A stretch of DNA of 64,000 nt from Longimicrobiales bacterium (GCA_965226375.1 CBDDCX010000008.1:64001-128000), one strand, 5' to 3'. Shown: positions 1-64,000, counted from the stretch's first letter. Numbers and translations are program-made. Notes: a model not told the origin generated them from the sequence alone.

Positions 1-7
1 ACGCATG

Positions 8-160
8 TCCGATAACGGGCTCACGCGCTCCCGGCGCGGAGTGAGCGCTAGCGAACGCAGTGCCCCGAAGGGACGGGCCCGTTGGTCTTCACGATAGTGT
101 CCCAACAGCTACCGCGCGAAGGCGCGCCGAAGGGCCCAGCGGGAGAGCGGCGTTATCGGA
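8..160 (-). repeat. attC-like imperfect inverted repeat downstream of the SDR gene
   Basis: TCCGATAACG (8-17) is the exact reverse complement of CGTTATCGGA (151-160). Further imperfect arm pairing (GCTCACGCGCT vs AGCGGGAGAGC) and internal GAA-loop mini-hairpins. AAC...GTT core arrangement. Confidence 0.5.
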
Positions 161-198
161 TGCCACGCGTCAGTCGACACCGAATCGACAGGACTCGA

Positions 199-960
199 TC
201 AGCGCATCCCGCGGTGCTGAGCACCGTCGATCGAAAGGCATTCGCCAGCAACCCATGCCGCCCGGGGGGAGATGAGGAAGACGGCGACGTGGGCGACCTC
301 TTCCGGAGTGCCAAGACGGCCCCAGGGGATCGACGCACGGACGGATTCGTAGACCTCCGGCTGCTGCTCCTTGATCGTGGACCAGATGCCGCCGGGGAAG
401 TCGATCGACCCAGGTGCGATCGCGTTCACGCGGATTCCTCGCGGAGCGTGCATCACGGCGAGTTTCTTGGCATGCGCGATCAGTGCCGCCTTGGCGGCCG
501 TATATCCATAGTCCGGGGCGGGATCTGCTTCGAGCCCCGAGGTGGACGAGACAAAGAGGATTGATCCGCCTCCGGCTTCTTCCATCCATGGCATGACGTG
601 CTCTGCGGCGTGGACGGCGGCCATCAAGTCTACCTGGAGACTCGCTTCCCAATCCGACATGTCCGGCCCAACCGCGAGCACGGACGCGTTATGCACAAGC
701 ACATCGACACTACCCAGGTCGCTCCGCGCAGCGTCGAGGAAGGCTACGAGTGCGAGGGGATCAGCGACATCGCAGGAGTGTGCGTACGCTCTGACACCCC
801 TCGACGAGATCTCCGATTCCGCAGCTCGAAGAGGCTCCTCGTTCCTGGCGCAGATCGCTACGTTCGCCTCTTCCGCGGCGAGCCCGAGGGCGATTGAGCG
901 ACCAATGCCACGACTCCCGCCGATCACAACGCAGTTCCGGTTCTGCAGTCCGAGGTCCAA
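199..960 (-). CDS. SDR family NAD(P)-dependent oxidoreductase
   Basis: GGSRGIG Rossmann motif, YTAAK catalytic motif, RVNAIAPG. TTG start at 960 with GGGAGG RBS; the ORF-track extension to 1161 looks spurious. Confidence 0.9.
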   Translation of the reverse strand: MDLGLQNRNCVVIGGSRGIGRSIALGLAAEEANVAICARNEEPLRAAESEISSRGVRAYAHSCDVADPLALVAFLDAARSDLGSVDVLVHNASVLAVGPDMSDWEASLQVDLMAAVHAAEHVMPWMEEAGGGSILFVSSTSGLEADPAPDYGYTAAKAALIAHAKKLAVMHAPRGIRVNAIAPGSIDFPGGIWSTIKEQQPEVYESVRASIPWGRLGTPEEVAHVAVFLISPRAAWVAGECLSIDGAQHRGMR

Positions 961-1022
961 GCCGATGCCTCCCTTCAAAATCGAACACAGGGCGACCGTG
1001 TCCAATATCGTGATCGAAAGTG

Positions 1023-1036
1023 ATGTCCGATAACGG
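1023..1036 (-). repeat. 14-bp direct repeat of positions 5-18 (ATGTCCGATAACGG); candidate cassette core (GTT) site upstream of the SDR
   Basis: Exact identity of 5-18 and 1023-1036. Confidence 0.6.
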
Positions 1037-1152
1037 CCCCACTCCCGACACCCATGTTCGCCAAGCAGGCACTCAGCACCCGTATCGCGACGTATGTCGC
1101 TGTATGGCCTTATGTACGACGGGGGGCACAAATCCGGGAGGGGCGCGCTCAC

Positions 1153-1158
1153 ATTATA
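1153..1158 (-). promoter_or_regulatory. Candidate sigma70 -10 box (TATAAT) facing the SDR gene
   Basis: Perfect TATAAT on the minus strand in GC-rich intergenic DNA; no clear -35. Confidence 0.3.
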
Positions 1159-1183
1159 CACACCTGAAGCGATCCGCCACTCC

Positions 1184-2179
1184 TTACCCCCTCACCTCCA
1201 CCACCTCACCACCTCTCCGGGCCGACTCGTACAGCGCCGCGATGACCCTCATGTTGAGTGCCGCCTCGTCGGCGGCGTAACGCAGGGGACGGTCGTTCAG
1301 GGCGCAGTCGGCGAAGTGCTCCACCATGAGGCGGTACTCATCGTCGCCCGCCACCGTGTGCTCGATCATTTCCCCACGGCCTCGACTCTCCTCGATGACC
1401 ACGTCGGCGGTGCCGGGAAGAAACGCCGCAGGCACGGTGAGGTGGCCGTCCGTTCCGGCCACGACACAGGATTCCCGTCGTTCCATGGTCAGTGCGCAGT
1501 CGAACTGCGCGAGCAGGCCGTCTTCGAAACGAAGCGTCCCCGCCATCTGCTCGTCGACGCCACTCGCGGACTGGTGGGCCACGGCCTGCACCTCCACCGG
1601 CTCGGCTCCGGCGATCGTCCGGCTGACGTTGACGCAGTAGCAGCCCACGTCCATCAACGAGCCTCCACCCAGATCGGGATCGAGGCGGATGTGGTCGGGG
1701 TTCTTGAGGCGGAATGTGAAGGCGCTCGTGATCACCTTGAGGTCACCCACGGCGCCGGCCCGCACCATCTCGACGACCCTCTGGATCCGGGGATGGAAAC
1801 GGTACATGAAGGCCTCCATGAGCTTCACACCGTTGGCGTCGGCGGCCGCCCGCATCTCTCCGCACTCGGCTTCGTTCAGCGCCAGCGGCTTTTCACAGAG
1901 GACGTGCTTGCCCTTTTCGGCGGCCCGAACGGTCCACTCCCGGTGCATGCTGTTCGGAAGCGGAATGTAGACGGCGTCCAGCGAGTCGTCGTCCAGCAGG
2001 GCCTCGTAGCTTCCGTAGTGCGCGGGAATATCCCACTTCTCGGCGAACTCGCGGGCTCGCTCCCCGTCGCGACTCGCCACGGCCATGAGTTCGCCGTTGT
2101 TCGAAGCTTGGATGGCCGGGTTCACGGCGGCCCGCCCGATGTTCGACGTGCTGATGACACCCCAGCGGAGCTTGGTCAC
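1184..2179 (-). CDS. Gfo/Idh/MocA family oxidoreductase
   Basis: KLRWGVISTSNIG start, HVLCEKP and MEAFMYRFHP motifs. GTG start overlaps the upstream TGA (GTGA). Confidence 0.92.
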   Translation of the reverse strand: MTKLRWGVISTSNIGRAAVNPAIQASNNGELMAVASRDGERAREFAEKWDIPAHYGSYEALLDDDSLDAVYIPLPNSMHREWTVRAAEKGKHVLCEKPLALNEAECGEMRAAADANGVKLMEAFMYRFHPRIQRVVEMVRAGAVGDLKVITSAFTFRLKNPDHIRLDPDLGGGSLMDVGCYCVNVSRTIAGAEPVEVQAVAHQSASGVDEQMAGTLRFEDGLLAQFDCALTMERRESCVVAGTDGHLTVPAAFLPGTADVVIEESRGRGEMIEHTVAGDDEYRLMVEHFADCALNDRPLRYAADEAALNMRVIAALYESARRGGEVVEVRG

Positions 2180-3036
2180 TGCGTTCTCCCTGTCGGGTCC
2201 AGAGCGTCCTGGAGCCCGTCTCCGATAAAGTTGACCGAAAGCACGATCAGCAGGATCGCCAGTCCGGGAAATATGGTGAGCCATGGCTTGGTTGCCATGG
2301 TGGCCTGGGCGTCCATGAGCATGTTGCCCCAGGTGGGGATCGGCGGCTGGACGCCGAGGCCGAGGAAGCTCAGGGACGACTCGAGGATGATCGCGTTTCC
2401 CACGGCGAGCGTGGCCCCCACCACGATCGGGCCGATGGCGTTGGGCATGATGTGCCGCATGATGATCCTCGGGTTCGCCACCCCCAGGCTGCGGGCGGCT
2501 TCCACGTACGCCATCTCCTTGATGGAGAGCACGTCGCCACGGACCACGCGCGCAGTGGCCATCCAGCTGAGCAGGCCGATGATGAGTGCCATGGACATGG
2601 CTGCCGCTTGTGTGTAGGAGCTCAAGACGATCAGCAGCGGCAACGTCGGGATCGAGTAGACTACGTCGGTCAGCCGCATCAGGAGGTTGTCCGTCCTGCC
2701 TCCGTAGAAACCCGCCAGGGCCCCCACCAGCGCCCCCATGCCGGTGCCGATAATCGCCGCCATGAGTCCGATGAGGATGGACCCCCGGCCGCCATACAGG
2801 ATTCTGGTGAAGAGGTCGCGACCCAAGTCGTCGGTACCCATCCAGTGCTCCGCCGAAGGCGCCGCACGGATGCTCCCCAAATCAATGCCGTCGAACTCGT
2901 AAGGGACCAGCAGCGGAGCGGCCACGCACGCAGCCGTGATGACACCCACCACGCCGCAGGAGGCGATCGCCAGCCTGTGCCGCTTCAGACGTCGCCACAC
3001 CAGACCCCGAGGGGTTCGCACGCCGATCTCGGTCAT
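2176..3036 (-). CDS. Peptide/nickel ABC transporter permease (DppC/OppC-like)
   Basis: HWMGTDDLGRD, YVEAARSLG (EAA loop), NFIGDGLQDALDP. Confidence 0.93.
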   Translation of the reverse strand: MTEIGVRTPRGLVWRRLKRHRLAIASCGVVGVITAACVAAPLLVPYEFDGIDLGSIRAAPSAEHWMGTDDLGRDLFTRILYGGRGSILIGLMAAIIGTGMGALVGALAGFYGGRTDNLLMRLTDVVYSIPTLPLLIVLSSYTQAAAMSMALIIGLLSWMATARVVRGDVLSIKEMAYVEAARSLGVANPRIIMRHIMPNAIGPIVVGATLAVGNAIILESSLSFLGLGVQPPIPTWGNMLMDAQATMATKPWLTIFPGLAILLIVLSVNFIGDGLQDALDPTGRTQ

Positions 3037-3986
3037 TCGTATCGGATCCGCGGATCCAGGAAACCGTAGAGGACGTCCGCCACGAGGTTGAAGGCGATCA
3101 CCATGACCGAGCCCATCATCATGATGCCCATGAGCAGCGGATAGTCACGCGAGAACATGGCCTGAACGAATATTCGGCCGATGCCCGGCCACGCGAATAT
3201 CGTCTCGGTGATCACCGCTCCCGAGAACATGTCGGCGAGGCCCAGGGCCATGACCGAGAGCACGGGGATGAGGGCGTTGCGAACGCCGTGGACTCCCACC
3301 ACTGCTCGCTCGGGTAATCCCTTCGCGCGGGCGGTCCGGATGAAGTCGGCCCGGAGGACTCCCAGCAGGCTGGCACGGAGGTAGCGAGACCACCCCGGGA
3401 TGTTCCGGAACGACAGCACCACAGCCGGCAGAATCAGGTGCCTGAGATGGTCGCCCAGAGAGGTATCACCCACGGTCTCCGTGCCGGCCACGGGCAGCCA
3501 CCCGAGCTTCACCGAAAAGACCAGCTGGAGGATCAGGGCGAACCAGAAGACGGGCATCGCGATACCGATGAAGGACACGCCCGTGCTGAAGTAGTCGAAC
3601 AAGCTGTACTGCTTCACGGCGCTGAAGATGCCGAGCCCGATGGCGATGATCGCCGCCAGTAAGAACGACGAGGCCATGAGCTCAAGCGTCGCGGGCAGCC
3701 GCTCCAGGATCATCTCCGATACGGGCCGGGTGGTGGAGAAGCTGACTCCCAGATCACCAGCCATCGCGGCGGACATCCACCGTACATATTGGATATGGAT
3801 CGGCTGATCGACGCCCAGTCGTGCCCGGTACGCCTCGATCACCTCCGGATCGATGAAGCGGCCCGTCTCGAGCAGGCTGCCCTCGGGACCACCGGGTGCC
3901 AGTTGGATGACGGTGAACAGGATAAGCGAGATCCCGAGCACCAGGGGGATCATCTGGAGCGGACGCCGGCCGATATAGGTCAGCAT
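3033..3986 (-). CDS. Peptide/nickel ABC transporter permease (DppB/OppB-like)
   Basis: ERLPATLEL, FIRTARAKGL, ETIFAWPGIG, LDPRIRY. Confidence 0.93.
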   Translation of the reverse strand: MLTYIGRRPLQMIPLVLGISLILFTVIQLAPGGPEGSLLETGRFIDPEVIEAYRARLGVDQPIHIQYVRWMSAAMAGDLGVSFSTTRPVSEMILERLPATLELMASSFLLAAIIAIGLGIFSAVKQYSLFDYFSTGVSFIGIAMPVFWFALILQLVFSVKLGWLPVAGTETVGDTSLGDHLRHLILPAVVLSFRNIPGWSRYLRASLLGVLRADFIRTARAKGLPERAVVGVHGVRNALIPVLSVMALGLADMFSGAVITETIFAWPGIGRIFVQAMFSRDYPLLMGIMMMGSVMVIAFNLVADVLYGFLDPRIRYE

Positions 3987-4060
3987 GGCTCGGGTATACC
4001 CCTTGGGTGGTTCACCTTGGCCCCTCGGCCACCTCGCCACTCTCGGCAGTCATCGCCCAC

Positions 4061-5698
4061 CTAGTTATTCCCAAGTGTCCACTCATAGAGGTTCCAGAAG
4101 CTGCCGAAGTTGGTGCCGCTACCCTTGTAGTTTCCGACCTGCGTGCTCAGGACTTCCGGGACCACGTTGTAGTAGATGGGCACGAAGCGGTCCGACGCGG
4201 CCAGGAGCGCCTGGGCCCGGTCGAGCGCCTGTTTCCGCTCCGCGAAGTCCAGCGATTGGTCGGACCGCTTCAGCGCTTCGTCCACCTCGGGATCGCAGAA
4301 GGCAGTGAAGTTGTTGGACCCATCGCAGGCGTAGAGGCCGGTCAGGCTGGGGTCGGCGGGAAGAAACCACGCGCTGACGAGCCCTTCCCATCCGCTGTCG
4401 CGCCATGCCTGGGTCCAGGCTGCGGCCTCCAGCGTCTCGAATACGACTTCGATCCCTACGTCCTTGAGTTGGGCCTGAATGACCTGGGCGATCGCGATGC
4501 GGTCGGCGCTGCCCGCGCGATTGATGATCGAGAACGAGAAACGGAGGCCGTCTTTGACCCGTATGCGGTCCCGTCCCGGAGCCCATCCGGCCCCGTCCAA
4601 CAGCCTCCTGGATCGATCGGGGTCGTATTCCCTTCCGCTGACGGAGGCGTTGTGGAACGGGCTCGTCGGGTTGAGCGGCGTGGTGGCGACGGTGACCGTG
4701 CCCTGCATTAACTGTTCGGCGATCGCTTGGCGGTCTATAGCGTGAGCCATGGCCGTTCGCACCGCGATGTCGCTGAAGAGCGCTCGGCTCCGATCCGTGT
4801 TCAAGGACACGTCAAAATGCATGAACCCGTTCGTGCTGACGAGATGGACGTCGTAGCCCTCGAGGTCGGCGATCTCGGCGACCTGCACAGGCTCGACCTG
4901 ACCGTAGTGGTATTGCCCCGCCTTGAGCGCGTTGAGGCGAGTGTTCGAGTCCGGAATGAACGCCCACACGACCTCATCGATGCGGGGATAGTCCGACCCC
5001 CTCCAGTAGTCGTCGTTACGGACGGCCCGGATGTACTCGCCGGCTCGCCACTCGACGAACTTGAAGGGTCCGGTGCCCACCAACTCGTCCCCGCGGTTGT
5101 AGGGCACGTAATTGATGATTTGCTCTGTCGTCATGTGCCCCAGGACGTGTTCGGGGAGAACAGCCTCGAAGAGGCCCGCGTAATATCCGCGCACGCCCTC
5201 CCACCGAAAGACCACCGTGTGGTCGTCGGGCATGAGGCAATCGAGGATCGCCAGGTACAGGTCGCGGTTGTACACGGCAGACCCCTCGCTCGAAACGAAC
5301 CGCCGGGTGAAGCATACGTCCTCGCTGGTGAACGGCTCACCGTCGTGCCAGCGTACGCCTTCCTGCAGGTCCCAGGTCATGTCGATGGTACCGTCGTCAT
5401 TCCGGACGACGAGCCCGTTCTCTTCAGTAGGGATCTCCTTGGCCAGGACCGGGATGTACTGGTTGTTCTCGTCCGTGGTAACGAGACCCTCGACCATGCT
5501 GAAGTGAACGTCCAGCAGCATCTGGCTGGTCAGTGCGTTCAGGACATCGATCTCGCGGTTGTAGGCGATGCGCAGGATCTTGCGGCCACCGCCGTCGATG
5601 TCCGGTGAGCCCGGGGCTCTCGGTCCTCCGGAGTCGCAGCCACCGACGAGCAACGCGAGGAGTAGGACACAGCCGTCTTTCCTGTCCGCGAGGGTCAC
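4061..5698 (-). CDS. Peptide ABC transporter substrate-binding lipoprotein (family 5)
   Basis: Lipobox-like LVGGC, VRWHDGEPFTSEDV, GTGPFKF, AIDRQAI. Confidence 0.92.
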   Translation of the reverse strand: MTLADRKDGCVLLLALLVGGCDSGGPRAPGSPDIDGGGRKILRIAYNREIDVLNALTSQMLLDVHFSMVEGLVTTDENNQYIPVLAKEIPTEENGLVVRNDDGTIDMTWDLQEGVRWHDGEPFTSEDVCFTRRFVSSEGSAVYNRDLYLAILDCLMPDDHTVVFRWEGVRGYYAGLFEAVLPEHVLGHMTTEQIINYVPYNRGDELVGTGPFKFVEWRAGEYIRAVRNDDYWRGSDYPRIDEVVWAFIPDSNTRLNALKAGQYHYGQVEPVQVAEIADLEGYDVHLVSTNGFMHFDVSLNTDRSRALFSDIAVRTAMAHAIDRQAIAEQLMQGTVTVATTPLNPTSPFHNASVSGREYDPDRSRRLLDGAGWAPGRDRIRVKDGLRFSFSIINRAGSADRIAIAQVIQAQLKDVGIEVVFETLEAAAWTQAWRDSGWEGLVSAWFLPADPSLTGLYACDGSNNFTAFCDPEVDEALKRSDQSLDFAERKQALDRAQALLAASDRFVPIYYNVVPEVLSTQVGNYKGSGTNFGSFWNLYEWTLGNN

Positions 5699-7392
5699 GA
5701 TCCGGCGCGTCGTAGGAGCCGGCCGGGCCTCGCGTTGCCCAGCACACCGTCGTCGATCACCGGGACTCCGTTCACAAGCACATAATCCATCCCTTCGGCA
5801 TACTGCATGGGGTCACCGAAGTCGGCTCGGTCCCTCACGTTCGCGGGATCGAAGATCAGGAGGTCGGCGGCCATGCCGGGGGCGATCAGCCCCCGATCAT
5901 GGAGCCCGAGGCGGTGCGCAGAAAGCGAGGTCATGCGCCGTACGGCGTCCTCCAGGGTCAACACCCCGTCCTCCCGGACATACTTTCTGATCACCCGAGG
6001 AAACGCCCCGAAAGCCCGTGGGTGCGAACTCGCGCTCGTGGCCGGGTTCACTGGGGAGGCATCGGTATCGATCATCACCCACTCGGCTCGGAGCGCCTGC
6101 CACTTCTGCTCCTCGTTCATGCTCCTGGGGTTCACGCTCACCCCGCCGGCCTTCACGAGATCGAAGAAGGCGCTCCACTCATCCGTGCCCAGCACTTCCG
6201 CTGCTCCGGCTACCGACCGACCGATGACGTTCTGGTCGATCGACTCGGGAGCGGACACGATGAGAACGTTGTCCCAGTCCATGCCGACATGTCGGTACCA
6301 ATTCTCCCAGTCGGCCGTGGATTCCACCTCGCCGCGCAGGGTCCGCCGAAGCTCGGCGTCGTCGAGTGTCGCCAGGAAGGCCCCGGTGCCCTCGGCGTAG
6401 TGTCTGGGATGGAGGAATGATCCCAGGCCGATGCCATTTCGGATGTACGGGTAGATGTCGGCGGTCACGTCCATCCCTGCCGTGCGGGCCGAGTCGATCA
6501 GCGCGATGGCCTCTGCCATGAGTGGCCAATTTTCTTGGCCGGCGGCCTTCAGGTGATAGATGTGGACTGGGACCTCTGCGCCTTCACCGATCTCGAGGGC
6601 CTCGCGGATCGCCTCCAGGACCGCGTGACTCTCGTTACGCATGTGTGTGAAGTAGACGCCGCCGTACTCGCCCGCGACCCGGGCCAACTCGATGAGCTCG
6701 TCCGTGTCGGCGTACACCGCTGGGGGATAGATCAGCGACGTCGAGACCCCCACGGCGCCGTCCTCCATGGCTTGCCGCACCAACGCCTTCATCTCCTCGA
6801 TGTCAGCGAGGTCGGGCCGGACGTCCCCGTCGCCCAGCACCACCCGACGCACCTGGGTCAGGCCCACGTCGTGAACCACGTTTATGGGGATGCCGAAGCG
6901 CTCGATGATCGCGAAGTATTCCGCGTACGTCTGCCAGCGGAGTACCTCGCCGTTCACCACGGGTGGGTTCGAGAGGGTGGCTTCGCTCTGTGGCGCGGGT
7001 GAGCCGCCTTCGCCGGAAAGGTAGGTGGTAATGCCCTGGCGCAGCTTGCTCTCTGCGCTCGGGGGATTGGTCACCAGCACCTGGCTGGACTGGCCCATCA
7101 TGTCTATGAAGCCGGGGCTGACCACCCGGTCGGCGGCGTCGATGGTCCGGAGGGCCTCGTGGCTGTCCAGGTGTCCCACCTCTACGATCATGTCCCCTCG
7201 GTTGCCCACGTCTCCACGGAACCACGGGTTGCCCGCACCGTCGACGATGCGTGCGTCCAGGATCAGAATGTCGAGGGGCTCTTCGGCCTCCGGGGTCTCG
7301 CCGCCGGGGGTGCATGCGGAGAGCGATGCGATGAGCAGCAGTGCGGCGGCGGACGGGGTGAACCGGATCGCCGAGGTTGAATCGAGCACCAT
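5695..7392 (-). CDS. N-acyl-D-amino-acid deacylase (D-aminoacylase) family lipoprotein
   Basis: IVDGAGNPWFRGDV, HPRAFGAFPR, LTLEDAVRRMTS, ADLLIFDP. Lipobox LSAC; ATG 7392 with GGAGGG RBS. Confidence 0.88.
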   Translation of the reverse strand: MVLDSTSAIRFTPSAAALLLIASLSACTPGGETPEAEEPLDILILDARIVDGAGNPWFRGDVGNRGDMIVEVGHLDSHEALRTIDAADRVVSPGFIDMMGQSSQVLVTNPPSAESKLRQGITTYLSGEGGSPAPQSEATLSNPPVVNGEVLRWQTYAEYFAIIERFGIPINVVHDVGLTQVRRVVLGDGDVRPDLADIEEMKALVRQAMEDGAVGVSTSLIYPPAVYADTDELIELARVAGEYGGVYFTHMRNESHAVLEAIREALEIGEGAEVPVHIYHLKAAGQENWPLMAEAIALIDSARTAGMDVTADIYPYIRNGIGLGSFLHPRHYAEGTGAFLATLDDAELRRTLRGEVESTADWENWYRHVGMDWDNVLIVSAPESIDQNVIGRSVAGAAEVLGTDEWSAFFDLVKAGGVSVNPRSMNEEQKWQALRAEWVMIDTDASPVNPATSASSHPRAFGAFPRVIRKYVREDGVLTLEDAVRRMTSLSAHRLGLHDRGLIAPGMAADLLIFDPANVRDRADFGDPMQYAEGMDYVLVNGVPVIDDGVLGNARPGRLLRRAGS

Positions 7393-7408
7393 GGGTCCCT
7401 CCGAGTCG

Positions 7409-7990
7409 CTAACCTGAGGCCTGTTTCCGCTCCCGAATATGGCGTCTGAACCGGAAGGCGTTTTCCGGGAGCTCGAGGTCCATCCCATATTCGTCGGGGC
7501 CGACGGCGAGGACCTTGGCTACGATCACGCTCAGGTCCTCGCGCTCGAACGCCTCGAGGACGGCTTCGCCGAACTGTAGTGGCGTCTCGGCGGTGGCCAC
7601 GTGCTCCACGCCCGCTCCTCGGGCGATCTGGGCCAAGTCGGTGATGCCCGCGGTGGTCTGGGAGTCGAAGCCGCCGGTCGAGAGCAGGCTTCCGTTGTCG
7701 AAGATGATGTGGATCAGGTTCTTCGGTCGGTAGCGGGCCAGGGTCGTCAGCGTGCCCAGGTTCATGAGAACCGAGCCGTCGCCGTCCAACACGACCACTC
7801 GGTCCCGCGGCAGGTGCATGGCCAGCCCCAGGCCGATGGACGACGCCAGTCCCATGGCGTGCTGCAGATAGAAGAAATTCTCCCGGTGGCCCAGGTTGTA
7901 GAGCTCCTGGGCGCAGGCGCCCATGATGGTCACGGCCAGCTTATCTTCGAGCTCGGGGTAGATGACCTCTATGCACTGCGCGCGTTCCAT
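7409..7990 (-). CDS. ThDP-dependent decarboxylase beta subunit (sulfopyruvate/phosphonopyruvate decarboxylase, ComE-like)
   Basis: MGLASSIGLGLA and the GDGSVLMN...FDN ThDP-binding motif. Confidence 0.8.
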   Translation of the reverse strand: MERAQCIEVIYPELEDKLAVTIMGACAQELYNLGHRENFFYLQHAMGLASSIGLGLAMHLPRDRVVVLDGDGSVLMNLGTLTTLARYRPKNLIHIIFDNGSLLSTGGFDSQTTAGITDLAQIARGAGVEHVATAETPLQFGEAVLEAFEREDLSVIVAKVLAVGPDEYGMDLELPENAFRFRRHIRERKQASG

Positions 7991-7992
7991 GC

Positions 7993-8502
7993 TCAGTCCT
8001 CCATCAGATCGCGCGTGAGGAGCAGCGCGACCGGTGACAGGGAGCTCTGTGAGAACGTGTAGGCCTCCTGGATCTGCTTGCCGACCCGGTCGGGATCGCG
8101 GGCGTACTCGAACGGGATGCCTAGCGCGCGGAGCACCTCCTCGGTCACGATTCCGCCACGCGTGTGCCACGGATAGGGCTCACCCCAGTGGCCCCGAAGC
8201 GCGATGAGCATGCACAGGGGGATCCCGTAGAGCTGAGCCAGGGACACCACCCCGTTGATTGCCGCGAGGAAGCCGTGGTTCTGCATGAGGAGCACGTGGG
8301 GGTCTCCGGCAAAATAGGCGCCGGCGGCGATCCCGATGGCCTCTTCCTCCTTCGCCACTTGGATCAGTTCGACGTCTGGGTCGTCCTCCGCGCGTTGGAG
8401 CAGTAGGCCGAGCCAGGTCTCCGGGAGCGCGGATATCGACTTGATCCCGGCACTCTTGATGCCTTCGAAAATGATTTTCGAGTTTTCGTATGAGACGGGC
8501 AT
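7993..8502 (-). CDS. ThDP-dependent decarboxylase alpha subunit (ComD-like)
   Basis: AKEEEAIGIAAGAY, LLMQNHG; ~170 aa and adjacent to the beta subunit. Confidence 0.8.
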   Translation of the reverse strand: MPVSYENSKIIFEGIKSAGIKSISALPETWLGLLLQRAEDDPDVELIQVAKEEEAIGIAAGAYFAGDPHVLLMQNHGFLAAINGVVSLAQLYGIPLCMLIALRGHWGEPYPWHTRGGIVTEEVLRALGIPFEYARDPDRVGKQIQEAYTFSQSSLSPVALLLTRDLMED

Positions 8503-8654
8503 CAAGCCGCCGGGTCGCGCGTCGATCGGGTGTCGGAACAATCTTGGCGAGCCGTGGTCCGAGGACCAGGGGGAGCGACCTTCCGAGGCGCCCGATCGGC
8601 CATGGAGAGGAGTCCCTCCCGCCACATGCTTGTTGCCCCTGAGGACGAATCATC

Positions 8655-9589
8655 ATGAAGATCTCACGTCGAGACATGCTGAGGGTCGGCGCCAGGGGGA
8701 GCGGACGGGTGCCGCCTTGCTCCTGGGCGACCTCACCGCTCTTGCCCAGTCGCCCGCTCAGATCACGCGCACGATCCCTTCCTCGGGTGAGGCCATTCCG
8801 GCTGTCGGGCTTGGAAGTGCTCGCACCTTCAGCAGGAGAGCCTCCGCGGACGAGCGTGGCGACTTGAAGGAGGTGCTCGGGCTCTTCCACGAGTTGGGCG
8901 GGACGGTCTTCGATACGGCCCCTACCTACGGGCTCTCGGAAAGCGTGGCGGGAGATCTGGTGCAGGAGTTGGGGATCGAGAACGACGTGTTCTTCGCGAC
9001 CAAGATCTCGACCGGTGGCGGTCGCATCTCTGGGGTCCGGCAGCAGGAGGAGTCGATGAGGCTGTGGGGTCGGGACACGATCGACCTCAATCAGGTGCAC
9101 AACCTCCGGGGGGTGCAGGAGCATCTCCCGACGATTCGTCAGGCCAAGGAAGAGGGCCGGACAAGGTATGTGGGTGTGACCATCTCCCGGTTCCGTCAGT
9201 TCGGGGACATGGAGCAGGTGATGCTGAGGGAGCCCCTCGACTTTATCCAGATCAACTACTCCCTGGGGGAGCGTCAGGCTGCGGACCGACTCTTGCCGCT
9301 GGCCCAGGACCGTGGTTTCGGAGTGGTCATCAACGAGCCCTATAACGGGGGCAGGCTGTTTCGTGCGGTGTCGGGCCGGTCATTGCCGGAGTGGGCCGCC
9401 GACTTCGATTGCGAGAGTTGGGGACAGTTCTTTCTGAAGTACATCCTGTCCCACCCGGCCGTCACGGTGGTGATTCCTGGGACCTCGGACCCGGGGCATC
9501 TCGTGGATAACATGGGGGCCGGGGTCGGACGTTTGCCCGATCCGCCCACGAGGCGGCGCATGGAGGAGTTCTTCGACGGTTTGGGTTGA
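8655..9589 (+). pseudogene. Tat-exported aldo/keto reductase, frameshifted near the N-terminus (real lesion or sequence error)
   Basis: MKISRRDMLRVGA (Tat-like) at 8655 is in a different frame from the AKR body (RTIPSSGE, FDTAPTYG, IDLNQVHN, IQINYS). The switch occurs near the G-run at 8695-8699. Confidence 0.75.
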
Positions 9590-9726
9590 GGGGTGAGCGT
9601 GGCCCGCAGCGTCGGATTTTGACCTAGGGCCACTGCGATTCGCCGGTCCGGCCCACTGGCAGTTAGCATGTGCACTTCCTAGGTTGAGGTGGTTCGTGTG
9701 CCACTCTCGGTTTGTAGGAGGTCCCC

Positions 9727-11229
9727 ATGATGCGCTCCGTGGCTCGTACGTTCGTTGTCGCCGCAGTGCTCCTCCCGTCGTTCTCCGCAGCGCAGTCCAT
9801 TTCTGAGGATCCGGCCGTGATGGAGGCCATCGAGGTTGCTCGCATTTGGCTGGATGCACAACACGACTATGAGGAGATTCCGGCCATCTCGGCTGCGATC
9901 GTCCACGACCAGGAACTTGTCTGGAGTGGTGCCGTGGGCCTCGCCGATCTCGGCACCGAACGCCCGGCGACATCGGAGACGCTCTACTCGATCTGCTCGA
10001 TCTCGAAGCTCTTTACGAGTGTCGCGCTCATGCAGCTCCGAGATCAGGGCAAGGTCGACCTCCGGGATCCGGTGTCCAAGCACCTGCCGTGGTATGCGGT
10101 AACGCAGCAGTACGACGACTCCTCGCCGGTTACCCTCGAGGGACTCCTTACGCACTCGGCCGGTCTTCCTCGGGAATCTGATCACCCGTATTGGAGCGGT
10201 CCTGAGTACACCTTTCCGACAAAGGACGAGGTGATCGCGGGCCTGAAGAATCAGGAGACCCTCTACTCGTCGCGGACCAAGTATCAGTACTCGAACCTGG
10301 GACTCTCCTTGGCCGGATACGTGGTCGAAGAGGCGTCGGGGCAGCCCTACCACGAGTACGTACGAGAGCACATCCTGGAGCCCCTCGGCATGAGCGATAC
10401 CTACTCCGAGATGCCGGAGCACCACATCGGCGGCCAACTCGCCACCGGCTACAGCGGGATCACACGCGAGGGCAGCCGAGTCGCCGCACCTTTCTTCCTG
10501 GCGAGAGGGATCGCGCCGGCCGCTGGGTACGCTTCGACCGTGAACGACCTTGCCAAGTTCGCAATGTGGCAGTTCCGGACTCGGGGCGATCGCGAAGAGA
10601 TTCTCCATGGCTTCACACTTGCCGAGATGCAGCGCGCGCACTTTGTCGACCCCGACAACGATACCAAGCGGGGTCTCGGCTTCAGCGTGTCGCGGCGCGA
10701 CGGAAAGACCTGGGTCGGCCATGGTGGGAGCTGCCCGGGGTTCCAGACGACGTTCACGATGCAGAACGACGAAAAAATTGCCACCATCGCGTTCTTGAAC
10801 GCACGCGAGAACCCGGGGAAGTATGCGCGCGGAGTGTACGATCTCGTGGTCGACGCCGTGCTCGCTGCGGCAAAGGGCGATCCACCCCACATAGCCACCG
10901 ACGGCGCGGACAATGGGGGCATGGACGAGAACGGAGCGTCAAACGGGCATGACATGGTCGACTACTACGAGTACGTCGGTCAGTATCTGCGGGGTCTGGG
11001 CGCCAGCGAAACCGCTGTCGTGCGTTGGAAGGGCGGAATCGCGACGCTGGGCCTTCCGACCGACGATCCTCGAGGTCGACTCAGAAAGCTGCAGCACGTT
11101 GAGGGCGACACGTTCCGTCAGGTCGGTAGTGACGGCGAGCTCGAAGGGAAGGTCATTTTCGACCGGGATGCCCAGGGCAGGATCATCCGTATGAGGAATC
11201 CGACCAACTATGCGAGGCGGGTACACTAG
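9727..11229 (+). CDS. Secreted serine hydrolase (beta-lactamase/AmpC-like family)
   Basis: Signal peptide, SxxK (CSISKLF), LLTHSAGL, YSN, HGG. AGGAGG RBS. Confidence 0.9.
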   Translation: MMRSVARTFVVAAVLLPSFSAAQSISEDPAVMEAIEVARIWLDAQHDYEEIPAISAAIVHDQELVWSGAVGLADLGTERPATSETLYSICSISKLFTSVALMQLRDQGKVDLRDPVSKHLPWYAVTQQYDDSSPVTLEGLLTHSAGLPRESDHPYWSGPEYTFPTKDEVIAGLKNQETLYSSRTKYQYSNLGLSLAGYVVEEASGQPYHEYVREHILEPLGMSDTYSEMPEHHIGGQLATGYSGITREGSRVAAPFFLARGIAPAAGYASTVNDLAKFAMWQFRTRGDREEILHGFTLAEMQRAHFVDPDNDTKRGLGFSVSRRDGKTWVGHGGSCPGFQTTFTMQNDEKIATIAFLNARENPGKYARGVYDLVVDAVLAAAKGDPPHIATDGADNGGMDENGASNGHDMVDYYEYVGQYLRGLGASETAVVRWKGGIATLGLPTDDPRGRLRKLQHVEGDTFRQVGSDGELEGKVIFDRDAQGRIIRMRNPTNYARRVH

Positions 11230-11388
11230 CACGCGCCACGGGTTCAGGGTGTCGATGGCCCTGCGCTGGCGATGCCGAATCCGTCGATGCCCCTCCCTTG
11301 CGAGAACGGGTAGGACGGTCGCACTCTATATCCCCCCAGGTGTGGGGTGATGTGTTTGCGGAAATTCGCCTTGCCTACCGGCTGAACT

Positions 11389-12270
11389 ATGACCGCTATC
11401 GAGAACGCGCCACACGCCGAGGCTATCGGCCGAAAGCCTGTCGACGACCAGATCGACTTCTACGGGCTCACGCACACGGGAAACGTACGCAAGGAGAACC
11501 AGGACCACTTCCTCGTCTCATCGCTCCACAAGCGCATGGACGTACATCTCACCAGCCTGCCCGACACCGACAGACTCTACGGAGAGTCGGAGCGTCTCGG
11601 GTTCCTGGCCATGGTTGCCGATGGTGTAGGTGGGGGACCGGGAGGTGAGGCCGCGAGCCGGCGGGCTCTGGAGGCCGTGAGTCAGTATGTCGCCGGAAGT
11701 ATGGACTGTTATTACACCACGGACCCCACGGACGACCACACGTTCACGCAGGCTCTCGCCGACGCGGCACTCCACTCTCACGAGGACGTGCGCAAGGGCT
11801 CCGACGCGGACGCGGGAAAGGGCATGGCGTCGACTCTCACGCTCGTTCTCTACGTGTGGCCCCGCGCATATCTCCTCCAGGTCGGGGACAGCCGGTACTA
11901 CATTCTACGGAACGACGAGCTGACGCAGATTTCCCGAGATCAGACGCTGGCGCAGGTCCTGGTCGACGACGGCGTGTTCTCCCGGACCGAGGCATCCAAG
12001 TCGCCACTGTCCAACGTCTTGTCCAGCGCCATCGGCGGCTCGGAGACCACTCCCGTGGTCACCGGCATCGATCAGGACTGGAACCACGTCCACCTGCTTT
12101 GCAGCGATGGACTGACCAAGCATGTCACGGACGAGCGTATCGCGGAACGGCTTCGTTCGATGACGTCCGCCAAGCAGGTGTGCGAGGATCTGTTGCAGGA
12201 CGCGCTGGACGGCGGCGGTAGCGACAACATCACGGTTATCGTGGTACGGGCTCTGCTCGACCGGGCGTAA
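11389..12270 (+). CDS. PP2C family protein-Ser/Thr phosphatase
   Basis: RKENQD, VADGVGG, GDSR, LCSDGL, DNIT motifs. Confidence 0.92.
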   Translation: MTAIENAPHAEAIGRKPVDDQIDFYGLTHTGNVRKENQDHFLVSSLHKRMDVHLTSLPDTDRLYGESERLGFLAMVADGVGGGPGGEAASRRALEAVSQYVAGSMDCYYTTDPTDDHTFTQALADAALHSHEDVRKGSDADAGKGMASTLTLVLYVWPRAYLLQVGDSRYYILRNDELTQISRDQTLAQVLVDDGVFSRTEASKSPLSNVLSSAIGGSETTPVVTGIDQDWNHVHLLCSDGLTKHVTDERIAERLRSMTSAKQVCEDLLQDALDGGGSDNITVIVVRALLDRA

Positions 12271-12290
12271 GGGCCCACTACGAATTCAGG

Positions 12291-13523
12291 CTACCGAGGC
12301 GTTAGCGGGGTACCCGGCCTCTCCCAGAGCTCCCCTACGGAATTCTCCGGGGCGATCAGCCGATCGGGATTCAATCCGGGCGGATCGTTCTTGCCCGCGT
12401 TGAGGCCGTCGCCTTCGTCCGATCGAGTGGACATGACGAAGGTCTCCGGCACGAAGGTCGACCAGGCGAACCAGAACGACACGTACGACTCCACGACCCG
12501 CGTCAGTTTGGTTCCCGTCAGGGGCCCCGCAAAGGCGACACCCTCGAAGGACCACTCGCTCCCCGTCTCTTCATCGAAGAAACGTCCATCCACGAAGCGA
12601 TTCACACGAAAGAACGTGAGGCCCTGTCCGTTGACCGTCGCCTTGTAGGCGATCGCGGCCCGCAGGTCGATGTCCCAAAAGACGACGTGCGATTCTCCTT
12701 CGAGGTCCCATTGAAACGCCGCCCGTCCCCCCCGGCTCTGGAGGACCGAGAAGGGGATGGCTAGGCCTCGCCCGCTCGGGTACGGAATGCCGAGTACGCG
12801 TTCCTTCGGGCCCATGCGGTCGTCGAACGTTTCTTGCGGGTAGTAGGTCAGTGTGTTGTGGGCCTTCTCGTACTCCCCGTACGGGTAGGTACGGTAGTCG
12901 TAGTTATAGCCCGTTTCCCCGGACACGACGAGCGTCTGCGGATGTAGCGACAACCAACCCTCCCACTTCATCTCGATGGCCGAATACATGGGAAGAAGCT
13001 GGCTTCCGCCGCAGTTCGTGTTGCGCACCATTTGGGGCCACAGGGTGTTGGTTAGCCCGTTGACCATGACCAGGTTGTTGTAGAGGACCTGATCCGCGAC
13101 GCCGACGGGCGAGCCACCGATGGGCCGTCGGTCGAATACCATGCTCGATCCGCTGAGAGGTGAGTAGGTCACCGCAAGCGGCAGGCCGGCAACCTGGATG
13201 TTCACGATCTCGTGCCGCCAGAGGATGTTGTGGGGCACGGCAATGAACTGGCCGTCCACTTCGACGCCGATCACCCGGTCGGTCCCGGCAAGGTAGTCGA
13301 CAGTGCCGTCGAGACCCTCCACCAGGAGGGGATCTACAAGGGCCACGATCTCCGCGCGGGTTGCCCCGCCCGGTACGAACATGTCCTCGACCCTACAGAG
13401 ATCCGAACTATTGTCGTCATCGAGGTCCTGAAGCGGGTCGACCGGTGCGCTGTCACCCGAGCACGCCACCAGAGTGGTCAGGGACACCCCAAGGCAGACC
13501 AGGCACAGCCTCTCGATGCGCAT
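12291..13523 (-). CDS. DUF3179 domain lipoprotein
   Basis: Lipobox LVAC, AVPHNILWRHEIVN, LYNNLVM, DEETGSEW, FWFAW. Confidence 0.82.
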   Translation of the reverse strand: MRIERLCLVCLGVSLTTLVACSGDSAPVDPLQDLDDDNSSDLCRVEDMFVPGGATRAEIVALVDPLLVEGLDGTVDYLAGTDRVIGVEVDGQFIAVPHNILWRHEIVNIQVAGLPLAVTYSPLSGSSMVFDRRPIGGSPVGVADQVLYNNLVMVNGLTNTLWPQMVRNTNCGGSQLLPMYSAIEMKWEGWLSLHPQTLVVSGETGYNYDYRTYPYGEYEKAHNTLTYYPQETFDDRMGPKERVLGIPYPSGRGLAIPFSVLQSRGGRAAFQWDLEGESHVVFWDIDLRAAIAYKATVNGQGLTFFRVNRFVDGRFFDEETGSEWSFEGVAFAGPLTGTKLTRVVESYVSFWFAWSTFVPETFVMSTRSDEGDGLNAGKNDPPGLNPDRLIAPENSVGELWERPGTPLTPR

Positions 13524-13651
13524 GTTGCGTTTTCTGGCTCGGCTAATCACGACTCTCCACCTGCACGTCGGTCGAACAGCAATTACAAAACGCCTAGGGC
13601 CCGTGAGAAGTTCCATTGCCGGCGCGAGGGCTCCCGCGGCGGCGTTTGCCC

Positions 13652-15604
13652 TCATCCCGGCGGGAGAATCAGGGGGCCCTTGGCTGCCCCGACAGGATGT
13701 TCTCTAGTATATAGGGTCAGGTAGAGCCGGCCAGCCCGAAGCGCGTCGAGCTCTGGTCCACGCAATGTGACGCTCTCGGATGCCGAGACCGATCCGGCAC
13801 CCGATAGCCTATGTATGATTGGTCCGGTGCGATCGTCTCCCGCGCGGTGTAAGTCGACGGCGTGAACTTCCCCCGCCGGCACACCGAAGACTTCGAGGTC
13901 GTACGACAACACACCGGTCGGTAGATCGAGAGCGAACCGGGCTCGTACTCGAGCAACCGGCCCTTCTGCGATCAGATCGAAGATCACCGGAGCGGGGGCC
14001 ACACCGTTCTCCAACGGCGGCGTGCTGAACGGTGCTCGGCGGTGTGTGGTCGCCTGTTCGAACGCGAATCCGAGCGCCAGCAGCTTCGGGTCCGCGAACG
14101 GCCGACCCAGGAGCTCGAGTCCCGCCGGGAGGCCTCTACGCGTGAACCCTGCCGGGATACTGAAGGCCGGGAGGCCCGCGGATGCGCTCAACTGGCAGTT
14201 GCTGCCGAACTGAGGGTCACCGATCTGTGCCGGCGGTCGGCGGATGGTCGGGTAGATCAAAGCGTCGAGTCGTTCGTTGTCCATCGCGTTGATGACCGCG
14301 TCTCTGAGCACCTCTCTCTTGGCCAACGCGGCGCGATACTCTTCACTGTCACGGGACTCCGGAGTGTTTCGGGTCCTGAACCTGCTGTCCAATGCCGCGT
14401 GGTAGAGGCCTTGGTCCAGGATGTCCTGCAACGAGCCCACCGGGGCTCCGGGTGTGGCTGCCAGGTAATCGATCAAGTCCCACTTGAACTCATGCGCGAT
14501 GACGCTGGAGTTCGAAACGAGTTCCTCGAGGCCGGGGATCACGATATCGATCACGTCGGCACCCGCGTCGAACATCTGCGCGATGGCGGCACGGACCACG
14601 CCGCCCATCTCCTGATTCTCGGGCGCATCTCCAAACATGGTCGTGAGCACCCCGAGCCGGGCTCCCCGCAGCGCGTTGGCGTCGAGCGAGTCGGCGAAAC
14701 GCGGGTGCGCGCGGCCGCGGAGCACGGCCGTGGCCGGATCCGCGGGGTCGATGCCGATGGTGGCGTCGAGGGCGATGGCGAGGTCCGTGACCGTTCGGGC
14801 CAGGGGTCCCCCGACGTCCTGCGTATGCGAGAGAGGGATAATGCCGTCGATACTGGACAGCCCCTTGGTGGGCCTGAGGCCGTACAGGTTGTTCTGTGAC
14901 GCCGGAATGCGGATGGACCCACAGGTATCGGTCCCCCATCCGACCGCTGCGAAGCTCGCCGCGATCGCCGCACCCGTGCCACCGCTCGAACCTCCCGGAT
15001 AACGCGACAGGTCATAAGGGTTGAGGGTCTGCCCGCCCAGCGAACTGATGGACGTGATCCCCGCTGCCAGCTCGTGCAAGTTCGATTTGCCCACGATGAT
15101 TGCGCCGGCCTGCCGCAGCCTGCGGACCTGGAAGGCATCGTCCGGCGGGATCAGCCCGGCGAGAGCCACTGACCCACCCGTTGTGGGCATGTCAGCTGTA
15201 TCGTAGTTGTCCTTCAGGATGATCGGGATCCCGTGAAGCGGGCCGCGAACGATTCCCATCGCCCGTTCGCGGTCCCGGGCCTCGGCCTCAGAGCGGGCGT
15301 TGGGGTTCAGGCGGATCATCGTGCTCAGGCGGGGCCCCTGCCGATCGTACGCGGCGATCCGGGCCAGGTACGCATCGACAAGCCCTGTCGCTGTGGCGCG
15401 TCCCGAGGCCATCGCCCGCTGCAACTCCGGAATCGTTGCCTCTACCACCTCGAACGTACCCATACCGTCCATCCGGCTCGTTCCGGAACTGGTTTGGCCG
15501 AATGCGGACAGCGGTGACAGTGCCAACATGAGAAGCGGTGTCGCGAGCCACGTGACGGTAGCTGGGTGACCCGTAATGGCGGGGTGAGAGTCAGAATTAT
15601 TCAT
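13652..15604 (-). CDS. Secreted amidase (amidase signature family) with C-terminal CHRD-like domain
   Basis: GPLHGIPIILKDN, GGSSGGTG, TDTCGSIRIP. C-terminal LHRAG...GRLYLTLYTREHPVG. Start uncertain. Confidence 0.88.
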   Translation of the reverse strand: MNNSDSHPAITGHPATVTWLATPLLMLALSPLSAFGQTSSGTSRMDGMGTFEVVEATIPELQRAMASGRATATGLVDAYLARIAAYDRQGPRLSTMIRLNPNARSEAEARDRERAMGIVRGPLHGIPIILKDNYDTADMPTTGGSVALAGLIPPDDAFQVRRLRQAGAIIVGKSNLHELAAGITSISSLGGQTLNPYDLSRYPGGSSGGTGAAIAASFAAVGWGTDTCGSIRIPASQNNLYGLRPTKGLSSIDGIIPLSHTQDVGGPLARTVTDLAIALDATIGIDPADPATAVLRGRAHPRFADSLDANALRGARLGVLTTMFGDAPENQEMGGVVRAAIAQMFDAGADVIDIVIPGLEELVSNSSVIAHEFKWDLIDYLAATPGAPVGSLQDILDQGLYHAALDSRFRTRNTPESRDSEEYRAALAKREVLRDAVINAMDNERLDALIYPTIRRPPAQIGDPQFGSNCQLSASAGLPAFSIPAGFTRRGLPAGLELLGRPFADPKLLALGFAFEQATTHRRAPFSTPPLENGVAPAPVIFDLIAEGPVARVRARFALDLPTGVLSYDLEVFGVPAGEVHAVDLHRAGDDRTGPIIHRLSGAGSVSASESVTLRGPELDALRAGRLYLTLYTREHPVGAAKGPLILPPG

Positions 15605-15783
15605 TCCTGAAAGATCCCGTAAGTGAGGTGCAGCCCGCAAGTGAGGCCGCGGTATCCTCCTGCTTGGCACGTGTCCTGCAGCCAAGGCTTTGCAGATTAC
15701 TTCGGTAGCGACCGGGTCTTATTACCGCAGATCGTGTTACGCCGCCCTGTTTCACGCCGAACCACACAGCGGAGTAGACAGAT

Positions 15784-16413
15784 ATGGGACTGACACTTTT
15801 TTCCGAACCCGGCACACAAGTAACGATTCTTCTCTTCGCGGGGTTCCTCGCGTTGGGAACAACGGCTTGCAGCGACGAAGGCACAGGTGTGGAGATGTCC
15901 CGCGTTCGTGTCCTTCTCACGGACGCCCCGTCAGAAGTCATTGCTAGCGCCGAGGTGTGGATCTCGAGGGTCTACCTCCAGGGTGGGGATGACGAGGAGG
16001 CCGAGGGCGGACGGGTCGATCTCTTCAACGACCCCGACAACCCACAGCACTATGACCTCCTCACCCTGCGAGATGGCGTCACCGCCGACCTCACCGACGT
16101 CGTCGACGTGGATGTGGGACTGTACCGCACGCTTCGATTGGTCGTGGATAGTGCCCGAGTGACCCTGGTGGAGGGCGTGTCGTTCGAGGACGGGACGGAC
16201 ACCGCGACCCTTTTCGTCCCCAGTGGAAGCTCGAGTGGCATCAAGGTGCTTCTCGATTCCGACCTCGATGCGGTGGAGGGTGAGACCACGACGGTGACCG
16301 TCGACTTCGACGTGGATCAGAATTTCGTCATCCAGGGGACCCCGGGCCCCGGGGGAGTCCGAAGGGTCATTTTTACACCACTCTTGAGAGAGCACGCCCG
16401 CTACCAGTCCTGA
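15784..16413 (+). CDS. DUF4382 domain lipoprotein
   Basis: Lipobox TTAC, VRVLLTDAP, LFVPSGSSSGIK, VDFDVDQNFV. Confidence 0.82.
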   Translation: MGLTLFSEPGTQVTILLFAGFLALGTTACSDEGTGVEMSRVRVLLTDAPSEVIASAEVWISRVYLQGGDDEEAEGGRVDLFNDPDNPQHYDLLTLRDGVTADLTDVVDVDVGLYRTLRLVVDSARVTLVEGVSFEDGTDTATLFVPSGSSSGIKVLLDSDLDAVEGETTTVTVDFDVDQNFVIQGTPGPGGVRRVIFTPLLREHARYQS

Positions 16414-16485
16414 GTCGAAGGGCGGAAGGATAGGGCGGCCCAGGAAGTATTTGCCATCCCATCTGTTCCGGCGGACCTTTCCGGA

Positions 16486-19298
16486 ATGGACCCGGAACGA
16501 TTCGAGTTGGTGAACGATTCGAGTTGGTGCAAGAAATCCTGGCGGCGGCCATGGAGTGTCCCGCCGAGGAGCGGGCTGTCTTCCTCGCGACACGATGCGG
16601 GGATGATGCCGAGCTCAAGGGTGAGGTGGAATCACTCCTGGCCGCCGCCGAGGACGCCGGCGACTTTTTCGACTCCTTGGCCGGTCGAGCCGGTGTAGCC
16701 GGACCTGCCGAGGGCGATGCCACGGAGTCGTTGGTTGGACGAACCGTGTCACACTTCGAGATCACGGGCGAGCTCGGCCGAGGGGGAATGGGCACGGTCT
16801 ATCGAGCCACGGATGTACGGCTTGGACGCGAAGTAGCCCTCAAGGTCATGCCCGAGTTCCTGTCACGGAATCCGGAGCAGTTGGCGCGGTTCCAGCGAGA
16901 GGCTCGGGTTCTGGCCAAGCTCAACCATCCCGGTATCGGCGCCATCTATGACCTCGAGGAGGTAGATGGTCGACGGGTCCTCGTTCTCGAGATGGTCGAG
17001 GGCCACACACTTCGGGACCAGGTGAAGAAGAGCAGGCTGTCGCTCGACGAGGCGCTGCTGGTGGCACGCCATATCGCGACTGCGCTCGAGGCCGCGCACG
17101 CCGAGGGGATCGTTCACCGCGATCTCAAGCCCGCCAACGTCATGATCCGACCAGATGGCGAGGTAAAGGTCGTGGACTTCGGGATCGCCAAGGGACTCGA
17201 GAAGGACACGGACCAGGCGGACGAGTCCACCCCGTCACCCAGCAAGATCGCCGCGGCTACCCGAATCGGCCGGATCATGGGTACCGTGTCGTACATGAGC
17301 CCGGAGCAGGCAAGAGGCCGCCACGTCGATCACAGAAGCGACGTTTGGTCTTTCGGCGTGGTCCTGTTCGAGATGCTGGCGGGCCGTCGGCCGTTCCTCG
17401 GCGAAGACACAGCACAGACACTCGCGCGCATCCTGGAGGGGGAGCCCGACTGGAAAGCACTTCCACACCGTCTCCCCGGGCGGATCCGCCGACTGCTCGA
17501 GCGAGGCTTGGTCAAGGATCCGCGACAGAGGCTACAGGCTATTGGCGAAGCCCGGATCAGCATTGACACGTACCTCGCCGACCCGGCGCCTGATGTGTCC
17601 CAAACGGTGGCCAGGCCAGTCAGCCGATGGGTCGTCGCGTTGACCATCGTCCTGGCTGCCGTGACCGGATGGGTGGCCAGGCCGTCCAGCGGCGAATCGA
17701 CCGAGCCACGGAACATGGTGCTCTATATGCCCGACGGCGCGGCCGGAACGCGACTGTCTCCCGATGGCACCAAGCTGTTCTACACCGTGGGTGGTGAGGG
17801 GTGGTTGCTGGCCATGGACCAGCCGGCTCCGCGTCGGCTACCGGGCAGTGACGGTGCCCTGAACCCGTTCTGGGCGCGTGACAGCGAGTCGGTTGTGTTC
17901 CGCCGAGACGATAAACTGTGGAGGGCCTCCGTGGGCGGTACAGGTGCCCAGATCATCTGCGACCTGCCTACTGGCGTGTACACGGGAGGAACGTGGATGG
18001 AGGGCGATACCATCCTATTTGCGATGCCGGAAGGGATCTTCCACGTTCCTGCCGTTGGTGGGACGCCTCAGTTGCGCCTGGTCCGAGATATGGAGCGAGA
18101 GGCTCCGTTCAGGGAGCCGCACGGCCTTCCGGGTGGAGGCTTCCTGTTGGCCACCGCGTTCGATGGCCGGATCGAGTTGTTGCGCGGAGGGGAGCGTGGC
18201 GTCCTCCTCCAACTCTCTGAGACCATGGTGCGGGATCCCGTCTATTCGGCTCCTGGCCACATGGTCTTCCGCCGGATGGATCGAGGCGGCGAGATCTGGG
18301 CAGTTCCGTTCTCCCTGTCCGCCGGGGCTACGACGGGGGATCCCTTCATGATCGAGGGAGTCAATGCGGTGCCGACCGTCTCGGGGGCCGGTACGCTGGC
18401 GTATCGACGGACCCCCGTCGAGCTGCATCAGATGGTCTGGATCGACGAATCCGGAAGGTTGGACGGATCCGTCTCCGAGCCTCAACTTCGCCTCAGCTGG
18501 CCGGCCATCTCACCCGACGGTAAGCGCATCGTCGTAAGCGCTGTCGAGGGCGGGCGTCGCAACCTCTGGATCCACGACCTTCCGTCGGGATCGGTGATAC
18601 CGTTCACCCTGTCAGCTGAAGAGAGACATCGCTATCCGTTCTGGAGCCCAGATGGAGCGCGCATCGGCTTCAATTCGAACACGGCGCTTGCCGAGGGGCT
18701 CGTGACCAAGGCCACGGGCACGGAGGTGGATGTTCCTCATGAGGCTTTGGCTCCCGGTGGGGTTGGGGGGGCCTTTTCTCCTGACGGCCGCTCTCTTTTG
18801 TACCACCGGCTTTTCGAGACAACGGGCGCCGACCTCCGGATCAGGACGCTGGATGGGGCGGATGACCGCCCGTTTCACGTGACCCGTCAGCATGAAGGGT
18901 GGGCGCGGATTTCTCCCGGCGGAGACTTGGTGGCCCACCAGGGGGGGCGGACGGGCTTCCCGGAAGTCATCGTGCGTCCATTCCCGACGGGGGATGGCCT
19001 CTGGCAGGTGTCGACCGATACCGGCAGACATCCACGCTGGAGTCCCGACGGGACGGCCCTCTACTACTGGCAGGGTCGCGACATCATGGTCGTGCGGGTA
19101 GACCGTGGGGATGACTCGCCCAGATTCAGCCGCCCCTAACTGTTCGTCGCGGGTGCCCCCATGGATCTGATAGGAGAGAGCTACGACGTGGCACCTGACG
19201 GGCGACTCCTGGTGGTCCGTAGACTCCGCGAGGGTGGTTCGGACCAACCGAGCGGAATGGTGCTCGTGGAGAACTGGGCGGGAGCCTACCCGCGCTAG
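16486..19298 (+). pseudogene. Hanks-type Ser/Thr kinase with TM segment and TolB/PD40-like beta-propeller; 17-bp duplication at the 5' end and in-frame TAA near the 3' end
   Basis: GRGGMG, VALK, HRDLKPAN, DFG, YMSPE and SPDG repeats. Duplication at 16495-16528. TAA at 19137-19139 is followed by an in-frame tail (SYDVAPDGRLLVV...VLVENW) ending at TAG 19296-19298. Confidence 0.82.
16495..16528 (+). repeat. Perfect 17-bp tandem duplication (GAACGATTCGAGTTGGT x2)
   Basis: Direct reading of 16495-16511 and 16512-16528. Confidence 0.95.
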
Positions 19299-19443
19299 CC
19301 TCGGCCGAGCGGCAATAGGATCGATAGGGGCACGTATAGAAAATTACTCCCCGGCGGGATCCGCTGGAGTCTGTGACGGCTTTAACGAGAGGGCGCCCAC
19401 CGGCATCCATACGCTACAAACCCGTCGATTCAGAAGGAATGTC

Positions 19444-21558
19444 GTGATACGCTTGGCCCCGCCTCCTTTACTGTGCCCCTCTATCCGGCCGCGATCAGGT
19501 GCGACTCCGCCGACCGCGTGCCCACGAGTCCGCGTGCTGGCCTGGCTCATGCTTATGGGTGCGTTTGCCCTGTTCAGCGGGCCCCTGGCCGGACAATATG
19601 CGCCGCCCAGTGTCGCCGACTCCCTTCAGTATCTGGAGGACGCCAAGGACGTTCAGGCTCGCTACGAGCGCTATCGAGAGCAGCGTACGCCCCCCGATCT
19701 CGCGGATCTGAGCGGTCGCTGTGATGACATCGTCGGACGCTTCTGCTCCCGATTCCCGGACCATATCGACGTGGACGAATGGCAGGCTCCCGAGGAGCTG
19801 CCGGAGCTCGAGTTGGCCCGGACCCGGGTGCTCAGGGACCTCGGCGAGATTGCCCAGAAGATTCCGGGGGACCTCTGGATTCTCGGTCAGCGGGTCTACT
19901 ACCTGACCGACATGGGCGCCGCATCCACCGCCGCCAATCTGGCCAGGAGGTGCGGAGGCCGAGCCCACTGGTGGTGCACCGCCCTGGCGGCCTACGTACA
20001 CCATACCCGGGGGCTGTGGACCGTGGCCGACGAGGTGTTCGAGCAGGCGCTGGCCGAGATGCCCCCGGATACGGCCGCCGAGTGGCGTACTCCAACACAT
20101 CTCCTCGACGAGTCTGCCTTGGAGATGTATGAGGACTCGGAGGATAAGCCTCTTGTGGAGCAGCGGCTCTGGTTGCTCGGCGATCCCCTCTATCTGGTCG
20201 AGGGCAACGATCGCAAGACGGAGCAGTACGCGCGGCAGGTGCTCGTGCGGATGCGAGCCGAGGCGATCAACGGCACGGGTCTGGATTGGGATGAGGATCT
20301 GGCGGAAATCACGCTCCGGTGGGGCGCTGTCGAGGCGTGGTCGCGTGAGCGTGACCTGCCGACCGGGGACTCGTTGGGAGATAGCCGACGCATGGTGAGC
20401 CACCGCCGAGGACAGGAGTTCCTTCCTCCGGCAGACGCGCTCGAGGATCCGTCGGGGGTGGTGGCCGGGTCCTGGGTCCTGGGGGATAGGGCGCGGATGG
20501 AGCTTCGGGAGAAGGCGGCCCTCGTGGATCCGCTCAACAGCGGTAGCATGCTGGACCAAGCGACTCAGGCCAACGAACTATTCGGCAATTCCACCGATCT
20601 CAACGCCATCTTCTACGATGGATTGATCAGGTCCGGACCGCGTACGGGCTACACGGCGCCATACGCGCGGCGATTCGGAATCCTCGAGACTCAGGTCGCG
20701 CGCTTCCGCCGTGGTGACTCGCTTCTCGTGGTTGCGGCGTTTGCCAGGAAGGCGGAAGAGAAGAAGAATCCCGCCGCCCCGCCGGCCGTCGCTCCTCGCA
20801 AGGAAGAGGGCCTGGACCTGAGGGCGGCCCGTAAAGAAAGTCGGTCGGACACACAGAGGCGCATGAACCCGTTCGGTGAGGTGCGTGAGGTGCCCGTGCC
20901 GTTCATGGCTCACGTGTCTGAGAGGAGCATCGAGTCGGGGCTGTTCCTGATCGATTCCGAGAGCGGCGAGCCGTTCGAGGTTCGAGGTGAGGGGACCGAG
21001 GGCTCGTTCCAGCTCAGGGTGCCCAATCGGCACTATATCGTGGGACTAGAGGCGTTCAGCCTCGGAGAAAAAAGGGCGTGGAGAGATCGCCACGGCCTCT
21101 GGCAGGATCCCCTGGTGCTTGGACTCGCGGCGATCTCCGACCTGCTGATCCTGCAGGGGGGTGGTGAGCTCCCGACCTCGTTGGACGAGGCCCTCCCCAC
21201 GGCGCTGCCCGCGGTCAGGATCGAAGAAGGTGATGCCTTCAAGGTGGCCTGGGAGCTCTATGGGCTGCGAGTAGGCGAGTCCGCGAGCGTACGGATCGGA
21301 GTCAACCGGGGTCGGAGTAGCATCGTCACTCGGCTGGGTGAGTTCCTGCGTGTCGTGGAGCCGAACGAGCCGGTGGTGATGACCTGGGAAGAGGCCGGCC
21401 CCGACGTCCTCGGAACGGTGTTTCGGGCGGTGGAGTTGAATCTGCCCGACCTGGAGCCTGGCGACTATACGCTCACGGTCGAGATCGAGCTTTCCGGTCG
21501 TGAGCCGATGATGGTGGCTCGGCCCATCACCATCGTGCCCAGATCTGAGGAACGGTAG
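19444..21558 (+). CDS. Exported hypothetical protein, possibly with a divergent GWxTD-like domain
   Basis: Long ORF with a signal-like hydrophobic stretch ending LAG-Q, paired Cys, DPLYL...NDRKTEQYAR...WDEDLAEITLRWG, beta-rich C-terminus. Start uncertain (19444-19549). Confidence 0.7.
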   Translation: MIRLAPPPLLCPSIRPRSGATPPTACPRVRVLAWLMLMGAFALFSGPLAGQYAPPSVADSLQYLEDAKDVQARYERYREQRTPPDLADLSGRCDDIVGRFCSRFPDHIDVDEWQAPEELPELELARTRVLRDLGEIAQKIPGDLWILGQRVYYLTDMGAASTAANLARRCGGRAHWWCTALAAYVHHTRGLWTVADEVFEQALAEMPPDTAAEWRTPTHLLDESALEMYEDSEDKPLVEQRLWLLGDPLYLVEGNDRKTEQYARQVLVRMRAEAINGTGLDWDEDLAEITLRWGAVEAWSRERDLPTGDSLGDSRRMVSHRRGQEFLPPADALEDPSGVVAGSWVLGDRARMELREKAALVDPLNSGSMLDQATQANELFGNSTDLNAIFYDGLIRSGPRTGYTAPYARRFGILETQVARFRRGDSLLVVAAFARKAEEKKNPAAPPAVAPRKEEGLDLRAARKESRSDTQRRMNPFGEVREVPVPFMAHVSERSIESGLFLIDSESGEPFEVRGEGTEGSFQLRVPNRHYIVGLEAFSLGEKRAWRDRHGLWQDPLVLGLAAISDLLILQGGGELPTSLDEALPTALPAVRIEEGDAFKVAWELYGLRVGESASVRIGVNRGRSSIVTRLGEFLRVVEPNEPVVMTWEEAGPDVLGTVFRAVELNLPDLEPGDYTLTVEIELSGREPMMVARPITIVPRSEER

Positions 21559-21604
21559 TCCGAGTTGGCGCAACGACCCACAGACTCCGTACTGTAGCGG
21601 GGCA

Positions 21605-22453
21605 ATGACGCCAACGTCTCCGTTCAAGAGGATGTCCGCCGTGACCGTTACGCTCTCCCGCACAGCCGGCGGCATCGGCATGATCGCCATTCTTGTGGTT
21701 CTTTCAGGAGCCGTGCGTGCAGCCCTGCCAACCACTCCCGAGAGGCAGCAGGTGAAACCGAACGATATTGTGGAGCTCCTGAAGGGCGGCCAGTCCGTGT
21801 TCGGGGTCTTCTCCGGCGAGAAGACGCCCGAGCAGGGCGCCAGGATCATTGAGAATCGAGAGACCGACTTCGTGTTCTATTCTCTCGAGACCGGACCCTT
21901 CGATATCCCGGCCATGGAGTCATACATGCGCGGAATGGTGGATGCCGGCGGTGAGGACGCCCACCCCATCGTGCTCCGTATCCCGCCGATTCGCGACGGC
22001 CGAGAGGCGGCCCGAGAGCGGGTGGGACGAGGGCTCGATGCCTGGATAGACGGGATCGTCTTTCCGCACGTGGAAACCGCGGACGAAGCCGCGTTCGCCG
22101 TGAGCTCCATGGGAGACGACCTGTGGCCGTCGAATCCCGACGGGAGATTGCTCAACATTCTGCTCATCGAGGACCAGGTCGGGGTCGCGAACGCCCGTGA
22201 CATCGTCGCCACGCCGGGTGTGGGTGTCGTCATCCCCGGACCCGGGGACCTCCGACGCGCCTACGAGGGAGATGCCGAGGCCATTGAGGGCGCCATACAG
22301 ACGGTGGTCTCGGCCTGTAAGGAGTTCGACGTTCCGTGCGGTATCACGGCGGGGGCCGACGACATCGCGGAGCGCCTCGATCAAGGGTTCCGGCTCATTA
22401 TCGTGAATGGGGATGACGCCTTGGCTGTGGGGAGAGCGGCGGCGGGGCGTTGA
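21605..22453 (+). CDS. HpcH/HpaI aldolase-citrate lyase family protein with N-terminal signal peptide
   Basis: VLRIPP, GIVFPHVETADEA, LLIEDQVG, PGPGDLR, VPCG. Confidence 0.8.
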   Translation: MTPTSPFKRMSAVTVTLSRTAGGIGMIAILVVLSGAVRAALPTTPERQQVKPNDIVELLKGGQSVFGVFSGEKTPEQGARIIENRETDFVFYSLETGPFDIPAMESYMRGMVDAGGEDAHPIVLRIPPIRDGREAARERVGRGLDAWIDGIVFPHVETADEAAFAVSSMGDDLWPSNPDGRLLNILLIEDQVGVANARDIVATPGVGVVIPGPGDLRRAYEGDAEAIEGAIQTVVSACKEFDVPCGITAGADDIAERLDQGFRLIIVNGDDALAVGRAAAGR

Positions 22454-23346
22454 AGACTCTCTCCTTCGGCTGGATGATCCTCGGTGTAGCCGCCTGTCAG
22501 CCTGGGGATCCCGGCAGTGAGGGGGCGGCCGTAGTCCATAACGACTCCGACCTCGCCGGGGCCGCCGTCGAGCATGAGAACGTCATCATCGACCTCTGGG
22601 CCGAGAGAAAAGCGGCTTTCGGCATCTTCGTCCCCAATGAGCGGCCCCGCACCGAGGAACAGAGACGGAATGGAGAGCGACCGGCCCCTGTGTATACGCG
22701 GGAAGGCGGTGAGCGGCTGGCCCAGAATCCACTCTATGACTTCCTTTTTCTGAACCTGGAAGGTGGCTACGACGTCGCGGCCGTGAGTGCTCTTGTTGAG
22801 GGGCTCCGCGGTCCGAGTGCCGTGGGGCGCAAGACGCTCCTGGTGCGTATTCCTCCTCTCGAGAGGGACGGCGAAGAGGTCACGCGGGCCCGCGTGAGAG
22901 AGATCCTGGACCTCGGAGCAGACGGCGTCGTGTTCCCACACGTGCGGAGTGCGGAAGAGGCTCGGATCGTCGTGAGCTTCTTTGACGACGCCGGGGCGGA
23001 CGTGTGGTCGCCGGCGAATCCGTCGGGCGAGGTCCTGGCCATGATCATGGTCGAGGACCCTGCGGCGGTTGCGGCGGTCGAGGAGATTGCCGACACGCCG
23101 GGCTACAGCCTCCTGGCCTGCGGCATCGGGAGTTTGAGAGGAGCGCTCGACGGGGACCGAGAAGCGGCGGAGGCCGGCAACCAAAGGGTGCTTGCGCACG
23201 CCAGGAGGGTCGGCCTACCGGACATGATCACGGCGAATGCCGGCGATATCGAAAAGCGAATTCAGGAGGGCTTCCTGGGGCTCCTCATGCAGGGTGAGGA
23301 GGCCGACGAGGTGATACGGATCGGCCGCGCGGCCGTGGGCCGCTAG
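22450..23346 (+). CDS. HpcH/HpaI aldolase family lipoprotein
   Basis: Lipobox VAAC, LVRIPP, ILDLGADGVVFPHV, IMVED. TTG start overlaps the upstream TGA. Confidence 0.8.
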   Translation: MKTLSFGWMILGVAACQPGDPGSEGAAVVHNDSDLAGAAVEHENVIIDLWAERKAAFGIFVPNERPRTEEQRRNGERPAPVYTREGGERLAQNPLYDFLFLNLEGGYDVAAVSALVEGLRGPSAVGRKTLLVRIPPLERDGEEVTRARVREILDLGADGVVFPHVRSAEEARIVVSFFDDAGADVWSPANPSGEVLAMIMVEDPAAVAAVEEIADTPGYSLLACGIGSLRGALDGDREAAEAGNQRVLAHARRVGLPDMITANAGDIEKRIQEGFLGLLMQGEEADEVIRIGRAAVGR

Positions 23347-23387
23347 ACCTAGTTCTGTCGAGCCGTACGGATGGGGCGTCTAGCGGT

Positions 23388-23930
23388 CTAGCGGGTCCCC
23401 GTCGTATCGGCCGGCTCCGTGTTCGCCTCGACGTAGGCCGTGGCGAACTCCTCGACCTTCCACTTCAGAGCTTCCTGGAGAGCCGCCTGCGCGGTGGCGG
23501 CTTCTTCGACGCCCACACCCGTCGACCACCAGGTCACGGCTTCGGGCAGCGAGATCTGTGAGTCGCGCGTCATCTGGGCCGACTGTTGCACACGCACCGA
23601 TACGGAGTAAGCGACGGCGCTCGCCGCGTCCTCGCCCGCGGCGCACTCGAGAGTAACTCGCAGCTCCGGCAGAGCCGGATTCCTGAGCATCTCCCCCTCG
23701 GTGAGCAGGTCGACTTCGGCTTCGATGAGGATCGCCTCAGCCTCGGCCTGGACAACCTGGCGCGTCATTCCGAGGCTCTCGCACGTAGCGGCCTCGGTTC
23801 GGACAAACACGCCGCCGAGGTCCTCCAGGGTGTAGCGATTCCATACCGTGTCCTGCGCCACGACGTCCGTGGGGATCGACATCGCAGCCAGCCCCACGAG
23901 TGCGCCGAGCGCGTATACATACCATCTCAT
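23388..23930 (-). CDS. Exported hypothetical protein
   Basis: Signal peptide (MRWYVYALGALVGLAAM...AQ); co-oriented directly downstream of the ankyrin gene. Confidence 0.75.
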   Translation of the reverse strand: MRWYVYALGALVGLAAMSIPTDVVAQDTVWNRYTLEDLGGVFVRTEAATCESLGMTRQVVQAEAEAILIEAEVDLLTEGEMLRNPALPELRVTLECAAGEDAASAVAYSVSVRVQQSAQMTRDSQISLPEAVTWWSTGVGVEEAATAQAALQEALKWKVEEFATAYVEANTEPADTTGTR

Positions 23931-23955
23931 GCTATTACTCCGAATTCGGTCAGTT

Positions 23956-25746
23956 CTATCTCGACGCACCGCCACAGGATTTGCACTGGTGATTGTTCTC
24001 CGAGCCTAACTTCTCCAGCAGGGCGATCGTGACGGGGTGCGGCTGTGCCCTCTGCTCAGGGCTGTTCGCCAGGTCGGCGGTGGTCTGGCCGCGACGGCTG
24101 ATCACATTGATGTCTGCTTCCTGGCTCATAAGGTACAGAATAGTCTCGTTGTCGCCTCGCGCCGCGGAGTTATGGAGGGCCGTGTAGCCGTCCTTGTCTC
24201 GCAGATTCGGATCGATTCCCAGCTCCTCGATCAGGTATTTCACAGCGGGCAGCCAACCGTCGGGGACGTGCCGGTGCGTTTGTGCGACGCGGGAGCTGCC
24301 GAAGCCCACTCCCGATGCGGCGTGCAGGGCGTGGGTGCCAGGGCCACCGTGAGGCACGGGCGGCAGTCCCGATGGATCAATTGGCTCCGGTTCGTTGTTG
24401 GCCGGGTTGGTCGGTATGTCCGGGTCCACGCGACGGGGACGCGGGAGGTTGTAGGTCCAGATGTTCGGGTCGGCGCCGTTGGCCATGAGCAGCTGCATGG
24501 CCTTCACGTCGGCCGCGTAGGCGGCGCGCCAGAACGGGGTGGCACCCGCAAAATCCACGCCCATCCGTCCGGCGTTGTACGCCGCGTACCAGATGTGTGT
24601 GGTGACTCTGGCATCCGGATTGGCCCCGGCCCGGAGCAGCAACTCCATCAAGTCGAGATAGGTGGTCTCCTGTTGGCGAAACGCCTGGGGCTGCGGGTAC
24701 CATGTCCGGAGCGACCACTCGATGTTGAGCGTCGCGAACAGCGGCGCGGCACCGTCGTCACTGACCAGGTTGGGGTCCGCTCCAGCCTCTAGGAGATCCT
24801 TTGCCAGATCGTAGTTCCCGTTGATCACGGCGACGAGCATAGGGCTCGACTCGTCCCCGGCCGTCACCTGATTGACGACGGCTCCAGCGTCGAGGAGGAG
24901 GCGTGCAGCCTCCCTGTGCCCTTCTCGAGCGGCGAAATGCAGCGCGGTGAATCCGCCCTGTAGACCGATCTGCTCGTTGGAGGACAGCAGCTTCGGCAGT
25001 TTGGGCTCCGTCGGTTCCTCGGCAGGGGCCGAGCGACTCTGCTGACCGCTCCGCGGTTCCTCCTCCTCGGCATCCGGGTCGGGTTCCTCGGCCGCCTTGC
25101 GGACCCGGGCACGCTGAGCGCGTTCGGCCGTGGCCTGTTCTGCGATCTCGACATAGTCCTTCACTGCGGTGGTGGCGGAGAGATCGGCTCCGGCGTCCAA
25201 GAGGGCCTGCATTGCGCGGAGGGAGTTTCGGACCGACGCGAACATCAGGGGCGAACGACTCGAGAAGGCGTCTTCGGCGTTCACGTCCGCTCCGTGCTCG
25301 CTCAACGCCCGCACGGCTTCGGCGGCATCAGCCTCGGCGGCGAAGTGCAGCGCGGTGACGCCCGTGGTCGTGTACTCGTCAGGATCGGCGCCCGCTTCGA
25401 GCAGCGCACGTACGATCACGTCGTGACCCGCACGGCTGGCCAGATGTAGGGGGGTATACCCTCCCACCCGCGTCACGGGCTTCACCGTCGCGCCTGCGTA
25501 GAGCAGGACCTGTGTTATGTCCAACTCGTTGTTGAGGGCCGCCCAGTGGAGCGCCGTGAGTCCGTCCATCTGGGCCGCATTGGGGTCGGCCCCTTGCCGC
25601 AGCAACGTGCGCACCGCTTCTGCGTCTCCCCGCTGGGCTGCGTCGGCGACAGGGGCTTCTGCCGGAGTGGCCCCGGCGAGCACCGTGAGGCTCAGTGCCA
25701 CGATCGACCCTAACCGAAGGCCGGCCTTCTTTCTCTCTACCAGCAT
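23956..25746 (-). CDS. Exported ankyrin-repeat protein
   Basis: Multiple G-x-TALH/TPLH...GADPN repeats, signal peptide, C-terminal CKSC. Confidence 0.92.
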   Translation of the reverse strand: MLVERKKAGLRLGSIVALSLTVLAGATPAEAPVADAAQRGDAEAVRTLLRQGADPNAAQMDGLTALHWAALNNELDITQVLLYAGATVKPVTRVGGYTPLHLASRAGHDVIVRALLEAGADPDEYTTTGVTALHFAAEADAAEAVRALSEHGADVNAEDAFSSRSPLMFASVRNSLRAMQALLDAGADLSATTAVKDYVEIAEQATAERAQRARVRKAAEEPDPDAEEEEPRSGQQSRSAPAEEPTEPKLPKLLSSNEQIGLQGGFTALHFAAREGHREAARLLLDAGAVVNQVTAGDESSPMLVAVINGNYDLAKDLLEAGADPNLVSDDGAAPLFATLNIEWSLRTWYPQPQAFRQQETTYLDLMELLLRAGANPDARVTTHIWYAAYNAGRMGVDFAGATPFWRAAYAADVKAMQLLMANGADPNIWTYNLPRPRRVDPDIPTNPANNEPEPIDPSGLPPVPHGGPGTHALHAASGVGFGSSRVAQTHRHVPDGWLPAVKYLIEELGIDPNLRDKDGYTALHNSAARGDNETILYLMSQEADINVISRRGQTTADLANSPEQRAQPHPVTIALLEKLGSENNHQCKSCGGASR

Positions 25747-25837
25747 GTCGCGCTCCCTCGAACGCAATATGCGTTCGGTCGTGTCCAGTGACGGAGCCCC
25801 GAAATCTTGGTGGCTCGTGCCCTCAGGATACAGTGCA

Positions 25838-27226
25838 CTAGATGGAGAACGTCCCCGTGCTGTTCCCGAACTTCTCCAGGTCGTTCGCACCGAGCTTGTG
25901 CAGCATGTCGAGCATCACGTTCGCCATCGGGGTGCCTATGGGCGCCTTGATGTGTTGCCCGCCCGCCAGTTGCCCGTTCGCGCCGCCCACGACGAACAGG
26001 GGGCAGCGGATATGGTTGTGGAGGTTACTGTCGGCCATGGCAGAGCCGTACACGATCATCGTTTTGTCCAGGAGGTTCGCGTCGCCCTCCATGGTGTTCT
26101 CGAGCTTATCCAAGAAGTACGGCAGCATGGAAACGTGGTACGCGTTGATCGCTGCGAAGTCCTTCACCCGGTCCTCCCGACTTCCGTGGTGCGACGCCGA
26201 GTGGAAGGGCGTGCTGACCCCGCTCTCGGCAAAGACTCGGGGCGACGCGTCCCGCCCCATTTTCAGTGTGAAGACACGGGTAGTGTCCGAAACGAACGCG
26301 AGCACCTGCAGGTCGAACATCAACTGCATGTGCTCGGCGAAGTCATCCGGAACCCCGACCGGGGCCTCGGGAATTTCCCGCACCTCGCCACTCGCGTTTT
26401 GAGTCTCGATCCGCTGGATGCGCTGCTCCAGCTCGCGGATGTTCTCCGTGTAGCGGTCGAGGCGCTGGCGGTCTGCGGGACCCAGTTCGCGCTGTAGGGC
26501 CGAGATCTCCTCGAGCATCCAGTCGAGAATGCTCCGATCGGCCCGGCGGCGCTGAGCGCGCTGCTCGGGAGTGCCACCGGCGCCGAACAGCATCTCGAAT
26601 ACGGCTCGGGGGTCCCGCACCATGGGGAGCGGCTCGCCCGGGGCTGACCAGCTGATCGTATCCGTGTATGCGCACGCATATCCGTAGGCGCATCCGCCGG
26701 CTTGGTCCACGTTCTCGATCGAGAGCTGCACTGAAGGAATCGGCGTGTCCTGCCCGAGGCGCTGCACGTAGAGCTGGTCCATGGACGTTCCGATGTGGAC
26801 GTCGGACCCCTCGGTCTGCTTGGGATGCGCCTGCGTCAAGAACACCGCGCTCGTCCGGAAGTGGTCCCCTCCGATCTCCTGCGGGGAGAAGGCGTCCGCC
26901 ATTCTCGAGTCCGTGTCGCTGACAATGGTCAGGTAGTCGCGGAAGGGCTCGAGGGAGCGTAGGCTCGTCGGTGAGAGGTCGAAGTCACTCCCTGTGGCCT
27001 TCGGTGACCAGAGGTTCATGGATTCGCCGAGCTCGTTGCAGCCGGCGGCTCCGTGCACCTGTTCGATGCAGACCAAACGGGTGCGCTCCGACGCGACCAC
27101 GGCGGGCGATGACGCCCATGACCGTTTGGCCGGGATCATCGCATCGAGAAGCGGGAGGCCGAGAGAAGCGCCCATACCGCGTAGCAGCGCCCGCCGTGAG
27201 ATATGTCTTCCGGTGATGAACTCCAT
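25838..27226 (-). CDS. DUF1552 domain protein with Tat-like signal
   Basis: ISRRALLRGMGASLGLPLLDAM, YTDTISW, PRAVFEMLFG, LLDKTMIVYGSAMADSNLHNH. Confidence 0.9.
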   Translation of the reverse strand: MEFITGRHISRRALLRGMGASLGLPLLDAMIPAKRSWASSPAVVASERTRLVCIEQVHGAAGCNELGESMNLWSPKATGSDFDLSPTSLRSLEPFRDYLTIVSDTDSRMADAFSPQEIGGDHFRTSAVFLTQAHPKQTEGSDVHIGTSMDQLYVQRLGQDTPIPSVQLSIENVDQAGGCAYGYACAYTDTISWSAPGEPLPMVRDPRAVFEMLFGAGGTPEQRAQRRRADRSILDWMLEEISALQRELGPADRQRLDRYTENIRELEQRIQRIETQNASGEVREIPEAPVGVPDDFAEHMQLMFDLQVLAFVSDTTRVFTLKMGRDASPRVFAESGVSTPFHSASHHGSREDRVKDFAAINAYHVSMLPYFLDKLENTMEGDANLLDKTMIVYGSAMADSNLHNHIRCPLFVVGGANGQLAGGQHIKAPIGTPMANVMLDMLHKLGANDLEKFGNSTGTFSI

Positions 27227-27287
27227 CTTTCCAACCTCGCTCGAGAATGCTCTGGTTCAACTTCCGCTCTGGTCCCGCTCAGCTGCC

Positions 27288-29807
27288 CTATAGGCCGGCT
27301 GACGTCTCCTCCTCTTCCACCCTCGTCGTCTGGAAGGCCGGGCTGTTCACGACCCCTATCACGAACGAAGAGAAGTGGTAATCGTTTTCTGCGGCGTCAC
27401 GTGTGATCGTACGAACCGTAGGCAAGTCGAAGTATTCGACTCGCCGGCCCAATCCGTAGGCCATCAGGTTGGTGGCGAAGATCCGGTAAAAGACCTCCGG
27501 ACGGCTCAGGAGCGCCGCCCTCAGGTCGGCCGGGCCGCGTAGGGGTGTGCCGTCGTATAGCTCTCCCACCGGATCGATCAGATTTCCCTCGTCGCGGATC
27601 CGCCATGCGCCCGTCACGTCGAAGTTCTCGAGAGCGAGGCCAATGGGGTCGATGACCCGATGGCACGCCATGCAGACCGGGTTCGACCGGTGTAGCTCCA
27701 TACGCTCACGTACCGTGAGGAAGCGCCCGTCCGTGTCTTCGTCAGTCTCTTCGAACGCCGGGACGTCGGGCGGAGGTGGAGGGGGTGGGGTCCCCAGCAG
27801 CACCTCCAGCACCCACTTGCCGCGCAGGACCGGTGAGGTCCGTGCGGCGTGTGACGTCATGGCCAGGATGCTTCCGTGCCCCAGAATGCCCCGCCGGGTG
27901 TCATCCGGATAGGAGATTCTCTGGAACTCCGGCCCCGTGATGCCCGGGATGCCGTAGTGCCGTGCCAGACGCTCGTTGACGAACGTGTAGTCCGCGGTCA
28001 TCAACTCGAGAACGCTTCTGTCTTCGCGGATGAGGTGCGAGAACAGCAATTCGGTCTCACGTCGCATGGCTTCTGCGAGCGTATCGTCGAAGTAAGGGTA
28101 CGACAGCGCATCCGGGTGGAGCTTGTCCAGATCCTGGAGCCGCAACCACTGGCCTCCAAAGCGGCTGGCCAGGGCCTCCTGTGCACGGGGGTCGGCCAGC
28201 ATCCGGCGCGCCTGACGCTCGAGCTCACCCGGGCTCGAGAGCTCTCCACGATCCGCAAGGCCGATCAGCTGGCGATCAGGCGGAGCTCCCCAGAGGAAGA
28301 AGGACAGCCGTGACGCCAGGTCGATGTCGTTGATCCGATGGACCTCACCCGCCATCGCCCCACTCGGCCTCTCTTCCATCCGGAAGAGGAAGTGCGGGCT
28401 GGCCAGCATCGCCTGAAGCGCCATACGGATGCCGCCCTCGAAGCCGTCGTCGGCAGCGGCCCCGTCGTAGAAGGCCATGAGCCCTCGAAGGTCGGTCTCG
28501 TCGAGAGGCCGACGGTACGCCTCAGCGCCCAGGCGGGAGATGATGCTCTCGGCGCAGGGACGGGCCTCTTCAGCCGAAATCGGTCGGCAACTGAACACCC
28601 TCTGTCGGGTCGGCGTGTCCGAGACACCCGTGACCTCGTACGGCCCCAGGATCGTGAGCCGCTGCAGGTGGGGGATTGTCGTGACCCCGTAGCCGATGCC
28701 GATCTGCCCGTCAGCCAGGGTGTGGTCGATGGGTCGGATCAGGTCGTCCACCTCACCTTCGAACGTGCGCAGGAAGGCCGCCGTGATCCTCTTGGGGCCC
28801 GCGGTCACGTAGATGGAGTCCGTCCTCATGTTCAGGCCACTGGGCTCCGACTCGTGCATCCACCTGTCAACGGTCATGAGCGCGACGCGGGCTCCGTCGA
28901 CCGAGACCTCGATCTGAACGTTCCCGAACGTTCGTCCGAAGACCTCCCCTTCCACCGCCGGATACGGCTGGATGTGAAAGACGTATTTGCCGTCGGCGGG
29001 GAAGTTGTGAATCACGGAGACCCCACCGCGGGTGCCGAAGGGGGCTCCTTCGACACGGTCCTTCTGAGAGGCGGTCCGCGGGATCCGGTACCGCGTCGAG
29101 TTCGGCTCGGCGTCGGGGTCTCCCAACGCGATCCGACTGATGTGGTTGGCCGCCCGCAGGTAGCCTTCCATCACAGTTGCCGACGGCATCTGAACGTCCG
29201 CGATGTTGTCGAAGTTGGCACTCTTGGTGTCGAGCGGAAGGAAGGTGCCAACGTCGATCTCCAGTCCCAGGAGATCCTGGACGGAGCTGGCGTACTCGGC
29301 GCGGTTGAGGCGCTGGAACGTTCTCCACCCGGGATTGGGATTCTGAGCGGCGGCCTCATCGATGCGGGTCTCGAGCTCCTCGACCAGCATCATGAGGGTG
29401 TCACCACCGGGTCGTGGCATTCCGGCCGGTGGCATCATCCCGGCGCGGAGCTTTCGAATCATCTTCTCGGCTGTTTCGGCCATTTCGGGGGCTTTCTCGA
29501 CCTCGAAACCGATCAGCGACAGGTTCCCCGTGAGCAACGCATCGTTGTGACAGGCCATGCAATACCGCTGGACCATCAACGTGAGCTCTTCGGGCGTAGC
29601 CGTGGGCGCGCCGTCGCCCGTGCCGTGCAGGGCGGACGGGACCATCGGGAGGATCGCGGACAGGACGGTCGCTGCCGGCAGGATGGTCCGGTGGGTCGCC
29701 AGAGGGCGCAACACCGTGTCGTTTCCGGCGACCCCGGCGTCCGCGGTCTGCCCTACGAGCACCAGCAGGATACCGAGCGCTGCCAGTGCGGCACTAAGTG
29801 CTCTCAT
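27288..29807 (-). CDS. DUF1587/1595/1592/1588/1585 multidomain protein with two CxxCH motifs
   Basis: RLNRAEY, LASRLSFFLW, QWLRL, TSPVLRGKWVL, LENFDVTGAWR. CMACH at 29547-29561 and 27660-27674. Confidence 0.92.
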   Translation of the reverse strand: MRALSAALAALGILLVLVGQTADAGVAGNDTVLRPLATHRTILPAATVLSAILPMVPSALHGTGDGAPTATPEELTLMVQRYCMACHNDALLTGNLSLIGFEVEKAPEMAETAEKMIRKLRAGMMPPAGMPRPGGDTLMMLVEELETRIDEAAAQNPNPGWRTFQRLNRAEYASSVQDLLGLEIDVGTFLPLDTKSANFDNIADVQMPSATVMEGYLRAANHISRIALGDPDAEPNSTRYRIPRTASQKDRVEGAPFGTRGGVSVIHNFPADGKYVFHIQPYPAVEGEVFGRTFGNVQIEVSVDGARVALMTVDRWMHESEPSGLNMRTDSIYVTAGPKRITAAFLRTFEGEVDDLIRPIDHTLADGQIGIGYGVTTIPHLQRLTILGPYEVTGVSDTPTRQRVFSCRPISAEEARPCAESIISRLGAEAYRRPLDETDLRGLMAFYDGAAADDGFEGGIRMALQAMLASPHFLFRMEERPSGAMAGEVHRINDIDLASRLSFFLWGAPPDRQLIGLADRGELSSPGELERQARRMLADPRAQEALASRFGGQWLRLQDLDKLHPDALSYPYFDDTLAEAMRRETELLFSHLIREDRSVLELMTADYTFVNERLARHYGIPGITGPEFQRISYPDDTRRGILGHGSILAMTSHAARTSPVLRGKWVLEVLLGTPPPPPPPDVPAFEETDEDTDGRFLTVRERMELHRSNPVCMACHRVIDPIGLALENFDVTGAWRIRDEGNLIDPVGELYDGTPLRGPADLRAALLSRPEVFYRIFATNLMAYGLGRRVEYFDLPTVRTITRDAAENDYHFSSFVIGVVNSPAFQTTRVEEEETSAGL

Positions 29808-30088
29808 TCTCGCCTCACGCTGTACGACTGAATCTCCGGGAGGAGCCCTTTTCTTTAAGGAAACCCTAAGCCGGAATTTCTTGAAGAATAGCGCCGATTT
29901 CGGCGTTTTGGCCAGTCCGTAGCCGAGATTTGGTGTAGGGGCTGGACCCGTCTCGTCTCCGGGCGCCGCTCGGTCGTAAAGTTGGCCTGTTGGCCGGCCC
30001 GACGTGTTTCGTTGCCCTAATCTGTCCAAGGGGTTGAATCCTGCCGAAAGCGAACCCCGCGACGGCTCTCGCCATCACGGGGTTCCCA

Positions 30089-30466
30089 CTACGCTTCACC
30101 CGACAGCTTGCCGTAGACCATTCCCACCGCCGCCCAGCCGACGAGGAGGAGTACGGCGCTCGCTCCTGCCGCTGCGATTCCACGTGTGCCATTCATCACG
30201 TAGAAAACGTCCACCAAGAGAATCTGCGAGATAGCGACGATCAGGCCTGACTTTACCGGGTTCTGTACGGCCACGTTTACCCAATCGAAGAATAGGACGA
30301 GCAGAACCGAGACGACCGCCAACGAGGCCCAGCCCGGCATCATGGCGCCGGTGGGGGCGTCGTTCGCATTGATTGGGCCGAAGAAATACATGAGCCCGAG
30401 TAGGAAGATGACGTACGCCGTGACCAACGCACCTAGAAGAGGCTTCAGTCTTGCGCTCATAAACAT
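30089..30466 (-). CDS. Small four-TM membrane protein, unknown function
   Basis: Four hydrophobic segments; AAGGGAG RBS before ATG 30466. Confidence 0.72.
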   Translation of the reverse strand: MFMSARLKPLLGALVTAYVIFLLGLMYFFGPINANDAPTGAMMPGWASLAVVSVLLVLFFDWVNVAVQNPVKSGLIVAISQILLVDVFYVMNGTRGIAAAGASAVLLLVGWAAVGMVYGKLSGEA

Positions 30467-30714
30467 GGCTCCCTTGTGGGGGAAGGAAGGATGGGCCATT
30501 GAGTGAGCCGGCGAAGCTCGATTGTTAGGTACGGTCCGGGACGGATCAGTGCAACGATTCTCTTCGGGGTCAAACGGGTGTGAGTTGGAGTCTAGAAGAC
30601 TTCTCGGCGTGTCGGGGACCTTGCGCGACCAGGGGGGAGTTAGATTCTCAGTTCCGTCTGTCCGGCGTTGCTCGTCGAATAACGCATGCATTCATGACAC
30701 TGATAAGGGGTGAG

Positions 30715-32322
30715 ATGCGACCGTTTCGTCGCCCGCTTGCCATAGCTCTGTTGTCCGTCCTTCTCTCGGGGTGTGGGGCCGCCGACGAGGCGGCCGTCGG
30801 GGGGAGCGCCCTCGATGGCCCGACTCTCGTGGTGCTCATCGTGGTCGATCAACTCCGACCCGACATGTTGGACCGATACGACCCCCACTTCAGCGGCGGT
30901 CTTCGGCGGCTGATGGACCGAGGATACCGGTTCCCGAACGGGACGCACGATCACGCCTACACCTTCACGGCGCCTGGACACACGACGTTGTCAACGGGTG
31001 TTTATCCCACCCGTCACGGAGTCGTGGGGAACGAGTGGTGGGAACTACGGGGCGACGAGTGGCAGGAAGTGTACTCCATGGCCGACCCGGCGGCCGGCAT
31101 CCTCGATTATCCCTCCATGGCCGGCCGCTCACCCGCCAACATGTATCGGGGTGGGCTAGCGGAGTGGATTTCGGCGTCGAACTCGGAGGCTCGTGTGGTT
31201 TCCATCTCCCGGAAGGACCGCGCCGCCATAGGGTTGGCGGGCCGGACCGCGGGGGAAGTCTATTGGATGGCCGATCCGGTGGCCGGGTTCATCACCTCGA
31301 GCTACTACCACTCGGAGTATCCCGCTTGGGTTCGGCGTTTCAACGAAGAGGTGATGCCAGGGATCTACTCCGATACGGTGTGGGAGAGTCGGGTGCCCGC
31401 GGAGGCGGAGTATCTCACCCGGCCCGATACGTCCGACTACGAGCTCCGCGGCAGGCGAGCCGTCTTCCCGTACCGCGCGTCGGAGGTGGTGGACATGGCC
31501 GATCCGGCAGCCCTGACCGTATGGCGTTCCCGGACTCCGGCCCCGGATGCGGCGGTCCTGGGTCTAGCCGAGGCTGCCATCGCAGAGTTGGAGTTGGGTC
31601 AACGGTCAGCCGTGGACTTCCTGGCCTTGTCGTTCTCACAGACCGACCGCATCGGTCATAATTATGGTCCGTTCAGCCGGGAGCAGCTGGACAACTTGTT
31701 GCACCTCGATGTCGTGCTCGACGATCTGTTCCGGATGCTGGATGATGCGGTGGGTGCCGAGGGCTGGGTGGCTGGCTTCTCCTCCGATCACGGCATCCTG
31801 GAGGTCCCCGAACACCTGGGCGAAACGGGCGTCGGCTCTCGTCGTTTGGGGCGCGAGGATATCGCTGCATTCCGACGGGCAGTGAATGGCGTCGTGAATG
31901 GAGGTGCGCAGGGGGAAGAGCTCGCGTGGGGCATCAAGTGGGCACTGGAGGAGCTCCCGTTCGTCGAGCGAGCCTACACCTTCGCGGAGGTGGAGGACGT
32001 CCAGTCTCGACCGGACTCCTTCGCGCTTCTATTCGACCGCTCCCTGGACAGGGAGCGGGCCGTAAGCCTTCCCTCACGGTACGGTGTCTACCATCGGTGG
32101 AAGCCCCATTACTTCGCGAGTAACGATGTGACCACCCACGGATCTCCGTACTACTACGACCGGACCGTGCCCATCATCTTCCTTGGGGCAGGGGTCGCTG
32201 CAGGGGTCTCCCACGAAGAGGCGGCCACCGTGGACGTGGCACCGACCCTGGCACACTTGGCCGGGATCGAGACTCCGGGCGACCTGGATGGCCGCGTCTT
32301 GCTGGAGACGCCCTCTCGCTGA
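30715..32322 (+). CDS. Alkaline phosphatase family (PafA-like) lipoprotein
   Basis: Lipobox LSGC, VVDQLR, TFTAPGH (Thr nucleophile type), SRKDRAAI, DRIGH, SSDHG, HGSPY. Confidence 0.9.
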   Translation: MRPFRRPLAIALLSVLLSGCGAADEAAVGGSALDGPTLVVLIVVDQLRPDMLDRYDPHFSGGLRRLMDRGYRFPNGTHDHAYTFTAPGHTTLSTGVYPTRHGVVGNEWWELRGDEWQEVYSMADPAAGILDYPSMAGRSPANMYRGGLAEWISASNSEARVVSISRKDRAAIGLAGRTAGEVYWMADPVAGFITSSYYHSEYPAWVRRFNEEVMPGIYSDTVWESRVPAEAEYLTRPDTSDYELRGRRAVFPYRASEVVDMADPAALTVWRSRTPAPDAAVLGLAEAAIAELELGQRSAVDFLALSFSQTDRIGHNYGPFSREQLDNLLHLDVVLDDLFRMLDDAVGAEGWVAGFSSDHGILEVPEHLGETGVGSRRLGREDIAAFRRAVNGVVNGGAQGEELAWGIKWALEELPFVERAYTFAEVEDVQSRPDSFALLFDRSLDRERAVSLPSRYGVYHRWKPHYFASNDVTTHGSPYYYDRTVPIIFLGAGVAAGVSHEEAATVDVAPTLAHLAGIETPGDLDGRVLLETPSR

Positions 32323-32339
32323 GCTGACCTACCCCACCG

Positions 32340-33230
32340 TCACGGTTCCACGAACGGTCCGCCGTCCCTGCTCGAGCCGCCGAGCACCTCGAAATCGCCG
32401 AACTCCGAGCCTATACCGATAGGACGGGAGCAGCTGGTGTGGATCTTGATGGGGTCTCCCCCGTCCACCGTGAGCGTGATCTCGGTCCCCATCTTGCCGC
32501 CGTCCAGACCCGTAAATGTGAATGAGGTCCCGCCGTCCACGGTGCCGCTGAAGAGCACGTTCCCGTTCTTGTCCGTTACCACAACGATGCCCGAGGGACC
32601 ATTGTTCAGCAGTGTGAGTTCGATCACGCCGCCCTTGCACTCGGAATCCGCCTTCTCGGACTTGGCGGACTTCTTCGACTTACACTTGCCGCTCTTGGCG
32701 CTCCTCTTGCTGTGCTTGCTCTTCACACGCTTGCTCTTTTTGCTCGGCCGGCACTCGTCGGGCGGCGGCCCATCGCCGGGAATCCAGGTGATGACGAACG
32801 CTTCGTCTGCTAGCGGTACGGTGGAGGTGACCGAGAGGGATGCGATGTCGATCCCGAGCAGACGCACCGGCGTGAGGAATTGGTCGGAGAGAGCGTAGAA
32901 GACGTTCGTACTCGGATGGAAGTCTCCGTGATGAGCGATGAAGACCGGAACGACACCGATGATGGGGTCGATAGCGGTTAGAGTGCCCACGAAGGAGGCA
33001 GGTCCCAGAACAGGATCGACCGTATAGAAATGGGCGGGAAACGCGGTGTTGACGTACAGTGCGCCACCGTTATCGAAGTCAAGACCGCCGTTGCGGGTGC
33101 CGAAGCCGGTGAATACAGGGTCGGATTCGCCAACGAGCGTTGCAAGGCCCGTTGTCTTGTCAATGCGGACCAGATCATCCTCCACGGGCTCCCACCACCC
33201 GAAGAGCTGTCCGGACGCGTCGATCGTGAT
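32340..33230 (-). pseudogene. 5'-truncated extracellular-type protein (propeller-like repeats, K/S-rich linker, C-terminal IHTSCS domain)
   Basis: Protein-like sequence starts abruptly at ITIDASGQLFGW, at the IS481 terminal repeat, with no native start or signal peptide. Confidence 0.7.
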
Positions 33231-33275
33231 GTGAGCCCGAACCCTGATGGGTAACAAAAACTGAACCTTGATGGG

Positions 33276-33338
33276 TTACAGTTTTGGGTTACGAGAAGGG
33301 GAGCCATCGTGGTCTAGGATGGCTCCTTTTTTTAAGTG
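33276..33338 (-). pseudogene. IS481 transposase, last exon-like segment (HLKKGAILDHDGSPSRNPKL*)
   Basis: Removing intron 33339-35238 joins ...SLGWM to HLKKG... in frame, ending at TAA 33276-33278. Confidence 0.8.
33296..33333 (+). terminator. Intrinsic terminator-like hairpin (GGAGCCATC/GATGGCTCC + T7), the intron target
   Basis: 9-bp perfect stem (33300-33308/33318-33326), T-run at 33327-33333, 5 nt before the intron start. Confidence 0.8.
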
Positions 33339-33755
33339 GTGGGCCCGGCATGGGCGATGACTTGGAGGTGAAAGTCCTCCCGGAACCTGGTCGCAGGGAC
33401 CGAAGGGAAGCGCAAGGCGTTCGTCGTGAGGCGTACGCTGAACGAAGCGTGAAACGAACCCGTGAGTCGACGAACAGGAACCGGATACGAGGTGCTGCGG
33501 ACCGGGGCGAGCGGACCACTGACCGCGAAGCTCCTGCGACCAAGGGGAAGCGGCGTAGATCCGGCGATTGTGCGGGGAAGGTCATCGTTCTTACCCGGGG
33601 AGGTCTCGCCTGACGCCTGAAAGGGCGACGCCGGCATTGCGCTGTTGGGCCTGCCGGCGGAGCGAGAAGTCAGCAGAGGCCATAGTAGGCCGACGAAGTG
33701 CATGATGCGCTTGGACCCAGCTTTGTCGGACGAAGGGCCGAACGGAGAGGAGAGT

Positions 33756-35147
33756 GTGACGACCGTGGATCTCGAGAAGGCCATGCGCCAGGAGTCCAGG
33801 CAACTGGAGCTCCCGCTGGAGGATAGGGGTGAAGCCCCGAAGGTAGAGGGGAGTGGCGAAGCCGGAACGGTGGCCCATGGAGACGAGCGCTCAGGAAGCG
33901 AGCATCTCCTGATGGAGGAGGTGGTCGGGCGTGCCAACCTCGTAGGAGCGTTGAAACGCGTGCGGCAGAATAAGGGCAGTCCGGGCATCGACGGGATGAG
34001 CGTGGAGGAGCTGCCAGAGTACTTGCGCAGGCACTGGGGGGAGATCCGACAGCGGTTGCTGGCGGGGACCTACCAACCGAAGCCGGTACGAAGGCAGGAG
34101 ATACCGAAGAGTGGGGGAGGGGTCCGGGAGTTGGGGATTCCGACCGTGCTGGACCGGTTCATCCAACAAGCCATCCTGCAGGTGCTGCAACCGAGGTTCG
34201 ACCCGACGTTCAGTCGGCACAGCCACGGCTTCCGGCCTGGGCGCCGAGCACACGATGCGGTGCGCGAAGCGCAGCAATACATCCAGGAAGGGAGACGATG
34301 GGTGGTGGATGTGGACCTGGAGAAGTTTTTCGACCGGGTGAACCACGACGTGCTGATGGGGCGGCTGGCAAAGCGGATCGAGGATAAGGCGATGCTGCGG
34401 ATCCTCCGTCGCTACCTGGAAGCCGGAGTCATGGCGAACGGGGTGGTGATGGAGCGGCACATGGGGACGCCTCAGGGCGGACCGTTGTCGCCGTTGCTGG
34501 CGAACGTGCTCCTGGACGAAGTGGACAAGGAGTTGGAGCTACGCGGACACGCGTTTGTCCGGTACGCCGATGACTGCAATGTATACGTGCGGTCGAGGCG
34601 GGCAGGACAACGTGTGATGCAGGCGCTGAGGCACTTGTACGGGAAACTTCGGCTTCAGGTCAACGAGGAAAAGAGCGCGGTGGCGCGAGTGTGGGATCGA
34701 CAGTTCCTGGGCTACAGCTTCTGGGTAGCGGCAGGGAAGGTCGTGAAGCGCCGGGTCAGCAAGAAGGCCCTGACGAAGTTCAAGGAGCGAGTCCGGCAGA
34801 TTACAAGCCGGAGTGGCGGGCGGAGCCTGCAACAGGTGGCGGAAGAGCTACGGCGCTACGTGCTGGGGTGGAAGGCATACTTCGGCTTAGCGGATACACC
34901 GGGGGTTTTCCGAGACCTGGACCAATGGATCCACCGCCGGCTGCGTACGTTGCAATTACGCCAGTGGAAACGGGGAAGGACAGCGTACCGGGAGTTGAGG
35001 GCTCGCGGTGTGAGCGAGAACCTCGCCTGGCGAGCTGCTCGGTTCGCGCGAAGCTGGTGGCACGTGGCCGCGCACCACGCCCTGCACACGGCCTTGCCAG
35101 GGGCGTACTTCGACGAGCTGGGTGTGCCCCGGCTCACGCCGTACTGA
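33756..35147 (+). CDS. ltrA: Group II intron reverse transcriptase/maturase (no endonuclease domain)
   Basis: NKGSPGIDG, RELGIPTVLDR, SHGFRPGR, DLEKFFD, GTPQGGPLSPLLAN, YADD, FLGY, domain X. GTG start with GGAGAGG RBS. Confidence 0.95.
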   Translation: MTTVDLEKAMRQESRQLELPLEDRGEAPKVEGSGEAGTVAHGDERSGSEHLLMEEVVGRANLVGALKRVRQNKGSPGIDGMSVEELPEYLRRHWGEIRQRLLAGTYQPKPVRRQEIPKSGGGVRELGIPTVLDRFIQQAILQVLQPRFDPTFSRHSHGFRPGRRAHDAVREAQQYIQEGRRWVVDVDLEKFFDRVNHDVLMGRLAKRIEDKAMLRILRRYLEAGVMANGVVMERHMGTPQGGPLSPLLANVLLDEVDKELELRGHAFVRYADDCNVYVRSRRAGQRVMQALRHLYGKLRLQVNEEKSAVARVWDRQFLGYSFWVAAGKVVKRRVSKKALTKFKERVRQITSRSGGRSLQQVAEELRRYVLGWKAYFGLADTPGVFRDLDQWIHRRLRTLQLRQWKRGRTAYRELRARGVSENLAWRAARFARSWWHVAAHHALHTALPGAYFDELGVPRLTPY

Positions 35148-35161
35148 CCTCAACTCACCGA

Positions 35162-35238
35162 ACCGCCAGGTGCGGACCCGCATGCCTGGTGGTGTGGGAG
35201 GGGAAGGACCGGGATCGCCGGTCCTCCCCTATCCCGAT
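35162..35238 (+). ncRNA. Group II intron catalytic domains V-VI
   Basis: ACCGCCAGGTGCGGACCCGCATGCCTGGTGGT hairpin, followed by a D6 stem with a bulged A. Confidence 0.9.
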
Positions 35239-35763
35239 CATCCAACCGAGAGAGACAGGGCCAAAGTAGACGGCCCAGACGTCGTGGTCGATCTCTTCGA
35301 GGCCGATGTAATCTCCGCCGAGCAGGTGAGAGACGTTGATCCAGCGTGAGTGCCATCGGATTCCTCCGTTCGTTGAGACTTTGCGGACTTCGAAGTGAGC
35401 AGGGTAGTCGGGTGTGGTCAGCTTCGAGGGAAAGGACCGGGTCGAAGGTTGATAAGCAGAGACAGGTGGCTTTTGAGCGAGCGCTTCGTGGGGCCGGATC
35501 TCGTTGAAGTCGGTAAGGAAGGCGTTGAAGCGTTTCTGCTGGGCGGAGCGGTTTCCGGCCGGCGGGATGGTGGCTTCGGCCTTGAGGTCTTTATGCATGC
35601 GTTCGTGACGGCCATTCTGCTGGGGTGAAGCCGGCTCGATGAGGTCGGGCAGGATACCGAGCTTGATCCACCAGACCGAGAGACGAGAGAGTCGGCCGAG
35701 GGCGATGGAAGCGAAGGGGGTGCCGTTGTCGGTGCGGATGCGAGCGGGGAGCCCGTACTTGCG
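35239..35763 (-). pseudogene. IS481 transposase, catalytic-core/C-terminal fragment
   Basis: YGLPARIRTDNGTPF, PQQNGRHERMH, NEIRPHEAL, RKVSTNGGIRW. Confidence 0.88.
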
Positions 35764-35804
35764 GCGGAACCTGTCAACGACAATGGGACACTCTACGGGA
35801 TTAA

Positions 35805-36812
35805 TTAGAGAGCAATGTCCTGTGTGGTGAGGGAAGGGATGGGAGGATTGATGAAGACGGCCTCCGGGAGCGGTTTGGGCTTCGGCACACCTCTGACGAA
35901 GCGTTCGGGATGAGCGGCCCATGCTTCGCGGAGCACGGATTTCCTGCCGGCAATGACCTGATCGGCGTTCCCGAAGTGGACCTGCTCGGGGGTTAGCATC
36001 GAGATGCCGCCATGGCGGTGCTCGGCATTGTACCAGCGGAAGAACGATCGACAGAACGTCTTGGCTTGGCCCTGATCCCCGAACCGTCCGGGAAACGAGG
36101 GATGGTACTTCAAGGTTTTGAACTGAGCCTCGGAAAACGGGTTGTCATCCGACACCTGAGGCCGGCTCAACGAGCGGGTCACGCCGAGGTCAGCGAGAAG
36201 TTGAGCGGTGCATTGGCTCGTCATTGGAGCTCCCCGATCCGAGTGCAGGGTCAGGACCCGGGGCTGGACGCCATGCTTCAGGCAGCTCTGCTGGATCAAC
36301 CGGCCGGCCAGGGCCGAGTTCTCCCGGTCCGCCACCATCCAGCCCACGACGTAGCGGCTGTAGATGTCCATGATGACGTAGAGGTAGTAATAGCTCCACT
36401 TCTTCGGCCCGAGCAGCCGCGTGATATCCCAGGACCACACCTGGTTCGGCGCCGTGGCCATCAACTCGGGCTTCTTGTACTCGGGATGGGTGCGCTGCGC
36501 CCGGCGTTCCTGAACCGGCACCTCGGAGGCCAGAACACGATACATCGTGCGTTCGCTGCACAGGTAGACCTCTTCGTCGAGCAGCGTGGCCACCACCTCG
36601 GCGGGTGAGCGGTCCACGAACCGCTCCGAACACAGCGTGTCGAAGACCTCGCCTCGTTCCGTCTCGCTCAATGCCCGGGCGGGCGTCGGGCGGGGCTGCT
36701 GTTGCCCGGTTGATGGGCCTCGACGACGGTACAACGTCGATCGGGAGACCTCGAGGGCCGCGCACGCCGGTTTTACACCGACGTGCTTAGCCAGCTCATC
36801 GGCCGCCTTCAA
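35805..36812 (-). CDS. IS3 transposase OrfB (DDE integrase core)
   Basis: APNQVWSWDIT, DIYSRYVVGW, LHSDRG, DNPFSEAQFKTLK, WYNAEHRH. Confidence 0.92.
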   Translation of the reverse strand: MKAADELAKHVGVKPACAALEVSRSTLYRRRGPSTGQQQPRPTPARALSETERGEVFDTLCSERFVDRSPAEVVATLLDEEVYLCSERTMYRVLASEVPVQERRAQRTHPEYKKPELMATAPNQVWSWDITRLLGPKKWSYYYLYVIMDIYSRYVVGWMVADRENSALAGRLIQQSCLKHGVQPRVLTLHSDRGAPMTSQCTAQLLADLGVTRSLSRPQVSDDNPFSEAQFKTLKYHPSFPGRFGDQGQAKTFCRSFFRWYNAEHRHGGISMLTPEQVHFGNADQVIAGRKSVLREAWAAHPERFVRGVPKPKPLPEAVFINPPIPSLTTQDIAL

Positions 36813-37238
36813 GAGTTTGTCCCGTCGTCGAGGCTTATCCCCAGCAGCCCCGCAACTTTTCCCTGCACGTCGATGATCAGGTGTGCCTTCCTGAGCTCAT
36901 TCCTCGAGCCGTGCGTTTCGCCGCTCCAGCTTGCGTACCTTCTCATCCAGCGGATTTCGCTCCGGCTTGCGGCCGCGTTTCTTCGACAGGGCCTTCAGCG
37001 ACCCGCTATGCGCCGCCTTGCGCCACGTCGTCAGGTGCGACGAGTACAGGCCCTCTCGCCGCAGGACTTGACCCACCTCGCCGGGCTCGGTGCACCGGTC
37101 CGCTTCTTCGACGATCCGCAGCTTGTACGACGGACTGAACCGCCGCCGTAGCGGCCTATCTACTACCTCCGGGTCCGCAGGAGCTGCCGCGCTTCGCTTG
37201 GCCTCCCCGGTTCCAGGGGCACTACCATTCTCTGCCAT
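36809..37238 (-). pseudogene. IS3 OrfA, interrupted by an apparent 1-nt insertion near 36900
   Basis: RRRFSPSYKLRIVEEADRC...LRREGLYSSHLTTWR stops at 36897; the typical tail ELRKAHLIIDVQGKVAGLLG continues in the adjacent frame. Confidence 0.75.
36857..36863 (-). other. Candidate -1 programmed frameshift heptamer G_GGA_AAA (orfA to orfB)
   Basis: X_XXY_YYZ pattern in the orfA tail; the -1 frame is open into OrfB. Confidence 0.6.
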
Positions 37239-37331
37239 TCTCTCTCGCAGTCCCAACATGTTCGTTTTCTCTGCCTTCGCCCTACTCTAATTCTTTGCGT
37301 GCTCCGTGTCTCACGTACGTTGGCAGAGAGG

Positions 37332-37806
37332 GCGGAAAAGGCGAGTAAAGACGCGACGGGAAGCAGAGTAGGTAGTGCCCTCGAGCCCCTGGCAGGCGAG
37401 TAGATAACGACTGAAGCCATCCTGGACGGTGAGTGGGTAGCAGTAGCGACCGTCGAGGGTCTTAAACTGACCCTTGAAGTCAGCCGACCAGATGGCGTTG
37501 GGTGCGTCGAAGGGAGCTGTGGGCCTGCCGGGATGCGGACGCCTACGACTCCTGCGCGGCTTCTTCACGAGTCCCTCACGGAGGAAGTATTTGTGGCTCA
37601 GTGGTGTGTGGATGCGCCCGGACACGATGCGGGCGATCTCCGAGGCCATCAGGTCCTTCGGATTCGTAGCGCTCGATCCACTTGTAGCCGGTCTTACGGC
37701 TGACGCCGTGGCGCAGGCAGAGCTCGGTGTGCGAGAATAGGCCACCCGTGGCCTCGAGAATGAATCGCTTACATTCGTTCATGGGATCGGTCTCCAACCA
37801 TGGCAT
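37332..37806 (-). pseudogene. IS481 transposase N-terminal fragments (internal deletion/frameshift near 37590)
   Basis: MPWLETDPM...GVSRKTGYKWIERY with AAGGAGGT RBS, then WSADFKG...CYPLTVQDGFSRYLL in another frame. Confidence 0.88.
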
Positions 37807-37896
37807 AGCACCTCCTTGTGGAGGGCCATGTTAGGATCTGAGACGGTCACCCATCATGGTTCAGTAAACTGTTACCTATCATGGGTCAGCGTACCT

Positions 37897-39477
37897 GGCA
37901 ACGTGGCTAACCTCCTGTTGGTGCGTGCCGAGGCGCGCCAGAAGGAAGTGGCGATCCGCACGGCCATGGGTGCCGGTCGCGCCGATCTGGCGTGGTCCTT
38001 CCTCACGGAGAGTGTGACGCTCGCCCTTGTCGGGGGAGCGATGGGGGCGGTCCTGGCCTTCGGGGGCATGCGGCTCCTGCATGCATTGGGTCCGTCCAGC
38101 CTTCCGCGCCTCTCCGAGCTGAACGTCGATGCCACTGCGTTGGCCTTCGCCGCCACAGTCTCGCTGGTGTCGGGTGTTCTGTTCGGGCTGATTCCAGTCC
38201 TCCGCTACGGCGCCCCACGCACTGGGGCCGTGCTCAGGGACGGATCGCGGGGCTCCACGGGGGGCCGGGAGCGGCACAGGGTCAGGAGCGCTCTCGTCGT
38301 ACTGCAGACCGCGTTCGCGCTCATGCTGCTCATCGGATCCGGCCTCATGGTCCGTACTTTTCACCAGCTCACCAAGGTGGATCCGGGATTCGACGGTGCG
38401 AACGTGCTCACGCTGCGGTTGGCGCCACCGCCTTCGGCGTATGGTACGCCGGAGGAGCGGGCCTCGTTTTATCATCAGGCCCTGGACCGAATCGGGGCCT
38501 TGCCGGGTGTCGAGTCGGTGGGCGCTATCAGTCAGCTCCCCCTTACAGGGGCGGGCAGTTGGGATCCACTGAGCATCGAGGATCAGCTCCCCGAGTCTGC
38601 GGGCGGTTTACCGCCCATCGCTCCGGTGGCGGTGGTCGATCCCGGGTTCTTCGAGACTTTGCGCATCCCGCTGCTTCGGGGGCGGATGCTCGAGCGTCGA
38701 GACGTCACAACGCGGTCGGGAGCGGTGTTGGTGAGCCGCACCCTCGTGGACCAGTTCTTCCCCGATGAGGATCCCATCGGCAAGCGCCTAGCCCACGGAA
38801 TGCCCGATGAGGTGACACGGTCCACGGTGGTGGGGGTCGTGGGAGACGTACATCAGGAGTCCTTGAGCCGGCCGCCGTACGGTATCGTCTACTACGCCAT
38901 CACTCCGGTGGAGGGCACGAATCTGGATTACAGCACCGGGGTTCTGTCCTACACCATCCGTACGTCGGGCGGGATCGAGGGACTGCTTCCTGCGATTCGC
39001 CGGGAGATCGCCGGCCTCGACCCGAACCTGGCTATCAGCGGGATCCGTTTCATAGACGAGGTCCTCGCGGGCGCGACGGCCCAGGTGTCCTTTACCATGA
39101 TCATGCCTGCTATCGCAGCATTCATGGGTTTGGCCCTGGGCGCGGTGGGCATCTACGGTGTGGTGTCGTATGTAACCAGCCAGCGTACCCGAGCAATCGG
39201 CGTGCGCATGGCGTTGGGGGCCGGAGCCGCGCAGGTGAGGACCATGGTCATGCGGGAGAGTGCGCTCGTGACGGCGACGGGTTTGACGGTCGGCGTGTTG
39301 GGGAGCTTCGGTCTCACTCGTTTCCTCGAGGCCATGCTGTTCGGAATAACGCCGACGGATCCCGTGACGTTTGCTTCGGTGACCGTCGCGCTGCTGGGCG
39401 TCAGCCTCTTGGCCACCTACGTCCCGGCGCGCCGCGCGGCCGGAACGGATCCTATGGAGGCGCTTCGCCAGGAATAG
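37897..39477 (+). pseudogene. 5'-truncated ADOP/MacB-FtsX-type duplicated ABC permease
   Basis: Begins mid-protein at NVANLLLVRAEARQKEVAIRTAMGA right after the IS481 end. GIYGVVSY...IGVRMALGA, PARRAA..DPMEALR. Confidence 0.85.
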
Positions 39478-39551
39478 GGAGGCACGCTGGGGCGGTGGTG
39501 GGCCCGCCCTTGGCCCTCGGTCCTGAAGCTGTGCCATTGCCCGAGCCTTGA

Positions 39552-39601
39552 GTGAAATATATTTTACAGTTCATTGACCCCCTCGGTGGCGCTGCCATAT
39601 T
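39552..39601 (+). promoter_or_regulatory. AT-rich imperfect palindrome plus candidate sigma70 promoter
   Basis: GTGAAATATATTTTAC (39552-39567, 14/16 symmetric), then TTGACC-N16-CATATT. Confidence 0.3.
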
Positions 39602-39683
39602 CGTAGTTCGTCATCATGGTTGAGGACACATTCGAATCGGCTCGGATTGCACCGGGCTAGGGTGGCTGTGTGAGGAAGAGGAT

Positions 39684-41876
39684 ATGAAGAGCACTGAGGC
39701 GCTGATCTGTGCGACCCTCGCCCTGTCTTGGGCCACCCCGGCCTTCGCTCAGGATCTGATCGAACCGTTCCACACCGATTCTCCACCGGTCATCGATGGT
39801 AGGCTCGACGACGCCGTTTGGCAGGCTATCACGCCTGTCTCCGGATTCAAGACCTTCAGCCCCGACTACGGCGCCGACATGGTGGGTGACACCCATGTGT
39901 TCATGGCCTACGACGCAGAGAACCTCTACTTCGCTTTTCGCGCGTTCGACCCTGAGCCCGATCAACTCAAAGCGACGATGACGAGCCGCGACAACATCTT
40001 CGGTGAGGATTGGGTCGCCGTTAATCTCGATACCTTCGGGGACCACCAGTCGCTCAACGCGTTCTACTCCAACCCCCTCGGCATCCAGGGCGACGGGCGT
40101 TACGCGTCCGGCAACGAAGACCGCAACGTCGACATGGTCTGGTACAGCAGCGGCCGTATCGACGATCGTGGCTACACCGTCGAAATGAGCATTCCCCTCA
40201 AGAGCATCCGTTTCGCGGATACGGACCCGGTGCGTATGGGCGTGATCTTCGAACGCAAGGTGTTCCGCAATTCACAACAGGGCACGAGTCCAGAGTTGGA
40301 TCCGGCCATGGCGGGGCAGTGGTTGAACCAGATGCAACCGCTTGCCTATCGGGGCATCGAGAGCCATCGCCTGCTGGAGCTGCTCCCGGCGGGCACCTAT
40401 TCGTTGGACCAAGCCAACGAAGAGGGGCGACTCAACACCACCGAAGAGCTGGGCGAGTTCAGCCTTACAGCTAAGTATGGCCTCGCGTCCGACCTGGTCC
40501 TCGACGCGACCTACAATCCCGACTTCAGCCAGATCGAGGCCGACGCTGGACAGGTGGACGTCAACCTCAGGTTCGACCTGTTCTTCCCGGAAAAGAGACC
40601 GTTTTTCCTAGAGGGCCGCGAGCACTTCGGCATCGCTGCCACGGCCAAGTCCCATCTCGATCCTCTCCGTTCCGTCTTTTACACCAGGAAGATCGTCGAT
40701 CCTATCACGGGGGCCCGCGTCTCGGGTAGGCTCGGGAGTGCTCACACGATCGCGACGGTCTACGCGGCGGACGAGCTGCCCGGAGAGGGGTTGGAGGGGG
40801 GTACGGCGTATGCCCACGTGCCCGTGGTTCGCTACAAACGTGCCCTGGACGACGATACGTACGTCGGTGGGATCTATGCCGGTCGCGAGCTCAACGGTGA
40901 CTTCAACCGGGTCGCCGGTGTGGACGGCTACTTTCGCGTCAGCGCGTCGGGTTCCATCGGCTTCCATGGTCTCATGTCCCGGACGCAAGACGCGCTTCTC
41001 ACACCGTCAGGTGGACAGTCGATCGGTGCCTCCACCGTGGGTGGTCACGCCCTGGGTGCTCGCTTTGGAGTGGCGAGCCGCGATGTCGACTACCACGTGG
41101 CGTACACGGACATCTCCCGGGACTTCCAGGTGGACATGGGCTTCCTCACGCGAACCGGCGTGCGTCAGATCGGCGGCCAACTCAAACCCAAGTTCTACCC
41201 GAGCGCCGACTTCGTCCGCCGGATCGACCTAGACCTTTCCACCACTCAGACGCTGGATGTAGAGAGTGATCTCTGGGAGACCTCGAACAGCATCGGCCTT
41301 TCGAACTTTCTGTTCGGGAGCCTCACGGTGCGCGGAGATTATGCCTACTCGACCGAGATCTTCCTGGGCCAAGAATTCAAAACGGGTGGGTATTCAGTCA
41401 GCCTCATCAACCAGTTCTCGGACCGGATCAACGTCGGCACCGTGTTCCGTAGCGGGAAGTCGCCCTTTTATTCGGCCGATCCGTATCAGGGTCGCTCTCG
41501 GCGACTTTCGGGCACACTCGGAATGCGGCCGTCGAAAAACCTCGACGCCGAACTGCGATTCACCTACGTGGACTTCTTCCGAGAGTCCGACTCCGAGAAG
41601 ATCTACGACTATCCCATTCTCCGCGGCCGGCTCACCTATCAGATGAACAAGTACCTGTTCTTCCGGGGGATCGTGGAGTACAACGACTTCCGGGAGGAGT
41701 TGGTCACGGATTTCCTGGCCTCGTTCACCTACATCCCGGGAACGGTCATGCACCTGGGCTACGGATCCCTCTATGAGCAGACCGAGTGGGATGGCGGGCA
41801 GTTCAATCCCAGTGACCGGTTCCGCGAGATGCAGCGCCGCCTCTTCTTCAAGACCTCGTATCTGTTCCGAAACTAG
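39684..41876 (+). CDS. CBM9-like/DUF5916 outer-membrane-type protein
   Basis: Signal peptide, PVIDGRLDDAVW, YDAENLYFAF, NPDFSQIEAD, FFPEKRPFFLEG, C-terminal FFKTSYLF. Confidence 0.88.
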   Translation: MKSTEALICATLALSWATPAFAQDLIEPFHTDSPPVIDGRLDDAVWQAITPVSGFKTFSPDYGADMVGDTHVFMAYDAENLYFAFRAFDPEPDQLKATMTSRDNIFGEDWVAVNLDTFGDHQSLNAFYSNPLGIQGDGRYASGNEDRNVDMVWYSSGRIDDRGYTVEMSIPLKSIRFADTDPVRMGVIFERKVFRNSQQGTSPELDPAMAGQWLNQMQPLAYRGIESHRLLELLPAGTYSLDQANEEGRLNTTEELGEFSLTAKYGLASDLVLDATYNPDFSQIEADAGQVDVNLRFDLFFPEKRPFFLEGREHFGIAATAKSHLDPLRSVFYTRKIVDPITGARVSGRLGSAHTIATVYAADELPGEGLEGGTAYAHVPVVRYKRALDDDTYVGGIYAGRELNGDFNRVAGVDGYFRVSASGSIGFHGLMSRTQDALLTPSGGQSIGASTVGGHALGARFGVASRDVDYHVAYTDISRDFQVDMGFLTRTGVRQIGGQLKPKFYPSADFVRRIDLDLSTTQTLDVESDLWETSNSIGLSNFLFGSLTVRGDYAYSTEIFLGQEFKTGGYSVSLINQFSDRINVGTVFRSGKSPFYSADPYQGRSRRLSGTLGMRPSKNLDAELRFTYVDFFRESDSEKIYDYPILRGRLTYQMNKYLFFRGIVEYNDFREELVTDFLASFTYIPGTVMHLGYGSLYEQTEWDGGQFNPSDRFREMQRRLFFKTSYLFRN

Positions 41877-41970
41877 TGTCCTGAGTCAGAAGTCCGGCGC
41901 AGAACCGAGGGGGCCGAGGGTGGATGCATCGGGTCACGAATTCCGGCGGACTTCTGACTCAGGACACTAG
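41873..41970. mobile_element. 98-bp MITE-like element with perfect 24-bp terminal inverted repeats bounded by CTAG
   Basis: CTAGTGTCCTGAGTCAGAAGTCCG (41873-41896) is the exact reverse complement of 41947-41970. Confidence 0.65.
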
Positions 41971-41984
41971 TGGGATGTCGGGCC

Positions 41985-42905
41985 TCAACCGCCGCCGTAG
42001 ATCGGAATACCCAGCTGCGCGGCATCGATCTCGAAGATGTCCGCGTCGCCGTCCTTATGGCTGGTGAAGTACAGGGTCCGGCCGTTGGTAGAGAGGGCCG
42101 GTCCGTACTCGTACTCCGGTGAGTTGACGCCCGGTCCCAAGTTCTGGGGCGTCGACCAACCACGCACCGTTCGTATGGACAGCCAGAGATCGTCCCCGCC
42201 GTACCCTTCGGGATCGTCCGTCCGAGCAAAGATAATGAAGCGCTGTTGCGGATCTACGAACACGTCGGCCTCGGAATTCTCCGTGTTCACGACGGCTCCC
42301 AGTGACTCGACCGCGTAACCCGTCGGACCCGGCGTTGCCTTGTAGAGGTCGGAGCGCCCCAGACCGCCCTCCCGATCCGAGGCGAAGTAGATCGTCCCGT
42401 CGAGCGCCACCGACGGATGGATCTCATTCGCTTCTGTGTTCACAGGGGAGGGGAGGGGTCGGAGTGGCCCCCAGCCGTCTTCCAGAAGCTCGATGAGCCA
42501 GATGTCGAGGTGGTCCAGGGCCTGGTCACCTTGCCCGGCGCGTGGCCGGTTCGACGAGTAGAAGAGCACTCTCCCGTCGACGCTCAGGCGAGCGCCTCGG
42601 TCCTCATAGGATCCCGAGAACGGCGCTAGTTGAGGTTCACTCCACCCGTCGGCGGTGCGTCGCGAGATGTGGACCCCGTGGTCGCCCCAGTTGGAGTTGT
42701 GGCGGCCGAAGACGGCGATCTGGTGCGCCGGATCGAAGGTGATCCAGGATTCGCCGCCCTCCGTGGAGAGCGTACCGGGGCCTACGATGGTCGCCGCGCC
42801 TACTTCCGCTTCGGTTCCCCCGCCAGGGTCCGCTGCACGATCCCCGCCGCATCCGTTCGTGAGGAGCAGGGTCAGGACGATCGTAGTGCTGGCTCGGACG
42901 GACAT
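41985..42905 (-). CDS. PD40/TolB-like beta-propeller lipoprotein
   Basis: Lipobox TNGC; repeats IYFASDREGGLGRSDLY, PQNLGPGVNS, GRTLYFTS. Confidence 0.85.
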   Translation of the reverse strand: MSVRASTTIVLTLLLTNGCGGDRAADPGGGTEAEVGAATIVGPGTLSTEGGESWITFDPAHQIAVFGRHNSNWGDHGVHISRRTADGWSEPQLAPFSGSYEDRGARLSVDGRVLFYSSNRPRAGQGDQALDHLDIWLIELLEDGWGPLRPLPSPVNTEANEIHPSVALDGTIYFASDREGGLGRSDLYKATPGPTGYAVESLGAVVNTENSEADVFVDPQQRFIIFARTDDPEGYGGDDLWLSIRTVRGWSTPQNLGPGVNSPEYEYGPALSTNGRTLYFTSHKDGDADIFEIDAAQLGIPIYGGG

Positions 42906-43053
42906 GCTGGATCTCCAATGAAGAGTGGCCGGGCTCAGCGGACCATCCCCGTCCCTGTTCCCGTTCACCGTCGATCGCATACATCCCCTTGGTCGACGAC
43001 GCTTGTCATACCGTGCTGGCGCTTCAGAGTTCTGACCGTCGCCATGGCCCTGC

Positions 43054-43683
43054 CTAACTGGGCCCGATAGGCCGCACCTCGATGGTGCCCCCCCGCCGAA
43101 GGTGGGGATGTCCTCGCGCGAGCTCTACGGCCTCGTCGATATCGGAGGCCTGGACGACGAAATAGCCGCCCAGGTCGAGAGGGCCGGTCGGGTTGGAGTT
43201 CTCGGGAGCGACCATCCGGCTGTCGTCGAGTAGGCGCTCTCCCGACACCTCTCGCCCCGACCCCCGAATCTCTCTCGCCCAGGCAGCGTACTCGCTCACG
43301 ACACCAGCCTCCGCACCGGGCGGTGGCGGGGACACGGCGGGATCGGTGTAGATGAGAAAGGCGTAGCGGGGCTCGAGGATTGGACCCACCACGAACTGCT
43401 GGGCGGTGTCGTCGCCCTCGATGCGCGGTCGCTCGGGAGCGCCACTCCCCAGCCGGGTGCCGCCCCAAAACGCGACGACCAGCGCGGCGGCCTGTGCTAG
43501 CGGCTTCAACCCCGGTCGGCGGGTTCGGGGGACCGCATGTCGCCAATCAGCAACGACACGCTCTTCGAGTGCGCGTGTGGGATCGCGATCGCCGTACAGG
43601 GCTTGCACGGCCTCATTTTCCTCAGCCGTACTATCGAGTTCGTCTGGTACTGGTGCTCCCGGGCCCTCATGGTCGGTGTTCAT
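43054..43683 (-). CDS. Membrane-anchored YciI/YCII (DGPF-type) domain protein, candidate anti-sigma factor
   Basis: Acidic N-terminus, one TM (AAALVVAFWGG), LGGYFVVQASDIDEAVELARGHP...IEVRPI. ATGA overlap with the sigma gene. Confidence 0.78.
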   Translation of the reverse strand: MNTDHEGPGAPVPDELDSTAEENEAVQALYGDRDPTRALEERVVADWRHAVPRTRRPGLKPLAQAAALVVAFWGGTRLGSGAPERPRIEGDDTAQQFVVGPILEPRYAFLIYTDPAVSPPPPGAEAGVVSEYAAWAREIRGSGREVSGERLLDDSRMVAPENSNPTGPLDLGGYFVVQASDIDEAVELARGHPHLRRGGTIEVRPIGPS

Positions 43684-44222
43684 CGTGCTTCACTCTTCCG
43701 TGGTTCCATGGCGGCCCGCAGCCATCCACGGGCGCGGGCGAGTTGGCTCTTGGAGGTGCCTGGGGCGATGCCCAGGGTCTCGGCTATCTCTGCGTGTCGA
43801 TATCCTTCCACGTGCAGGACCAGCACCGCTCGATACCCGGGCGGCATGGCCTCGAAGGCGCGCTCCAGGTCGACGCGGACTTCGGGGTCGTCGGGGCTGC
43901 CGCCGGCCAGGCTCGACGGATCGGTGTCCGCCTCACCCGTCGGCCGTCGGCTTGCCCTTCGAAGGGCATCCAAGCCGCTCCTCAGCGTCACTCCATAGGC
44001 CCACGTCGAAAAGGACGATTGCCACCGGAAGGAGGGGAGAGATCGGACGATGCGCTGCCAGGCCTCTTGCACGACATCCTCGGCGTCGGTCTGATGTCCG
44101 CCGGTCAGCCGCAACGCGAGACGGTAGAGAGTGGGTGTGACACGACGATACAGCTCCCTGAACGCCGTCTCGTCACCGGCGGCCAATATGCTCTTCACCA
44201 GTTCTCTGTCCGAGCCCGTCAT
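43680..44222 (-). CDS. ECF RNA polymerase sigma factor
   Basis: GDETAFRELY, DAEDVVQEAW, SSFSTW, EGYRHAEIAETLGIAPGTSKSQLARAR. Confidence 0.93.
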   Translation of the reverse strand: MTGSDRELVKSILAAGDETAFRELYRRVTPTLYRLALRLTGGHQTDAEDVVQEAWQRIVRSLPSFRWQSSFSTWAYGVTLRSGLDALRRASRRPTGEADTDPSSLAGGSPDDPEVRVDLERAFEAMPPGYRAVLVLHVEGYRHAEIAETLGIAPGTSKSQLARARGWLRAAMEPRKSEAR

Positions 44223-44875
44223 CTCGTGGTCTTCGACTCCTGCACCGGGTCCACGAAGTCATTCACGACGATCATGATGTTGGCCCTCGGCGTCCCGGGA
44301 TCCACCACGATGGCGGCCTCGATAGAGGGAGGTCCCATGAGCCCCAACTCTTCGCCTGTCAGATAGGGATAGTAGATCATCAGGTGTGGCTTCCACGCGC
44401 CCACGTATTCGCCCTCGTCGTTATAGAGAACTTGAGCCGACGACATCATGTACGACATCGCCGGCCGCGTGGGAAGCCGGAACTCGCCGTTTCGGAGCCC
44501 CTCCGCGATCACCGCGTCGATCTCCTCCGGTGCCGCTCCTTCGTGACGCATCTCTGTAGTCTTGAGACTCATGGGGAGGATGGTGGTCGCGGCCTCGTGG
44601 TCGAAGCAATGGGGCTCGACACTTTCCACCCAGCTCCGCGACACGTAGCACGTGACTCCGCCGGTGCCTTCGACGGCGACGCGGTATCCGTCCTGGGTGA
44701 ACACGAGTACGGTCGCCGTTTCGCTGACCGCGGATGGGGCCGCACTTCTGGCCAGGGCGATCTCGAGATCTCGATCCATGGTGGATCTCGGGCCTGACTG
44801 GCCGGCGGATTCGGAGTGGGCCGACAGGGAGCCGGCCGACAACGACATCAGGGTCAGAAGCAACAACGAGTGCAT
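44219..44875 (-). CDS. Exported hypothetical protein
   Basis: Signal peptide, EIALARSAAP, CYV..PHCFD, AMSYMMS, PHLMIYYP. GAGGAG RBS. Confidence 0.8.
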   Translation of the reverse strand: MHSLLLLTLMSLSAGSLSAHSESAGQSGPRSTMDRDLEIALARSAAPSAVSETATVLVFTQDGYRVAVEGTGGVTCYVSRSWVESVEPHCFDHEAATTILPMSLKTTEMRHEGAAPEEIDAVIAEGLRNGEFRLPTRPAMSYMMSSAQVLYNDEGEYVGAWKPHLMIYYPYLTGEELGLMGPPSIEAAIVVDPGTPRANIMIVVNDFVDPVQESKTTR

Positions 44876-44916
44876 TGGGACTCTCCTCGGATCGGTGCCG
44901 CAGCGATCCCCTTCGC

Positions 44917-44944
44917 AACACGGAACAGGGCGCTCGGCGATTCA
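44917..44944 (-). promoter_or_regulatory. Candidate ECF-type promoter (TGAATC-N16-CGTGTT)
   Basis: Bipartite motif with a CGT -10 element about 40 nt upstream of the ECF operon. Confidence 0.3.
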
Positions 44945-45138
44945 CGGTATCGGTGATCGTCGGTGCGTCGCCGAAACCGGCCCCGGGGTTGCATGGGGTA
45001 GTGGGTCAACGGACCGAATACCCGATCAGCGGTGTCGTGGACACCTCACCGGCAACGGGCGATCTTTCCTGCTGTCTCTCACCTGAATCGAACGGGTCGG
45101 ACGCGCGTCGTGGCCGGCCATCTCCATAGGGAAACCGC

Positions 45139-46695
45139 ATGAGTCACGTCCTGAAGAATCTCGGTATCGAGGACCACAACCTCGGAGGATTCTGCGGCGA
45201 ATGGCTGGGCTCGGGCCCCGAGCTCCAGGTCACTACCCCCATCGACGGATCGGTCATCGGGATCGTTCAGCAGGTCACCGAGGACGAATACGATCGCATC
45301 GTGGATCGGGCACACGAGGCCTTTCTCCACTGGCGGACCGTGCCCGCGCCCCGGCGGGGCGAACTGGTGCGACAGATCGGCGATCGACTCCGTGAGTTGA
45401 AGTCCGATCTGGGTGCTCTGGTGGCGCTGGAGATGGGCAAGATTCAGGCGGAGGGCGAGGGCGAGGTCCAAGAGATGATCGACATCTGTGACTTCGCCAC
45501 GGGACTTTCGCGTCAGCTCTACGGACTCACGATCGCCTCGGAGCGCCAGGACCACCGCATGATGGAGCAGTGGCATCCGCTCGGAGTTGTGGGCGTCATC
45601 AGCGCGTTCAACTTCCCCGTGGCGGTATGGAGCTGGAATGCGGCCCTGGCTTCGGTTTGTGGCGATTCCGTCCTTTGGAAGCCGGCCAGCCAGACGCCAC
45701 TGACGGCGATCGCAGTGACCAAGATTGCGCAGTCGGTCTGCGAGGATAACGGAGTGGACCCCGCTGTCTTCTCCCTGACGGTGGGGAAGGGGTCCAGTGT
45801 GGGTGACCGGCTCCTACACGATCGCCGCATCCCGCTCGTGTCCGCCACCGGCAGCTGTGCCGTGGGTTATCGCGTTGCCGAGGTGGTCGGAAAGAGACTC
45901 GGCCGAACGATCCTGGAGCTCGGCGGCAACAACGCGATCATCGTCACGCCGCACGCCAACCTGGATATTGCCTTGCCCGGCATCGTCTTCGGCTCGGTCG
46001 GTACGGCCGGTCAGCGCTGCACGAGCACGCGTCGCATCATCGTGCACGAGTCCGTGCGGGACGAGCTGGTCAGCCGGCTCATCCGCGCGTACGAGGGGGT
46101 TCGGATCGGAGATCCTCGCGAACCCGAGACGCTCATGGGTCCGCTCGTCAACCTCGGGGCCGTGGACGACCTGCAGAACGCCGTTCGACGGGTGCAGGAA
46201 GAGGGAGGGGAGATCCTTTACGGTGGTGAGCGCCTTGACGGGGACCAGTACCCCGGCGGACACTACGTCACGCCCTGCATCGCGAGTGCCAAGAACGAGT
46301 ACGAAATCGTGCAGGAAGAGACGTTCGCGCCGATCCTCTACATCATCGGATACGGAAACGCGTCGTCCTCGCCAGGGGAGTCGGTGGATGAGCTCGATGA
46401 AGCGATGGCCATTCACAACGGCGTTCCCCAGGGACTCTCCTCGGCCATCTTTACGGACCACGTCCGTGAGGCCGAATACTTCCTGTCGCACCGAGGGAGC
46501 GACTGCGGGATCGCCAACGTGAACATCGGCACCAGCGGTGCCGAGATCGGTGGGGCCTTCGGCGGTGAGAAGGAGACCGGCGGTGGGCGAGAATCCGGTT
46601 CCGACGCCTGGAAGGCCTACATGCGCCGACAGACGAACACGGTCAACTGGAGCACTGAGCTCCCCCTGGCTCAAGGTATCGAGTTCGGGTCGTAG
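45139..46695 (+). CDS. Aldehyde dehydrogenase family 7 (antiquitin / piperideine-6-carboxylate dehydrogenase-like)
   Basis: PAPRRGELVRQ, ISAFNFPVAVW, ELGGNNA, TAGQRCT, GAEIGGAFGGEKETGGGRESGSDAWK. Confidence 0.92.
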   Translation: MSHVLKNLGIEDHNLGGFCGEWLGSGPELQVTTPIDGSVIGIVQQVTEDEYDRIVDRAHEAFLHWRTVPAPRRGELVRQIGDRLRELKSDLGALVALEMGKIQAEGEGEVQEMIDICDFATGLSRQLYGLTIASERQDHRMMEQWHPLGVVGVISAFNFPVAVWSWNAALASVCGDSVLWKPASQTPLTAIAVTKIAQSVCEDNGVDPAVFSLTVGKGSSVGDRLLHDRRIPLVSATGSCAVGYRVAEVVGKRLGRTILELGGNNAIIVTPHANLDIALPGIVFGSVGTAGQRCTSTRRIIVHESVRDELVSRLIRAYEGVRIGDPREPETLMGPLVNLGAVDDLQNAVRRVQEEGGEILYGGERLDGDQYPGGHYVTPCIASAKNEYEIVQEETFAPILYIIGYGNASSSPGESVDELDEAMAIHNGVPQGLSSAIFTDHVREAEYFLSHRGSDCGIANVNIGTSGAEIGGAFGGEKETGGGRESGSDAWKAYMRRQTNTVNWSTELPLAQGIEFGS

Positions 46696-46805
46696 GGATT
46701 CCCCATCACTTCATGATGAATCCGGACGGTCCCCTCGTACGTATATTTGATGTGGTACTACGGACACCAGGCGTCGAGAACGCCTGATTTCGAGGAGGTT
46801 GGTCG

Positions 46806-47030
46806 GTGGCACGTTGCAGCGCTACGACGAAAAAGGGGACCCAGTGTCGGCTCAACGCCCTGGAGGGCTCCGACTTCTGTGCGGTCCATATCAGTCAGGA
46901 TCCGTCGGCTCCGACCGGCCGGGAGGCCATCGAGGAGCTCGAGAACCGACTCAGTGAGACGGCGAAGACCGTGCTCGGATTGGCGATCGCCGCCGGTATC
47001 GTTCTTTCGGTCTTGATCAAGCGTCGCTAG
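46806..47030 (+). CDS. Small CCCH zinc-finger-like protein with a C-terminal TM anchor
   Basis: RCSATTKKGTQC...FCAVH, hydrophobic tail ending KRR, GAGGAGG RBS. Confidence 0.72.
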   Translation: MARCSATTKKGTQCRLNALEGSDFCAVHISQDPSAPTGREAIEELENRLSETAKTVLGLAIAAGIVLSVLIKRR

Positions 47031-47097
47031 ACGCCAGGGGCGCTTCCGGCGCCGGGTTCCCCGGCTCCGGGGCCTCAGGCGCTGGACAACCCGACCG

Positions 47098-47289
47098 CTA
47101 ATTTCCCCCGATCGGCTCTCCGCCCCGGTCGTCCAGCAGCCGGTTGAAGCGGGCGACGTCCTCTCCGGAGAGCGTCTCCATCTGTCGCTGGTAGTCTTCC
47201 AGCTCACTCAGTAGCATGTCGAAGACCTCTCGGGCCTGGTCTGTTGGGCCATCGTCCGTACCCGTGATGTAGCCCGCGAGGCCGGCGAC
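47098..47289 (-). pseudogene. C-terminal remnant of a large VPS10/BNR-type 'glycosyl hydrolase' protein
   Basis: Own translation VAGLAGYITGTDDGPTDQAREVFDMLLSELEDYQRQMETLSGEDVARFNRLL...; in-frame TAG at 47296-47298 just upstream, with no plausible start codon in front. Confidence 0.55.
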
Positions 47290-47360
47290 GGAACACTAGC
47301 GGGGTTCCGAGACCGAAGGTAGCGGTGGGCGCGGTTCGTCCCATCTTGGAGTCCCTCAGC

Positions 47361-47399
47361 GGTGTTGCTCGGCGGTGGTGCTCGGCGGTGGTGCTCGGC
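47361..47399 (+). repeat. 13-bp tandem repeat x3 (GGTGGTGCTCGGC)
   Basis: Direct reading; the first copy has one mismatch. Confidence 0.85.
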
Positions 47400-47427
47400 G
47401 GGTGTTTTGGTTTCGGGAGGTCGTGGA

Positions 47428-47934
47428 ATGGCGAATTGGCGGCGGTGGCTCAGCGTGTTGAATGGTGTGGCGTGTGCGTTCCTCGTGGGCCTCGGGGGGG
47501 CATGTGGACCGCAGGCCTCGCAGGAGAGTGCCCCAGGGCTCGATCTCCAAAGCGTGAGGGAGTCGCTCCTAGAGGCCGACCGCGCGTTCAACCGGGCCAC
47601 TCAGGAGTCCGGGGCGGACGGTTGGGTATCCTTCTTCGACGATGCAGGGGCGATGATCCAGGCCGGGGCGGGTGAGATACGGGGTCTCGAGGCCATACGA
47701 GAAGCGATGGAGGGCACGTTCTCGTCGTCAGGCGTCTCCCTCACGTGGCGTCCGACTCGGGCACACGCGTCCGATGACGGCACCCTCGGCTTCACCGTGG
47801 GCGAGTATGAATCCACCAGCCCGGGGTCCGATGGCGAACCGGTCGTAGGTCACGGGTTGTACGTGAGCATCTGGGTTATGCAGCCCGACGGCTCATGGAA
47901 GGTGATCATGGATCTTGGTAATCCGACGAGCTGA
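47428..47934 (+). CDS. NTF2-like/DUF4440 (YybH) lipoprotein
   Basis: Lipobox GGAC, LLEADRAF, DGTLGFTVG, YVSIW..QPDGSWKVIMD. GGGAGG RBS. Confidence 0.85.
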   Translation: MANWRRWLSVLNGVACAFLVGLGGACGPQASQESAPGLDLQSVRESLLEADRAFNRATQESGADGWVSFFDDAGAMIQAGAGEIRGLEAIREAMEGTFSSSGVSLTWRPTRAHASDDGTLGFTVGEYESTSPGSDGEPVVGHGLYVSIWVMQPDGSWKVIMDLGNPTS

Positions 47935-47995
47935 ACCTTTCGGGGATTCGCATGTTAAGCGTATTCGTAGAACACTTTTCATGAGCGGAGCAGAG

Positions 47996-50900
47996 ATGAT
48001 GGTACGGCGATGGGTGGTCTTGGTGTTGGCGTTTCTCCTCGGTTCAGTGTCCGCTCTGGTCGCGCAATACGAGCCGTCCGGAGAGAGGGAGAAGAGCGTG
48101 GAGCAGGAGGGCCTGCCCCTGGCGCCCGGTCGGCGTGTCCAGGCGACTCTTACCGAGGGCTCCTGGCTGTCCGTAGACGTGAGTCCGGACGCTGGCACTC
48201 TAGTGTTCGATCTCCTTGGTGATCTCTACACGATGCCTTTCTCGGGAGGCGTTCCCACGCCTCTGACCCAGGGAATGGCGTTCGACGGGCAACCCCGCTT
48301 CAGCCCAGACGGCGAGCGGGTCGTTTATACGTCCGACCGGGACGGTGGCGAGAACGTGTGGATCATATCTCTCGACAAGAGTGACACGGTCCAGGTCACA
48401 GAGGGGAAGGACGCGTCGTACCAGTCACCCGAGTGGACCCCGGACGGAGATTACGTCCTCGCAACCAAACGACCCTCCGGGGTGGGCTCGATTTGGATGT
48501 ACCACGTGGACGGAGGATCCGGGGTCGAGGTGACCAAGGATGATGACGACGGCAACCGGACCACCGGGGCCGCTTTCGGCCCGGACGAGCGCTTCATCTG
48601 GTACGCCCAGCGGACCGGGTCGTGGGAGTACAACTCGGACATGAGCGACTATCAGCTCAGGGTCTACGACCGCGAGACCGGAGAGACGTTCAGCCGCTCG
48701 AACCGGTACGGAGGAGCGATTCGGCCGACTCTGTCGCCCGACGGCCGCTGGCTGGTCTACGCGACCCGTCATGTGGCCGAGACGGCCCTGCGACTGCGCG
48801 ACCTCTCGAACGGTGAAGAGCGTTGGCTCGCTCATCCCGTCCAGAGGGACGACCAGGAGAGCCGCGCGAGTCGGGACGCCTATCCGGGTATGTCCTTCAC
48901 CCCTGACTCTCGAGAGGTGGTGGTCACGTATGGGGGTGGAATCTGGCGAGTCCCCGTAGACGGATCGGAGCCCACCCAGATCAAGTTCGTCGCGGACGTG
49001 AACATCCCCATCGGACCGTCGGTGGACTTCGACTATCCGGTCGACGACTCACCGACCTTTGTCGCGAAACAAATCCGTGACGCGGTCCCATCGTCCGACG
49101 GAAGCCGCCTGGCCTTCACGGTGTTCAGCGCGCTCTACGTCATGGACTATCCCGATGGCACGCCGACCCGCCTGGCCGGCGATGTCGACGCCATGCAGCA
49201 CCACCCGACCTGGTCTCCGGATGGTGAGTGGATCGCCTTCAGCGCATGGCGCGACGATACGCGGGGGAACCTCTACAGGGTCCGCTCGGACGGAGGGGGC
49301 GATGCCGAGCAGCTGACCGAAGACGCGGGTCTCTACAGCACGCCCCAGTGGTCTCCGGACGGAGAGCGGATCCTCGTGGTACGAGGCGCCGCACGGACGT
49401 ATGAGGAGGCGATCGAGCGTGGTTCACCCACGGAGCCACAGGATCTCGTGTGGATTCCGGCCGCCGGGGGTCCCGCCACGCTGGTCACGCCCATGGGTTC
49501 GCTCTCCGCTCCGCACTTCACGAGCGACCCGACCCGCATCTTCGCATATAGCAGCGCCGACGGACTCATCTCCATGAGGTGGGACGGCACCGATCGGAAG
49601 GGACTCGTGAAGGTGACCGGCGGGACCGTTCCCGGGGCGGAGCAGCCACAACGGGCTTCTCTTGTCCTCATGGCTCCGACGGGTGATCAGGCCCTGGCCC
49701 AGGTGGTGCACGATCTCTACGTGGTTACGGTGCCCCGGGTTGGGGGTGAGACGCCCACCATCTCGGTGGGCGATCCTGACAAGGCGTCCTTCCCCGCTCG
49801 CAAGCTTACCGACATCGGGGGCCAATTCCCCACGTGGGCCAGCGACGGTCGGACCGTCCATTGGTCGATCGGCAATGCACACGTGGTCTACGATCTGGAT
49901 GCTGCCGAGGCGTTCGAGGATAGCGTGGCTACAGCGGAACGGGCCGAGGCCGAGGCCGAGGCGGACGAGGAGCCCGCCGACGAAGCCGAAGAAGATGCGG
50001 ACGAGGACGAGGACGACGTGGGCTACGAGCCGACCGAGACCCGCATCCGCATCGAGATCCAGCGGGATTCGCACCAGGACGTCGCGGTCCTTCGTGGAGG
50101 CCGTGTCATCACGATGCGCGGCGAAGAGGTCATCGAGAATGCCGATCTGGTTGTCCGCGGCAACAGAATCGTGTCGGTGGGACCACGAGGTAGCGTTGCC
50201 TTACCCGAGGGTGCCGAGGTCATAGACGTCACGGGCAAGACCGTGGTGCCGGGCTTTGTCGATACCCACGCCCACCTGCGGACCGCGAACGGCTTCCATC
50301 GGGCGCAACCGTGGTCCTATGCGGCGAACCTGGCATATGGCGTAACGACGGCCCGGGACCCGCAGACGGGAACGACGGACGTGCTTTCGTACGAGGATCG
50401 CGTTCGTGCGGGAATGGCACTCGGCCCCAGGATCTACTCGACGGGCCCAGGCGTCTTCAGCTCGGAGCGCATCCAGAGTCTGGACCACGCCCAGGACGTG
50501 CTCAGACGCTACAGCGACTACTACGACACCAAGACCATCAAGATGTATGGGGCGGGTAATAGAGAGCAGCGCCAATGGATCATCGAGGCCGCGCGCGAGC
50601 TGCAACTCATGCCTACCACGGAGGGCAGCCTGGACTTGAAGCTCAACATGACCATGGCCATCGACGGGTACTCGGGCACCGAGCACAATCTTCCGGGCGT
50701 GCCATTGTACGACGATGTCGTGCAGCTCGTGGCACAGTCCCGAATGGCGACCACTCCCACGATGCTGGTCACGTACGGTGGGCCGTGGGGCGAGAACTAC
50801 TACTACGCCACGGAGAACGTTCTCGATGACCAGAAGCTTCGGACGTTCACTCCCTTCGAAGAGATCCAGAGAAAGGCGTTGCGACGTCCGCGACCCGGCC

Positions 50901-51355
50901 CGGGTCCGTCGGGGTGGTTCCACGAGAGCCAGTTCATATTCTCCGAGATATCGGACTTCATCGACGACGTGGTCGAGGCCGGTGGGCGAGCCGGCGTGGG
51001 GAGTCACGGACAACTACAGGGTCTCGGATTTCACTGGGAGATGTGGCTCGTAGGCTCCTCGAGCAACATGACCGAGCACGAGGCCCTGGCCATCGCCACG
51101 CGTATCGGTGCGGAGGCGCTGGGACTCGACCAGGATCTCGGATCCATCGAGCCCGGCAAGCTCGCCGACTTGGTGATCCTCGACGGAAACCCCCTTCAGG
51201 ATCTTCGAAACACGAACACGGTGGATCGGGTCATGAAGAACGGAAGGCTCTACGAAGGCGATTCCCTGGACGAGATCTGGCCTCGAAAGCGGAAGGCGGG
51301 TCCCTTCTACTGGCAGGAAGATGTCCAGCCCGAGACCAGGGCGGGAGTCCGATGA
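47996..51355 (+). CDS. Exported amidohydrolase with N-terminal TolB/PD40 propellers
   Basis: EGSWLSVDVSPD, repeated SPDG, PGFVDTHAH, GSHGQLQG, GSIEPGKLADL. Confidence 0.9.
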   Translation: MMVRRWVVLVLAFLLGSVSALVAQYEPSGEREKSVEQEGLPLAPGRRVQATLTEGSWLSVDVSPDAGTLVFDLLGDLYTMPFSGGVPTPLTQGMAFDGQPRFSPDGERVVYTSDRDGGENVWIISLDKSDTVQVTEGKDASYQSPEWTPDGDYVLATKRPSGVGSIWMYHVDGGSGVEVTKDDDDGNRTTGAAFGPDERFIWYAQRTGSWEYNSDMSDYQLRVYDRETGETFSRSNRYGGAIRPTLSPDGRWLVYATRHVAETALRLRDLSNGEERWLAHPVQRDDQESRASRDAYPGMSFTPDSREVVVTYGGGIWRVPVDGSEPTQIKFVADVNIPIGPSVDFDYPVDDSPTFVAKQIRDAVPSSDGSRLAFTVFSALYVMDYPDGTPTRLAGDVDAMQHHPTWSPDGEWIAFSAWRDDTRGNLYRVRSDGGGDAEQLTEDAGLYSTPQWSPDGERILVVRGAARTYEEAIERGSPTEPQDLVWIPAAGGPATLVTPMGSLSAPHFTSDPTRIFAYSSADGLISMRWDGTDRKGLVKVTGGTVPGAEQPQRASLVLMAPTGDQALAQVVHDLYVVTVPRVGGETPTISVGDPDKASFPARKLTDIGGQFPTWASDGRTVHWSIGNAHVVYDLDAAEAFEDSVATAERAEAEAEADEEPADEAEEDADEDEDDVGYEPTETRIRIEIQRDSHQDVAVLRGGRVITMRGEEVIENADLVVRGNRIVSVGPRGSVALPEGAEVIDVTGKTVVPGFVDTHAHLRTANGFHRAQPWSYAANLAYGVTTARDPQTGTTDVLSYEDRVRAGMALGPRIYSTGPGVFSSERIQSLDHAQDVLRRYSDYYDTKTIKMYGAGNREQRQWIIEAARELQLMPTTEGSLDLKLNMTMAIDGYSGTEHNLPGVPLYDDVVQLVAQSRMATTPTMLVTYGGPWGENYYYATENVLDDQKLRTFTPFEEIQRKALRRPRPGPGPSGWFHESQFIFSEISDFIDDVVEAGGRAGVGSHGQLQGLGFHWEMWLVGSSSNMTEHEALAIATRIGAEALGLDQDLGSIEPGKLADLVILDGNPLQDLRNTNTVDRVMKNGRLYEGDSLDEIWPRKRKAGPFYWQEDVQPETRAGVR

Positions 51356-51834
51356 AGGGCGTGGTCGGTTTAGGGGCGTTTGGCGTGATCGCCTACCTCG
51401 CCTCTGCCGCGATCGCGATAGCCCTCTCGTCCGTGCCGGCGTCCGCCCAAGACTCCGACGTCCAGGGCGCCTGGAACGCGGAAACATACTTCCTGAAGGC
51501 CGGTGCCGAGCACCGAGTGGAGGGTCGGATCTTCTTGACCGAGTCCGACTGGCAGGTCGTGTTCTTCGTGGTCGACGACCAAGGTGAGATCAAGAGGGGG
51601 TCGGCCGAGGGAGGTACATACACGCTCGATGGGGATGCGCTCACCTTCTGGCACCTCCACAATTTCTCTACCGGAGAGGCTATGGAGGGGCTCGAAGAGG
51701 CACCTCTTCGTATGGTCTACCGTGATCTCGAGAACGCGCCCCAGGAGCCGTCCAACGTTTACGTCGAAGGCGACCAGCTCACTTTAGCGTTTCCGTCGGG
51801 AAACAGACTGCTCTTCACCCGGAGTTCGCGATGA
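51352..51834 (+). CDS. Exported hypothetical protein (lipocalin-like beta fold possible)
   Basis: Signal peptide, VQGAW, GGTYTLDGD. ATGA overlaps on both sides. Confidence 0.72.
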   Translation: MKGVVGLGAFGVIAYLASAAIAIALSSVPASAQDSDVQGAWNAETYFLKAGAEHRVEGRIFLTESDWQVVFFVVDDQGEIKRGSAEGGTYTLDGDALTFWHLHNFSTGEAMEGLEEAPLRMVYRDLENAPQEPSNVYVEGDQLTLAFPSGNRLLFTRSSR

Positions 51835-52364
51835 CCACGCTTGTCGAGAGACCTGATGCCGCCGAGCACGAGGCGTACTACAGCACGTACATCGACCAAG
51901 TGCCCGAGGGCGATGTGCTGGAGATGTTGAGCACTCAGATCGAGACGACGCTGGAACTTCTAGAGTCGGTCTCGCCCGAACTGGAGGAGCATCGGTACGC
52001 ACCGGCCAAGTGGTCGGTGCGCGAGGTCGTGGGACACGTCATCGATGCGGAACGCGTCTTCGCCCACCGGGCCTTCACCTTCGCTCGAGCCGATGAGGCG
52101 CCCCTTCTGGGGATGGACCAGAACGACTATGCGGGGGCGTCCAACGCCGCGGATCGGCCCCTCGCGGACCTCTCGGCCGAGCTGGCGGCGGTCCGCGGGG
52201 CGACCTTGGCCCTATTCCGGGGACTTCCCGCCGAGGCATGGACACGTTCCGGCGTGGCGAGCGGCTTCCCGTTCAGCGTGCGCTGTTTCCCCTTCATTAT
52301 CGTGGGTCACGAGATCCATCATCGAAAAGGGCTCGTGGAGAATTATCTGACTCAGGACAGCTAA
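51831..52364 (+). CDS. DinB family protein
   Basis: RYAPAKWSVREVVGHVIDAERVF, GHEIHH. Confidence 0.9.
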   Translation: MTTLVERPDAAEHEAYYSTYIDQVPEGDVLEMLSTQIETTLELLESVSPELEEHRYAPAKWSVREVVGHVIDAERVFAHRAFTFARADEAPLLGMDQNDYAGASNAADRPLADLSAELAAVRGATLALFRGLPAEAWTRSGVASGFPFSVRCFPFIIVGHEIHHRKGLVENYLTQDS

Positions 52365-53536
52365 CTCGTGTAGCGCGCCGCTTCGGTCGCGAGCGATCCG
52401 GGCGTCCTCCAAGCGAACCGTGAGGCCCACGGGTTTTCCTTGCCCTCCACCACGTCGGCCGTGATCTGCCCGAGCATCGGTGCGAACTTGAATCCGTGCC
52501 CGCTGCCGCCGGCGGCTACGACAAGCCCTTCTCGTTCGGGGTCTCGATCGATCCAGAAATCGCCATCCCACGAGTCGCAGTAGAGGCAGAGGCGCCGCTT
52601 GACGATCGGTGTGTCCGCCGTTCCACCCAACGTCTCCTGAAGGAAGTTTCGGAATTTCTCGTCGTTTTCCCGAGGGACCACTTTGTCACTTCGAGGATCG
52701 AGGCGGATTCCGTCGCCGTGATTGGCCACCTTGAGGACTCCATCCGGTTGAATGGGGAAGCCGTACCAGCCCGTGTTCGCGACATCCGCGCTCCACGGGG
52801 GGAACACCGCCGCATGGAAGGGTGCCGGGTCCGTCGGGCGGAAGTGGTAGACGGGCTGCCCCACGCACCAGAGTGCGTCACCCATCCAGGGCAGCAGGGT
52901 GGGCGTCCACGCGCCCGCGGCCACCACCACCACTTCCGCGGTGAACTCCTCCCCGGCCTCTGTGACGATTCCCGAGACGCGAGATCCGTCGTCGCGGAGG
53001 GCTTTCATGGTCTGTCCTTCCACAAGGCGTATACCGGCCGCTCGCGCCTTGCCCAGGAGCCACGACACCACGTTGCCACTCTCCGCCCACCCGGCCCGGC
53101 GGTTGTAGTAGCCGTCCGGATAACGTTCCTCTCTCCAAGTCGGGAACCGACGGGCGAGATCGCCGGGGGCCAATCTCTCCATGGGATGCCCCAGTCCCGA
53201 CAGCACTTCCCAACTGTCGTGCTCGAAGCCACCGGGGCGCATCTCTTCGCGAGCTAGGATGAGATATCCTGTTTCGTGATAGAGCGTGCGTCCGGCCTCA
53301 GCATTCCACTCGTGCCACCTGTCGATGCACTGGCGAACGAGTTTGGCGTAGAACACGTCGGGGCCGTAGTCGGCGCGGATGACCTTGCTGATATCGGTGG
53401 AGCTGGCGTCCGGATGGGGGAGGGGGCCGGGGTCGACCAGTGTCACCGAGTGCCCACGGGTTCGTAGCTCCAGGGCGGCGGTAACTCCGAACACGCCCCC
53501 GCCGACGATGACCACTGAGTTGTGTTCCACGTGCAT
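52361..53536 (-). CDS. FAD-dependent oxidoreductase, sarcosine/pipecolate/fructosyl-amine oxidase family
   Basis: GGGVFG, ASSTDISKVIR, AAGAW, RLCLY (covalent-FAD Cys position), GGSGHGFKF. Confidence 0.88.
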   Translation of the reverse strand: MHVEHNSVVIVGGGVFGVTAALELRTRGHSVTLVDPGPLPHPDASSTDISKVIRADYGPDVFYAKLVRQCIDRWHEWNAEAGRTLYHETGYLILAREEMRPGGFEHDSWEVLSGLGHPMERLAPGDLARRFPTWREERYPDGYYNRRAGWAESGNVVSWLLGKARAAGIRLVEGQTMKALRDDGSRVSGIVTEAGEEFTAEVVVVAAGAWTPTLLPWMGDALWCVGQPVYHFRPTDPAPFHAAVFPPWSADVANTGWYGFPIQPDGVLKVANHGDGIRLDPRSDKVVPRENDEKFRNFLQETLGGTADTPIVKRRLCLYCDSWDGDFWIDRDPEREGLVVAAGGSGHGFKFAPMLGQITADVVEGKENPWASRFAWRTPGSLATEAARYTS

Positions 53537-53638
53537 GAGTCCCTGGAAGGCCGTTGAAGAAATAGCGGGTCGCTGGAGGTCCTGGCTGTATGGCCTTCGA
53601 CGCACGACCTTGCCCAACCTTCTTCGGGGACAGATGTC

Positions 53639-54607
53639 ATGCAACTTCGGATCCTGACTGCGGACGACATCCGCGCCTGCCTGGACATGCGTGGAGCGAT
53701 CGACGCGATGAGGCCGGCCTTCACGCAACTCTCGTCGGGTGATGCCGTGGTACCCGACCGGCTAGGCGTATCTACAGAGAAGGGAGTGAGCCTGTTCATG
53801 CCCGGGTATCTGCCGGAGGGGCGGCACCTAGCGGCGAAGATCGTCTCGGTGTTCACGGGCAACCGAGACCGCGGTCTACCCGTGATCAATGCGGTAGTGT
53901 TGGTCCTGGACAGTGAGACCGGACTACCGCTCGCCCTCATGGACGGGACCTACCTGACCGCCCTGCGGACCGGGGCGGCGAGTGGCTTGGCCACCGAGGT
54001 GCTCTCCCTTGAAGAGGCTTCCATCCTGGCGGTCTTCGGAGCCGGGCCCCAGGCGCGCACCCAAATCGAAGCCATACGTGCGGTTCGGCCCATAAGCGAG
54101 GTCCGGATCTCATCGCTGTCGGTCGCGGAGTCGGAGGTTCTCGCCGGAGAGATCGAGGGAGTCGAGGTGAGCGTAGCCGACGATCCGGGGCGTGCCGTCG
54201 CGGGGGCACATGTGATCGCTACCGCCACCGATAGTCGTCAGCCGGTGTTTCCCGGGGAGCTCGTGGAGGCGGGAGCCCATGTGAACGCGGTGGGGGCGTT
54301 CACCCCCGGCATGAGGGAGCTGGATGCCGTGCTGGTGGGGCGTGCCAAGGTGGTGGTGGATTCCCGGGCGACGGTCATGGCGGAAGCCGGAGATCTTGTT
54401 CAGGCGATCGATGAGGGCGCGTTTTCCCTCGACCGGATTCATGCCGAGCTGGGCCAGGTCGTGAGCGGCGATCGTCCGGGACGTGAGGATCCGCATGAAG
54501 TGACGCTGTTCAAGTCCGTGGGGAGCGCTGCTCAGGACGTAGCGGCCGCCGGTCGGATTCTGGAGGCCGCGGAGCGGAAGGGGCTTGGGGCAACCGTCGA
54601 AATCTGA
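53639..54607 (+). CDS. Ornithine cyclodeaminase / mu-crystallin family protein
   Basis: LTALRTGAASG, GAGPQA, HVNAVGA, TLFKSVGSAAQD. Confidence 0.92.
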   Translation: MQLRILTADDIRACLDMRGAIDAMRPAFTQLSSGDAVVPDRLGVSTEKGVSLFMPGYLPEGRHLAAKIVSVFTGNRDRGLPVINAVVLVLDSETGLPLALMDGTYLTALRTGAASGLATEVLSLEEASILAVFGAGPQARTQIEAIRAVRPISEVRISSLSVAESEVLAGEIEGVEVSVADDPGRAVAGAHVIATATDSRQPVFPGELVEAGAHVNAVGAFTPGMRELDAVLVGRAKVVVDSRATVMAEAGDLVQAIDEGAFSLDRIHAELGQVVSGDRPGREDPHEVTLFKSVGSAAQDVAAAGRILEAAERKGLGATVEI

Positions 54608-54721
54608 CCACCAGGTCGCACGATCCGAGTCAGGGCCTCTCGAAATGTTCTCGCGCCTCGCCGACAAGCGGCCTAACTTGGGCGATGCTGGCCACTCGTT
54701 CCCCCCAAAGACGACCGCCAA

Positions 54722-56087
54722 GTGACCCAAGACGACAACCGCGAGCTCAAGGGATGGGCGCGCTCCATCGATTCCCTCTTCGACGACTCGGAGGCGCGGT
54801 CCGACGACCTGGCGGAGGCCGACTTGGAGCAGGCACCTACCCCGGGGGGCGACCAGCCTGAAGTGGATGAGGTGGAGACACCGGATCACACCCTCGAGTT
54901 CGGTGAGTTCCCGGAGCTCGTGGCTGAGCCGGAGGTCGCCGAGCCAGAGGTGGCTGAGCCGGAGGTCGCCGAGCCAGAGGTGTCCGAGCCAGAGGTGTCC
55001 GAGCCAGAGGTGTCCGAGCCAGAGGTGCCTGAGCCCGAGCTGCCTGAACCTCCGAGCGATGAGGTGCCCGCTGCGGCGGAGCCTGATTCCGACGAGCCCG
55101 AGGAGGAGCCGCGCTCCCCTGTGGAGCTTCAGCTCGAGGCGGCCGTCTCCGGCTATCTGACGGGCACCTCCGAGCAGCGCCCATCACTCGAGGGACCGCT
55201 CCGTGAGGCTGTGGAGGCGGCACGCGCTGCGAACGCGCTCGACGGTCTGGCCAGGGCGATGAACTCTCTTCTGGCCCAGCCGGTCCCCGATCCGAACGCT
55301 GAGACCCTGGCGGTGGACCTCATGAACGCCGCCACTCAAATGCGGATGGCCATCCTTCTCGGGGGCGTTCGGGACGAGCATGAGCGGTCGAACCTCGTGC
55401 AAGCCTACGCCAAGCTCGGCGATCCCATGGCGACTGCCATCGCCGACGCGCTCACCGAGACCGACGATCGCCTGGCGCGGAAGACCTACGTGACGGCTCT
55501 GGTGGCCCTTGGACAGTCCGGCATGCGAGTCGTCGAGGCGATGCTCGAGGACTCACGGTGGTTCGTTGCGCGCAATGGTGTGGCGGTCCTGGGGGAGGTC
55601 GGGGGCGACACGGCCATCGCCCACCTCACTGGTACGCTGGCGCATGAGGACGCGAGGGTGCGTCGGGAGACGGTGCAGTCTCTGGCCAAATTCGGCGGAG
55701 AGGATGCCGCGCTACTGGTTTTGGGCATGCTCAACGATTCGGACCCCGATGTCCGGGCCACCGCGGCTCGAGGTGTCTCGGTCTTGAAGGTGGAGCGGGC
55801 CCACAGACCCCTCATGGACATTCTCGAGAAGGGCGACGAGGATACCGTGGTCGAGCAAGTCGTACGGGCTTTGGGCCAGCTCGGTGATCCCTTTGCCGTC
55901 CCGCTCATCGAGAAGCGGGCTGTGGGGTCTTTCTTCTACAAGCCATCTGTAGAGGTTCGGGTCGCTGCCCTGTCCGCGCTTGCGGCTATCGGTACGCCCC
56001 ACGCCATGAGCGTCGTCGAGGGTGCCACGGACGACAAGGACGCCAAGATCCGTGCGGGTCGTCCAACAGATTCTCTCTGGCAAGTAA
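54722..56087 (+). CDS. HEAT-repeat protein with acidic N-terminal pentapeptide repeats; probable 1-nt frameshift at the extreme C-terminus
   Basis: [28 protein letters not shown] repeats. Removing one G at 56057-56059 gives [10 protein letters not shown] (TAA 56085-56087) and abolishes the overlap with the convergent gene; the ORF track ends at 56218. Confidence 0.78.
54920..55054 (+). repeat. 15-bp coding tandem repeat, ~9 units (V[A/S/P]EPE)
   Basis: VAEPE x4, VSEPE x3, VPEPE, LPEP. Confidence 0.92.
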
Positions 56088-56127
56088 ACCCCGACTCTCG
56101 TAGTCCCTTTCGGGCCCCGTCTCGTAT

Positions 56128-57225
56128 TCAGGCGATTCTCAGCACCCGATTGAGCGTGCGCGCCAGTTTCAGACCCTCCCTGATCTCGTGCCGGAACGAC
56201 GAGAGACGCCCGCCCTGATCCGAGTGTGAGAAGAAGGCCGTGATGGTCGTGTCGACACTCTGTTCTGGCGAGAAGGACGCCTGCATCCGAAGGCTCTCGG
56301 TATATGGAATGAGGTGGTCGTCCTCTCCATGGATGAGGTGGACGGGCGTGCGGATTCCGGCCAGGTAGGGGAGTGGGTTCATCAGGGGCGACGACTCCCT
56401 GACGGCCTCAGCCAGTTTGCTCGCGATGTTTTCCGCTCCGCTCAGGTCGGGCTCATGATCTGACGCAGGAGCGAACAGATCGAACAACACAGTGTGCTCC
56501 GGCGCCACCTGGCTCCTGAGCTCGGTTTTCAGAACGTCGTACGAGGGATCCCAGGCGAGGATGCGCCGCTCCCCGGCCTCCACAGCGAGGCGCCAGAGTG
56601 CCTGCGCGACGTCTTCTGCCTCTCGATACTCGGGAATCGAGGTCAGATGATTACCACCGATGATCCAGCGTCCGTACGGATCAGGGCGGATGCGATGTGT
56701 CACTCCCTCCCATTCGTGCTCCCCCGTCATCTGGAAGCGCACCATCCGTTCCATGTCGCAGTAGCCCCCAAAGCCCACGGCACCTCCCAACTGCTCGGCG
56801 ATGTCGTCGTGGGAAGCCGCGATCATGACCTGGGGGGCGCCGAAGGAGAACCCGATGATTCCGTACGGCCCGTCGTTGGTGGCCTCGAGGTGGCGGAGCC
56901 CGTCCAACGCGCCTCGTACGGTTGGGAGCGTGACCTCCGGGGCCAGACGCAGATTCTTCCACTCGGGCACCTGCGGGACGAGCACGGCGACGCCTGATGA
57001 CGCGAGAGCGCGGACGAAGCGAAGGAGATTCGGGTGGAATCGGCCGGGTCGAGTGATGCCGTGGAGAACGATCCACCCGGGCAAGTTCCGATCGCTCCCC
57101 CGCGGCAGGATGACCGACGCCGGGACCTCTCGGTCGCCCCGATTCAAGACCGTCTCGGACTCGCTCGTGGCGGCCCTGCCGGTGAGCCAGCTCTTGACGG
57201 CTCGGAATGTTCGGACGGTACCCAT
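56128..57225 (-). CDS. Alpha/beta-hydrolase-fold protein
   Basis: VLHG, GFSFG nucleophile elbow, [14 protein letters not shown]. Start chosen to avoid overlap with the divergent gene. Confidence 0.75.
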
Positions 57226-57303
57226 GTGCCGGAAGCTACGAGTCGGGCGGAGGGCGCCGCCACCCATCCCCCTGCATGCTTGCGCTGGGCTGGGGGGGCG
57301 AAC

Positions 57304-58575
57304 ATGATCCGACCGATGACCATAGGACGACGGAGCTTTCTTCAGACTGCCGGGGCTGCGGCCCTGGCGTGGCCTCGCGCGATTGCCGCGCTCGGCCGAG
57401 ACCTCCAGGGGGGTGGAGCTCCCGGTGATGAGGAGTTCTGGGATCTCGTCCGCGGCCAGTTCCTCATCCCCAGTGACCGCATCTACCTGAACAACGGGAC
57501 CCTGGGACCCTCTCCCAGCGTGGTCGTCGAGGCGGTCGCTGAGCACACCCGCCGCGTGGCCGCGACCTATCCGCCCGGCGTCCGTTGGGACGACCTCAAG
57601 GGTGCTTTGGGAGCGCTCCTCGATGCCGACCCGGAGGGCTTTGTATTCCCCAGGAATACTACCGAGGCCATGAACTTCGTGGCCAACGGCCTCGAGCTGA
57701 ATACGGGTGACGAGGTGGTCATCACTGACCACGAACACATCGGCGGATACAAGCCCTGGGAGCTGGTGTGCGCTCGTCGCCGAGCCTCGCTGGTGACGGC
57801 TCACCTCCCGACGCCGGCCCGGTCGCCCGGCGAGCTACGGGCTGCCGTGCTGGCGGCCTGCACTCTCCGTACGCGGGTGTTGGCTCTCTCGCACGTCACC
57901 TTCACGACCGGCACCGTGCTGCCCATCGCCGAGCTCGCCCGGGAATGCCGGGACCGGTCGATCATCTTGGCGGTAGATGGCGCGCACCCGCCCGGCATGC
58001 TCCGGGTCAGCCTCCGCGATCTCGGAGGGGACTTCTACGCTTCGTCACCTCACAAGTGGCTCCTCGCTCCTCAGGGGACGGGGCTGCTCTACATGGCGAG
58101 CGACTGGCGGACTCGGCTTTGGCCGACTCTCGCGTCGGGCGGTTGGGACGACCTCGATCTCGGTGCCCATCGCTTCAATCATTTGGGGACCTTCGACGAG
58201 TCGCGCCTTGCCGGCCTCCTGGCGGCCGTCGAATTCCATGGCGTGCTCGGAGTCGACCGCATCGAGGATCGCGTGCGTCACCTCCGCACACTCCTGCAAA
58301 CCGGCCTCGAGGCGTTGCCGGGCGTGGAGATCGCGTCGCCGCAGGGCGAGGAGCTGTCGTCCGCCATGGTGTCGTTCAAGATGGAGGGCGTCGACTCCCT
58401 CGCGCTCCAGAGGCATTTGAGTCGCACAGCCAAGATTCGTACGCGGGTCATCAGCGAGTACGACTACGGTTGGATGCGCCTGTCCACTCACATCTACAAC
58501 CGCCCCGCGGACCTGGACCGAATCCTGGAGCTTCTCGATCGGGTGGGTCGCGAGGGACTGCCGTCCGGTGCGTGA
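57304..58575 (+). CDS. Tat-exported class V PLP-dependent enzyme (isopenicillin-N epimerase/cysteine desulfurase-like)
   Basis: GRRSFLQ Tat motif, YLNNGTLG, RNTTEAMN, VDGAH, SPHKWLLAPQGTG, RLSTHIYN. Confidence 0.88.
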   Translation: MIRPMTIGRRSFLQTAGAAALAWPRAIAALGRDLQGGGAPGDEEFWDLVRGQFLIPSDRIYLNNGTLGPSPSVVVEAVAEHTRRVAATYPPGVRWDDLKGALGALLDADPEGFVFPRNTTEAMNFVANGLELNTGDEVVITDHEHIGGYKPWELVCARRRASLVTAHLPTPARSPGELRAAVLAACTLRTRVLALSHVTFTTGTVLPIAELARECRDRSIILAVDGAHPPGMLRVSLRDLGGDFYASSPHKWLLAPQGTGLLYMASDWRTRLWPTLASGGWDDLDLGAHRFNHLGTFDESRLAGLLAAVEFHGVLGVDRIEDRVRHLRTLLQTGLEALPGVEIASPQGEELSSAMVSFKMEGVDSLALQRHLSRTAKIRTRVISEYDYGWMRLSTHIYNRPADLDRILELLDRVGREGLPSGA

Positions 58576-58669
58576 CGCAACGGGTGGCATACGGAACCGT
58601 GGCCGTCGGACGGGCTACAAGTGCCTGCAAGTCCGGTCGCGCGTATCAATTCTCAAGACAGGGTGGGGG

Positions 58670-60856
58670 ATGACGGGCTATCGACCGCCGTACAGAGCCG
58701 GTGCTCTCGTGGGAGCAGCGGTCTTCGCTCTTTACGCTTTGACCCTGGCACCGACCACGGGCTGGTGGGACGCGAGCGAGTATATCACCACGGGGCATCT
58801 GCTGGGGATCCCACACCCACCGGGAAATCCGCTGTTCGTATCGATCGCACGCACCTGGAGTCTGCTCCTGGCGCCCCTGGGACTACCGGTGGCCGTCCGT
58901 ATCAACCTGTTGGCGGCGGTCACGAGCGCGACGGCCACGTTCTTCTTCTTCCTGATCGGACACCGGATTCTCTCGGCCGTACTCGAAGAGCGTTGGATGG
59001 CCATTCTGGGTGCCGCTTCGGGAGCCCTTATGGGCGCCACCGCGTACACGGTGTGGAATCAGTCGAATGTCAACGAGAAGGTCTACACCTTGAGCGTGAC
59101 GGTCGTCGCAGCCGCATCTTGGCTGGTCCTCCGGTGGTATGACCGTCAGGACGAACCTGCCGGCCTGCGGGCGCTCCTGGTCGCGATCTACCTGATGGTC
59201 CTCGGGGCCGCGAACCATCTCATGTCGGTGCTGCCGGCACCCGCTATCGGCCTCTTCGTGCTTGTGGCGGGCCCGGCGGTTCTGCTGACCGCGAAATTCT
59301 GGGTCCGTGCCGTGCCGCTGGTGATTCTGGGCTTGTCGTTCAACGTCTTCCTTCCCATTCGCGCCGCTCAGGACCCCATTATCAACGAGGGCGATCCTGT
59401 CTGCGAATCTGCCGCTGAGGTGGCGGTAGCCATCTACAGCAACGGCAAGGCCGGTTGTGAGGCGTTGGCCTCCTCGCTGAGTCGGGAACAGTACGCCAAG
59501 CCGCCCGCCAGCGAGCGCCAGGCTCCGTTTCGGGATCAGCTGCTCAACTACTTCCAGTACTTCGACTGGCAGTGGGCGAGAGGCGCCGACCTCGGGTCGC
59601 TGCCCATGGGGGCGCGTCTGCCTGCGACCATGCTGTTCATGGCCTTGGGGTTCATGGGCCTTCTCGTGGTTTGGCGAGCGGACCGAAACATCTTCGCCTA
59701 TCTGGTGACGCTTACCGGCACGGTCACGTTGGGGTTGGTCGTGTACTTGAACTTCAAGTACGGATTCTCGCTCGCTCCACACGTGACGGATCGACTGGCG
59801 CATGAGGTGCGTGAACGCGACTACTTCTTCGTGGCCAGCTTCATTTTGTGGGGCAACCTGTCCGGGCTCGGTCTGGCTGGCTTCTGGTCGGGTCTCGCGG
59901 ATCAATGGGGCGGTGGCGCCGCCTACAAGAAGGCTGCTCCGATCTTTCTTATCGCGCTGATCCCGCTCGTGTACAACTGGACCTGGGCCAACCGGGCAGG
60001 GGACTACGCCCCGAGGGATTGGGCGTACGATCTTCTGATGAGCGTGGAGCCCTACGGCATCCTCTTCACCAACGGGGATAACGATACGTTCCCGCTCTGG
60101 TACTTGCAGGAGATCGAAGGGATTCGGAAGGACGTGAGCGTCATCGTCATCCAGTACCTCTACACCGACTGGTATCCGAAGCAGCTCCGAGACCTGACTG
60201 AGCCTGAGCGACAGAGGCCCTTCGACGAGGAGTTTGCGGCGGGCCTATACCCCTCCACGCCGATTCCTGATTCCTCCATCACGAGGGCGAGCGACGAGAT
60301 TCTCGATGCCGTGGGTTCGGGCCGGATTCCCGACGATCTGGACCTGCCGCTCGGCGACGTGGTCGTCACCTATCCGGCGGGTGCGTACCTGGACCGTGGC
60401 CATCGGCTGGCGCTCAGCTTCATCCACGACTCCATCGGGCAGCGACCGGTCTACTTTGCGAGCGTGGCCGGGCTGTTGGGTGATCTCGGCCTGCAGGACT
60501 GGGGAGTCCGTCACGGTCTCACCACCAAATTGGTGATGCGGGACTTGGATGCCGAGTCACCGGAGGGGTTGGCTCAGGGCAGCGATCGAATGGGCGGCGA
60601 ATGGTTCGACATCGACCGGAATCTCACGCTTGTAAACGACGTCTATCAGTACCGCGGGATCCGGGACCGGGAGATTTGGCAGGATCGCAGCACGCTGAAC
60701 ATCCCTTTGCACTATCAGTTTCTCTTCGTCCAGCTCGCCGACGCTGCTGCCCTCGCCGGCCGACCGACCGATCTTGTGAACGACTTGGCCGCGGAGGCTG
60801 CAGCATTCCGGACGACCGCCTTGGGAGGCCGACGCTACCTTCCGTCGGAGCAATAG
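58670..60856 (+). CDS. DUF2723 / TMEM260-like polytopic glycosyltransferase
   Basis: WWDASEY, IPHPPGNP, EKVY, EVRERDYFF, FTNGDNDTFPLWY, many TMs. Confidence 0.88.
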   Translation: MTGYRPPYRAGALVGAAVFALYALTLAPTTGWWDASEYITTGHLLGIPHPPGNPLFVSIARTWSLLLAPLGLPVAVRINLLAAVTSATATFFFFLIGHRILSAVLEERWMAILGAASGALMGATAYTVWNQSNVNEKVYTLSVTVVAAASWLVLRWYDRQDEPAGLRALLVAIYLMVLGAANHLMSVLPAPAIGLFVLVAGPAVLLTAKFWVRAVPLVILGLSFNVFLPIRAAQDPIINEGDPVCESAAEVAVAIYSNGKAGCEALASSLSREQYAKPPASERQAPFRDQLLNYFQYFDWQWARGADLGSLPMGARLPATMLFMALGFMGLLVVWRADRNIFAYLVTLTGTVTLGLVVYLNFKYGFSLAPHVTDRLAHEVRERDYFFVASFILWGNLSGLGLAGFWSGLADQWGGGAAYKKAAPIFLIALIPLVYNWTWANRAGDYAPRDWAYDLLMSVEPYGILFTNGDNDTFPLWYLQEIEGIRKDVSVIVIQYLYTDWYPKQLRDLTEPERQRPFDEEFAAGLYPSTPIPDSSITRASDEILDAVGSGRIPDDLDLPLGDVVVTYPAGAYLDRGHRLALSFIHDSIGQRPVYFASVAGLLGDLGLQDWGVRHGLTTKLVMRDLDAESPEGLAQGSDRMGGEWFDIDRNLTLVNDVYQYRGIRDREIWQDRSTLNIPLHYQFLFVQLADAAALAGRPTDLVNDLAAEAAAFRTTALGGRRYLPSEQ

Positions 60857-60967
60857 GCACGGGCGGCTGATCACCCCCCTCCTCCCACGGCCGGCTGGGA
60901 ACCCGAGTCCCGTGGGGGGGTGCAACTCCGCCGGAGCACCACCCCTTTCGACGAAAGAGCCGCGACC

Positions 60968-62158
60968 TTGGCAGATCGGCGTATTTCCGAGCTAGAGCCG
61001 GCCGAGCTGACACGATATGCCCGTCACCTGTCCCTACCCGAAGTGGGACTCGAGGGTCAGCAACGCCTCAAGGGCGCTCGCGTGCTGGTTGTGGGAGCGG
61101 GTGGTCTGGGCTCTCCCTTGGCCCTGTACCTGGCGGCGGCGGGAATCGGCACCCTGGGCCTGGTGGATTTCGACGAGGTGGACGCCTCCAACCTTCAGCG
61201 GCAGATCCTGCACGGCACCAAGGACATCGGTCGGGATAAGCTCGCATCGGCCCAGGAGCGGCTGGCCGACGTCAATCCGCACGTAGATGTGGTGTCACAT
61301 CCGGTGCGCTTGAGTTCCGACAACGCGTTGGAGATCCTGGAGCCCTACGACGTCGTGGTGGACGGAACCGACAACTTTCCGACACGCTATCTGGTCAACG
61401 ACGCGTGCGTGCTCCTGGGCAAACCCAATGTCTACGGCTCGATCTTTCGCTGGGAAGGGCAGGTCTCGGTCTTCGCACACGATGACGGCCCCTGCTATCG
61501 ATGCCTCTTCCGCGAGCCTCCCCCTCCGGGCCTCGTGCCCAACTGTGCGGAGGCTGGGGTTCTCGGGGTGCTTCCGGGGGTCATCGGCTCGCTCCAGGCG
61601 TTGGAAGTCATCAAGCTCATCCTCGGCGCCGGTGCCTCACTCAGCGGGCGGCTCCTTATCTTCGACGCCCTGGATTTGAGCTGGAGAGAGGTAGCGTTGC
61701 GACGAAACCCGGACTGCCCGGTCTGTGGTGACGCTCCGACCCAGACCGGCCTCATCGACTACGAGGACTTTTGTGGACTCCGCTTTCGGGAGACGGACAT
61801 GACTCAGGATGAGGTACAGGAGTTACCTGCGACCTTCGGCGAGGTCGGGCCCCAGCAACTGAAACAGCGTCTCGTGGGAGCCGATCCACCGCTGCTCCTC
61901 GACGTCAGGGAGCCCTTCGAGTGGGACATTGTGAGCCTGAAGGAGTTCGAAGAGGTGCGGGTCCCACTCGGTCAGCTGTCTGAGCGGATGAACGAGGTAC
62001 CCGCGGAGCGAGACATCGTGGTGTACTGTCGATCCGGGGCGCGAAGTCGCGTGGCGGCCACCTCGTTGGTGGAGGCAGGCTTCCGGCGCGTGGACAACCT
62101 TACGGGTGGAGTGCTCGCCTGGGCGGACGAGATCGACCCGAGCCTCCCCAGGTACTAG
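60968..62158 (+). CDS. moeB: MoeB/MoeZ-type adenylyltransferase with C-terminal rhodanese domain
   Basis: RYARH, GAGGLGSP, SNLQRQ, DGTDNFPTRY, CYRC, CPVC, DVREPFE, YCRSG. Start uncertain (60920-60968). Confidence 0.9.
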   Translation: MADRRISELEPAELTRYARHLSLPEVGLEGQQRLKGARVLVVGAGGLGSPLALYLAAAGIGTLGLVDFDEVDASNLQRQILHGTKDIGRDKLASAQERLADVNPHVDVVSHPVRLSSDNALEILEPYDVVVDGTDNFPTRYLVNDACVLLGKPNVYGSIFRWEGQVSVFAHDDGPCYRCLFREPPPPGLVPNCAEAGVLGVLPGVIGSLQALEVIKLILGAGASLSGRLLIFDALDLSWREVALRRNPDCPVCGDAPTQTGLIDYEDFCGLRFRETDMTQDEVQELPATFGEVGPQQLKQRLVGADPPLLLDVREPFEWDIVSLKEFEEVRVPLGQLSERMNEVPAERDIVVYCRSGARSRVAATSLVEAGFRRVDNLTGGVLAWADEIDPSLPRY

Positions 62159-62165
62159 AAGGCTG

Positions 62166-63443
62166 TTGGACACCCCATCGCATCCGCGCATCGTGGTCGT
62201 CGGTGCGGGCTTTGGCGGTCTCTGGGCTACACGGCGCTTGATTCGGCACGGGTTCGCCGTGACCCTGCTCGATCGGAACAACTACCACACGTTCTTCCCG
62301 CTGCTCTACCAAGTGGCCGCCGCCGAGCTCAGCCCTGGAGAGATCGCCTACCCTATCAGGAGTCTCTTCCGTGGGGAGCCGCTGGTCGACTTCCGGAAGG
62401 CTGAACTGATCGAGCTCGATCTCGTGACGAGGAGCATCGTCACCGATACGGGTGCCCTGCGATACGACTACCTGATCCTTGCCCCGGGTAGCGTCCCGAA
62501 TTTCTTCGGCGTCGAAGGCGCCGTGAGCTATTCATTTCCGCTCCGAACCATGGACGACGCCATTCCCCTGCGCTACCACGTGCTGGCCTGCTTCGAGCGT
62601 GCGGCTCAGGCGTCGGACCCGGAGGAGCGTCGGGCCCTACTCCGGTTCGCTATCGTAGGGGGAGGGCACACCGGAGTGGAATACGCGGGGGCGCTGGCAG
62701 AGCTGATCTATGGCCCACTCCTGAAGGACTATCACGAGATCTCCGCCGATGAAGTGGACGTGACGATTCTGGAGGGAGGAGAGAGGCTCCTTCCGGGCAT
62801 GCCGGTACGCCTACAGGAGTATGCGCGGGCACGTCTCGAGAAACGGGGCGTCACGGTCCGGCTCGGCTCACCCGTTCTCGCGGTCCGACCGGATGCAGCC
62901 GTCACGAGCGGGCAAGGAGAGCTCCCGACCCACACGGTCGTGTGGGCCGCAGGCGTCCAGGGTGATCCCATGGCCGGCCGGTGGGGCCTTCCCATCGGGC
63001 CGTCAGGACGGGTGCCGGTCGAGCCGACGCTACAGGTGTCGGGACATCCGGAGGTGTTCGTGGTCGGAGACATGGCCTACCTCGAGGCGAACGGAAATCC
63101 TCTGCCCCAGGTGGCCCAGGTCGCTCTTCAGCAGGGGAGCACGGCCGCCGATAGCATCGCGTGCATGATTGTCGGGGAGGAGCCGGTGACGTTCACCTAT
63201 AAGGATCTGGGCGTTCTGGCAGTGGTCGGGCGAAACGCTGCCGTGGCTAGTCTGTGGGGACGGTCCTTCACCGGGCTGGCGGCGTGGGTCCTGTGGCTCA
63301 CGATCCACTTGGCGTGGCTGATAGGATTCCGCAACCGGGCGTTGGTGTTGGTGAACTGGGCCTGGAACTACGTGTTCTATAGACGGGCCGTCCGTCTGAT
63401 CCTACCGGAAGCCACGAGGCGCCCCGGCACCACTGAGGCCTAG
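62166..63443 (+). CDS. Type II NADH dehydrogenase-like NAD(P)/FAD oxidoreductase
   Basis: [38 protein letters not shown]. Confidence 0.88.
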
Positions 63444-64000
63444 AACTCCGCCAGATCCAAGATCGCCTCGAGCACGTCGTGCGGCTGGGGCAGAATCACG
63501 TTTTCCAACTTCGGCGCGTATGCGACCCAGGTATCCATCGAGGCCACTCGCTTCACCGGTCCGTCCAACCAGGCAAAGAGCTCGTCCGATATGCGGGCCG
63601 CAATCTCCGAACCGATGCCCCAAGAGAGCGAGTCCTCATGGGTGATGAGGACCTTGTTGGTCTTCTTCACCGAAGCGGCGATCGACTCCATATCGAAGGG
63701 CGACAACGTGCGCAGATCGATGACCTCGCATTCGATGTCGTGCTGGTCCGCGGCTGTCCTTGCGGCGTCCATGGACCGCTTTACCAGTGCCCCGCAGGTC
63801 ACGATGGTCAGGTCCGTGCCGGGGCGCACGACTTTCGCTTTACCGAACGGAATCATGTAGTCATCGCCCGGATAACGGCCTTTGTTGTGGACCTGCCGAT
63901 AGAGGTGTTTGTGCTCCAGGAAGATGACGGGATCGTCGCAGCGGATCGCGGTTCTCAGGAGCCCGTTGGCGTCCTGGGCGTTGGACGGGAGCACGACCCT
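63440..64000 (-). CDS. 2-oxoacid dehydrogenase E1 beta C-terminal part (partial; runs off the window)
   Basis: [36 protein letters not shown]. Confidence 0.9.

Follow-up and report, generated by a model that had tools for sequence, protein, structure and literature searches.

An integrase-less cassette array with its own attI-like head, likely served by a tyrosine recombinase that lacks the IntI-specific segment

Positions 3-1183 of the window, the 64,000-nucleotide stretch of DNA analysed here (C8:64001-128000 of genome G000), are quite probably the head of an integrase-less cassette array, composed of a 1018-bp SDR cassette, a folded repeat of about 160 nt and a 104-nt attI-like site, at which single-stranded hairpins are predicted to be recombined by an insert-less recombinase encoded on contig C7 (C7:277617-278537). 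The array of the window is real and partly decayed, it lacks an integrase and possesses its own attI-like head, and it belongs to a lineage-specific integron-like system. It is likely to be served by a recombinase without the segment by which integron integrases are defined. The first-pass annotation of this DNA had offered either a CALIN or a lineage-specific recombination-site family; since no integrase is located in or beside the array this was right, and both parts of the description apply. The features at this end of the window are:

3-165, plus strand: E4, a type I attC-like structured element of about 160 nt and the predicted recombination site of the SDR cassette (covariance model R1, 188.5 bits, E 1.6e-40)
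5-16, plus strand: 5' arm of the terminal stem, R-box-like, ATGTC-CGA-TAAC, pairing with 152-164
152-164, plus strand: 3' arm of the terminal stem, GTTA-TCG-GATGC, pairing with 5-16
16-1033, minus strand: predicted mobile unit (SDR cassette, 1018 bp as in the repeat spacing), reaching from the crossover in the attI-like site to that in E4, with putative boundaries
199-960, minus strand: SDR-family oxidoreductase gene, 253 aa (Pfam adh_short_C2, E 2.2e-50)
961-1022, minus strand: 5' leader of the cassette, with the ribosome-binding site AAGGGAGG at plus-strand positions 968-975
1023-1126, plus strand: type III site, the attI-like array head, 104 nt (87.5% identity to the C7 site)
1127-1183, plus strand: spacer with two blocks (17 nt and 11 nt) that recur on C7, where they separate the type III site from the stop codon of the recombinase gene
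1184-2284, minus strand: open reading frame of a Gfo/Idh/MocA-type oxidoreductase gene, where the conserved backbone starts

The array was noticed through an exact 14-mer repeat, which indeed stands letter-perfect at 5-18 and 1023-1036, and through its 10-nt core TCCGATAACG, which is perfectly inverted at 151-160. The direct repeat around the 14-mer widens to 20 nt with 90% identity and has a spacing of 1018. Within the window alone its significance is weak, as at least two matches to the motif with no more than two mismatches occur in 10 of 100 shuffled windows. In the 4.23-Mb genome the exact 14-mer is found at three places only (C8:64005, C8:65023 and C7:276385). An nhmmer profile built from three copies of the element finds 11 places in the genome with E below 1e-3, and the covariance model R1, built from six copies, finds 10, with 34 matches over all examined loci. 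A scan of 38 kb against Rfam 15 with E up to 1 placed no family on any element and returned one unrelated weak match. Besides E4, the copies in the genome are:

C8:57286-57449 and C8:60930-61090, same orientation as E4: left-hand elements of the window array (R1 and nhmmer)
C8:62583-62635, same orientation as E4: truncated element, right end only (nhmmer only)
C7:274417, C7:276382 and C7:276817, same orientation as on C8: elements on contig C7 (covariance model)
C8:482983 and C8:2211657: lone copies (covariance model)
C8:7084 and C6:436183: two identical partial copies (covariance model)

All copies on C8 and C7 have a single orientation, and an array extending to the left of the window, as had been proposed, is borne out by the co-oriented elements at C8:57286, 60930, 62583 (truncated) and 64002. 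The two partial copies each lie in one copy of a duplicated segment (C8:4305-7191 and C6:436183-439054). The counterpart of this segment in the same-genus genome G001 is only about 6 kb away from the oxidoreductase gene, so that the part of C8 on the left side of the window may, over about 58 kb, represent a variable island. A weak match to the element (20 bits) is located at C6:228040-228211 in a different arrangement, 1.2 kb from a 102-aa fragment (C6:226576-226827) that matches the C-terminal part of the integrase model with 106 bits; the two are possibly a decayed platform.

The elements end in ATGTCnnnTAAC on the 5' side and in GTTAnnnGAYGY on the 3' side, and their consensus fold is three-way branched with 48 pairs, nine of which show compensatory changes. 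Types I and II have their helices in common and are unlike in sequence. The minimum free energy of element 3-165 as DNA is -41.1 kcal/mol. Among 18 full copies, paired cells with G.T wobbles on the window plus strand number 72 versus 13 of the A.C type, in an alignment that was fitted to the model and may therefore lean slightly towards it. The plus strand is the better-folding one in all three local copies, as is the equivalent strand in six of the seven copies from another family. The wobble excess and the lower plus-strand energy both point to folding of the strand that faces most of the neighbouring genes from the opposite side. AAC and GTT are retained in 18/18 full copies, and the four outer positions of the cores do not conform to RYYY/RRRY (CGATAAC, for example), which agrees with the departure from GTTRRRY that had been pointed out at the start; the consensus cores of attC are given as RYYYAAC and GTTRRRY (PMC5027507). 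Folding in search of extrahelical bases, as the first-pass annotation advised, gave a conserved fold with bulges, but these are on the arm opposite to the classical place: the unpaired bases form 2-nt and 3-nt bulges on the arm that carries TAAC (a 6x3 loop in the other family), whereas PMC5027507 places those of classical attC bottom strands near L'', on the other arm. This leaves two readings, a mirrored polarity or a wrong strand assignment. The shortest site, a 60-nt mini-element at C7:276817-276876, has kept both ends and the first helix and is devoid of the branched interior, which is thus dispensable for keeping a site in an array.

The right-hand copy of the 14-mer had been taken for a core; the motif is present, but rather than a lone core it is the first 14 nt of the 104-nt type III site. 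The site is 87.5% identical over 104 nt to C7:277415-277514, which is located about 100 nt past the stop codon of the tyrosine recombinase gene, and 78% identical to one site in G001; the core (1023-1051) is common to four such sites. In the window, the position held on C7 by the recombinase gene is occupied by the Gfo/Idh/MocA gene. On C7 the type III site is followed by a ParE-antitoxin cassette, the 60-nt mini-site, a DUF6429 cassette and further sites, and its left triplet is a perfect match to the right triplet of the mini-site. A third, shorter attI-like core closes a one-gene unit at C8:482983-483790, again with a perfect triplet match. DNA identity to the two same-genus genomes G001 and G002 (83-85%) begins at window positions 1188-1194, and both are devoid of the whole array at this locus. 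The expectation that relatives would lack exactly one GTT-to-GTT unit was therefore not borne out. For the left flank of the G002 locus no match to G000 turned up at the DNA level, and an exact empty site could not be demonstrated.

Two genes of the genome come into question as the source of the recombinase:

C7:277617-278537, minus strand: tyrosine recombinase gene, IntI-related, without the IntI-specific insert
C4:70218-71264 (L011:10218-11264): canonical IntI gene, insert present (TIGR02249, 308.5 bits)

Both model scores of the C7 recombinase stay under their cut-offs, at 218.8 bits for the XerA/integron-integrase model (220) and 205.5 bits for TIGR02249 (265), and the match is in two pieces that leave out model positions 180-234. 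It aligns with VchIntIA (2a3v) over residues 9-176 and 240-318 only, its best relative of solved structure is XerA (4a8e, 154 bits), and against the C4 IntI it shows gaps of 27 and 13 residues at the extra segment of IntI. A Pfam search found no added domain in its 353-aa frame, and no HARP domain there, in the G058 frame or in two homologues. The C4 gene is an In0-like lone integrase: site-like repeats are absent from the 10 kb around it, and ordinary genes follow it in tight succession. The Xer-like genes of the host are separate (C8:626139 and C8:1123337). The absence of an integrase on the array side, as first claimed, holds for C8:57-65 kb, in and beside which none was found; the search for an IntI-type enzyme that accompanied this claim met with success on C4 (canonical IntI) and C7 (the IntI-related gene) but not at the window array. 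The nearest tyrosine recombinase, at C8:54000-55470 (gene L001:8214-9377; 387 aa, PF00589, best NCBIfam score 35 bits), was considered as the array integrase and rejected as a multicopy, non-IntI gene. Together with its flanks this gene recurs at several places in G001 and G002 with 84-99% DNA identity, and L001:8000-9470 looks like a multicopy mobile element with a tyrosine recombinase; beside it are IstB and a truncated IstA of IS21.

Homologues of the insert-less recombinase (E 1e-40 or better) are encoded in 24 of 61 relatives. In G058, G040 and G060, which belong to another family, they are 44-50% identical to the C7 protein and are followed by arrays whose sites measure 156-182 nt (mostly 161-163) and have the ends ATG[GCT]CnnnTAAC and GTTAnnnG[CA]CGT in the same relative orientation. 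R1 gives three weak matches on these arrays, which were found by an end-motif scan that yields many chance pairs; only sites of 156-182 nt with ATGnC/GnCGT ends were kept. An attI-like junction GTTAnnnG[AC]CAT is located 100-205 nt past the recombinase stop codon in G000, G058 and G040, the junction of G060 having different letters after the triplet, and all reading frames with Pfam matches in G058, G040 and G060 are co-directional with the recombinase. The succession of recombinase, attI-like junction and one-direction units of gene and site is thus seen in five genomes of two families, and in G002 a truncated homologue is located at the corresponding end of the array. No IntI over the cut-off was found in G058, G040, G060, G029 or G050 (0/5, 94-97% completeness). 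Of the 28 sequences in a tree, 13 are canonical IntIs that group together in a single clade (100/100) and 13 are insert-less proteins outside this clade; the insert-less group is placed relative to the two host Xer proteins with a support of 52/45, which makes its closeness to IntI or Xer ambiguous.

The two genes allow for a rival explanation in which the cassette sites are moved by the canonical C4 IntI, the array being an ordinary CALIN of a sedentary integron and the insert-less recombinase a bystander. The C4 enzyme is a bona fide IntI (308.5 bits against a cut-off of 265) that could act in trans, G002 with the longest array also has a canonical IntI at 335 bits, canonical IntIs over the cut-off are present in 14/61 relatives, and the cores keep AAC and GTT. 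However, in G058, G040 and G060, about 95% complete, the insert-less recombinase is followed by arrays whose end motifs are the same, without any IntI over the cut-off, the attI-like site of G000 is directly behind the insert-less gene, G015 has elements and an insert-less fragment only, and the placement of the bulges is unlike that of classical attC. Mobilisation by the C4 enzyme is accordingly judged unlikely, and service by the insert-less recombinase is preferred.

A search for related loci with a single recombinase query gave 119 pattern matches, none of which was confirmed, and a search with an alignment gave 79 loci of 33-52% identity from many phyla, 14 of which were flagged by a 12-mer screen (leads only). 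A Woesearchaeota MAG contig (L107, 236-4872) encodes a 35%-identical relative of the recombinase that is followed, over 3.6 kb, by 12-mers recurring at intervals of ~700 nt; this archaeal contig thus shows an array-like rhythm. The complete genome G011 carries on C1 seven equal-scoring homologues of 44% identity (464158-464976, for example), which suggests that they ride on a repeated mobile element.

By covariance and profile models the window array consists of three full sites, one truncated site and one attI-like site. It is degraded by the truncation, by IS21, an IS3-like insertion and another IS, and by one opposite-strand gene, which encodes a FAD monooxygenase on the plus strand, unlike the minus-strand genes for the SDR and the amidohydrolase. 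Matches to R1 were found in five of the 61 related genomes (G000, G001, G002, G015 and, weakly, G026). The most regular arrangement is that of the same-genus genome G002, with nine elements in 9.2 kb at a start-to-start spacing of 587-1790 nt, and a second cluster of three elements 23 kb further on. The eight intervals of G002 comprise four with a clear minus-strand reading frame, two with plus-strand toxin-antitoxin modules and two that are ambiguous. The four clear reading frames start 39-90 nt from one site and end 9-172 nt from the next (9-89 nt in three of them). There is thus one site per cassette and the cassettes are mostly co-oriented; the lack of a one-gene-one-site rhythm, which the first-pass annotation had named as a reason to abandon the array, is contradicted by G002. 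The cargo of the arrays includes PIN with an antitoxin, Gp49 with HTH, ParE with antitoxins, a nucleotidyltransferase, a CN hydrolase and several ORFans, and their content varies among genomes within one genus.

Several insertions are apparent to the left of the window. A multicopy segment of 1.1 kb between E1 and E2 (L001:11542-12716, C8:57542-58716) has copies of 88% identity in G001 and G002 and is flanked by two identical 31-nt direct repeats. The IS3-like insertion with an HTH_21 reading frame is located at L001:13025-14378 (C8:59025-60378), and a contig from one sequencing run (X4) joins L001:13024 straight to 14379, so that a population variant without this insertion exists. In public sequencing runs, represented by assembled Logan contigs only, no recombination event was seen, three joints being IS-related or short-sided; L001:15345-18016 has almost no cover in runs X4, X11 and X12. 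The joints 11329>14976 (X12, side 23) and 14970>19023 (X2, side 31) were considered as cassette losses and rejected as too short-sided.

The arrays carry a signature that is expected if each unit is cut and rejoined at a fixed point of the core, which is complementarity across the gene unit. The variable triplet between ATGTC and TAAC pairs across the gene, with the triplet that follows GTTA in the previous site, far more frequently than within its own site: complementarity is perfect in 12 of 22 cases across the gene (mean 2.32 of 3) versus 6 of 29 within the site (mean 1.41), and none of 20000 within-array shuffles reaches the across-gene pairing that was observed. With the commonest (consensus) triplet pair left out the figures are 8/18 and 3/26, respectively. 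The sample was drawn from eight arrays of six genomes, and three of its entries were adjusted by eye. A pair of 23 nt with 91% complementarity flanks the amidohydrolase gene, which lies immediately to the left of the window. Complementarity therefore runs across the cassette.

This bears on a second explanation, namely that the element is a MITE- or REP-like dispersed intergenic repeat with terminal inverted repeats, unrelated to gene capture. Copies are dispersed over three contigs, some of them alone, the terminal inverted repeats are present, IS elements are abundant around the array, and some subsets of copies share 25-45 nt of flank beyond their ends. However, the triplets pair across genes and fit those of the adjacent element better than the partner in their own element, the internal helices covary, and within the array there is one orientation and one copy per gene unit. 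Moreover, two families have kept the link to one recombinase clade, and no target-site duplication was seen in the listed element flanks. In the case of the solo copy that was inspected, an attI-like core with a perfectly matching triplet closes the unit at a distance of one gene; bounding a single gene in this way, C8:482983 counters the suggestion in the first-pass annotation that the motif could turn out to be a dispersed REP/MITE end. A repeat of this kind would be recognised by gene-independent insertion, target-site duplications and ends matching inside the element, which is not the pattern here, and the explanation is highly improbable.

That the element acts as an RNA, for example as an antisense or 3'-end structure that controls or stabilises neighbouring transcripts, and is repeated for that reason, is very doubtful: its structure is strand-specific (72 wobble cells versus 13) and multi-branched with small conserved hairpins, and it sits just past stop codons, but with respect to most neighbouring genes the favoured strand is the antisense one, the elements match no Rfam family, there is no terminator-like site in window 1-1400, and the triplet pairing across genes and the link to the recombinase would be left unexplained.

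On the preferred reading of a cassette array, the SDR unit adjoins the attI-like head and is therefore the first cassette, as had been proposed. Its gene starts with TTG after AAGGGAGG. The protein is 75-90% identical to many metagenome proteins (Gemmatimonadales, Longimicrobiales and allies), which, along with the names carried by homologues of the recombinase, points to a Gemmatimonadota genome. It is present in 5/61 related genomes with 79-100% identity, neither of the same-genus genomes having it. The array reading explains how an SDR gene that is 79-90% conserved in distant relatives can be missing from the two nearest genomes. In G029 the SDR gene is also framed by hairpin sites, which are of an unrelated type of about 120 nt with three copies in 3.7 kb. 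Homology between the G000 and G029 cassettes starts exactly at GTTAT on the coding strand and the leader is conserved onwards. Neither of the flanking site bodies is conserved, so that the arguments as to which site travels with the gene are indirect; tblastx among the arrays with the elements masked found one small paralogous family only, which left the travelling site body unsettled. A promoter and terminator scan of window 1-1400 reported none. A perfect TATAAT is present on the minus strand at 1153-1158, in the attI-like spacer and about 190 nt upstream of the SDR start.

The crossover is predicted at TAA/C, between A15 and C16 of the plus strand, on the combined grounds of the homology break at GTTAT, the gene orientation and the place of the attI-like head; this yields a cassette of 16-1033. 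The triplet pairing across cassettes points to this position as well, and the analogy drawn on is the AA/C of canonical attC bottom strands.

Like sedentary chromosomal integrons in which intI and the cassettes are co-oriented, the system has a recombinase gene, an insertion site past its 3' end and tandem cassettes of gene and site; the sites are imperfect palindromes with AAC and GTT cores, the better-folding strand is opposite to the genes, the cassette ends are complementary, and the cargo is rich in toxin-antitoxin pairs and ORFans with a content that varies between close relatives. In the archaeal integrons described in a preprint attI is located immediately downstream of intI, and IntI is defined there by its extra domain (10.1101/2022.02.06.479319). 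Unlike sedentary integrons, the array-linked recombinase is without the IntI insert and outside the canonical IntI clade, the sites are uniform (155-165 nt) and multi-branched, the paired end extends over 12-13 bp with a conserved outer ATGTC/GACGT, the CGATAAC core misfits RYYYAAC, and the unpaired bases are on the TAAC arm; an IntI with the additional domain is not found beside the window array. A CALIN is a cluster of attC sites lacking an integron integrase, in the wording of Cury et al. (2016, PMC4889954). The window array resembles a CALIN in its several co-oriented sites with genes between them, in the absence of a nearby integrase and in the presence of one elsewhere in the genome. It differs in that CALINs are defined by the attC model of IntegronFinder, whereas the sites here were called by their own covariance model, and in that the attI-like head (1023-1183) is kept, which is not expected in CALINs. 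Systems of the Xer/dif type, including the pdif modules of Acinetobacter plasmids, have 28-bp duplex sites in alternating orientation. The C7 recombinase is Xer-like in length and domains, and discrete gene modules are likewise bounded by sites, but the sites here are hairpins of about 160 nt in one orientation and the host has two separate Xer-like genes.

Recombination at the array sites is predicted from their sequence, and a mechanism may be proposed. The strand opposite to the genes (the window plus strand) would fold, and the recombinase would bind the terminal stem of 12-13 bp and the next helix. A cut within TAA/C on the 5' arm would be followed by strand exchange with the attI-like core or with another site, and the junction could be resolved by replication, as in classical integrons. 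The cassettes would be read from upstream transcription, which here would be that of the co-directional oxidoreductase gene.

The insert of IntI is held to be essential for integron chemistry. Integron integrases are both defined and detected by software through the extra domain, which contacts the flipped-out bases of attC. Arrays that are served by a domain-less relative would escape detection or be classed as orphan CALINs. Beside the known integrons and CALINs, the insert-less recombinase and the architecture of the sites look like a new variant, and full-text literature searches found no paper on arrays served by an integrase without the IntI domain. Gemmatimonadota are among the phyla for which integrons are listed (PMC8618304). 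The chances are about even that this lineage, probably Gemmatimonadota, harbours a second kind of integron, in which the recombinase either never had or has lost the insert, the sites are branched hairpins of ~160 nt with a terminal stem of 12-13 bp and with unpaired bases on the opposite arm compared with attC, and short attI-like heads, each carrying a single cassette or a few, are seeded at several loci of the chromosome remote from the enzyme, the window holding one such orphan head. If the C7 enzyme does move cassettes, gene capture at hairpin sites would be independent of the IntI domain, the choice of strand could be encoded differently, and a living intermediate would be at hand for testing whether integrons arose from Xer-like enzymes.
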